Shown here piece by piece: positions 1-35,716 of a stretch of DNA of 35,716 bases. The first letter of the stretch is position 1. Each line of letters opens with the position of its first letter. A model generated the notes under the pieces. That model searched no databases. It was not told the DNA's origin and saw only the letters and a program-made list of their open reading frames with translations. The position numbers were made by a program, and so were the translations under genes. Location of the stretch: positions 2,259 through 37,974 of the forward strand of contig CAZCCM010000003.1 of assembly GCA_964497325.1 (NCBI GenBank), in the 5' to 3' direction. The DNA comes from an uncultured Lachnospiraceae bacterium (lineage in GTDB: Bacteria; Bacillota; Clostridia; TANB77; CAG-508).

Positions 1-30
1 AAAAAGTGAATAAAAAAGAAGGAGGGTATT

Positions 31-1407
31 ATGAAAATATTAGAATTAATGAATAACCATGAAAATTATCTAAATAAAGATGTAGAAGTTCAGGGTTGGA
101 TAAGAAATTTAAGAGCAAGCAAAAATGTTGCTTTCATTGAATTAAATGATGGTACAACTTTTAATGATGTACAAGTGGTTATGAGTCCTAATTTAAATAA
201 TTTTGATGAAATTTCAAAATTGGGATTATATTCATCAATAAAGGTGGAAGGAACTGTAGTATTAAATAATAATCAAGGTTTTGAAATTCAAGCAACTAAA
301 ATTATTGTTTTAGGTATTTCTGATAAGAATTATCCTCTACAGAAAAAACAACATAGTTTTGAATTTTTAAGAACTATAGCTCATTTGAGACCGAGGACAA
401 AAACATTTAGAGCAGTTTTTAAAATTAGATCTTTATCTGCAATGGCAATACATGAATATTTTCAAAAAGAAGGATACATATATATAAATACACCAATTCT
501 TACAAGTTCAGATGCTGAAGGTGCAGGCGAAATGTTTTCAGTTACATCAATGGACATGGATAATTTACCAAAGTCAAAAGATGGAAGTGTTGATATGGCA
601 AAAGACTTTTTTGGCAAACCAGTTCATTTAACTGTTTCAGGGCAGTTAAACGTTGAAGCTTTTGCTCATGCTTTTGGAGAGGTATATACTTTTGGTCCTA
701 CATTTAGAGCAGAAAATTCAAATACAGTTAAACATGCAGCAGAATTTTGGATGGTAGAACCAGAAATTGCTTTTGCAGATATTAATGATTTAATGAATAT
801 TGCTGAAGATATGACAAAATATGTTGTAAAGAAAGTAATTGAAGACGCAAAAGTTGAATTAGATTTTTGTGAAAAATATATTGAAAAAGGGTTGATAGAT
901 AAATTAATTAATGTTAGAGATTCTGATTTTGCTAGAGTTACATATACAGAAGCAATTGAATTGTTAAAGAAAAGTGGACATAAATTTAATGAAAGACCAG
1001 AGTGGGGATTAGATTTAGGAACAGAACATGAAAGATATTTATCAGAAAAAATTTTTAAAAAACCTGTTTTTGTAATTGATTATCCAAAAGATATAAAGGC
1101 ATTTTATATGAAAAGAAATACTGATGGAAAAACTGTTGCTGCAATGGACTTACTTGTTCCAGGTATTGGTGAATTAATGGGTGGAAGTCAAAGAGAAGAA
1201 AACTATGATACATTACTAAAAATAATTGAAGACAATGGTTTAGACTTATCAGAATATGAATGGTATTTAGATTTTAGAAAATATGGAACAGTTGTACACT
1301 CAGGTTTTGGTTTAGGATTTGAAAGATTAATAATGTATTTAACAGGAATGGAAAATATTAGAGATGTTATTCCATATCCTAGAACTCCAAATAACTGTGA
1401 GTTTTAA
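31..1407 (+). CDS. asnS: Asparagine--tRNA ligase (AsnRS, class II)
   Basis: 458-aa ORF with a GGAGG Shine-Dalgarno (SD) upstream. N-terminal OB-fold-like region. Class II motifs include [22 protein letters not shown] and GFGLGFERL, typical of AsnRS. Confidence 0.95.
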
Positions 1408-1445
1408 AATATTTTAAATATAGGAATATTTAAAAAAAGAACAAT

Positions 1446-1470
1446 AAAAAAGACTAGAAAACTAGTCTTT
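1446..1470. terminator. Hairpin terminator, mainly for the minus-strand tRNA, possibly bidirectional for asnS
   Basis: Stem AGACTAG / CTAGTCT (1451-1457 / 1462-1468) with a 4-nt loop. On the minus strand it directly follows the tRNA CCA end and is followed by TTTTTTATT. On the plus strand only TTT follows. Confidence 0.6.
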
Positions 1471-1546
1471 GGTGACGAAGGTGTGATTCGAACACACGAC
1501 CGTACGGGTATGAACCGTATGCTCTAGCCAACTGAGCTACTTCGCC
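1470..1546 (-). tRNA. tRNA-Met (anticodon CAU), elongator-like; a lysidine-modified tRNA-Ile2 cannot be fully excluded
   Basis: The reverse complement reads GGCGAAGTAGCTCAGTTGGCTAGAGCATACGGTTCATACCCGTACGGTCGTGTGTTCGAATCACACCTTCGTCACCA. It is 77 nt and folds by hand into a full cloverleaf with a 7-bp acceptor stem (one G-U), GTTCGAATC T-loop, anticodon loop TTCATAC and encoded CCA. G1-C72 is paired and the anticodon stem has no GGG/CCC, so it is not an initiator. Confidence 0.9.
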
Positions 1547-1557
1547 ATACAAATAAT

Positions 1558-1586
1558 ATTATAAGAGAAAGGTTGAAAAAAGTCAA
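1558..1586 (-). promoter_or_regulatory. Near-consensus sigma-A-type promoter for the tRNA-Met gene
   Basis: Minus strand reads TTGACT (1586-1581), 17 nt, TATAAT (1563-1558). The -10 ends 11 nt upstream of the mature tRNA 5' end. Confidence 0.55.
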
Positions 1587-2127
1587 GATGGAGAAGGCGT
1601 TAATCGAAGCTACCTTATTTTTGTCAGGAGACCCAATAGATATTGATTCATTGTCTCATATTATAAATAAGAATAAAAAAGAAACAAAAAACATTATAGA
1701 TGAGATGATAGAAGAGCGAAAAAATAAAAATTTTGGGTTAGAAATTGTACAAATACAGGATAAATATCAAGTAGTTATTAAAGATGAATTATATGATATA
1801 TTGTCTCAATTTTTTGATACCAGAAGACCCTACTCTTTATCTAATGCAGCAATGGAAGCTTTATCAATTATTGCATATAATGAAAATATAACTAGAGCTC
1901 AGATTGATGCGATTAGAGGAGTTAATTCAGATGGAGTAGTAACAAGACTATTGGATTATGAATTAATTGAAGAATCAGGCAAAACAAAAAAGCCGGGAAA
2001 GCCTATGGGATATGTTGTTACAGATAAGTTTTATTTGACATTCGGTATTTCTTCTAAAAAAGAATTGCCAAAATTGCCAGGAATAGATTTAGAAAATTTA
2101 AAACTTGATAAAAACGTTGAAAATTAA
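1573..2127 (+). CDS. scpB: Segregation and condensation protein B (ScpB)
   Basis: The N-terminus IEATLFLSGDPIDIDSL and two winged-helix-like halves (ALSIIAYNENITRAQIDAIRGV) are typical of ScpB. The start is uncertain: TTG 1573 as in the track, or ATG 1588 giving MEKALIEATLF. Confidence 0.85.
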   Translation: MKKVKMEKALIEATLFLSGDPIDIDSLSHIINKNKKETKNIIDEMIEERKNKNFGLEIVQIQDKYQVVIKDELYDILSQFFDTRRPYSLSNAAMEALSIIAYNENITRAQIDAIRGVNSDGVVTRLLDYELIEESGKTKKPGKPMGYVVTDKFYLTFGISSKKELPKLPGIDLENLKLDKNVEN

Positions 2128-2144
2128 GTAAAAAATTAAAATTT

Positions 2145-2175
2145 AAGAGAGATTAATTATTAATCTCTCTTTTTT
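2145..2175 (+). terminator. Rho-independent terminator after scpB
   Basis: 11-12 bp perfect stem AAGAGAGATTAA / TTAATCTCTCTT with a 3-nt loop, followed by a T-run (2172-2175). Confidence 0.7.
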
Positions 2176-2196
2176 AGATATATCTTGATTTTTTCT

Positions 2197-2224
2197 TGAA
2201 AAAAGAATTCAAACAATATATAAT
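2197..2224 (+). promoter_or_regulatory. Putative sigma-A promoter of the 2259-6831 cassette
   Basis: TTGAAA (2197-2202), 16 nt, TATAAT (2219-2224), about 35 nt upstream of the SD (AGGAGA) and ATG at 2259. Confidence 0.5.
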
Positions 2225-2258
2225 CAATGTAGTAATAGAATGTTAGGAGATAAGAGAG

Positions 2259-2621
2259 ATGAGTGAAACTGTAAATCTTGAAGATAGACAAGCCTATGCA
2301 GAAGTAGACTTTATAATACATAACATGAATGAAAAGTATATAAACATGTTGCCTAAAAAGATGTTAGACTTTTTTAAAGAAGTCAAAGATCCTAATTATG
2401 AAGTTCAAATAGATGTTAAAAGACCACTTTATGATCAATCTTTAAAGGATTATACTTTTGATTTACTTAACATTTTAAATTTGAATTATTGGTGTGAAGA
2501 CGAAGAAAGAAAAAAAGAAATTTTAAATATGTTATCAACATCATCTGCAGAGCCAAAGTTTGAAGAACAAATGAAAAGTAATCTATTTACAGAGATTAAA
2601 GAAGAAAATAATAAAAAATAG
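2259..2621 (+). CDS. Hypothetical small acidic cytosolic protein (120 aa)
   Basis: ORF with an AGGAGA SD. No TM segment and no motif I can name. First gene after the predicted promoter. Confidence 0.6.
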   Translation: MSETVNLEDRQAYAEVDFIIHNMNEKYINMLPKKMLDFFKEVKDPNYEVQIDVKRPLYDQSLKDYTFDLLNILNLNYWCEDEERKKEILNMLSTSSAEPKFEEQMKSNLFTEIKEENNKK

Positions 2622-2630
2622 GAAGTAATT

Positions 2631-3182
2631 ATGGGTATAAGTAAAAAACAAAAATTTACAGTGCTAATTACATTTGTATTTGTTTGTTTAATTTCAATTA
2701 ATGTTTTTGCCAGTCAACAACAAAATCATATGTATAATAGTCAAACAACAAATAAATCAATAATACAATCAGGAACTGAAATGGTTCAATCTAATCCACA
2801 AACAGACAATTCTATAATAGTAAATGAGCAAGAAGAAACTAAAATTGAAGGAGATGAGGCTCTTCCTGTTAAGCAAAAAACAGAACTACTTAAAATGAAA
2901 GACGAGTCTAGAGATCAATTATCAAAATATATAGTAAAATATAAAAACAATACAGTTTATGGAACTATAGCTTATATTTTAAATACGGTTAGATTAGTTG
3001 CTGTACCTTTTTTTATAGTTGGTTATTTAATTAGTATTGTTTATGAATTTATAGTAGGAATGAAAAGAAGAGAAATGGTTAGAAAAGGTAGAGGAATGAG
3101 AATTACATTGGTATCAGCTTTTGTTATGGCACAATTATTACCTTTAATTTTCGCAATTGTAATTAAGTTTTGGGGGAACTAA
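2631..3182 (+). CDS. Hypothetical secreted/membrane protein: signal peptide, Q/N/S-rich region, two C-terminal TM helices
   Basis: N-terminal FTVLITFVFVCLISINVFA followed by SQQQ fits a signal peptide. C-terminal hydrophobic segments are VRLVAVPFFIVGYLISIVYEFIV and ITLVSAFVMAQLLPLIFAIVIKFW. It starts 9 nt after the previous gene. Confidence 0.65.
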   Translation: MGISKKQKFTVLITFVFVCLISINVFASQQQNHMYNSQTTNKSIIQSGTEMVQSNPQTDNSIIVNEQEETKIEGDEALPVKQKTELLKMKDESRDQLSKYIVKYKNNTVYGTIAYILNTVRLVAVPFFIVGYLISIVYEFIVGMKRREMVRKGRGMRITLVSAFVMAQLLPLIFAIVIKFWGN

Positions 3183-3184
3183 AG

Positions 3185-5593
3185 ATGAAAGTTTTGTTTG
3201 CAGTTAATAATGAAAGCATATCAGAAACAATAATTAAAAAATATCAAAAAATATATGATGTATTGTTAGAATATAAGAATGTGTATTACTATAATGCAAT
3301 AGTAAAAGAAATTCAAAATGAAAGTAACTATGATATAATAGTTATTAGTGAAGATTTAGAAACAATATCTTCTAATGATAAAAGAAAAGTAGATGCTTTT
3401 ATTTTAGATAAATTAGAAAAAGTTATTGATGTATTTAAGGCAGTGGAAATAAATCCAATACCTATATTATTTATTTCAAATGAAAAAAGAACTATAAAAA
3501 ATGAAATTATTCCTAATATGTTTAATTTAGGAATATATAATGCTTTAGTAGAAAAAGATAGAACTATAACTAAAATATGTGAATTAATTAATTCACCAAG
3601 AAGTGAAGAGGAAGCAAGACAATATTATAATTTAAGAGGTAGTAACAAAGTTAGTATAGAAAAAGAAATTGTTAATCCAAAAGAAATTAATAATATTTTA
3701 AAACATTATAAAAAAATAATGGATATGCCTGATAGATTTAGTTCAAGTTTTGATAGAATTGCAGCACAATATGATGACTTACAATTAAAATATATTATAG
3801 ATAAACTACCTGAAGGAGTAACAGCTGTATTAATTAAAGAAAATCAAAAGTATAATGAAATTATAAATTTGAAAGAAGAAGATTTTGTGAAAGAACAACC
3901 TGTTGTTACAAATTCTTCTGCTCCTAAAAGCTCAGGTGTTATAGTCCCAACAGAAATAAGTAAAGGTAATGTTAAATCTCAAACAATAGATTCTCCGGCT
4001 ATAACTCCAAGAGTTGAAATTGAAGAAAAACCAATTATTGAGAATGTTAAAATACCTGAAGAAGTTAAAGAACAAAATTTAGAAAATACATTAGAAATTG
4101 AGATTGAAAAAGAACCAGAAAAAGAAATAATTAAAGATAATAAATTAGACTTGAATATTCCTTCAAAAACAGATGATTTAGAATTAAAAGAAGAAACAAA
4201 ACCTATTATAGAAGAAGATTCTAAGAGTAGTTCAAATGAAATTGTAATTGAAGGAACAGATGATTTAGATATATTCTTAGATACTGATTTTGATAATGAA
4301 AATGATGATTTTATTCCTATTTTTGGAGTTGAAGAGACAAGCGACTTATTAGAAAAAGAAAATACAGAAATTGTTAAAGAAACTAATTCTACTAAAAAAG
4401 AAGAATCTAAAGAAGCATCTAAAGTAGAACAAAGTACAGATTTAGAAATTAGTGAAGTTGATGATGATATAAATATATTCCCGGAGGACATTTCATTAGA
4501 TGGTATAGATTTTGATTCAATATCTGATAATGCAGTAGAAGAAATAATTCCTGAAGAAACAGTATTTGTTTCAGAGCCAAATGTAACTAAACAAACTATA
4601 GTAGAAGAAAAAAATAATGATGTTTTTGATGAAATACCAAAAAAAGAAAATGATAGATTAGTTCCACAAGGTAAGAAAAAACATATTATTCCTGATTTAT
4701 CAGCAGTTTTATCTAAAGATAAAAAGGTTGTTGTATTCGTTGGAACAAGTAAAAATGGTACTTCATTTTTGGTAAATTCTTTAGGAATGTTGTTTGCATC
4801 GATAGGAATTAATACAGCTATTTTAGATATGACTAAAAATAAAAATAGTTATTATTTATCAACTAAAAATGATGAAAGATTGAGACAAATTGCAATTGAA
4901 TCTACCTCAAGGCTTAAAGAAGGAGTAGCTATGGGTGTTGAAGTACTAAAAGGTTTATCTATATACACTTCATTACCTGGAGTTAAAGAAGAAGATTCTG
5001 ACACAGAGGTAATTCTTTCAACATTAGTTAAAAATTATTCATTAGTTTTAATAGATGCTGATTTTGATACAAATTTTGGATATTTTAGTGCAGCTCAGGA
5101 AATATATTTAGTTCAATCTTTAGATGTTCTTACAATTCAACCTTTAACTGCATTTTTAAAAGAGTTGTTAGATGCTAGAATATTAACAACAGAAAAAGTA
5201 AAAGTTGTTTTAAATAAAGAAGTAGCGGTAAGAGGATTAACTAGAAAAATATTAGTTGGAGGTATTTCAACATATAATGATCCAGGTATGTCTATTATGA
5301 CCAATCTTTTTGATAGAAATCAAGTACAAGTAGCATCAATACCTTTTGATCAAAATGTATATTCTAAGTATTTAGAAAATATTGTTGAATGTAAGTATGA
5401 TATTTCGGGATATCCTAAAAAGTTTGTTGAATCCTTAAAAATTTTAGCTAATATGGTTTATCCATTAATATCACGACAAAGAGATTCTAGTTTAAATGGC
5501 AATGTAACAATGCCTGGAATAAATAATTCTACAGCTCAACCTTTTACAAATGATATGACATCTACATTAGATCAAATGAGAAAAAATTTATAA
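3185..5593 (+). CDS. Receiver-like N-domain / long acidic linker / ParA-MinD-CpaE(TadZ)-like domain protein with degenerate Walker A
   Basis: I prefer ATG 3185 (GGGGGA SD 6-7 nt upstream) over the track start TTG 3170. N-terminus MKVLFAVNNE...YDIIVISEDLE...PILFISNEK looks CheY-like but without the acidic pocket or acceptor Asp (my by-eye alignment). The region around 3890-4680 is E/K/D/I-rich and low complexity. The C-terminus KKVVVFVGTSKNGTSFLVNSLG...SLVLIDADFD resembles the deviant-Walker-A ATPase fold. Confidence 0.7.
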   Translation: MKVLFAVNNESISETIIKKYQKIYDVLLEYKNVYYYNAIVKEIQNESNYDIIVISEDLETISSNDKRKVDAFILDKLEKVIDVFKAVEINPIPILFISNEKRTIKNEIIPNMFNLGIYNALVEKDRTITKICELINSPRSEEEARQYYNLRGSNKVSIEKEIVNPKEINNILKHYKKIMDMPDRFSSSFDRIAAQYDDLQLKYIIDKLPEGVTAVLIKENQKYNEIINLKEEDFVKEQPVVTNSSAPKSSGVIVPTEISKGNVKSQTIDSPAITPRVEIEEKPIIENVKIPEEVKEQNLENTLEIEIEKEPEKEIIKDNKLDLNIPSKTDDLELKEETKPIIEEDSKSSSNEIVIEGTDDLDIFLDTDFDNENDDFIPIFGVEETSDLLEKENTEIVKETNSTKKEESKEASKVEQSTDLEISEVDDDINIFPEDISLDGIDFDSISDNAVEEIIPEETVFVSEPNVTKQTIVEEKNNDVFDEIPKKENDRLVPQGKKKHIIPDLSAVLSKDKKVVVFVGTSKNGTSFLVNSLGMLFASIGINTAILDMTKNKNSYYLSTKNDERLRQIAIESTSRLKEGVAMGVEVLKGLSIYTSLPGVKEEDSDTEVILSTLVKNYSLVLIDADFDTNFGYFSAAQEIYLVQSLDVLTIQPLTAFLKELLDARILTTEKVKVVLNKEVAVRGLTRKILVGGISTYNDPGMSIMTNLFDRNQVQVASIPFDQNVYSKYLENIVECKYDISGYPKKFVESLKILANMVYPLISRQRDSSLNGNVTMPGINNSTAQPFTNDMTSTLDQMRKNL

Positions 5594-5616
5594 TTATATT
5601 TAAAATAGGAAGATAA

Positions 5617-6831
5617 ATGCCAGAATTAATTTTTATAATAATTTTAATAATAATAGTTTTACTTTTAATTTTATATAATTTATATGTAAAACGTAATTTT
5701 AAAACAGTTGAAAAATCACGTAAAAGATTAGATGATTTATCTGTATTAAATGAATTAGTAAAAATAACAGCAAGTTTAAAACCAGTAAATGATAAACTTG
5801 TAAATATTAATAATATTCTTATAGAAAAATTTAATATAGATTATTCTTCAATTATAATATTTGATGGTAAAAGATTTGTAGCAAAAGCTACAAATTTAGA
5901 TAAAAAGAATATAGCATCAATAGAAAAAGTATATTCACATCCAATTTTTGCAGATGCTATACAAACTAAAGAAGCAAAATATATAACTGTAGAAAATCCT
6001 ACAGATAATCTAGAATATTTAACAGAAGAAAAAGAGAGAGTAAAAACAGCCATATTTTATCCCTTGTATATTGATTCTGTTTTTGTAGGATTTTGGCTTA
6101 TTGAATCTAAAAGAATACAGGCTTTTAAAGATTTAGACATGCAAATTATGGTTGAAATTAAATCTAGGCTTCTAGATATTGTAAGAACAATGTCTTTTCA
6201 ATCTTCAATGGAAAATATGGTAAAACAAGATTTATTTTCTTCACTTAAAACTTATGAATACTTACTAACTGAAGGTAAATTAAAGTTAGAAAAATATGAT
6301 GAATCTACAATAATAATGTATAGAATTTCAAATTTAGAACAAATTAATGAAGAATTTTCAAGACAAGCTGGTAATATGACAATAACTAATGTAACAGAGG
6401 CAGTTAATAGGGTATTACATGAGACTAAACAAAATAATATTTTTGTTAGGTACTCTGGTCCAAGATTTGCAATTGCTTTTCCTGGAATAATACCAGAAAA
6501 TTTAAATGTAATGGAATCAATAAAAAAGGCTGTTGAATCAACCTACATAATGCAGTCTGAGGCTGAGCAAGCAAGGATTGATGAAATTGAAGATATAGAT
6601 ATTTTAACAGAAGAAACGGTAGAAGATAAAACTTCTAAATCTAAAAAAACATCAAAAGAAAAAGATAAATCAAAAGAAAAAAATGAAAAAGAAGAAAATA
6701 AAAAGATTGTTCCAAAGTTAAATATAGTTGCTGCTAAATATTACAGAGGTGTTGGATTAGAAATATTAACAAAAGAATTAGAAGATTTTCTAGAAGAATT
6801 AGAAGAAGAATCTTCTATAACTATATTATAA
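5617..6831 (+). CDS. Membrane-anchored GAF-like / degenerate GGDEF-like protein (GGDEF motif replaced by SGPRF)
   Basis: N-terminal TM helix LIFIIILIIIVLLLILYNLYV. The middle region looks GAF-like (FYPLYIDSVFVGFWLIES). The C-terminal region aligns by eye to GGDEF domains (IIMYRISNLEQINEEFSRQAGNMTITNV...FVRYSGPRFAIAFPG) and carries a K/E-rich insertion. Confidence 0.65.
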   Translation: MPELIFIIILIIIVLLLILYNLYVKRNFKTVEKSRKRLDDLSVLNELVKITASLKPVNDKLVNINNILIEKFNIDYSSIIIFDGKRFVAKATNLDKKNIASIEKVYSHPIFADAIQTKEAKYITVENPTDNLEYLTEEKERVKTAIFYPLYIDSVFVGFWLIESKRIQAFKDLDMQIMVEIKSRLLDIVRTMSFQSSMENMVKQDLFSSLKTYEYLLTEGKLKLEKYDESTIIMYRISNLEQINEEFSRQAGNMTITNVTEAVNRVLHETKQNNIFVRYSGPRFAIAFPGIIPENLNVMESIKKAVESTYIMQSEAEQARIDEIEDIDILTEETVEDKTSKSKKTSKEKDKSKEKNEKEENKKIVPKLNIVAAKYYRGVGLEILTKELEDFLEELEEESSITIL

Positions 6832-6855
6832 ATTTGAATAAGCAAGGAGGATAAA

Positions 6856-7107
6856 ATGGTTTCAGATAAAACAATGAAATATGACGGGCTTGAAGCAAAT
6901 GCTGAGTCAAATAAAAAAATTTTAAAAGAAGTATATGCAGCTTTGGTTGAAAAAGGATATAATCCTATTAATCAAATTGTAGGATATATTTTATCAGGAG
7001 ATCCTACATATATTACAAATCATAAAGATGCAAGAGCTTTAATAAGCAAAATAGAAAAAGATGAGTTATTACAAGAATTAATAATTTCATATTTAGGTTT
7101 AGAATAG
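6856..7107 (+). CDS. ireB: IreB family regulatory phosphoprotein (UPF0297, YrzL-like)
   Basis: 83 aa. [35 protein letters not shown] is the family hallmark. AAGGAGG SD. Conserved neighbour of ruvX. Confidence 0.85.
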
Positions 7108-7108
7108 T

Positions 7109-7534
7109 ATGAGAATATTGGGCATAGATTATGGAGATAGAAGAGTAGGTTTTGCAATTACTGATCCACTTAATATTACAGTTCAAGGCTTATACACTCT
7201 TGATTACAATGGTAATGATAAACATATTCTTAGAGAGTTAGATAAAATTTTAGAAGAATATGAAATAGATAAAATTGTAGTAGGAATGCCATATAATATG
7301 GATGGAACTAAAGGTTTTAGAGTTGAAAAAACAGAAGCTTTTATCCATAAGTTAAGATGTAAGTATAATAAAATTAAAATAGAAACAGCAGATGAAAGGC
7401 TTACAACAGTTATGGCCAATAAAACGATGAATTTTTTAGAAATTAAAAGTTCAAAGAAAAAAGGAATTGTAGATACATTATCAGCTGTATACATATTAGA
7501 AGATTATTTGAAAAAAATTAGCCCCCAGGACTAA
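7109..7534 (+). CDS. ruvX: Putative pre-16S rRNA nuclease / Holliday junction resolvase-like RuvX (YqgF)
   Basis: MRILGIDYGDRRVGFAITDP at the N-terminus and DERLTT near the C-terminus are typical of the YqgF family. Confidence 0.9.
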   Translation: MRILGIDYGDRRVGFAITDPLNITVQGLYTLDYNGNDKHILRELDKILEEYEIDKIVVGMPYNMDGTKGFRVEKTEAFIHKLRCKYNKIKIETADERLTTVMANKTMNFLEIKSSKKKGIVDTLSAVYILEDYLKKISPQD

Positions 7535-7615
7535 TAAAAAGAAAATAAGGTATATGGTTGAAAAAATAATATATATAAGTTAATATAAAAATAGAAATGC
7601 GAAAGGAGAAAAAAT

Positions 7616-7936
7616 ATGAGTGATGATAAAGAAATAAAGCAAGATGAAGAATCTATGGAAGAGGATAGTGTATATCAAATCTTTGTTGATGAAGATAATA
7701 ATGAAATACCTTTTGAAATTTTAGATTTTTTTGAATATGAAAATGCAGAATATGTTGTATTGATGCCTTTAGAAGAAGAGGAATCAGAAGAAGAAACAGA
7801 AGTTGTTATTTTTAAATTAGAAAAATCAAGTGAAGAAGAAGAAACATATACTGTGGTTGATGATGAATCAGTATTAGAAGCAGTTTTTGAAATGTTTAAG
7901 GAAAGAAATAATGACATATATAACTTTTCAGACTAA
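7616..7936 (+). CDS. DUF1292 family protein (YrzB-like)
   Basis: Acidic 106-aa protein with FEILDFFEYENAEYVVLMP. Sits in the conserved ireB-ruvX-DUF1292 order. Confidence 0.8.
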   Translation: MSDDKEIKQDEESMEEDSVYQIFVDEDNNEIPFEILDFFEYENAEYVVLMPLEEEESEEETEVVIFKLEKSSEEEETYTVVDDESVLEAVFEMFKERNNDIYNFSD

Positions 7937-7957
7937 AAGATAATATGAAAAATAATG

Positions 7958-7984
7958 GGGGAGTTTAAGCTCTCCTTTTGTTTT
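7958..7984 (+). terminator. Putative rho-independent terminator after the DUF1292 gene
   Basis: Stem GGGGAG (7958-7963) / CTCTCC (7970-7975) with one G-U pair and a 6-nt loop, followed by TTTTGTTTT. Confidence 0.5.
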
Positions 7985-7993
7985 GGAGGAAAA

Positions 7994-8461
7994 ATGGAAT
8001 TAATTAGTTACTTGTTTTCAATGTTTGCTGTATTTTTTTGGTTGTTTAGACTAGTAGTATCTTTTGCACCAAATATTAATTTAAACTTGCCATTTGTATC
8101 TGAAAATTTAATAATAGAAATTATTATTCTGTTTATATCATTGCTGGGGTTAATAGGTATATTTAAAAGAAAAACATTTTTAACTGCAGTATATTTAGCA
8201 AGTTATTTTGCATATTATGGTTATGAAATATTTAATATTGTTTCTAACTCACAAGGTATACTTGCAAGTGGAGATACTAAAAATATAGTTATTTATAGTT
8301 TAGGAATATTAATAGCACTTTTAAATTTTTTAGATGTATTGTTAAATAAAGAGCGAAAAGGATCTACTAAAAATGTAAATTTAGATTGGTATTATAGTGA
8401 AGGCAATTTTGAAAGAGAAAAAGACGAAAGAGTAGATCAAAATAGATATAGAATAAAATAA
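7994..8461 (+). CDS. Hypothetical polytopic membrane protein
   Basis: I place the start at ATG 7994 (GGAGGA SD at 7985-7990). The track extension from 7955 lies on the terminator hairpin. There are about four hydrophobic helices and a charged C-terminal tail. Confidence 0.6.
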   Translation: MELISYLFSMFAVFFWLFRLVVSFAPNINLNLPFVSENLIIEIIILFISLLGLIGIFKRKTFLTAVYLASYFAYYGYEIFNIVSNSQGILASGDTKNIVIYSLGILIALLNFLDVLLNKERKGSTKNVNLDWYYSEGNFEREKDERVDQNRYRIK

Positions 8462-8499
8462 GAAATAAAAGTTAAACCTAAATAAAAAGGAAAAAAGAA

Positions 8500-8733
8500 A
8501 TGAACAAGCTTGAATTAAATAAAGTATATAAGCATTTTAAAGGAAAGTTATATTTAGTTGAAGATATAGCTTATCATAGTGAAACTAATGATAAATATAT
8601 TGTGTATAGAGCTCTATATGGTGATAAAAAATTATATATAAGACCTTATGATATGTTTTTAAGCAAGGTTGATAAAGAAAAGTATCCAAATGTAGAACAA
8701 AAATATAGATTTGAATTACAGAAAGATGAATAA
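8500..8733 (+). CDS. DUF1653 family protein
   Basis: 77 aa. YKHFKGKLYLVEDIAYHSETNDKYIVYRALYGDKKLYIRPYDMF matches the DUF1653 pattern as I remember it. Confidence 0.75.
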   Translation: MNKLELNKVYKHFKGKLYLVEDIAYHSETNDKYIVYRALYGDKKLYIRPYDMFLSKVDKEKYPNVEQKYRFELQKDE

Positions 8734-8775
8734 TCATTATAAAGTAAAAAATATAATTTTAAGAAATATAAATTG

Positions 8776-8816
8776 AGGTAGTAAATCATATAAAGAATTA
8801 CTACCTTAGCTTTTTT
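8776..8816 (+). terminator. Putative terminator after the DUF1653 gene
   Basis: 9-bp stem AGGTAGTAA (8776-8784) / TTACTACCT (8798-8806) with a 13-nt loop. A T-run (8811-8816) begins 4 nt after the stem. Confidence 0.45.
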
Positions 8817-8952
8817 ATTTTAAGAAGCAATTTATAAGGAATAATTTACTAGTAACTTACATGTTTTATATAAGTTTTTGTTTATATAAGAAAAATGAAT
8901 ATACAAAATTAAATTAAAAAAATGTCAATGGTTAAATAAAAAACATTTAATA

Positions 8953-8981
8953 TTCATACTAAGTTTAATTTGTGTTATAAT
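8953..8981 (+). promoter_or_regulatory. Putative extended -10 promoter for the methyltransferase-copA operon
   Basis: TTCATA (8953-8958), 17 nt, TGtTATAAT (8973-8981). Confidence 0.45.
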
Positions 8982-9000
8982 ATTTATAGATATAGAAAAG

Positions 9001-9052
9001 AAAAGAATAGAATAGATATAGATAAGAAAAGAATAGAATAGATATAGATAAG
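9001..9052. repeat. Perfect 26-bp tandem duplication (AAAAGAATAGAATAGATATAGATAAG x2) in the 5' leader
   Basis: Read directly: 9001-9026 is identical to 9027-9052. A partial copy (GATATAGAAAAG) sits immediately upstream. Confidence 0.95.
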
Positions 9053-9108
9053 AACAAATAGATTAAAATAAGTGTTTTTTAATTGTACTTATAAAAGAGG
9101 GACATATA

Positions 9109-10353
9109 TTGAATATATTGGAATGTACAAAATTAGATCATTATGGTCGTGGAATAAGCAGATATAATAATAAAATAGTATTTATAGATAATTTTCTTCC
9201 AGGAGAAAAAGCTGATATAGAAATAGTACAAGAAAAGAAGAATTTTTGTATAGGTAAAGTTAAAGAATTAATTGAAATAAGTGATAAAAGACTTCCAATT
9301 ATATATAATGAAGCTTTTAAAACAAAAACAGCTCCTTTATTACATATGAATTATGATTATCAACTAGAATTTAAGAAAAACAAAGTAAAAGAGTTATTTT
9401 TGAAATTTGCAAATATTGAGTTAAAAGATATAAATATAAAGTTAAGTCCAGAATATAATTATAGGAATAAAGTTACACTTAAAGTTCATAATAAAAAACT
9501 GGCATATAATATGAATAAATCTAATGAATTAGTTAATATAGATGAATGTCCTTTGGTAATGACAGAAATAAATAAAGTTATAACAATGTTAAATAAATAT
9601 TTAAAAGATAATATTGTATTTGATGAAGTTATAATTAGAACTAATTATAATAATGAAATTATGTTGTTATTTAAAGGTAAATTAAATATTAAAGCAATGC
9701 TAAGTGCTCTAAAAGAAATCAATCTAGTATCTATATATCTAAATAATAAAAAAGTATTTGGAGAAGAGTATATATCATATAAGCTGTTTAATAATATATT
9801 TAATATTTATGAAGATGCTTTCTATCAAGTAAATAGTTATCAAATAGAAAATCTATTTAACCCTATATTAGATTATGTAAAAACTAAAAATATAAAAACA
9901 GCTCTAGACTTATACTGCGGAAGTGGCGCAATAGGTATAACAATAAGTGATTATGTAGAAAAAGTAGTAGGAATTGATTCAAATAAAAATTCAATAGGTA
10001 GTGCTAATATTAATAAGACTATAAATGATAAAACAAATATAGAATTTGTAAATAACAAAGTAGAAGATATAATAGACAATATAATAGAAGAATATAAAAA
10101 TATAGATTTAATAGTTGTAGATCCGCCTAGAAGTGGATTAGATGCTGTAACTATTAATAATATCTTAAATGTAAAACCTAGTAATATTGTTTATGTATCT
10201 TGTGATCCAGTTACATTATCAAGAGATATAAAGATTTTAAAAGAGCAATATAATTTAGAGTATATAGAATTAATAGATATGTTTCCTAATACATATCACG
10301 TTGAAGTAGTAGCAATTTTAGAAAAAAATTGTATAAGTAAGGAAAAAATATGA
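9109..10353 (+). CDS. 23S rRNA (uracil-C5)-methyltransferase, RlmD/RumA (TrmA) family, with TRAM domain
   Basis: TTG start with an AGAGGGA SD. N-terminal TRAM-like domain ([28 protein letters not shown]). SAM-binding [19 protein letters not shown] and catalytic YVSCDP motifs. The Cys cluster of E. coli RumA appears largely absent. Confidence 0.85.
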
Positions 10354-12797
10354 TAAAAAAAACATTAAAAATAGAGGGCATGTCATGCGCGTCATGTTCA
10401 AATGCCGTAGAAAAAACAGTTCAAAAGCTTAATGGAGTATCCAAAGCAAGTGTTAATCTTGCAACAGAAAAGTTAAGTGTAACTTATGATGATAAAGTTA
10501 TATCTGAAGAAGATATTAAAATTGCAGTAGAGAATGCAGGATTTAAAGCATCGTCAGAAACTGTAACTAAAACATTAAAAATTGAGGGAATGAGTTGTGC
10601 ATCATGTGCTAATGGTGTTGAAAGAGCAACAAGAGGTCTAGAAGGTGTTGCAGAATCTAATGTAAATTTAGCTACAGAAAAACTTACTATTAGTTATGAA
10701 CCTTCTGTAGTTAATGTTTCAGATATTAAGAAAACAGTAGAAGATATTGGCTTTAAAGTTGTAGATGATGAAGTAGTAGTTGATGTTGATAAAGAGAAAA
10801 AAGACAATGAAATTAAATCATTATGGGTTAGATTTTTAGTATCTATAATATTTACATTACCTTTATTGTATATTTCAATGGGACATATGATGGGAGCACC
10901 TTTACCTAGTTTTATAGATCCTATGGTAAATCCGTTAAATTTTGCATTAGTGCAACTAATACTTACAATTCCGGTGCTTATATTTGGTCGTAAATTCTAT
11001 TTTGTAGGAATTAAATCATTATTTAAAGGCCATCCAAATATGGATTCATTAATTGCAATTGGTACAGGTGCAGCGTTTCTTTATGGACTATTTGCAACAT
11101 ATAAAATATATATGGGAGACTCTGAATATGCAATGCATTTATACTTCGAATCTGCAGGAGTAATAGTTACTTTAATAACTTTGGGTAAATATTTAGAAGC
11201 AGTATCAAAAGGGAAGACATCTGAAGCCATTAAGAAGTTAATGGGACTTCAACCTAAAACAGCAATAGTTATAATGAATGAAAAAGAAGAAGAAATTCCA
11301 ATAGATGATGTAAAAGTTGGAGATATAATTGTAGTTAAACCAGGTGAGAGAATGCCTGTTGATGGAGAAGTTGTTGAAGGAGTAACTTCAGTTGATGAAT
11401 CAATGCTTACAGGAGAAAGTATTCCAGTTGAAAAAACAATAGGAGATAAAGTTGTAGGAGCAAGTATAAATAAAAATGGTTTAATAAAATATAGAGCTAC
11501 TAAAGTGGGAAAAGACACTGTTTTAGCTCAAATTATTAAGTTGGTTGAAGATGCACAAGGCTCTAAAGCACCAATTGCAAGAACAGCTGATATTATATCT
11601 GGATATTTTGTACCTATTGTAATCGTATTGGCTATATTATCGGGATTAGCTTGGTATTTTATAGGTGGAGAAACATTAACGTTCTCACTTACAATCTTTA
11701 TATCTGTTTTAGTAATAGCGTGCCCATGTGCATTAGGTTTAGCAACACCAACAGCTATAATGGTTGCTACTGGAAAAGGAGCTGAAAATGGTGTGTTAAT
11801 TAAAAGTGGTGTAGCTTTAGAAATAGCACATAAAATTAAAACTATAGTTTTTGATAAAACAGGAACTATTACTGAAGGTAATCCAAAAGTTACAGATATT
11901 ATTACTGTAAAAGGATTTGCTAAAAATGAATTATTGAAATTTGCTGCATCTGCAGAAAAAGGTTCAGAGCATCCTTTAGGTGAAGCAATTGTAAGAGAAG
12001 CAGAAGAAAAAGAAATTCAATTTAAAACAGGTAAAGATTTTAGTGCAATTCCTGGTTATGGAATTGAAGTTAACATAGATGGTAAAAAAGTACTAGCAGG
12101 TAATAAAAAATTAATGATAGAAAAAAAGATTTCTTTAGAAAATTTAGAAGGAGAATCGAATAGATTAGCTAAAGAAGGAAAGACACCAATGTACATAGCT
12201 ATCAATAACAGAATAGCTGGGATAATTGCTGTAGCTGATACAGTTAAAGAAAATAGTAAAAGATCAATAGAGATATTACACAACATGGGAATTAAAGTGG
12301 CAATGATTACTGGAGATAATAAACAAACAGCTGAAGCAATTGCTAAGCAAGTAAATATAGATATAGTATTAGCAGAAGTTCTACCGAAAGATAAAGCTAA
12401 TGAAGTTAAAAAACTTCAATCTAATGGAGAAAAAGTAGCAATGGTTGGAGATGGAATTAATGATGCACCAGCACTTGCTCAAGCAGATATAGGTATAGCA
12501 ATAGGGTCTGGTACTGATGTGGCTATGGAATCTGCAGACATAGTTTTAATGAGAAGCGATTTATTAGATGTAGTAACAGCTATTCAATTAAGTAGAAGTA
12601 CTATAAGGAATATTAAACAGAATTTGTTCTGGGCATTTGGATATAATACCATAGGAATACCAATTGCTATGGGTGTTTTACATATCTTTGGAGGTCCATT
12701 ATTAAATCCTATGATAGCGGGTGCTGCAATGAGTTTAAGTTCAGTATCTGTAGTAACAAATGCATTAAGGTTAAAAAGATTTAAAGTAAAAGAATAG
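10350..12797 (+). CDS. copA: Copper-translocating P1B-type ATPase with two N-terminal HMA domains
   Basis: Two GMSCASC metal-binding domains, TGES, CPC ([11 protein letters not shown]), DKTGTIT and GDGINDAP. The ATG overlaps the stop of the upstream gene (ATGA). Confidence 0.95.
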
Positions 12798-12871
12798 TTG
12801 TGTATTTTTTGAAAGAAATATAAAATATATTATATATTTAGAAAAAATTAAACTTTTGCCTAGGAGATGAA

Positions 12872-13582
12872 ATGCAAGGCTTTTTTGATATAGTAATGAA
12901 AATTTTAGAAACAATTTATGCTTTTAAATATATATTACTTATAATTTTAATGTTATATTTTTTTAGATATTTACCTTTTATAATAAAATATTATAAATCA
13001 TCATATAGAAGAGAAAGTGGAGTTAATATCTTTAAATTTTTATTTAATACAGGTTATTTTGGTGAAGGAATGACATTTATTGAATTAGAAAAAATTCCAA
13101 TATGTTCAAGAATCTTAACTAATCTATATATACCAACAGAAGATGGGACTACTGAAATTGATTTAGTATATATAACTAATTCAGGGATTTATGTAATTGA
13201 AAGTAAAAACTATAGTGGCTGGATATATGGATCATATAAATCAAGAGAATGGACACAAAATATATATGGAAAAAAATATAAGTTTTTAAATCCAATATGG
13301 CAAAATAAAAAACATATAGAATACCTAAGTAAAATCATTCCTAATATTGAAATAAAATCATTAATTGTATTTAGTGAGAGATGCACCTTAAAAAATGTTA
13401 ATGCATACGATACATTAGTATTTAAAAGAAATGAGTTAAAGAATAGAATATTAAAAGATGTACATGTTAATGTTTTAACTAATGAAAAAATAAATGAAAT
13501 ATATAATATTTTAAAGCAATATGGAAATAGATCTAACAAAGAAAAGAAAGAACATATAGAGAGAATTAGAGATAAAAGATAA
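12872..13582 (+). CDS. NERD (nuclease-related domain) protein with N-terminal TM helix
   Basis: N-terminal hydrophobic segment. EIDLVYITNSGIYVIESKNYSGWIYG...W...NPIWQNKKH fits the NERD pattern (PD-(D/E)xK-like D..E.K). Confidence 0.8.
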   Translation: MQGFFDIVMKILETIYAFKYILLIILMLYFFRYLPFIIKYYKSSYRRESGVNIFKFLFNTGYFGEGMTFIELEKIPICSRILTNLYIPTEDGTTEIDLVYITNSGIYVIESKNYSGWIYGSYKSREWTQNIYGKKYKFLNPIWQNKKHIEYLSKIIPNIEIKSLIVFSERCTLKNVNAYDTLVFKRNELKNRILKDVHVNVLTNEKINEIYNILKQYGNRSNKEKKEHIERIRDKR

Positions 13583-13585
13583 AGT

Positions 13586-14221
13586 ATGTTAAATTCAAAA
13601 AAAACAAATAATTATTATAAAAAAATTTACACACATAGACAATTTTATAAATCAATTGTTTTAGCTTTTATGGGTGTAAAATATATTAAGTTGAATAGAA
13701 AGAAGCAATTAATTTCTTCACAATTTCAAGAAAGAATTATGCTTGTGGTTACTGAGGTAAATGGTTGTGAAGCATGTTCATATGCTCATACTAAATTTGC
13801 ATTAGAAGAAGGTATGACTTCAGATGAAATAGAAGCTATTTTAAGTGGTAATACAAATGTTATTCCTAAAAATGAATTAGTAGCGACTTTTTTTGCACAG
13901 CACTATACTAACAATAATGGTATTGTATCACAAGAAGCATGGAATACATTGGTAAGAGAATATGGAGAAGAGAGAGCTTTTATTATTTTAGCTTTTATTA
14001 GAATGATGATTGTTGGTAATATTTATGGTATGGCTTTTAGTGCAATAAGTGATCGTTTTAAAGGAAAGCATACTAAAAAGACAAATATATTTTATGAGAT
14101 ATCAATAATTCTATCAATTTTAATATATTTACCAGTAGGAATACTTCATGCTTTTATTAACAATAAGATTTTGAAAAAATCATTACTACCATTAAATTTC
14201 ACAAAAAATAATCAAGTATAA
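13586..14221 (+). CDS. Carboxymuconolactone decarboxylase / AhpD-like family protein (CxxC) with C-terminal TM helix
   Basis: VTEVNGCEACSYAHTKFALEEGMTSDEIEAIL is the CMD/AhpD-type CxxC helix motif. C-terminal hydrophobic IFYEISIILSILIYLPVGILHAFI. It starts 3 nt after the NERD stop. Confidence 0.7.
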   Translation: MLNSKKTNNYYKKIYTHRQFYKSIVLAFMGVKYIKLNRKKQLISSQFQERIMLVVTEVNGCEACSYAHTKFALEEGMTSDEIEAILSGNTNVIPKNELVATFFAQHYTNNNGIVSQEAWNTLVREYGEERAFIILAFIRMMIVGNIYGMAFSAISDRFKGKHTKKTNIFYEISIILSILIYLPVGILHAFINNKILKKSLLPLNFTKNNQV

Positions 14222-14300
14222 GACTAAAGAGAACAAATAATTGGAATTTTAAAAAGATAAAATAGGTATCTTGGAACAAGTTATACTTAAGGAAAATTAG

Positions 14301-14899
14301 ATGAATATAGAAATTGATCAAAATATATATTATCCGTTAGGTGGGGGTTCTTATGTTTTTAAAGAAAACTAAGTGGAGAATATATTATCTAAAATTAAAA
14401 AATATAAAGCGATTGTCCGTATCATGGGAAGTTTAGCTATAATTATCTTTTAGAAACTAGTAAACTTGAATACAATACTCCTTTAAGGAATCTTATTAGG
14501 GCAATATATTATTCCAAAGTAAATAATTCAAATGAATATAATTATGAAATTATTCGAATAACTGGAAGTGATTATGCAGGATATTATCAAGAAGAATTGC
14601 TATATAAAGTTGTAGCAACTCTTGGATATAGTGCAGATAAATTACCAGAAATTATATATGCACCATTAGTGTTAGATTGGTCTGGAGCAAAAATATCTAA
14701 ATCTTTATATGTTAAAGAGAATGCTTATGATTATTTACCCAAATATATTGTTGATTACAATATTTAAAAAAAAGAATTTGGAATAGAAGGACTTAATAAA
14801 ATATTAAATATTACAGATACTTGGTTTGATAATCCATATATGCTTTTTAGACATTATACTGTATACTATTTTATAAAGGAGTTAGAGAAGAATGTTTAA
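14301..14899 (+). pseudogene. Degraded coding remnant with in-frame stops and a frameshift; original function unknown
   Basis: ATG 14301 (AAGGA SD) is followed by an in-frame TAA at 14370 and TAG at 14451. A 120-codon stop-free stretch with no start codon runs in the next frame (14408-14764), ending at TAA 14765-14767. The same frame stays open for another 43 codons to TAA 14897. An open stretch this long is very unlikely by chance at this AT content. Confidence 0.5.
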
Positions 14900-15326
14900 T
14901 AATGCAATATATATTAGTGTAAAACCTAAATTTACTAAATTAATTGAGTCTGGTGAAAAAAATTATGAATTTAGAAAGTACATGCCTAAGGAAGAAGTTA
15001 AAACATTATTTATTTATGAATCGTTGCCATTATCCAGATTAACATATATTATTGAATTAGGAGACATTATACATTATCCAAATAAAATTGATATTAATGG
15101 ATATGGTAATATTGAATTTAACGAAGGATTAAAAGTATCAAAATATGCGTATTTTTTAAAAAAAGTGTACAAGTTAGAAAAACCTATATTATTAAAAGAT
15201 TTAAAAAAATATGGATTTAATGCTCCACAAGCCTATTCATATGATTATAGGTATCCTGAATTGACTGAATATATAAAGAGTCAACAAATTAAATTAATTA
15301 TTAACAGAGAAGATTTAAAGAACTAA
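14892..15326 (+). CDS. ASCH domain protein (COG4933-like)
   Basis: ISVKPKFTKLIESGEKNYEFRKY at the N-terminus and ...PILLKDLKKYGFNAPQAYSY near the C-terminus match the ASCH/PUA-like pattern. AAGGAG SD. Confidence 0.65.
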   Translation: MFNNAIYISVKPKFTKLIESGEKNYEFRKYMPKEEVKTLFIYESLPLSRLTYIIELGDIIHYPNKIDINGYGNIEFNEGLKVSKYAYFLKKVYKLEKPILLKDLKKYGFNAPQAYSYDYRYPELTEYIKSQQIKLIINREDLKN

Positions 15327-15385
15327 TATAAGTTGCTATATACCTATTTTAAGAAACTTCAAGTGAAGTTAGGTAGAATAAAGTT

Positions 15386-15415
15386 TTTACATTTGATTAT
15401 TAAATGACATATAAT
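15386..15415 (+). promoter_or_regulatory. Putative promoter for rbgA-mrnC-hpf
   Basis: TTTACA (15386-15391), 18 nt, TATAAT (15410-15415), upstream of the AAGGAG SD and ATG 15434. Confidence 0.4.
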
Positions 15416-15433
15416 GTAGTAAAGGAGTTATAA

Positions 15434-16408
15434 ATGAATGAAAATAAAATAAATATAAATTGGTATCCAGGACATATGTTTAAAACAAAGAAAGAATTGC
15501 AGGATGATATATCTGTTACTGATTTAGTAATAGAGCTTTTAGATGCGAGAATACCTTTGTCTTCAAGAAATCCGGATATTTATTCTATGACAGAAAATAA
15601 AAAAAGAATAATAGTTCTAAATAAGAAGGATTTAGCAGATAGCGAGATAAATAAGGAGTGGAAAGAGTATTTTTCTAAGGAAGCACCAACAATAATTCTT
15701 AATTCAGAAGAAAACACAGAGGTCAAAAATGTACTCAAACTTGTTGATGAAATAATGGCTGAGAAAATAAAGAAAGATCAAGAAAAAGGTATTAAATTCC
15801 CTATTATTAGATTAATGATAGTTGGTGTTCCTAATGTTGGTAAGTCTTCATTTATAAATCGTCTAGCAAATAGAAAGACTATGGAAGTAGGAGATAGGCC
15901 AGGAGTCACAAAGAAAAAACAATGGATTAGAATTGATAATAATAAAGAGTTATTAGATACACCAGGAATATTATGGCCTAGGTTTGATAATAAAGAAACA
16001 GGACTTCACTTAGCTTTAGTAGGAAGCATTAAAGATAGCCTTGTAGATGAGATGGATATGTCTTTAAAATTATTAGAAAATTTAATTTTAAATTATCCTG
16101 ACAATTTAATTAAAAGATATGATATAGATGAAGAAGTAAGAGACTTTATTGAAAATTTAAATGAAACTAAAAAAGGAGAGAATAAATTTTCAACAATTTC
16201 TTTTAATATTTTTAAAAATTTATCTATTACAAAATTAGATAAAAATAAATTATACAGATTACTTTTAGTAATAGGAGAAAAAAGGAATTTGTATAGAAAA
16301 AATCAAGAAATAGATGAAGAAAGAGTTTGTAAAATGCTAATTGATGACTTTAGAAAAGGTAGAATAGGAAGAATTAGCTTAGAAAGGCCAATTAAAAAAA
16401 ATGTTTAG
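15434..16408 (+). CDS. rbgA: Ribosome biogenesis GTPase A (YlqF/RbgA), circularly permuted GTPase
   Basis: INWYPGHMFKTKKEL at the N-terminus. The motifs occur in permuted order: NKKD, then GVPNVGKSSFINRL, then DTPG. The C-terminus carries an insertion of roughly 25 aa relative to typical RbgA. Confidence 0.9.
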   Translation: MNENKININWYPGHMFKTKKELQDDISVTDLVIELLDARIPLSSRNPDIYSMTENKKRIIVLNKKDLADSEINKEWKEYFSKEAPTIILNSEENTEVKNVLKLVDEIMAEKIKKDQEKGIKFPIIRLMIVGVPNVGKSSFINRLANRKTMEVGDRPGVTKKKQWIRIDNNKELLDTPGILWPRFDNKETGLHLALVGSIKDSLVDEMDMSLKLLENLILNYPDNLIKRYDIDEEVRDFIENLNETKKGENKFSTISFNIFKNLSITKLDKNKLYRLLLVIGEKRNLYRKNQEIDEERVCKMLIDDFRKGRIGRISLERPIKKNV

Positions 16409-16796
16409 TATAAATAAAGATGAACAAGAAATAAATATGATGAACCCATTGGTTTGGGCATACATTGGTGATTCTATATATGGAATATATGTTAAGCAAT
16501 CTTTAATAGAAAGAACAGATTATAAACCACATAAATTACATGTTTTGACATCTAAAGTTGTAAATGCAAAAGCACAGGCAGAAACCTTAGATAAAATAGA
16601 TAAATATTTAACAGATGATGAAAAAGAAATTGTAAGAAGAGGAAGAAATGCAAAAAATTATCATGTACCTAAAAGTGCTTCAATAGAAGAATATGCAAGG
16701 TCTACAGCATTTGAGGGTTTAATAGGATATTTGTATTTAACTCAAAAATTTGATAGATTAAAAGAAGTATTAAAATATACAGAAGAAAATATATAA
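16401..16796 (+). CDS. mrnC: Mini-ribonuclease 3 (Mini-III)
   Basis: NPLVWAYIGDSIYGIYVKQ and RRGRNAK...ARSTAFEGLIGYLYL are Mini-III hallmarks. It overlaps the rbgA end by 8 nt. Confidence 0.85.
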   Translation: MFSINKDEQEINMMNPLVWAYIGDSIYGIYVKQSLIERTDYKPHKLHVLTSKVVNAKAQAETLDKIDKYLTDDEKEIVRRGRNAKNYHVPKSASIEEYARSTAFEGLIGYLYLTQKFDRLKEVLKYTEENI

Positions 16797-16814
16797 AATT
16801 TAAAGGAGGAATAT

Positions 16815-17348
16815 ATGAAAATTAATATTATAGGAAAAGACATTAAACCAACAGAGGCAATTGAGGATTTCACAATAAAAAAATTAGAAAGAATACAAAA
16901 ATATTTTGATCAAGACATAAATGCAGAAGTAACTTTAAGAGAAGAAGGAAATGTTCAAATAGTAGAAATGAAAATAGCTGTAAAAAGATCAGTTTTTAGA
17001 TCAATTGCAGAAGAAAAAGATGTGTATGCAGCAATAGATACAAATATAGATATATTAGAAGGACAGATAAGAAAAGCTAAAACAATAAGAGAAAAAAGAA
17101 GAAAAGAAAATAATCAAGAAGTAGAATATACAGAAATTGAAGATGATTTATTTGAAACAGAGGATGAAATAATCAGATATGCAACTTATGATTTAAAACC
17201 TCTTGATCCAGAAGATGCAAAAATAATTTTAGTAGAACATAGAAAACATATGTTTATGCCATTTATAAATCTTCAGACAGGTGCAGTTAATGTTATATAT
17301 AAATTAAAGGATGGAAAAAACTTTGGATTAATTGAACCAGAGGCATAA
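16815..17348 (+). CDS. hpf: Ribosome hibernation promoting factor, long form
   Basis: N-terminal S30AE/YfiA domain (MKINIIGKDIKPTEAIEDFTIKKLERIQKYF) plus a C-terminal dimerisation domain (KPLDPEDAKIILVEH...FMPFINLQTGAVNVIYKLKDGKNFGLIEP). Confidence 0.9.
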   Translation: MKINIIGKDIKPTEAIEDFTIKKLERIQKYFDQDINAEVTLREEGNVQIVEMKIAVKRSVFRSIAEEKDVYAAIDTNIDILEGQIRKAKTIREKRRKENNQEVEYTEIEDDLFETEDEIIRYATYDLKPLDPEDAKIILVEHRKHMFMPFINLQTGAVNVIYKLKDGKNFGLIEPEA

Positions 17349-17437
17349 AAGTTAAAAACATAAAACAAGAATATATAGTAATAGATAAAAAGTATAAATT
17401 TAGAAAAAAGATAATAAGTAAGTAGTAAAGGGAAATT

Positions 17438-18319
17438 ATGTATAAATTAATTGCTATTGATTTAGATGGCACTTTATTAAATGAGTATAGTATGGTGCCA
17501 GAGTCAACCGCAGAAGTATTAAGAGAGGCAAAAGAACAAGGTGTTGAAATAGTATTAGCATCAGGAAGACCTGCAAATTCAATAATTACATTTGCAAAAT
17601 CTATTGGCATTGATAATTATCTAATTGCAGGAAATGGTTCCTTACTTTATGATATACAAAATAAAGAAAATATATTTGATGCTTTTTTTGATAAGAATCA
17701 AGCACTACAGATAGCGGATATTTGTGAAGAAAACTCAATTTTTTATAACGCATACACTGAAAGAGAGATTATAGCAGATTCTTTAAAATATAATATATTA
17801 ATATATGAAAAAGAAAATCTAAGTAAACCAGAAGGACAAAGAACCCATATAAATATAGTACCAAATATTAAAGATTACATATCTGATTCTGATAGTAATG
17901 AATATTTAAAAATGACAATTTGTGATGAATCAAAGATTGTTTTTGATAATGTTTTAAGAAAACTAGAAAGAGCAAATAATTTTGAAATATTAAAACCTGA
18001 ATGGATGTCAAAAAAATATTTCAAGTATGGAACATCAGAATTTTCTTTACAATATTATTTCTCAGAGATAACTAAAAAAGATATAAACAAATGGGTTGCT
18101 ATTGAAAAGTTAGCCGAAAAGTTAGATATAAAAAGAGAAGAAATTATAGCTATTGGTGACAATACAAATGATGAAGCTATGATTAGGGGTGCTGGACTTG
18201 GTGTAGCTATGGGAAATGCTTCTGATGACATAAAAAACATAGCAGGATATATAACAGATACCAATACAAATGAAGGTGTAAGAAAAGCAATAGAAAAATT
18301 TATACTTAATAGAGAATAA
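17438..18319 (+). CDS. Cof-type HAD-IIB family hydrolase (sugar-phosphate phosphatase-like)
   Basis: IAIDLDGTLLN (motif I), ASGRP (motif II) and GDNTNDEAMIRGAGLGVAMGNA (motif IV). Confidence 0.85.
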   Translation: MYKLIAIDLDGTLLNEYSMVPESTAEVLREAKEQGVEIVLASGRPANSIITFAKSIGIDNYLIAGNGSLLYDIQNKENIFDAFFDKNQALQIADICEENSIFYNAYTEREIIADSLKYNILIYEKENLSKPEGQRTHINIVPNIKDYISDSDSNEYLKMTICDESKIVFDNVLRKLERANNFEILKPEWMSKKYFKYGTSEFSLQYYFSEITKKDINKWVAIEKLAEKLDIKREEIIAIGDNTNDEAMIRGAGLGVAMGNASDDIKNIAGYITDTNTNEGVRKAIEKFILNRE

Positions 18320-18333
18320 ATAATAATAAAGAT

Positions 18334-18369
18334 AAAGTTAAAGTTAAAGTTAAAGTTAAAGTTAAAGTT
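18334..18369. repeat. Hexanucleotide microsatellite (AAAGTT)x6
   Basis: Read directly: six perfect contiguous AAAGTT units lie between the Cof-type hydrolase stop and the next gene. Confidence 0.95.
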
Positions 18370-18417
18370 TAAACATGTTATTAAAAATTATATAAAAACA
18401 AAATTAAGGAGATAGAT

Positions 18418-19020
18418 ATGCAAAAAAATTTAGGAGTAGATGTTGATGGAGTATTAACTAATATTCAGGATTTTATATTTGAATTTGGTGCAAAATTTTC
18501 TTATGAAAGAGGATTTGATTTAGAAAATTTAAATAAAGATGCTTATGATTCAGCAATAACTTTTAATTGGTGTAACAACACTGATGATGAATTCTGGCAT
18601 GAAGTTTTAGAAAAATATTCAAGAGATGAAAGGCCAAGACAATTAGCATCAGAAGTTTTACACAAACTAAAGGATGAAGGATGGAAAATTCATATAATTA
18701 CAGCTAGAAAATCTATGAAAGAAGAAGATATAAAAGTAAATAAAATAGAAAAAATATTAGAAGAATGGCTAAAGATTCATGATATACCCTATGATGTCTT
18801 AGTTTTTACTGGAAGTGATAAAATTCAAGAAATAAAAGACTATAATATAGATGTAATGATTGAAGATAGTCCAAATAATATAGAACAATTAAGAGATTTA
18901 TGCTCAATAATAGTATTTGATGCAATGTATAATAAAGACTGTAATGGTGATAATTTAACAAGGGTGAATTCTTGGTATGAAATTTTAGATCATTTAGAAA
19001 AAGTTACTAAAAAAGAATAG
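18418..19020 (+). CDS. HAD superfamily hydrolase, 5'(3')-deoxyribonucleotidase (NT5C)-like
   Basis: GVDVDGVLTN (DxDxV motif I), IITAR (motif II) and MIEDSPNN (motif IV). The size and motif layout resemble the NT5C family. Confidence 0.6.
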   Translation: MQKNLGVDVDGVLTNIQDFIFEFGAKFSYERGFDLENLNKDAYDSAITFNWCNNTDDEFWHEVLEKYSRDERPRQLASEVLHKLKDEGWKIHIITARKSMKEEDIKVNKIEKILEEWLKIHDIPYDVLVFTGSDKIQEIKDYNIDVMIEDSPNNIEQLRDLCSIIVFDAMYNKDCNGDNLTRVNSWYEILDHLEKVTKKE

Positions 19021-19034
19021 AAGGAATAAAGACA

Positions 19035-20000
19035 ATGTTAAATAATAGGAAATATTCATTAATAGTTTCGTTATTTTCATTATTTATAGTTTTAATTTAT
19101 TTGTTTTTGGATAATTTTAGAATAAAAATTAGAAATATTAATGTTAAATTAAATTCTAACAAAGAAAATAAAAAATTAACTAAATATAAAATATTACAAA
19201 TATCAGATTTTCATAATCAAAATTGGGGTAAAGACAATGTTGTATTACTAAATAAAATTAATAGTATAAAACCTAATTATGTCTTTATTTCAGGAGATTT
19301 TATTGATAATAGAAAAACTAATTTGGAAATAGCATATAAGTTTTTTGATGATTTGAATAAAATATTAAATGTAAAAATAGATGGAGAGTCTAAAATCTTT
19401 TATGTTTATGGTAATCATGAGAAAATTAAATCAGATGATTTTATAAATTCGTATGAAAAAGTCTTAAAATCTAAAAATATTACTCTTTTAAAAGATGAAG
19501 TTAAACAAATATTTCTTAATAATCAAAAAATTAATATAATAGGACTTGATGATCCTTATAAAATTTTATTTGATAAGATAAATAAAACTAAAATAATAAA
19601 AAAATCAAATTTAAATTATTTTAATGCAAAAAATGAATCTAATGTAGAAAATTTAAGAATTTTAGAAGACAAAATTAGAAAAGTAATTAATAAAAATGAA
19701 AAAGAATTAAAAGACGGTTTTAATATTCTTCTTACACATAGACCAGAAGGATTTCCTGTATATATTAATGATAATATAGATTTGATAGTAGCAGGACATG
19801 CACATGGAGGATTAATAAGAGTTCCATTTACAAATATAAGTCTTATTGCTCCAAATCAACACATATTTCCTAAATATACAAAAGGACCATATATTAAAGA
19901 AAATATTGTAATGTATGTTAGTTTAGGACTTAAACATCCATTATTTCCTTTTAGGGTTTTTGCAACACCGGATATGAATTTGATTAATATAGAAGTTTGA
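19035..20000 (+). CDS. Membrane-anchored metallophosphoesterase (calcineurin-like, YkuE-type)
   Basis: N-terminal TM helix. Motifs ILQISDFHN, ISGDFID, GNHE, LTHRP and AGHAHGG. Confidence 0.8.
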   Translation: MLNNRKYSLIVSLFSLFIVLIYLFLDNFRIKIRNINVKLNSNKENKKLTKYKILQISDFHNQNWGKDNVVLLNKINSIKPNYVFISGDFIDNRKTNLEIAYKFFDDLNKILNVKIDGESKIFYVYGNHEKIKSDDFINSYEKVLKSKNITLLKDEVKQIFLNNQKINIIGLDDPYKILFDKINKTKIIKKSNLNYFNAKNESNVENLRILEDKIRKVINKNEKELKDGFNILLTHRPEGFPVYINDNIDLIVAGHAHGGLIRVPFTNISLIAPNQHIFPKYTKGPYIKENIVMYVSLGLKHPLFPFRVFATPDMNLINIEV

Positions 20001-20032
20001 TATCTAAAGCAAGTAATTTAATTGATTTTAGG

Positions 20033-20081
20033 TATTCTCCATGATAAAATTAAAGAAGAAAAGAGTAAAATATGGAGAATA
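20033..20081 (+). promoter_or_regulatory. 10-bp perfect inverted repeat whose 3' arm contains the start codon of the downstream gene
   Basis: TATTCTCCAT (20033-20042) and ATGGAGAATA (20072-20081) are reverse complements. G-U pairs could extend the stem. The loop is 29 nt. Confidence 0.4.
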
Positions 20082-20872
20082 TTAAAAATATGAAAAGCAA
20101 GGAAAGAAAAGAGTCAAAAGAAAAAAATAATAAAAAAATTAATGATAAAGAAGGAAAAAATCAAAAGTATGATTTTATAAATGTATTTAATTATTTATTA
20201 ATAAATGCATTTAGAATTATACTTCTTTTTTTACTTATAAGTTCAATAATTAAAAAAGATAAAGAACAAATTCTTTTGGTTTCATTATGTTCAATTACAT
20301 CATTTTACAGAGAACTTATATTTCTTTTTACAAAGATAAGAATCTCTGTTGTAATGCAGATAATCTTTACAACATTTTTAATTTTAGCCATATTATTTGG
20401 AACCTTAATGAAGGTATATGATAAAGTTCCTTGGTGGGATACAATGTTGCATGGAGTTTCTGGAATTCTTTTAGTTATTTCCTCTTTAATGGTATTAGCA
20501 ATGATGAAAGAAAAAAATAAAAATATAAAATATTCAGTTGGATTAGTAGTATCTTATGCTTTCTTTTTTTCAATGACAGCAGGGGTAATTTGGGAATTAT
20601 TAGAATTTACTGCTGATAATTTTTTTGGAATGAATGCACAAAGAGCAAAAGGTGTAGAGTACGGCGTTTTAGACACTATGCAAGATATTATTGCAAACAC
20701 AGTAGGTACAACTATTGCTTGTATTGTGTTGTTTTCTGTATTAACAAAAAAATCTTCTGAAGAAATTTATTTGTTTTTAAAAGAATGGTTTCTTGTTCCA
20801 GAAGATGACAGAGAAAGAAGAAAAAGAATACATAAAATACATAAAAAACAAATTACTGAAAGTCAAAAGTAA
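20072..20872 (+). CDS. Hypothetical polytopic membrane protein with Lys-rich N- and C-terminal tails
   Basis: About six hydrophobic helices. Motifs WWDTMLHGVSG and WELLEFTAD, which I cannot assign confidently to a family. An alternative in-frame start is at 20090. Confidence 0.6.
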   Translation: MENIKNMKSKERKESKEKNNKKINDKEGKNQKYDFINVFNYLLINAFRIILLFLLISSIIKKDKEQILLVSLCSITSFYRELIFLFTKIRISVVMQIIFTTFLILAILFGTLMKVYDKVPWWDTMLHGVSGILLVISSLMVLAMMKEKNKNIKYSVGLVVSYAFFFSMTAGVIWELLEFTADNFFGMNAQRAKGVEYGVLDTMQDIIANTVGTTIACIVLFSVLTKKSSEEIYLFLKEWFLVPEDDRERRKRIHKIHKKQITESQK

Positions 20873-20924
20873 GTAAGTATAATTTAGTAAATAATATAAT
20901 AAATTAGTACAAACTTAAATTTAA

Positions 20925-20990
20925 AGAAATATAGACTTAAATAAATATAGGCTTAAACTTAGACTTAAACTTAAATAAATATAGACTTAA
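20925..20990. repeat. Three direct copies of a ~16-nt motif (A[G/T]AAATATAG[A/G]CTTAA) plus ACTTAA-type short repeats
   Basis: Copies at 20925-20940, 20941-20956 and 20975-20990, read directly. They lie in the leader of the 21029 gene. Confidence 0.85.
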
Positions 20991-21028
20991 AAAAATATAA
21001 ATAAATATAATAAGAAAAGGAGTTTTAT

Positions 21029-21802
21029 ATGAAAAAATTTTTAATAGGAATTATTGTAACAATAGTATTGCTAGTTCTTTTAGGAGGAATTTTTTTCTTA
21101 ATAGATAAGGCAGAATATTTTAGTAAGGGAGAAACTTTTTTTACTATAAATGAAGATATGGGAGATAATTTAACTCGTAGGATAGGATTAGGATATGTAA
21201 TGTATACTAGAAATACAGGATTTCCTAATAATGAAAATGATAATATAATTTCTTCATGGTTTAAAGCGGTAAAGAGAGATGAAGCTATTGAAATATTATT
21301 AAAAGACAAAATACTTTTTGAAAATCTAAGTCTTGAAGAAAATCAAGTAGTGAAGTATTATTCTTATTTATTAATGACAAGCTTAAATTCAAAAGGTGAA
21401 GAGCTTAAAGAAGTAGATACAAATACAATTTTCGTTAATTTTGACAAATTAGAAGACTTACAAACAAGTGAAAAAATATCTAAACCTGTTATTGAAGCTA
21501 TAAAAGATACTTTAAAACAGAAACTAAATAACCCTGAAATTAAAATAGAAAATAGTAATACAGATGAATTATCAAGAGAAGAAAAAATACAATCTACTAT
21601 AGTAAGAGGATATTCTCAAGGAATTTATGTAGATATTAATAGGGTTGAATTAAGAAATGAAGTAGAAGTAAAATTAGTTCAAATAGAAATAGTAAACAGT
21701 TTTAGAACTAAAGAATCTTATAAAGCTGAAATTAAATACAGTTTTAATACAGCTTTAATAAAAGAATCTGTAGATGGAAATATATTTACAGAAGTAAAAT
21801 AA
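21029..21802 (+). CDS. Hypothetical protein with N-terminal membrane anchor
   Basis: AAGGAG SD and an N-terminal TM helix (FLIGIIVTIVLLVLLGGIFFLI). The rest has no motif I recognise. Confidence 0.6.
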   Translation: MKKFLIGIIVTIVLLVLLGGIFFLIDKAEYFSKGETFFTINEDMGDNLTRRIGLGYVMYTRNTGFPNNENDNIISSWFKAVKRDEAIEILLKDKILFENLSLEENQVVKYYSYLLMTSLNSKGEELKEVDTNTIFVNFDKLEDLQTSEKISKPVIEAIKDTLKQKLNNPEIKIENSNTDELSREEKIQSTIVRGYSQGIYVDINRVELRNEVEVKLVQIEIVNSFRTKESYKAEIKYSFNTALIKESVDGNIFTEVK

Positions 21803-21853
21803 AATAATAAAATAAAAATAACAGAATAGTAAAACAATAAAATAAGGATACAA

Positions 21854-22726
21854 ATGGATAATAATTATATAAATAGTAGTGATGTTAATAATCTAGTAAG
21901 TTTAAGTGGAAAAATATTAAGAGATGAAATACTTGAAAATTTAAGAGAATATATTTTAAAGAATAATTTATCTCTTGCTTTTGCTATTATTTCTATTGGA
22001 GATGATGAAGCTTCAAAAATATATATTAATCAAAAAGAAAAGATGGCTAAAAAAATAGGTATCAAATGTAATATTTATAATTTTTCTGAAGATGTTACAA
22101 TGGCTGATATAATAGATGTAATTGATAAATTAAATAATGATTATTCAATTAATGGAATAATAGTTCAATTACCTATACCGGATTCTTTAGATAAGGTAAA
22201 AATTTTAAATTCTATAGATTCTAAAAAAGATATTGATGGTTTAACAAATATTAATTTAGGAAAGTTAGTAAATAAAGAAAAAGGATTATATCCTGCAACA
22301 GCAGTAGGAGTTATAAAACTTTTAAAGTATTATAACATACCAATATTGGGAAAAAATGTTTTAATTATTAATAGAAGTTCTTTGGTAGGAAAGCCTCTTG
22401 CTTTAATGATGTTAAATGAGGGAGCTACAGTAACAGTTGCACATTCTCAAACTAATAATTTAAATAGCATTTTAAAAAACTATAACATAATAGTATCTGC
22501 AGTAGGACAGAAGGATTTAATACAAAAAGAATATGTAAATTCAGACACTATACTAGTAGATATTGGTGTTTCCAGAATAAATAATAAAATATATGGAGAT
22601 GTTGAGGATAGTTTAAAGTTAACAAATATATCAACACCAACAATAGGTGGGGTTGGTCCTTTAACAATAGCAATGTTAGCAAATAATATAGTTGAAGCAT
22701 ATAAATTACAAAAAGATATAAATTAA
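21854..22726 (+). CDS. folD: Bifunctional methylenetetrahydrofolate dehydrogenase / methenyltetrahydrofolate cyclohydrolase
   Basis: ASKIYINQKEKMAKKIGI, VQLPIP, DGL, INRSSLVGKPLALMML and GGVGPLTIAML are FolD hallmarks. Confidence 0.92.
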   Translation: MDNNYINSSDVNNLVSLSGKILRDEILENLREYILKNNLSLAFAIISIGDDEASKIYINQKEKMAKKIGIKCNIYNFSEDVTMADIIDVIDKLNNDYSINGIIVQLPIPDSLDKVKILNSIDSKKDIDGLTNINLGKLVNKEKGLYPATAVGVIKLLKYYNIPILGKNVLIINRSSLVGKPLALMMLNEGATVTVAHSQTNNLNSILKNYNIIVSAVGQKDLIQKEYVNSDTILVDIGVSRINNKIYGDVEDSLKLTNISTPTIGGVGPLTIAMLANNIVEAYKLQKDIN

Positions 22727-22793
22727 AATAATAAAATATAAAATAAAAAATAATAACTTATTAAAGATTATAGAATAAAAAGTTAGGAGAAAT

Positions 22794-23495
22794 ATGTCAT
22801 TTATTGAAGTAAAAGATTTATATAAGAAGTATAAAATGGGTGAAACAGAAATTATTGCCAATAATGGCATTAGTTTTAATATTGAAGAAGGAGAATTGGT
22901 AGTAATATTAGGACCTTCTGGAGCTGGTAAGTCAACATTGCTAAATATCTTAGGAGGAATGGATACTCCCACTAGTGGATCTGTTGTAATTGACGGAGAA
23001 GATATTGCTAAATATTCTGAAAAACAATTAACACAATTTCGAAGAGATTCAGTAGGATTTGTTTTTCAATTTTATAACTTGATTCCTAATTTATCTGCAT
23101 TAGAAAATGTAGAAATTGCAACTCAGGTTGATCCTAATTCTGGAGATCCTAAAGAAGCTATAGTATCTGTAGGATTAGAAGATAGAATGAATAATTTCCC
23201 TAGTCAATTATCAGGAGGGGAACAACAAAGAGTAGCAATAGCAAGAGCTTTGGCTAAAGAACCAAAACTGTTACTTTGTGATGAACCAACAGGAGCTTTA
23301 GATTATAATACAGGAAAACAAATATTAAAGTTATTGCAGGATACTTCTAAAAATACAGGACATACAGTTATAATAATTACACATAATCAGGCTATTGCAG
23401 GTATTGCAAATAAAGTTATTGAAATTAATGATGCAAAAGTAAGAAAAATATGGATAAATGACAACCCAATGCCAATAGATAAAATAGAGTGGTAG
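22794..23495 (+). CDS. ABC transporter ATP-binding protein (MacB/LolD/FtsE-like)
   Basis: Walker [11 protein letters not shown]-loop, signature [15 protein letters not shown], Walker [13 protein letters not shown] and H-loop ITHN. Confidence 0.92.
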
Positions 23496-23499
23496 GTAG

Positions 23500-26400
23500 A
23501 TGAAAACAGCTTTTATTAAAAACACATTAAGAGAGATTAAATCTTCTTTTGGAAGATTTGCTTCAATTGCCTTGATGTTATTGATAGGAACTTTTGCCTA
23601 TGTAGGACTAAAATCTGCAGGTCCTGATATGAGAAAAACTTTAGATGATTTTACAGAAGAAACAAATATGTCTCATATGATGATTCAGTTTACAACTGGT
23701 ATTGAAGAAAAAGATAAAAGAAAGATTTTAGAATATGATGAAATATCAGATTCAGAATTTTTAAAGGCAATTGAACTTAAGACAAGTGTTGATGATAATT
23801 TAATCAATCTAATAGAATTACCAAAAAGTATTTCTAAACCTAAAATTTTAGAGGGAAAATATCCAGAAAAACAAGGTGAATTATTATTAGATAATAGCCT
23901 TAAAGATAAAATAAATATTGGAGATAAGATTCTTTTTAATAAAGAAGAAGAGACATTAAACTTTATTTTAGAAGAAAATCATAATGAATTAGAGAACTCT
24001 AGTATTAATGTTTCAAAAAAAGATAAAGGCAAAGATAAAGATAAAGAATCAAGATTATCAACATATGAATATAAAGTAGTAGGATTTTGTATTACACCAG
24101 AATATCTTGGTGAGAAAGACAAAGGACAATCTTTTTCTAAATATGGTGACTTTTATTCTTTTGGATATATTTCTAAAGATAGTTTTGCTAAATTAAAAGA
24201 TAAAAAAGAAAACAGTAAAACACAAATAGCCTATATTAGGTTTAAAAATTTAGATAATTTAGAAACAACTGATTTAGGTTTTGAAACAAGAAGTCTTAAA
24301 CATAAAAAATATTTTGAAACATTATTTAAAAATAGATCTGATGAATTATTTAATGAAATGAATAACGATATATTAGCTGAGTTAAAGATAATGGAAGATG
24401 AAATATATAATGCAAAGAAAGAAATTAAGGACGCTGAGAGTGAGCTAACAAATGCTAGAATAAAAGTATTAACAGGTTGGTTAGATTATGAGGAAGGTAC
24501 AGAAAAATATTATGAAGAAATAGAAAAAGCAGAAAAAGAACTAGAAGTTTCTAAACAACAGATGAAAGAAGGAGAAGCCGAATATGAAAAGGGTAGAACA
24601 GAATTAGATGAAGCTATAAAAAAATACAACAATGGACTTAAACAATATGATTCTAGTCTTTCTGTATATAATCAATCTAAAACACAATTAGACAGTTCAG
24701 AGAAAGAATTAAATACATTAAAACAGAATAAGGAAAAATTACAAAGTTTAAAAACATTTGTTTCTAACGAAGTCTCTCTTAAAAAAATAATAGATAAACA
24801 TGATTCTTTAATTGTAGCAAGGACTGCAAAAATTAAAGAAAAAGAAGATGCAATTTTAATAGGTGATACAAATCTTGCAAACCAAATACAAATTGAGATT
24901 GATGATTTAAATACTCAAATTAATGCATTAGGAGATATTAATTCTACAAAAACACAATACAATTCATTGCAAACAATAAAAGCATCTTTTGAAGAATATG
25001 TAAAAGAAATTTATAAATTAGAACATAGTAATATATCTAATGGGAAACAAAGTTATGCTCAAAGTTTAATAGATTCAATTTCAAGTAGTGAAGAAAAAAT
25101 AACTCAAGGGAAGACAGAATTAAGTGCTTCCAAGATAATATTAGATAATGCTAAAGAAACTTTAGATAACGCAAAAGCAGGAATAGATAGCGGAGAGGCA
25201 ACTTTAAGTAAATCAAAAAAAACTTTAGATGATGCAAAAAAACAATATGATGATGGTAAAAATACTTTTGATGAAGAAAAAAGTAAGGGATATATAGAAT
25301 TAATTAATTCAAAAAATGCTTTAAAAGGAGCAGAAAAAGAAATAGAAGATAATGAGAAAAAACTAAAAAAAGAAAAAATAAAGGCTGAAAAAGAAATAAC
25401 TGATGCAGAAGAAAAAATAAATAAAGTTAAAGAAAGTATAAAAAAATTAGATAAACCTTTATGTATTTTTAGTTCTAGATATAATAATGCTAATTATTAT
25501 TTGTTTTATGATTCATCAAAAAAGATAGATCTACTTGCAAGTGTATTTCCTCCATTTTTATTTTTAATAGCATTATTAGTTTCTTTAACAACTATGACAA
25601 GAATGGTTGATGAACAAAGACAAGAAATAGGAATATATAAAGGACTAGGATATTCGAATAATGCAATTGCTATAAAGTATGCTATTTATGGTGGTATTGC
25701 TGCTATAATAGGAGGAATATTAGGAGTTATTGCTGGAGCTAATACTTTAACTAAGATTGTTTATAATGCATATGCAACAACATTTGTTTTAAAAGAAAGA
25801 GTTCATGTTGTAAATTATAGTTCAGGGATTATGGCTATAGTTTTATCTATTTCAAGTACCTCTGTAGCGGCATATTTGTCTGTAAAAAAGTATTTAAATA
25901 AAAATGCTGCAACTTTGATGAGACCTAGAATACAAAAAGAAGGTAAGAAAACTATCTTTGAGAAGGTTAAATTTATATGGAAGAGACTACCTTTTTTAGT
26001 AAAAGTTACTCTAAGAAATGTTTTTAGATATAAAGGTAGAATGTTTATGACAATACTTGGAGTTGGAGGTTGTACAGGACTATTATTTTTTGGCTTTTCT
26101 TTAAGATATTCTATGGCAGAAGTACTGCCAAAACAAACTGAAGAAATTACTAAAGTAGACTTCATAGTTTCATATAATAAAGTTATAGATGAAGATAACT
26201 TTAATGATTTTAAGAATTTTATTTTAACAGATGATAGAATAAATATAAGCAGTGAAGCTTATTCTGAACCAGGAATATATAAGAATGCAAGTGGTCAATT
26301 ATCAAATATATTTTTAATAGTTCCAAAAGATATGGATAAATTTAAAGAACAAGTAAATTTGATAGATAGCAGATCAGATAGTGAAAAAATAAAAGCAATT

Positions 26401-27216
26401 CCTAAAAGTAAAAAAGATTTAAGAAAAATAGAAAAGAATAGACTAAAAGAATTGAGAAAAGAAGGCAAAGAAGATATAATTGATATTGATAATAAATCAG
26501 CTATATTTACTGAAAAGTTTTTAGATATTACTGGAAAAGAAAAAGGTGAAAACATTTTTATTGAAAATTTATATGGAGAGGAATATAAGATTAATGTAGG
26601 AACTCCAGCAAAAAATTATATTTCACATTTTGCATATATGAGTCCAGAATATTATGATAAAATTTATGAAAAAAGTACAGAAGCAAATACATATTTAATA
26701 AGTTTAAATAGTGGAGCAGATGCAGAAGAGTTTAAAAAAGATCTTTCTAAGTACACAATAATTACAACTACTTTAGATATGAGATTCAAAGAAATTAATA
26801 GTTGGATTTTAACTATTGATATTGTTGTTATAATAGTAGCAGGCATTTCTGCAATATTAGCATTTGTAGTTTTATACAATTTAACATATATTAATTTGTC
26901 TGAAAGATTAAGAGAAATATCTACTATAAAAGTTTTAGGATTTTATCCTAAAGAAGTTATTAGATATATTTATTCAGAAACAGCTATATTAACTGTTTTA
27001 GGTATAATTACAGGATATTATCTTGGAAATTTACTATATGTTTTAATTGCAGATATGATTATTCAAGATACATTAAATTTATATGCAGGTAACAATCTAT
27101 ATGTATATTTAGGAGCATCTGCTATTACATTATTCTTCTTTGCAATTGTTGGAATAATTATAAATAGGAAATTAAAGAAGATAGATATGGTAGAAGCTTT
27201 AAAAGGTTTTGAATAG
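23500..27216 (+). CDS. Fused double FtsX/MacB-type ABC permease (1238 aa) with a very large coiled-coil extracytoplasmic insertion
   Basis: TM1 near the N-terminus, a MacB periplasmic-core-like segment (LLDNSLKDKINIGDKILF), then several hundred residues of heptad-like K/E/N/L-rich sequence. Two FtsX modules follow (TMTRMVDEQRQEIGIYKGLGY... and NLSERLREISTIKVLGFYPKEV...), each with 3 TM helices. Confidence 0.85.
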   Translation: MKTAFIKNTLREIKSSFGRFASIALMLLIGTFAYVGLKSAGPDMRKTLDDFTEETNMSHMMIQFTTGIEEKDKRKILEYDEISDSEFLKAIELKTSVDDNLINLIELPKSISKPKILEGKYPEKQGELLLDNSLKDKINIGDKILFNKEEETLNFILEENHNELENSSINVSKKDKGKDKDKESRLSTYEYKVVGFCITPEYLGEKDKGQSFSKYGDFYSFGYISKDSFAKLKDKKENSKTQIAYIRFKNLDNLETTDLGFETRSLKHKKYFETLFKNRSDELFNEMNNDILAELKIMEDEIYNAKKEIKDAESELTNARIKVLTGWLDYEEGTEKYYEEIEKAEKELEVSKQQMKEGEAEYEKGRTELDEAIKKYNNGLKQYDSSLSVYNQSKTQLDSSEKELNTLKQNKEKLQSLKTFVSNEVSLKKIIDKHDSLIVARTAKIKEKEDAILIGDTNLANQIQIEIDDLNTQINALGDINSTKTQYNSLQTIKASFEEYVKEIYKLEHSNISNGKQSYAQSLIDSISSSEEKITQGKTELSASKIILDNAKETLDNAKAGIDSGEATLSKSKKTLDDAKKQYDDGKNTFDEEKSKGYIELINSKNALKGAEKEIEDNEKKLKKEKIKAEKEITDAEEKINKVKESIKKLDKPLCIFSSRYNNANYYLFYDSSKKIDLLASVFPPFLFLIALLVSLTTMTRMVDEQRQEIGIYKGLGYSNNAIAIKYAIYGGIAAIIGGILGVIAGANTLTKIVYNAYATTFVLKERVHVVNYSSGIMAIVLSISSTSVAAYLSVKKYLNKNAATLMRPRIQKEGKKTIFEKVKFIWKRLPFLVKVTLRNVFRYKGRMFMTILGVGGCTGLLFFGFSLRYSMAEVLPKQTEEITKVDFIVSYNKVIDEDNFNDFKNFILTDDRINISSEAYSEPGIYKNASGQLSNIFLIVPKDMDKFKEQVNLIDSRSDSEKIKAIPKSKKDLRKIEKNRLKELRKEGKEDIIDIDNKSAIFTEKFLDITGKEKGENIFIENLYGEEYKINVGTPAKNYISHFAYMSPEYYDKIYEKSTEANTYLISLNSGADAEEFKKDLSKYTIITTTLDMRFKEINSWILTIDIVVIIVAGISAILAFVVLYNLTYINLSERLREISTIKVLGFYPKEVIRYIYSETAILTVLGIITGYYLGNLLYVLIADMIIQDTLNLYAGNNLYVYLGASAITLFFFAIVGIIINRKLKKIDMVEALKGFE

Positions 27217-27330
27217 ATATTAAAGATATAGTAAAAGGAAAAATAAATAAATAAAATAGTCCGGGAAAATGGGCCAGATTAAAACTAAATAATAAAAATA
27301 AAACAAATAAAACGATAAAAAGGAAAACAA

Positions 27331-28368
27331 ATGAAACAAAAATTAGAAGAAATTAAAGAACAAGCATTTATTGAAATAGGAAATGCTAAAACAACAAAAG
27401 AAATAGAAGATATTTTACCTATATTTTTAGGTAAAAAAGGTAGGCTTACTAGTATTTTAAAAGGAATAGTTAAATTAACAAATGAAGAAAAAAAAGAAAT
27501 TGGAAGTTTAGCTAATTCTATAAAAGAAGAAATTTTAAATAAAGTAGAATTAAGAAAAGAGGAACTTTTAGAAGAAGAAGTTGTTGTTGATGAATTTTTT
27601 GATGTTAGTATTCCTGGGAAAAAGATTCCTTCAGGAGGATTACATTTAGTTACACAGATGATGTATGACCTAAATGATGCATTTACTTCAATGGGGTTTG
27701 AAATATTTGAAGGTCCTGAGATAACATCAGAACAATTTGCTTTTGATAATTTAAATTTCCCTATAAATCATCCAGCAAGAGAATCAATGGATACATATTG
27801 GTTAGAAGGATATGAAGATAAGGATGCATATAATAAAATTTGTTTAAGACCACATTTGACTGGTGCATCTGTAAGATATTTAAAGGAAAAAGGAGCTCCT
27901 TCTAGAGTTATATATCCTGGAATAGTATATAGAAATGAAGCTACAGATCCAAGACATGAGAGAATGTTTATTCAATATGAAGCTTTAATAGTAGATAAAG
28001 ATTTTAATTTTTCATCAGGTAAAATATTAGTTGATGCAATTTTAGAAAAAGTATTTGGAAGAAAAGTTGACACTAGAATGAGAACAGGGTTCTTTCCTTT
28101 TGTAGAACCAGGTTTTGAAATTGATATGAAATGTTTAGTATGTAATGGTGAAGGCTGTAGAACATGTAATCATGTAGGATGGATTGAAGTAATGCCAGGT
28201 GGAGCACCACATCCAAATGTTCTTAAGGCAGCAGGCTTAGATCCAGATGAATATTCAGGATTTTATATTAATATAGGTTTAGATAGACTAGCTATGATGA
28301 AATATTTAATAAATGATGTTAGAAACTTCTATTCAGGAGACTTAAGATTTTTAAGTCAATTTAAATAA
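27331..28368 (+). CDS. pheS: Phenylalanine--tRNA ligase alpha subunit
   Basis: Class II motifs FPINHPARESMDTYW, VYRNE and GFFPFVEPGFEID...GLDRLAMM. A CxxC...CxxC insertion (CLVCNGEGCRTCNH) is present. Confidence 0.95.
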   Translation: MKQKLEEIKEQAFIEIGNAKTTKEIEDILPIFLGKKGRLTSILKGIVKLTNEEKKEIGSLANSIKEEILNKVELRKEELLEEEVVVDEFFDVSIPGKKIPSGGLHLVTQMMYDLNDAFTSMGFEIFEGPEITSEQFAFDNLNFPINHPARESMDTYWLEGYEDKDAYNKICLRPHLTGASVRYLKEKGAPSRVIYPGIVYRNEATDPRHERMFIQYEALIVDKDFNFSSGKILVDAILEKVFGRKVDTRMRTGFFPFVEPGFEIDMKCLVCNGEGCRTCNHVGWIEVMPGGAPHPNVLKAAGLDPDEYSGFYINIGLDRLAMMKYLINDVRNFYSGDLRFLSQFK

Positions 28369-28397
28369 AAAATATAATACAAGAAATATATAAAACA

Positions 28398-28422
28398 AAA
28401 TAGATTAAAATAGATTAAAATA
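28398..28422. repeat. Tandem 10-nt repeat TAGATTAAAA x2, creating two overlapping copies of AAATAGATTAAAATA
   Basis: Read directly in the pheS-pheT spacer. The same 15-mer also occurs at 9056-9070. Confidence 0.8.
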
Positions 28423-28445
28423 AATAAAAAAGACAGAGGTTAGAA

Positions 28446-30893
28446 ATGAAATTATCTTTAAATTGGATAAAAAAATATGTAGATTTACCAAAGAATTTAA
28501 CTCCTAAACAATTATCTTATGACTTAACTATGAGAACAGTTGAAGTAGAAGAAATTGAAGATTTAGCTTTAAAATATAGGGGAATAGTGGTAGGAAAAGT
28601 TCTTTCAGTTGAAAAGCATTCAAATGCGGATTCACTTAAAGTGTGTAAAGTTGATGTTGGTAAAGAAAAAATATATCAAATAGTATGTGGTGGTACAAAT
28701 GTAGCAAAAGATCAATTGGTAATAGTTGCTCTTCCAGGCTCATATGTTAGATGGCATGGTGAAGGTGATTTAGTTCTTTTAGAAGAAACTAAGTTAAGAG
28801 GAGAGATTTCTCAAGGTATGATTTGTGCAGCATCAGAATTAATGTTAGATGATATATTTATAGGTGAAACAGATCATATGATTACAGATATAACTAAATA
28901 TGGTTTTAAGGTAGGAGAGAATATAGCAGATGTGTTAGGACTTAATGATTATATTATAGATATTGATAATAAATCACTTACAAATAGACCAGACTTGTGG
29001 TCACATTATGGAATGGCAAGAGAACTTGCTGCTATATATAACGTAAGTCTTAAAAACATAATTGACGAAGAATTTGTTCAATATTTAAGTTTAGATGAAA
29101 AACCAGAATATAGTATTGAAATTGAAGATGAAGATTTATGTAAAAGATTTGTTGGAATTGTTGCTGATAATGTAGAAGTGAAAGAATCACCTTTAGAACT
29201 TAAGATAGCACTTCATAATATTGGTGAAAATCCTATTAATTTGTTAGTAGATATTTCAAATTATATTATGTTTTCTTTGGGACAACCGACTCATTTTTAT
29301 GACTATACTCATGTAAAAAATGGACTTATAATAAGAAGAGCAAAAGAAGGTGAAAAACTTATAACACTAGGTGATGAAGAATTAAATTTAAGTCCTAACA
29401 ATTTAGTAATAGCAGATCATGAAAAAGTTTTAGGTTTAGCTGGTATTATAGGTGGTAAAAATGATTCAATTTCTCCTGATACTAAAAAGATAGTTATAGA
29501 AATGGCTAACTTTAATGCTATAAATGTTAGAACGACTGCACAAGAGTATAATCAAAGAACTGAAGCTTCTATTAGATTTGAAAAACAAATTGATCCACAA
29601 AGAATAGATTTATCTTATACAATGCTATTTACAATGTTAAGAAAATATTATCCAGAATTAAGAATTTTAGAATTTAAAGATGTTAGAGCAGAGGATTTAA
29701 ATCTTAAAAAAGAAGTTATTATTGAAATAAAGCAAAGTTTTATAAATAATAGATTAGGAAAAATTATTGAATCAGAAACAATTTTAGATTATTTAGATAA
29801 ATTAGGTTTTCAAGTTGAAGAAATAGATTTAGGAGAAGATTGTTTATATAAAATAAAAGTTCCTAGTTGGAGAGCAACAGGGGATGTTTCTTTAAAAGAG
29901 GATATTGTTGAAGAAATAGGAAGAATGGAAGGTTATGAAAATTTTGATGTAACTACTCATAAAGTAGAATTAAATTATCCTATAATACAAAATGATCAAC
30001 AGTTTATTAGAAAATTAAAGGAATATTTAAGCTTTAGAAATGGGATGCAAGAAATAATACTTTATCCTTTTATTCATGAAAAATATATTGATGCAATGGG
30101 ACTTGATAAAACTGAATTATTAACTTTAGCAGACCCACCATCACCTGAAACTAAATATATAAGAAAATCTTTAATACCAGGAATCTTATCTGCAATTGAA
30201 ACTAATTTGAAAAATTATGATGAGTTTAGACTATATGAAGTTGGTAAAGTTTATTCAAAAAATAAGATGGAAGAGGAAGGACAAGAAAACCTTCCGATTC
30301 ATAATAGAAGGCTTTCAGGTGCTATTGTAGGCAAGGATGCTGAAGATATCTTCTTTGCTACTAAAGGAATTATTGAAGAGATGGCTCATATAGTTCAAAT
30401 ACAAAATTTAGAATTAGCTAAATTAGAAGAGTTAGATTATATAGAAAAAAATGCATATTTAAATATAATTTGCAATAATAGAGTTGTAGGAACTTTTGGA
30501 TTATTATCAAAAAAGACAATGGTTAAAGCTGGAATCAAAAATACGAATGTATGTATTTTTGATATAAACTTAGATAAAATAGAAATTAATAAAACAAGAG
30601 AAAATGATTTTAAAGAATTACCACAATATCCTTTAGTGAAAGTTGATTTAAGTATGATTGTAGATAAGAAAGTAACTTGGGATGAAATAAAAGAAATTGC
30701 ATTAAAAACAGCAGATGAAGTAATATTTGTTGAGGAATACAAAGGAGAACAAGTACCAGAAAACAAAAAATCAATAATGTTCCATATGATTTATATTGGA
30801 AGAGAAAAAACATTAACAGATAAAGACATTAAAGAAAAAACAGATAAAATTATCTCTGATTTTAACGAAATTGGTGCTTTAATTAGATCATAA
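28446..30893 (+). CDS. pheT: Phenylalanine--tRNA ligase beta subunit
   Basis: MKLSLNWIKKYVDL at the N-terminus, a tRNA-binding OB domain (HSNADSLKVCKVDVG), B3/4 and B5 regions and a C-terminal FDX-ACB domain. Confidence 0.95.
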   Translation: MKLSLNWIKKYVDLPKNLTPKQLSYDLTMRTVEVEEIEDLALKYRGIVVGKVLSVEKHSNADSLKVCKVDVGKEKIYQIVCGGTNVAKDQLVIVALPGSYVRWHGEGDLVLLEETKLRGEISQGMICAASELMLDDIFIGETDHMITDITKYGFKVGENIADVLGLNDYIIDIDNKSLTNRPDLWSHYGMARELAAIYNVSLKNIIDEEFVQYLSLDEKPEYSIEIEDEDLCKRFVGIVADNVEVKESPLELKIALHNIGENPINLLVDISNYIMFSLGQPTHFYDYTHVKNGLIIRRAKEGEKLITLGDEELNLSPNNLVIADHEKVLGLAGIIGGKNDSISPDTKKIVIEMANFNAINVRTTAQEYNQRTEASIRFEKQIDPQRIDLSYTMLFTMLRKYYPELRILEFKDVRAEDLNLKKEVIIEIKQSFINNRLGKIIESETILDYLDKLGFQVEEIDLGEDCLYKIKVPSWRATGDVSLKEDIVEEIGRMEGYENFDVTTHKVELNYPIIQNDQQFIRKLKEYLSFRNGMQEIILYPFIHEKYIDAMGLDKTELLTLADPPSPETKYIRKSLIPGILSAIETNLKNYDEFRLYEVGKVYSKNKMEEEGQENLPIHNRRLSGAIVGKDAEDIFFATKGIIEEMAHIVQIQNLELAKLEELDYIEKNAYLNIICNNRVVGTFGLLSKKTMVKAGIKNTNVCIFDINLDKIEINKTRENDFKELPQYPLVKVDLSMIVDKKVTWDEIKEIALKTADEVIFVEEYKGEQVPENKKSIMFHMIYIGREKTLTDKDIKEKTDKIISDFNEIGALIRS

Positions 30894-30894
30894 T

Positions 30895-31734
30895 ATGGAA
30901 GATTTGAAGGGAAAAGTAGCCATTGTAACTGGTGCTTTTACAGGAATAGGGAAAGAAATTACTAAACTATTAATAGCTAATGGTGTTATTGTTGTTGGTA
31001 CGGGCAGAAATAATAAGAATGCTTTAGAATTACAAAAAGAACTTGAAGAAAAGTATATAGTTAAAAAAGTTAAAAAAGATACTAATGAGGAAAAACAAGA
31101 TGATGCAGATATAACTAAAAATAAAGATATTTCTTCATTATTTATTTATCATTTAGGGGATATTACTAAAAATGAAACAATTAAATCTGTTGTAGATTTA
31201 ACTATAAATAAATTTGGAAGAATAGATATCTTAGTAAATAATGCTGGAATAATTGATAGATTTAATACAATACATAATATGACAGATGAATTATGGGATT
31301 ATATTTTAAAAGTAAATATTACAGGTCCTATGAAACTTATAAGAGAAGTTTTGCCTTATATGATAAAGCAAAAGAATGGAAGTATTATAAATATGGGATC
31401 TATAGCTTCAATAAATGGTGGAAGAGGTGGACTAGGATACGTTTCATCTAAACATGCACTTTTAGGGTTAACAAAAAATACAGCTCAAGCTTATGGAAGA
31501 AAAAATATTAGATGTAATTTAGTTGCGCCAAGTTTTAGTCTTACAGGAATTTTAAAACCAAATAAAGGAATTAAAATTAGGGGAGTTGCAATCACAATAA
31601 GAGGTTTAAAATCAGGTTTTAAGATAATAAAAAAACAAGATATAGCTAAGGTAGTATTATTTTTAGCATCAGATAAATCTAAATTTATTAATGGAACATC
31701 TATTGTGATAGATGGTGGATGGAGTGCATATTAA
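30895..31734 (+). CDS. SDR family NAD(P)-dependent oxidoreductase
   Basis: GKVAIVTGAFTGIGKEI (TGxxxGIG), NNAG, Ser...YVSSK (YxxxK) and FINGTSIVIDGGW. It starts 1 nt after the pheT stop. A Lys/Asp-rich insertion of roughly 25 aa lies between beta2 and beta3. Confidence 0.85.
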   Translation: MEDLKGKVAIVTGAFTGIGKEITKLLIANGVIVVGTGRNNKNALELQKELEEKYIVKKVKKDTNEEKQDDADITKNKDISSLFIYHLGDITKNETIKSVVDLTINKFGRIDILVNNAGIIDRFNTIHNMTDELWDYILKVNITGPMKLIREVLPYMIKQKNGSIINMGSIASINGGRGGLGYVSSKHALLGLTKNTAQAYGRKNIRCNLVAPSFSLTGILKPNKGIKIRGVAITIRGLKSGFKIIKKQDIAKVVLFLASDKSKFINGTSIVIDGGWSAY

Positions 31735-31735
31735 A

Positions 31736-32740
31736 ATGAAAAATAAAAAAGAATTAAAAAATGAAAAAAACAAAAATATCAAAGAAAATAAAGATATTAA
31801 AAATAACAAAAAAGTTAATGAAAAAGATGAAAAAAAAATGGATATAAATAAAAGCATTGAAATTGATGTAGTTGATGAGAAAGGTTTTATAAACTTTTTA
31901 ATAAGAATACTTAAAGGTATAGTTATTGGTATGGGAGCAATACTTCCAGGAGTCTCTGGTGGAGCTCTTGCAGTTATTTTTGGGATTTATGAACCAGCTA
32001 TAAAATTTATAAGTAATTTAAAACATAAATTTTGGAAAAATGTTTTATTTTTTATACCAGCAGGCATGGGATTATTATTAGGAGTATTTTTATTTTCCTT
32101 TTTAGTAGAAAAAGCATTTGGAGAATATCTTGCTGTGTTTATAACATTGTTTTTAGGTTTTGTTGCTGGAACAATACCGTCATTATATAGAAAGGCAGGT
32201 TCTAGAGGACGAAGCAAATCTGATAATATTTTATTTGTTGTTGTAGCAATTCTTTTGGTTACAATTATGATATTTGGACAAAAGTGGACTACAAATATAA
32301 AAATTAATACTTTTACTTGGTTGTTCTCAGGAGCACTTCTTGCTTTAGGATTCATTGTCCCAGGATTAACTTCTCCTAATTTTCTTATGTATTTTGGTGT
32401 ATATGATAAATTAGCTGCTGGAATTAATTCTTTAGATTTTTCAATATTAATACCACTAGCAATTGGTGGAATAATATCAATGATTGCTTTTTCAGCATTA
32501 GTTAATTTTTTGTTTAAGAGATATTATACAAAGGTACAACATACTATATTTGGACTTGTTATAGGATCATCTATTGCAATATTGCCTACAATAATTATTC
32601 CTGAGTTTATAGAATTAGGAAAGAATAAAGATACTAACACTCTTATATTTCTTATATTAGTTTCTATAGTTTTATTTTTTATAGGAGCAGGAATAACATA
32701 TTATTTTAGTAAGTTAGAAGAAAAGAAAGTTCAAGAGTAA
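31736..32740 (+). CDS. DUF368 family membrane protein (PopT-type putative undecaprenyl-phosphate translocase)
   Basis: GMGAILPGVSGGALAVIFGIYE and the internally duplicated GFIVPGLTSPNFLMYFGVY are DUF368 hallmarks, with 8-9 TM helices. I prefer ATG 31736 (just after the SDR stop) over the overlapping 31712. The Lys-rich N-terminal tail leaves 31838 as a further alternative. Confidence 0.8.
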   Translation: MKNKKELKNEKNKNIKENKDIKNNKKVNEKDEKKMDINKSIEIDVVDEKGFINFLIRILKGIVIGMGAILPGVSGGALAVIFGIYEPAIKFISNLKHKFWKNVLFFIPAGMGLLLGVFLFSFLVEKAFGEYLAVFITLFLGFVAGTIPSLYRKAGSRGRSKSDNILFVVVAILLVTIMIFGQKWTTNIKINTFTWLFSGALLALGFIVPGLTSPNFLMYFGVYDKLAAGINSLDFSILIPLAIGGIISMIAFSALVNFLFKRYYTKVQHTIFGLVIGSSIAILPTIIIPEFIELGKNKDTNTLIFLILVSIVLFFIGAGITYYFSKLEEKKVQE

Positions 32741-32791
32741 AAAAATATTTAAATAAAATTATAAATAATATAATAATATAAATACATATAA

Positions 32792-32820
32792 AAAGTTTAG
32801 CATAAGCTAAGCTTTTTATT
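32792..32820 (+). terminator. Rho-independent terminator after the DUF368 gene
   Basis: 10-bp stem AAAGTTTAGC / GCTAAGCTTT (one G-U pair) with loop ATAA, followed by TTATT, which continues the T-run. Confidence 0.65.
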
Positions 32821-32960
32821 ACTTTATAGTTAAGAAAGTGTAACAAGAGATAAAAATTATTTAAGATAAAAAAAGAATAATATATAATATATATAAATTA
32901 ATATATTATAATAAAAATTATAAATAAATGTAAAGAACTGTATTAACTGAAAGGAGAGAG

Positions 32961-32987
32961 TGATAGCTTTTTTAATTAAAGCTATCA
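32961..32987 (+). promoter_or_regulatory. Perfect 10-bp palindrome (TGATAGCTTT-N7-AAAGCTATCA) between the SD and start codon of the surface protein gene
   Basis: Read directly. It is flanked by GAAAGGAGAGAG (32949-32960) upstream and ATG 33000 downstream. Neither strand has a T-run after it, so it is not a terminator. Confidence 0.6.
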
Positions 32988-32999
32988 TGTAAGAACAAT

Positions 33000-35716
33000 A
33001 TGAAAAAAAGAAAAATTAAAGCAGTTATTATTCTTTTGATATTAATAGTATTAACAATATTACCATCAAAAGTTTTTGCGATACCTGCAAGTGTAGAAGA
33101 TCAAAGAAAAGCTGTGATATCAGTAGCAGAAGCTTTTAAAAGAAAGTCTAATAAGGTTCAGTACTGTAGTTATAGAAAAAATCTTTTTGCGACTCCAGAA
33201 GATGCTACAGAACAAACAACTGTGTTTACAGTATGTAGTGGTTTAACTTTCCAATCTTATTATCAAGCACTTGGAATAGAAATCCCACTGTTTACTGCTG
33301 ATTTATTAAATTATGCTAGTATAAATAAAAATAAAACAGATAATATTATTTTCTTTTATAATAATGAAGGAGACTCTGATATAAAAGTTTCTGACGTTTT
33401 ACCTAGTAAGAAAGATGCAGATAGAGAAGCATTTGTTTCAAAAATTATAGATAAAGTTTTACCTGGAGATGTTTTTGTTTATACAGGACATGCTACCTTG
33501 GTAAAAGAAGTAAATAAAGCTACAAATACAATAACTTTAATAGAATCTAGCAGTCATGGTTTTAAATTTAATCCTGAAGATGAAGAACGAAGTGAATTTT
33601 ATAATGAGAATGGTACTGTTGGAGAAGTAAACTTAAAAGATAGATTAGATCATTCAGCAAAAAGAATGGCGCTAATTAGATTTATCACAGATGGGACATC
33701 TTTTTTAGAACCCGTTAATAAGAATAAAGAAGAAGGTAAGATTGTAAATCAGGAAGGAATTACAGAAGCTTCGTTTGCAAGATTTGAATTTCCAGATATA
33801 GATATTGAAAAAACAGTAAAAATCAATGGTAAGTATGGGAATAATTTTGCTAATCCTGGGGATATATTATCATTTAAGATTGAAATAACAAATAATAGTT
33901 CAAAAAAGTATTCTAATATGAAAATTTCTGAAAACATAGATTCTAATTTTAATTTTATTTCATCATCAGGTGGAGTTTATGAAAATAATATATTAGAGTG
34001 GGAAAATGTTACGGTAAATGCAAAAGAATCAAAAATTTTAAATTATCAAGTAAAATTATCTAATGATGATAGACTTCTTGGTGAAATAATTTTATCAACA
34101 GGAAATGTATCAGGAATTAATTCGGGGAGAATTGAAATAAAAGTTGGAGCATCACTTGATAATGATCAAATAGATAAAATTAAAAATTCATTTAATAATT
34201 TAAAAACTAATACAGTTAATGAAAGAAATTTTATTAATGAAGTATATTTAAATGCATTAGGAGTAAATTTAGGTATTAGTGGACTAACTAATTTTGATAT
34301 CATAAGCTATGATTCAACAATACCATTTGGTGGATCAGATAAATTGCCACCTGAATTAAGAGATAAATTATCAGTTAACCTTACTAAAGTAAATCCTAAT
34401 TTTAGTGATTTGATTTTAAATAATTATTATGGTCTGAAATTGGCGACTGCTACAGATCCAGATAAACAAGAAGTAAGGTCTATTTCAAATTGGAATGTTT
34501 ATGTAAAAAAATATTTAATTGATAGAGCTAGAGAGATTACTTATAAGAATTTAGAAGAAGGAGATATTATATTAACATACCAAGGAAAAGAAAGTTATAC
34601 AGATCCAAATTTAATAAATAAATCTTATATTTATTTAGATGGTAGTTTATATAGAAAATTAGCTAACAATACAATAGAACAACTATCAAATGATGGATTA
34701 GAAGATTTTTTAAAAAATTTAGTTGTTGAAAATTATGTTGTTTTAAGACCAGCTCTTATTTATGGAAATATTAAAGGAGATACAATATTACCGGAAAATT
34801 GTACAATTACATATAAATTAAGTGGTGGAACATATAATGGGAAAACAGATGATATAATAAGAGAAGTAACATATAATACAAAGCCAGAAGACATAACACC
34901 AACAAGAGAACATTATATATTTAATGGTTGGGATAAAGAGATTGTAGCAGCAACAGAAGATATAACATATACAGCACAATGGAAACCAGTAACCTATACC
35001 TACACATTTAAATTAGATGGTGGAAATATAAATGGTGATACAGATGATGTTTTGTTAAGTGGAAAATATAATACAGACTCAAGTACACCTAAAATTCCAA
35101 CAAAAGAACACTATACATTTACAGGTTGGTCTCCTACAGTACCAAGTACATATGAAGGGAATAATACATATACAGCACAATGGACACCAGCAACCTATAC
35201 CTACACATTTAAATTAGATGGTGGAAATATAGATGGTGATATAGATGATGTTTTGTTAAGTGGAGAATATAATACAGACTCAAGTACACCTAAAATTCCA
35301 ACAAAAGAACACTATACATTTACAGGTTGGTCTCCTACAGTACCAAGTACATATGAAGGGAATAACACATATACAGCACAATGGACACCAGTAGGTTATA
35401 CGATTACATATAAATTAAGTGGTGGAACATATAATGGAAAAACAGATGATGTAATAAGAGAAGTAACATATAATACAAAGCCAGAAGACATAACACCAAC
35501 AAGAGAACATTATATATTTAATGGTTGGGATAAAGAGATTGTAGCAGCAACAGAAGATATAACATATACAGCACAATGGAAACCAGTAACCTATACCTAC
35601 ACATTTAAATTAGATGGTGGAAATATAAATGGTGATACAGATGATGTTTTGTTAAGTGGAAAATATAATACAGACTCAAGTACACCTAAAATTCCAACAA
35701 AAGAACACTATACATT
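33000..35716 (+). CDS. Large secreted surface protein, 3'-partial (runs off the window): signal peptide, NlpC/P60-like Cys/His region, DUF11-like domain, Listeria-Bacteroides (Flg_new) repeats
   Basis: Absent from the supplied ORF track. I translated it by hand from ATG 33000 and found no stop through 35716 (905 codons). Signal peptide MKKRKIKAVIILLILIVLTILPSKVFA followed by IPAS. VFTVCSGLTF and GDVFVYTGHATLV resemble the NlpC/P60 catalytic Cys and His. PGDILSFKIEITNNS...ILEWENVTVNAKESKILNYQVKL is DUF11-like. At least five repeats of YT.T(Y/F)KL.GG...G..D...PT(R/K)EHY.F.GW......YTAQW follow. Confidence 0.85.
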   Translation, partial: MKKRKIKAVIILLILIVLTILPSKVFAIPASVEDQRKAVISVAEAFKRKSNKVQYCSYRKNLFATPEDATEQTTVFTVCSGLTFQSYYQALGIEIPLFTADLLNYASINKNKTDNIIFFYNNEGDSDIKVSDVLPSKKDADREAFVSKIIDKVLPGDVFVYTGHATLVKEVNKATNTITLIESSSHGFKFNPEDEERSEFYNENGTVGEVNLKDRLDHSAKRMALIRFITDGTSFLEPVNKNKEEGKIVNQEGITEASFARFEFPDIDIEKTVKINGKYGNNFANPGDILSFKIEITNNSSKKYSNMKISENIDSNFNFISSSGGVYENNILEWENVTVNAKESKILNYQVKLSNDDRLLGEIILSTGNVSGINSGRIEIKVGASLDNDQIDKIKNSFNNLKTNTVNERNFINEVYLNALGVNLGISGLTNFDIISYDSTIPFGGSDKLPPELRDKLSVNLTKVNPNFSDLILNNYYGLKLATATDPDKQEVRSISNWNVYVKKYLIDRAREITYKNLEEGDIILTYQGKESYTDPNLINKSYIYLDGSLYRKLANNTIEQLSNDGLEDFLKNLVVENYVVLRPALIYGNIKGDTILPENCTITYKLSGGTYNGKTDDIIREVTYNTKPEDITPTREHYIFNGWDKEIVAATEDITYTAQWKPVTYTYTFKLDGGNINGDTDDVLLSGKYNTDSSTPKIPTKEHYTFTGWSPTVPSTYEGNNTYTAQWTPATYTYTFKLDGGNIDGDIDDVLLSGEYNTDSSTPKIPTKEHYTFTGWSPTVPSTYEGNNTYTAQWTPVGYTITYKLSGGTYNGKTDDVIREVTYNTKPEDITPTREHYIFNGWDKEIVAATEDITYTAQWKPVTYTYTFKLDGGNINGDTDDVLLSGKYNTDSSTPKIPTKEHYT
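34806..35716 (+). repeat. Near-identical in-frame tandem DNA repeats encoding the Flg_new modules (597-nt super-repeat of three 186/201/210-nt modules)
   Basis: By manual comparison, 34806-34991 and 35403-35588 differ at 2 positions. 34992-35119 is identical to 35589-35716. 34992-35192 and 35193-35402 differ by a handful of substitutions. Confidence 0.9.

Follow-up and report, generated by a model that had tools for sequence, protein, structure and literature searches.

A conserved gene pair joined to ireB in uncultured Clostridia may encode a membrane-associated TadZ-like hub

Two adjacent genes, encoding a small membrane protein (g2) and a large protein with a predicted ParA/MinD fold (g3), form together with ireB the evolutionary unit of a locus in uncultured gut Clostridia, as judged from sequence and gene order across related loci. 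The locus was analysed in a window of 35,716 nucleotides from an uncultured Lachnospiraceae bacterium (contig CAZCCM010000003.1), where g1 precedes the pair and g4 follows it. As g1 and the upstream gene scpB are rare among relatives and a deeper clade lacks g4, the core is g2, g3 and ireB rather than a four-gene cassette. It is tentatively proposed, with confidence somewhat short of even, that g2 and g3 constitute a membrane-associated, TadZ-like hub that is co-expressed with IreB and probably acts in cell-envelope organisation.

The genes g1, g2, g3, g4, ireB, ruvX and a DUF1292 gene likely form a single operon of ~5.7 kb, running from a promoter at 2196–2224 to a terminator at 7957–7985, all on the plus strand. 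The upstream boundary is a terminator-like hairpin of scpB (2145–2175, plus strand, stem readable on both strands), in which a 12-bp stem spanning 2145–2171 is followed by a T run. The sigma-70-like promoter consists of TTGAAA (2196–2201), a 17-nt spacer and TATAAT (2219–2224); it is a consensus match only, at 11 of 12 positions, and promoter-like matches were not enriched over chance (41 found versus 55.7 expected from shuffles). The first-pass annotation had recognised both hexamers, but began them at 2197 and counted 16 nt between them, a difference of no consequence; its four plus-strand genes and the upstream scpB terminator were confirmed in place, with intergenic gaps of exactly 9, 2 and 23 nt. 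Terminator-like sites were enriched (8 observed versus 0.9 expected from shuffles), and none is present on the plus strand from 2171 to 7957. The ireB gene (6856–7107), encoding a phosphoprotein of the IreB/ReoM family, starts 24 nt after the end of g4, behind an AAGGAGG ribosome-binding site of its own. It is followed by ruvX (YqgF family; 7109–7534) and the DUF1292 gene (7616–7936), probably the final gene of the operon, whose probable end is marked by the hairpin GGGGGAG-TTTAAG-CTCTCC and its T run at 7957–7985.

Comparison of 86 related loci, with g3 35–66% identical, revealed a fixed, same-strand order of g2-g3-g4-ireB-ruvX-DUF1292, with median gaps of 3, 24, 15.5, 1 and 95 nt. Membership was near-complete for g2 (83/86) and g4 (84/86), and minimal for g1 (3/86) and scpB (2/86). 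Immediately after g4 or g3 comes ireB in 85 of the 86 loci, and likewise in four loci of the deeper clade (31–36% identity). In that clade the order is g2-g3-ireB-ruvX-DUF1292 and g3 directly abuts ireB; g2 was recovered by hmmsearch, at E 1e-39 to 6e-11, in all four loci that continue beyond the start of g3. The expectation that the four genes travel together was thus borne out only in part: it held for g2 and g3, failed for g1, and for g4 broke down in the deeper clade. The suggested co-transcription with ireB, ruvX and the DUF1292 gene was strengthened: g4 and ireB lie less than 30 nt apart in 73 of the 84 loci, and terminator-like sites fall between them in none of 84 loci, between g3 and g4 in one of 84, and after DUF1292 in 35 of 77. 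By these comparisons the locus varies on its scpB flank and is conserved in its link to ireB. Cassette GC (0.23–0.27) is not distinct from the rest of the window, so composition bears no mark of a foreign insert, and the earlier description of a cassette inserted between scpB and ireB was not borne out.

Such an arrangement might also arise if the genes share no function and each acts alone, their order being simply inherited in a reduced genome that rearranges slowly. Consistent with this, every carrier observed is an uncultured member of the Clostridia known from a metagenome assembly, and the ireB-ruvX-DUF1292 trio is itself widely conserved in Firmicutes. However, both flanks of the block differ among loci while the block is constant, the gaps are too short to hold terminators, and the linkage persists between clades at 31–36% identity and across gain or loss of g4; absence of a common function is therefore considered unlikely. 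Next to the block on its upstream side, 37 of 81 loci carry a G5/SH3/glucosaminidase gene, and three of four deep-clade loci a Peptidase_S11 gene; such peptidoglycan-enzyme neighbours are common but not found in every locus. Linkage to the ireB operon could also mirror common growth-rate regulation instead of a common pathway.

Gene g1 (2259–2621, plus strand) encodes an acidic cytosolic protein of 120 residues (pI 4.7; 25 D+E versus 17 K+R) belonging to no family, in line with the motif-free protein first described. Twelve homologs, each at least 68% identical, were detected by a word-indexed search, which overlooks relatives without any common five-residue word; on this sequence comparison g1 is a lineage-specific add-on, seen only in the window's close relatives. 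Gene g2 (2631–3182, plus strand) encodes 183 residues with a signal peptide and two C-terminal transmembrane (TM) helices, a pattern already noted at first pass and kept in 81 unique homologs. The signal peptide is followed by a short extracytoplasmic helix (YG..AY.LN..R.YSIP) and the TM helices, which are connected by a conserved cytoplasmic GIRKLD loop of ~12 residues, the only cytoplasm-facing part of the protein. From its sequence and linkage, g2 is classed as a small bitopic-type membrane protein and the core partner of g3. Neither Pfam nor NCBIfam has a family for g1, g2 or g3, and the sole named g3 homolog is labelled "hypothetical protein".

The 802-residue protein encoded by g3 (3185–5593, plus strand) comprises a receiver-like N domain and a ParA/MinD-fold C domain with an acidic linker between them, and structure prediction and Foldseek agree with the first-pass reading of a pseudo-receiver, acidic linker and ParA/MinD/CpaE-like domain. 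Its start is the ATG giving the family-invariant MKVLFAV, not the TTG upstream at 3170. Residues 1–150 (3185–3634) adopt a receiver-like (beta-alpha)x5 topology in the predicted structure (pLDDT 85–96), with weak BFVD matches to receiver domains (E 2e-3 to 0.1); the domain lacks the acidic pair, the Lys and the phospho-acceptor Asp, which is replaced by an invariant Glu56. A small conserved helical bundle (residues 160–234; 3662–3886) has no recognisable relative and is followed by the disordered linker (residues 235–497; 3887–4675), which is 28% D+E, contains D/E-[IL]-[FP] motifs and extends from 260 residues in the window to ~600 among homologs. Residues 505–760 (4697–5464) matched Soj, MinD, FlhG, FleN and BcsQ in a Foldseek search of the PDB (target TM-score 0.62–0.71, E from 2e-7); further matches were CapB (E 0.027) and, in three of 19 cases, a weak Pfam CbiA. 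The domain identities rest on predicted structure, because Pfam ParA, CbiA, AAA_31 and Response_reg gave nothing significant on the window g3, nor did hhalign of g3 against receiver and MinD/Soj sequences.

The g3 P-loop reads GTSKNGTS in the window (4742–4765), and the motif G-x-x-K-x-G-T-[ST]-F is invariant in both clades, as are D548, D624 and D626. Both MinD lysines are missing and a new invariant Lys lies in the loop, while the site retains its glycines, its Ser/Thr, Asp548 of the A' type and the Asp of the Walker B-like LIDADF. The nucleotide site looks remodelled rather than decayed. The earlier view that the enzyme-like domains of g3 and g4 are catalytically impaired stands as regards the absence of canonical residues, with one qualification: the substituted sites are invariant across ~30% identity, which suggests remodelled ligand sites that are still functional instead of decay. 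The C-terminal tail (5537–5593 including the stop codon, plus strand) is predicted as a conserved, moderately amphipathic helix, F..M..TL.QM, which in the deep clade is replaced by KKGLFG, RRGLFG or KGLFRRR. The basic KKGLFG type resembles the membrane-targeting sequence of MinD; comparison of the tails by hydrophobic moment gave no decisive outcome.

Among known systems, the TadZ/CpaE localisation factor of Tad/Flp pili is the nearest in plan. TadZ resembles ParA/MinD, has an atypical receiver domain and a Walker A-like K/RGGxGxS/T motif, and is thought to be a protein-localising hub rather than a motor (bioRxiv 10.64898/2026.07.08.737194). TadZ/CpaE and g3 share this two-domain plan, the lack of the canonical Walker A lysine and structural matches to the ParA/MinD fold and to a 'CpaE_like' protein ranked second in a viral-structure library and best for the g3 C domain. 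A conserved Tad cluster is present in TANB77 genomes (PMC11680825), and g3 could be an additional TadZ/CpaE paralogue that positions a Tad-type pilus encoded elsewhere, with g2 a pilus-associated membrane component. This is improbable, since that cluster already includes a TadZ of 231 aa and a CpaE of 280 aa (PMC11680825), no tad gene adjoins g3 in six TANB77-type and five deep-clade annotated loci, and the fixed partner of g3 is ireB, not tadA. Furthermore, g3 has no Pfam AAA_31 or CpaE match and, unlike TadZ/CpaE, lies outside tad loci with g2 and ireB as constant partners, separates its two domains by a helical bundle and disordered linker, ends in a membrane-type tail, and has its loop lysine offset by two residues (GxxKxGT[ST] versus K/RGGxGxS/T). 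The fold is likewise that of MinD and FlhG/FleN (target TM-scores 0.65–0.71), and the Walker A' and Walker B aspartates of MinD are retained; by contrast, g3 has neither the MinD signature nor its canonical lysine, carries additional domains at three to five times the size, and has no MinC/MinE or FlhF/FleQ partners in the window or annotated loci.

Gene g4 (5617–6831, plus strand) encodes 404 residues with an N-terminal TM helix, a cytoplasmic GAF domain (residues 55–200) and a degenerate GGDEF domain (residues 205–404), and structure prediction and Foldseek again matched the earlier assignment, including its SGPRF active site. RYSGPRF (6448–6468) replaces RxGGDEF, the active-site acids that normally bind metal are substituted, and the guanine-contacting Asn (N244) is retained; the RxxD I-site is absent, its position reading KQNN, SQEY or RGDN. 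A profile of g4 finds true cyclases, with DosC at E 7.5e-11. The gene is confined to the TANB77-type clade and is absent from all four deep-clade loci that extend past g3. In enterobacterial cellulose secretion, BcsQ and BcsE bring a MinD-type protein together with degenerate receiver and GGDEF modules at the membrane. The present locus similarly sets g3 beside such modules, but bcs genes are absent, it is the MinD-like domain, not GGDEF, that carries the fused pseudo-receiver, and g4 lacks the I-site. PelD has the same three-part plan as g4, a membrane anchor, GAF and degenerate GGDEF (PMC7112168), but binds cyclic-di-GMP through an intact RxxD I-site, and pel genes are not near g4. These resemblances, with the retained N244 and the BcsQ and FleN matches of g3, would fit a receptor for cyclic-di-GMP or another nucleotide second messenger, with g4 akin to PelD/BcsE and g3 to a MinD-type BcsQ/FleN. 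Such a role for the module is given little credence: besides the missing I-site and metal-binding acids, PelD does not appear among the PDB sequence matches of g4 up to E = 1, the window has no gene for a cyclase or phosphodiesterase, and g4 cannot be the core of a system whose deep clade lacks it.

An AT hook (Pfam PF02178) or [RK]GRP[RK] motif occurs one to three times in 166 of 199 unique g3 homologs. Together with the ParA-like fold, tails akin to membrane-targeting sequences and the proximity of scpB and ruvX in the window, this raises the idea of a nucleoid–membrane tether or chromosome-organisation factor like Noc/RacA, holding DNA by its hooks and the membrane by its tail and g2, with ruvX pointing to DNA transactions. 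The hooks are, however, missing from the window lineage and from the entire deep clade, whose linkers are ER/K-rich, so hook-based DNA binding was not ancestral and cannot be the core function; scpB adjoins just two of 86 loci and a ParB/parS partner is absent. A tether function is accordingly doubtful. More broadly, the window ORFs scanned include none for Tad, Min, ParB, chemotaxis or EAL/HD-GYP proteins, and outside the cassette they are housekeeping genes; the earlier impressions that the usual partners are missing and that no described system matches the combination are upheld, and its membrane-anchored scaffold is rated plausible.

In the proposed hub, g3 would combine a TadZ/CpaE-like plan, in which a ParA/MinD-fold domain follows a pseudo-receiver, with a membrane-seeking C-terminal tail. 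It may still bind nucleotide, which would act as a slow switch of dimerisation or conformation rather than drive a motor, and it could dock at the membrane via its own tail, via g2, or via both, there placing partner proteins. In most relatives the AT hooks of the linker may also anchor g3 to AT-rich chromosomal DNA, an attachment that the window lineage would have lost. The TANB77-type clade appears to have gained g4 (TM-GAF-pseudo-GGDEF), whose probable role is that of an input, by ligand sensing or by docking. IreB, a regulator of the cell wall, is phosphorylated as a substrate by the PASTA kinase that governs MurA and peptidoglycan synthesis. IreB/ReoM, under the PASTA kinase, controls the stability of MurA (PMC8528326). 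The transcriptional fusion to ireB and the frequent peptidoglycan hydrolase or carboxypeptidase neighbours suggest that the process most likely served by g2 and g3 would be the spatial organisation of envelope growth or division.

ORF calling confirmed the four + strand genes that the first-pass annotation had placed upstream of ireB-ruvX-DUF1292: g1 (2259-2621, 120 aa), g2 (2631-3182, 183 aa), g3 (3185-5593, 802 aa) and g4 (5617-6831, 404 aa), separated by gaps of 9, 2 and 23 nt. The g3 start codon is an ATG yielding MKVLFAV, a start that is invariant across the family. Upstream, scpB ends in a 12-bp hairpin with a T run (2145-2175), which is followed by a promoter-like TTGAAA and TATAAT pair with a 17-nt spacer (2196-2224). 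No other terminator-like site was found on the + strand between the scpB hairpin and the one at 7957-7985 (+ strand), directly 3' of DUF1292. The ireB gene starts 24 nt past g4, with its own AAGGAGG in front. Base composition is flat over the region and, together with the conserved linkage to ireB, this ruled out a foreign insertion. An Rfam scan found no RNA element in the region, and Tandem Repeats Finder reported short low-complexity arrays only. Between asnS and scpB, the - strand carries a gene for tRNA-Met (CAT) at 1470-1546. Past DUF1292, the listed start of a 168-aa membrane-protein ORF (7955-8461) falls inside the 7957-7985 hairpin, and an ATG at 7994 with a GGAGG is the likelier start; homologs of this protein lie 3' of DUF1292 in 58 of 86 related loci.

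The gene order of these 86 loci was surveyed by searching their ORFs with the window proteins. Order and strand of g2-g3-g4-ireB-ruvX-DUF1292 were constant, and nearly every locus carried each gene (g2 in 83, g3 in 86, g4 in 84, ireB in 85, ruvX in 83 and DUF1292 in 80). By comparison, g1 was present in three loci and scpB in two. The most distant g3 relatives, a deep clade at 31-36% identity, have the arrangement [Peptidase_S11]-g2-g3-ireB-ruvX-DUF1292 and lack g4; hmmsearch shows the small gene ahead of their g3 to be a genuine homolog of g2 (E 1e-39 to 6e-11). The proposal of a four-gene cassette inserted beside scpB is thus not sustained: g1 is rare, g4 is absent from the deep clade, and the scpB side is a variable flank. 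Since the deep clade lacks g4 and g1 is rare, the conserved core is g2 and g3 joined to ireB-ruvX-DUF1292, with g4 gained in the TANB77-type clade, the wider group of the window, and g1 gained in the window's narrow lineage. The unit worth study is, correspondingly, g2 and g3 with ireB. The gene just 5' of g2 encodes a G5/SH3_3/glucosaminidase protein in 37 of 81 loci. At this position, three of four deep-clade loci carry a Peptidase_S11 gene (D-Ala-D-Ala carboxypeptidase), and in L090 and L091, two loci of the deep clade, Spo0A is encoded some 4.5 kb downstream.

The spacing of the block suggests that it is expressed as a unit. The g4-ireB gap is shorter than 30 nt in 73 of 84 loci. Terminator-like hairpins were found in none of 84 g4-ireB gaps, one of 84 g3-g4 gaps and none of 80 ruvX-DUF1292 gaps, and 3' of DUF1292 in 35 of 77 loci. 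A single transcript from the cassette through DUF1292 is therefore likely on these sequence features, as the first-pass annotation had suspected. Mere synteny of independent genes would also place them side by side, but the flanks of the block vary and its linkage outlasts the gain or loss of g4, which argues against that reading. The domain anatomy described below and this operon can, taken together, be held with high confidence.

The family is large. Clustered g3 homologs number more than 2,500 and carry no Pfam domain; among the homologs listed, the two with a source name are both called 'hypothetical protein', and the single name obtained from NCBI is also 'hypothetical protein'. A scan of one genome per species with the g3 pattern returned at least 566 confirmed stretches, a figure that should not be read as a number of species or as the whole range, as each gene gives up to two stretches and the motifs are specific to the TANB77-type clade. 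The best 80 of the scanned loci all come from metagenome-assembled genomes of gut Clostridia that have not been cultured, among them Clostridium sp. CAG:508 and Ca. Scatovivens. TANB77, an uncultured order that has been tied to immunotherapy response, counts CAG-508 among its major families (PMC11680825). Because one of the 86 loci (L029) belongs to Clostridium sp. CAG:508, at least part of the g2-g3 family belongs to this order.

Pfam and NCBIfam scans assigned no family to g1, g2 or g3. The g2 protein carries what looks like a cleavable signal peptide, a short outside segment that is conserved, and a pair of TM helices with a GIRKLD loop between them. The g1 protein is acidic (pI 4.7), and its 12 detectable homologs are each at least 68% identical. 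Of the four proteins, g1 is the most strongly conserved in close relatives, at 85-86% identity compared with 63% for g3 and 69-72% for g4; this comparison used relatives' contigs of 17,602 and 10,965 nt, which, judged by their lengths, are apparently the same for each protein. Despite this high identity, g1 is confined to the window's narrow lineage.

The domains of g3 were recovered from its predicted structure, because sequence profiles miss them. The protein had no match whatsoever in Pfam or NCBIfam, and the window g3 did not match the CbiA, ParA, AAA_31 or MipZ profiles at E values up to 1. Among 19 homologs, weak matches to CbiA occurred in three (best 0.003) and to MipZ in one (0.03). 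A g3 sequence profile searched against PDB chains gave only a marginal match to the CapB tyrosine kinase (E 0.027). Confident parts of the AF2 model are residues 1-150, with a beta-alpha x5 topology, a helical bundle at residues 165-234 and residues 505-760; residues 234-497 are disordered in the model. Foldseek searches of the PDB listed 50 matches, all falling on the C domain, where pLDDT is about 90, and all ParA/MinD-type or related SIMIBI P-loop proteins, including ParA, Soj, MinD, FlhG, FleN, BcsQ, NifH and HypB (E from 2.4e-7, target TM-score 0.52-0.71). On this model, the C domain is assigned to the ParA/MinD (SIMIBI-class) P-loop fold. In a viral structure library, a 'CpaE_like' protein matched g3 along 263 columns, which corresponds in size to the C domain.

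The N domain is predicted to resemble a receiver without the receiver signature residues. Its modelled topology fits the (beta-alpha)x5 fold, and the viral structure library gave matches to receiver domains, from hybrid kinases and from response regulators, along stretches of about 145 columns, which corresponds in size to the N domain (E 2e-3 to 0.1). Pfam Response_reg did not match it, and the hhalign probability was below 1%; hhalign comparisons of the N domain with receivers and of the C domain with MinD/Soj, made with shallow profiles, were not significant. The signature residues of receivers are missing at positions that were set from predicted secondary structure, not structural alignment: NNE, GNA or GSE follows beta1 in place of an acidic pair, an invariant Glu56 follows beta3 with D, E, N or Q at position 57, and no conserved Lys follows beta5. 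When the first 234 residues were searched against 1.84 billion cluster representatives, 307 clusters were recovered, and in these the domain always made up the first 230 or so residues of a long protein. The predicted structure thus bears out the earlier three-part description of g3 as a pseudo-receiver, a linker and a ParA/MinD-like domain.

In the window, the P-loop of g3 is GTSKNGTS; 199 unique homologs and the deep clade have G-x-x-K-x-G-T-[ST]-F. Compared with the MinD loop, GKGGVGKT, both lysines are replaced and a new invariant lysine stands at loop position 4. Hence the Walker A motif KGGxGK[ST] is absent, its signature and canonical lysine positions both being substituted in every homolog. 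The A'-type residue Asp548 and the Walker B-like hhhD624-x-D626-F vary little or not at all, and the conservation of D548, D624 and D626 hints at a retained nucleotide/Mg site, and at nothing beyond that. Because the pocket is invariant at 30% overall identity, it is probably still in use, the simplest role being to bind a nucleotide that is hydrolysed little or in an altered way.

The C-terminal tails and the linker of g3 differ between lineages. Deep-clade C termini read KKGLFG, RRGLFG or KGLFRRR, which we take to resemble the membrane-targeting sequence of MinD, and in TANB77-type proteins the tail is a conserved helix of moderate amphipathicity. The hydrophobic moment of the tails does not discriminate; that of the E. 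coli MinD tail is itself near zero. One to three AT hooks ([RK]GRP[RK]) occur in the linker of 166 of 199 homologs, and Pfam AT_hook matched six of 19. These hooks would suit g3 as a nucleoid-membrane tether, but they are not ancestral, which argues against this reading. The window lineage lacks the AT hook and has acidic D/E-[IL]-[FP] motifs in its place. The window motifs are DDLDIFL, DDFIPIF and DDDINIFP; TANB77-type linkers combine AT hooks with LPG/acidic repeats, and deep-clade linkers have ER/K-rich charged repeats and a GLFGxLK motif past the helical bundle.

The AF2 model of g4 (pLDDT 81) combines a TM helix with GAF and GGDEF domains. Foldseek matched it to the GAF-GGDEF cyclase Dcsbis (E 2e-10), with target TM-scores of 0.75 for GGDEF domains and 0.70 for GAF domains. 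The protein passes Pfam PF00990 weakly (28.9 bits against a cut-off of 23.8) and scores 32.1 against NCBIfam TIGR00254, under the cut-off of 37.4. The g4 family profile matches true cyclases such as DosC (E 7.5e-11), with RYmGPkF opposite RYGGDEF. The GGDEF fold is thus supported by PF00990, the DosC match and Foldseek, and the GG[DE]EF motif and metal-binding Asp are absent. The window sequence is RYSGPRF, RY.GP.F is invariant in 43 homologs, and Arg or Ser occupies the position of the first Asp of the metal site. The guanine-contacting Asn of the pocket is kept and the metal ligands are lost. Such conservation argues that the g3 and g4 active sites have been remodelled rather than left to decay. 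If g4 bound c-di-GMP, the module could be a receptor for it; however, g4 lacks an I-site, the RxxD position being KQNN in the window and unconserved in the family, and g4 stands outside the conserved core. PelD, the known system closest to g4, differs in having the RxxD inhibitory site upstream of the degenerate motif (PMC7112168).

By architecture g3 is closest to TadZ/CpaE, and by fold to MinD/FlhG/Soj. The AF2 model and structure matches give it the TadZ/CpaE order of an atypical receiver followed by an atypical ATPase domain, and g3 could accordingly be read as a TadZ paralogue working for a Tad pilus. However, the TadZ motif is K/RGGxGxS/T (bioRxiv 10.64898/2026.07.08.737194), from which the lysine of g3 is displaced by two positions, g3 does not lie in a tad/cpa locus, and TANB77 encodes TadZ and CpaE of its own in a separate Tad cluster. 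TadA/CpaF, TadB/C and pilin genes were found neither in the window nor in the annotations of 11 related loci. PMC11217815 describes a module known from Tad systems as also used outside them. The GxxKxGT[ST] loop is a consistent, conserved departure from the MinD and TadZ motifs alike. For g3 and g4 together, the BcsQ-BcsE pair offers a functional analogy.

The other window ORFs scanned have housekeeping functions (asnS, a copper ATPase, a GTPase, mini-RNase III, hpf, folD, an ABC/FtsX pair and pheST), and no Tad, Min, ParB, chemotaxis, EAL/HD-GYP or T7SS genes were found among them. PADLOC defence models gave zero matches, which ruled out a defence island. Three ORFs (14892-15326, 144 aa; 20072-20872, 266 aa; 21029-21802, 257 aa) had no Pfam match at E values up to 1e-5, and a secreted-looking ORF of at least 913 aa (about 32,970-35,716) continues beyond the window end. 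Each comparison with a known system breaks down on a defining feature, namely the Walker A motif, locus context, I-site or receiver residues, and literature and family searches returned no paper or curated family in which g2, g3 and ireB are arranged in this way. While the folds are familiar, their genes' combination, the P-loop variant and the linkage to ireB appear undescribed.

In the most likely mechanism, g3 would act as a TadZ-like hub, a nucleotide-gated, dimerising scaffold kept at the membrane through its tail, through the dedicated membrane protein g2, or through both. In most species it may additionally be tethered to AT-rich DNA, and g4 would provide a GAF/pseudo-GGDEF input in genomes of the TANB77 type. 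IreB/ReoM is a substrate of the PASTA kinase and controls MurA stability, and hence peptidoglycan synthesis (PMC8528326). Because g2-g3 is transcriptionally fused to ireB, and because genes for peptidoglycan hydrolases or carboxypeptidases often adjoin upstream, a role in envelope organisation is a serious candidate that falls somewhat short of being probable. It is unlikely, if still conceivable, that uncultured gut Clostridia, TANB77 among them, possess in g2 and g3 a positioning system not recognised before. In such a system, a dedicated small membrane protein would anchor a ParA/MinD-fold partner whose P-loop lysine has been relocated; this partner would site peptidoglycan synthesis or division and be wired directly into the PASTA-kinase/IreB pathway, and TANB77 would later have added a GAF-pseudo-GGDEF sensor and nucleoid-binding AT hooks.

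Conservation of g2 and g3 extends over roughly several hundred genomes, and neither has a family name. Their carriers are uncultured, reduced-genome gut Clostridia whose cell biology is almost undescribed. The g3 P-loop could reveal how ParA/MinD proteins become non-motor switches, and the link to ireB provides a concrete, testable handle on the role of g2 and g3. The g2-g3-ireB block is a real, widely conserved and unnamed module, its function inferred, in an uncultured clade that has drawn clinical notice.
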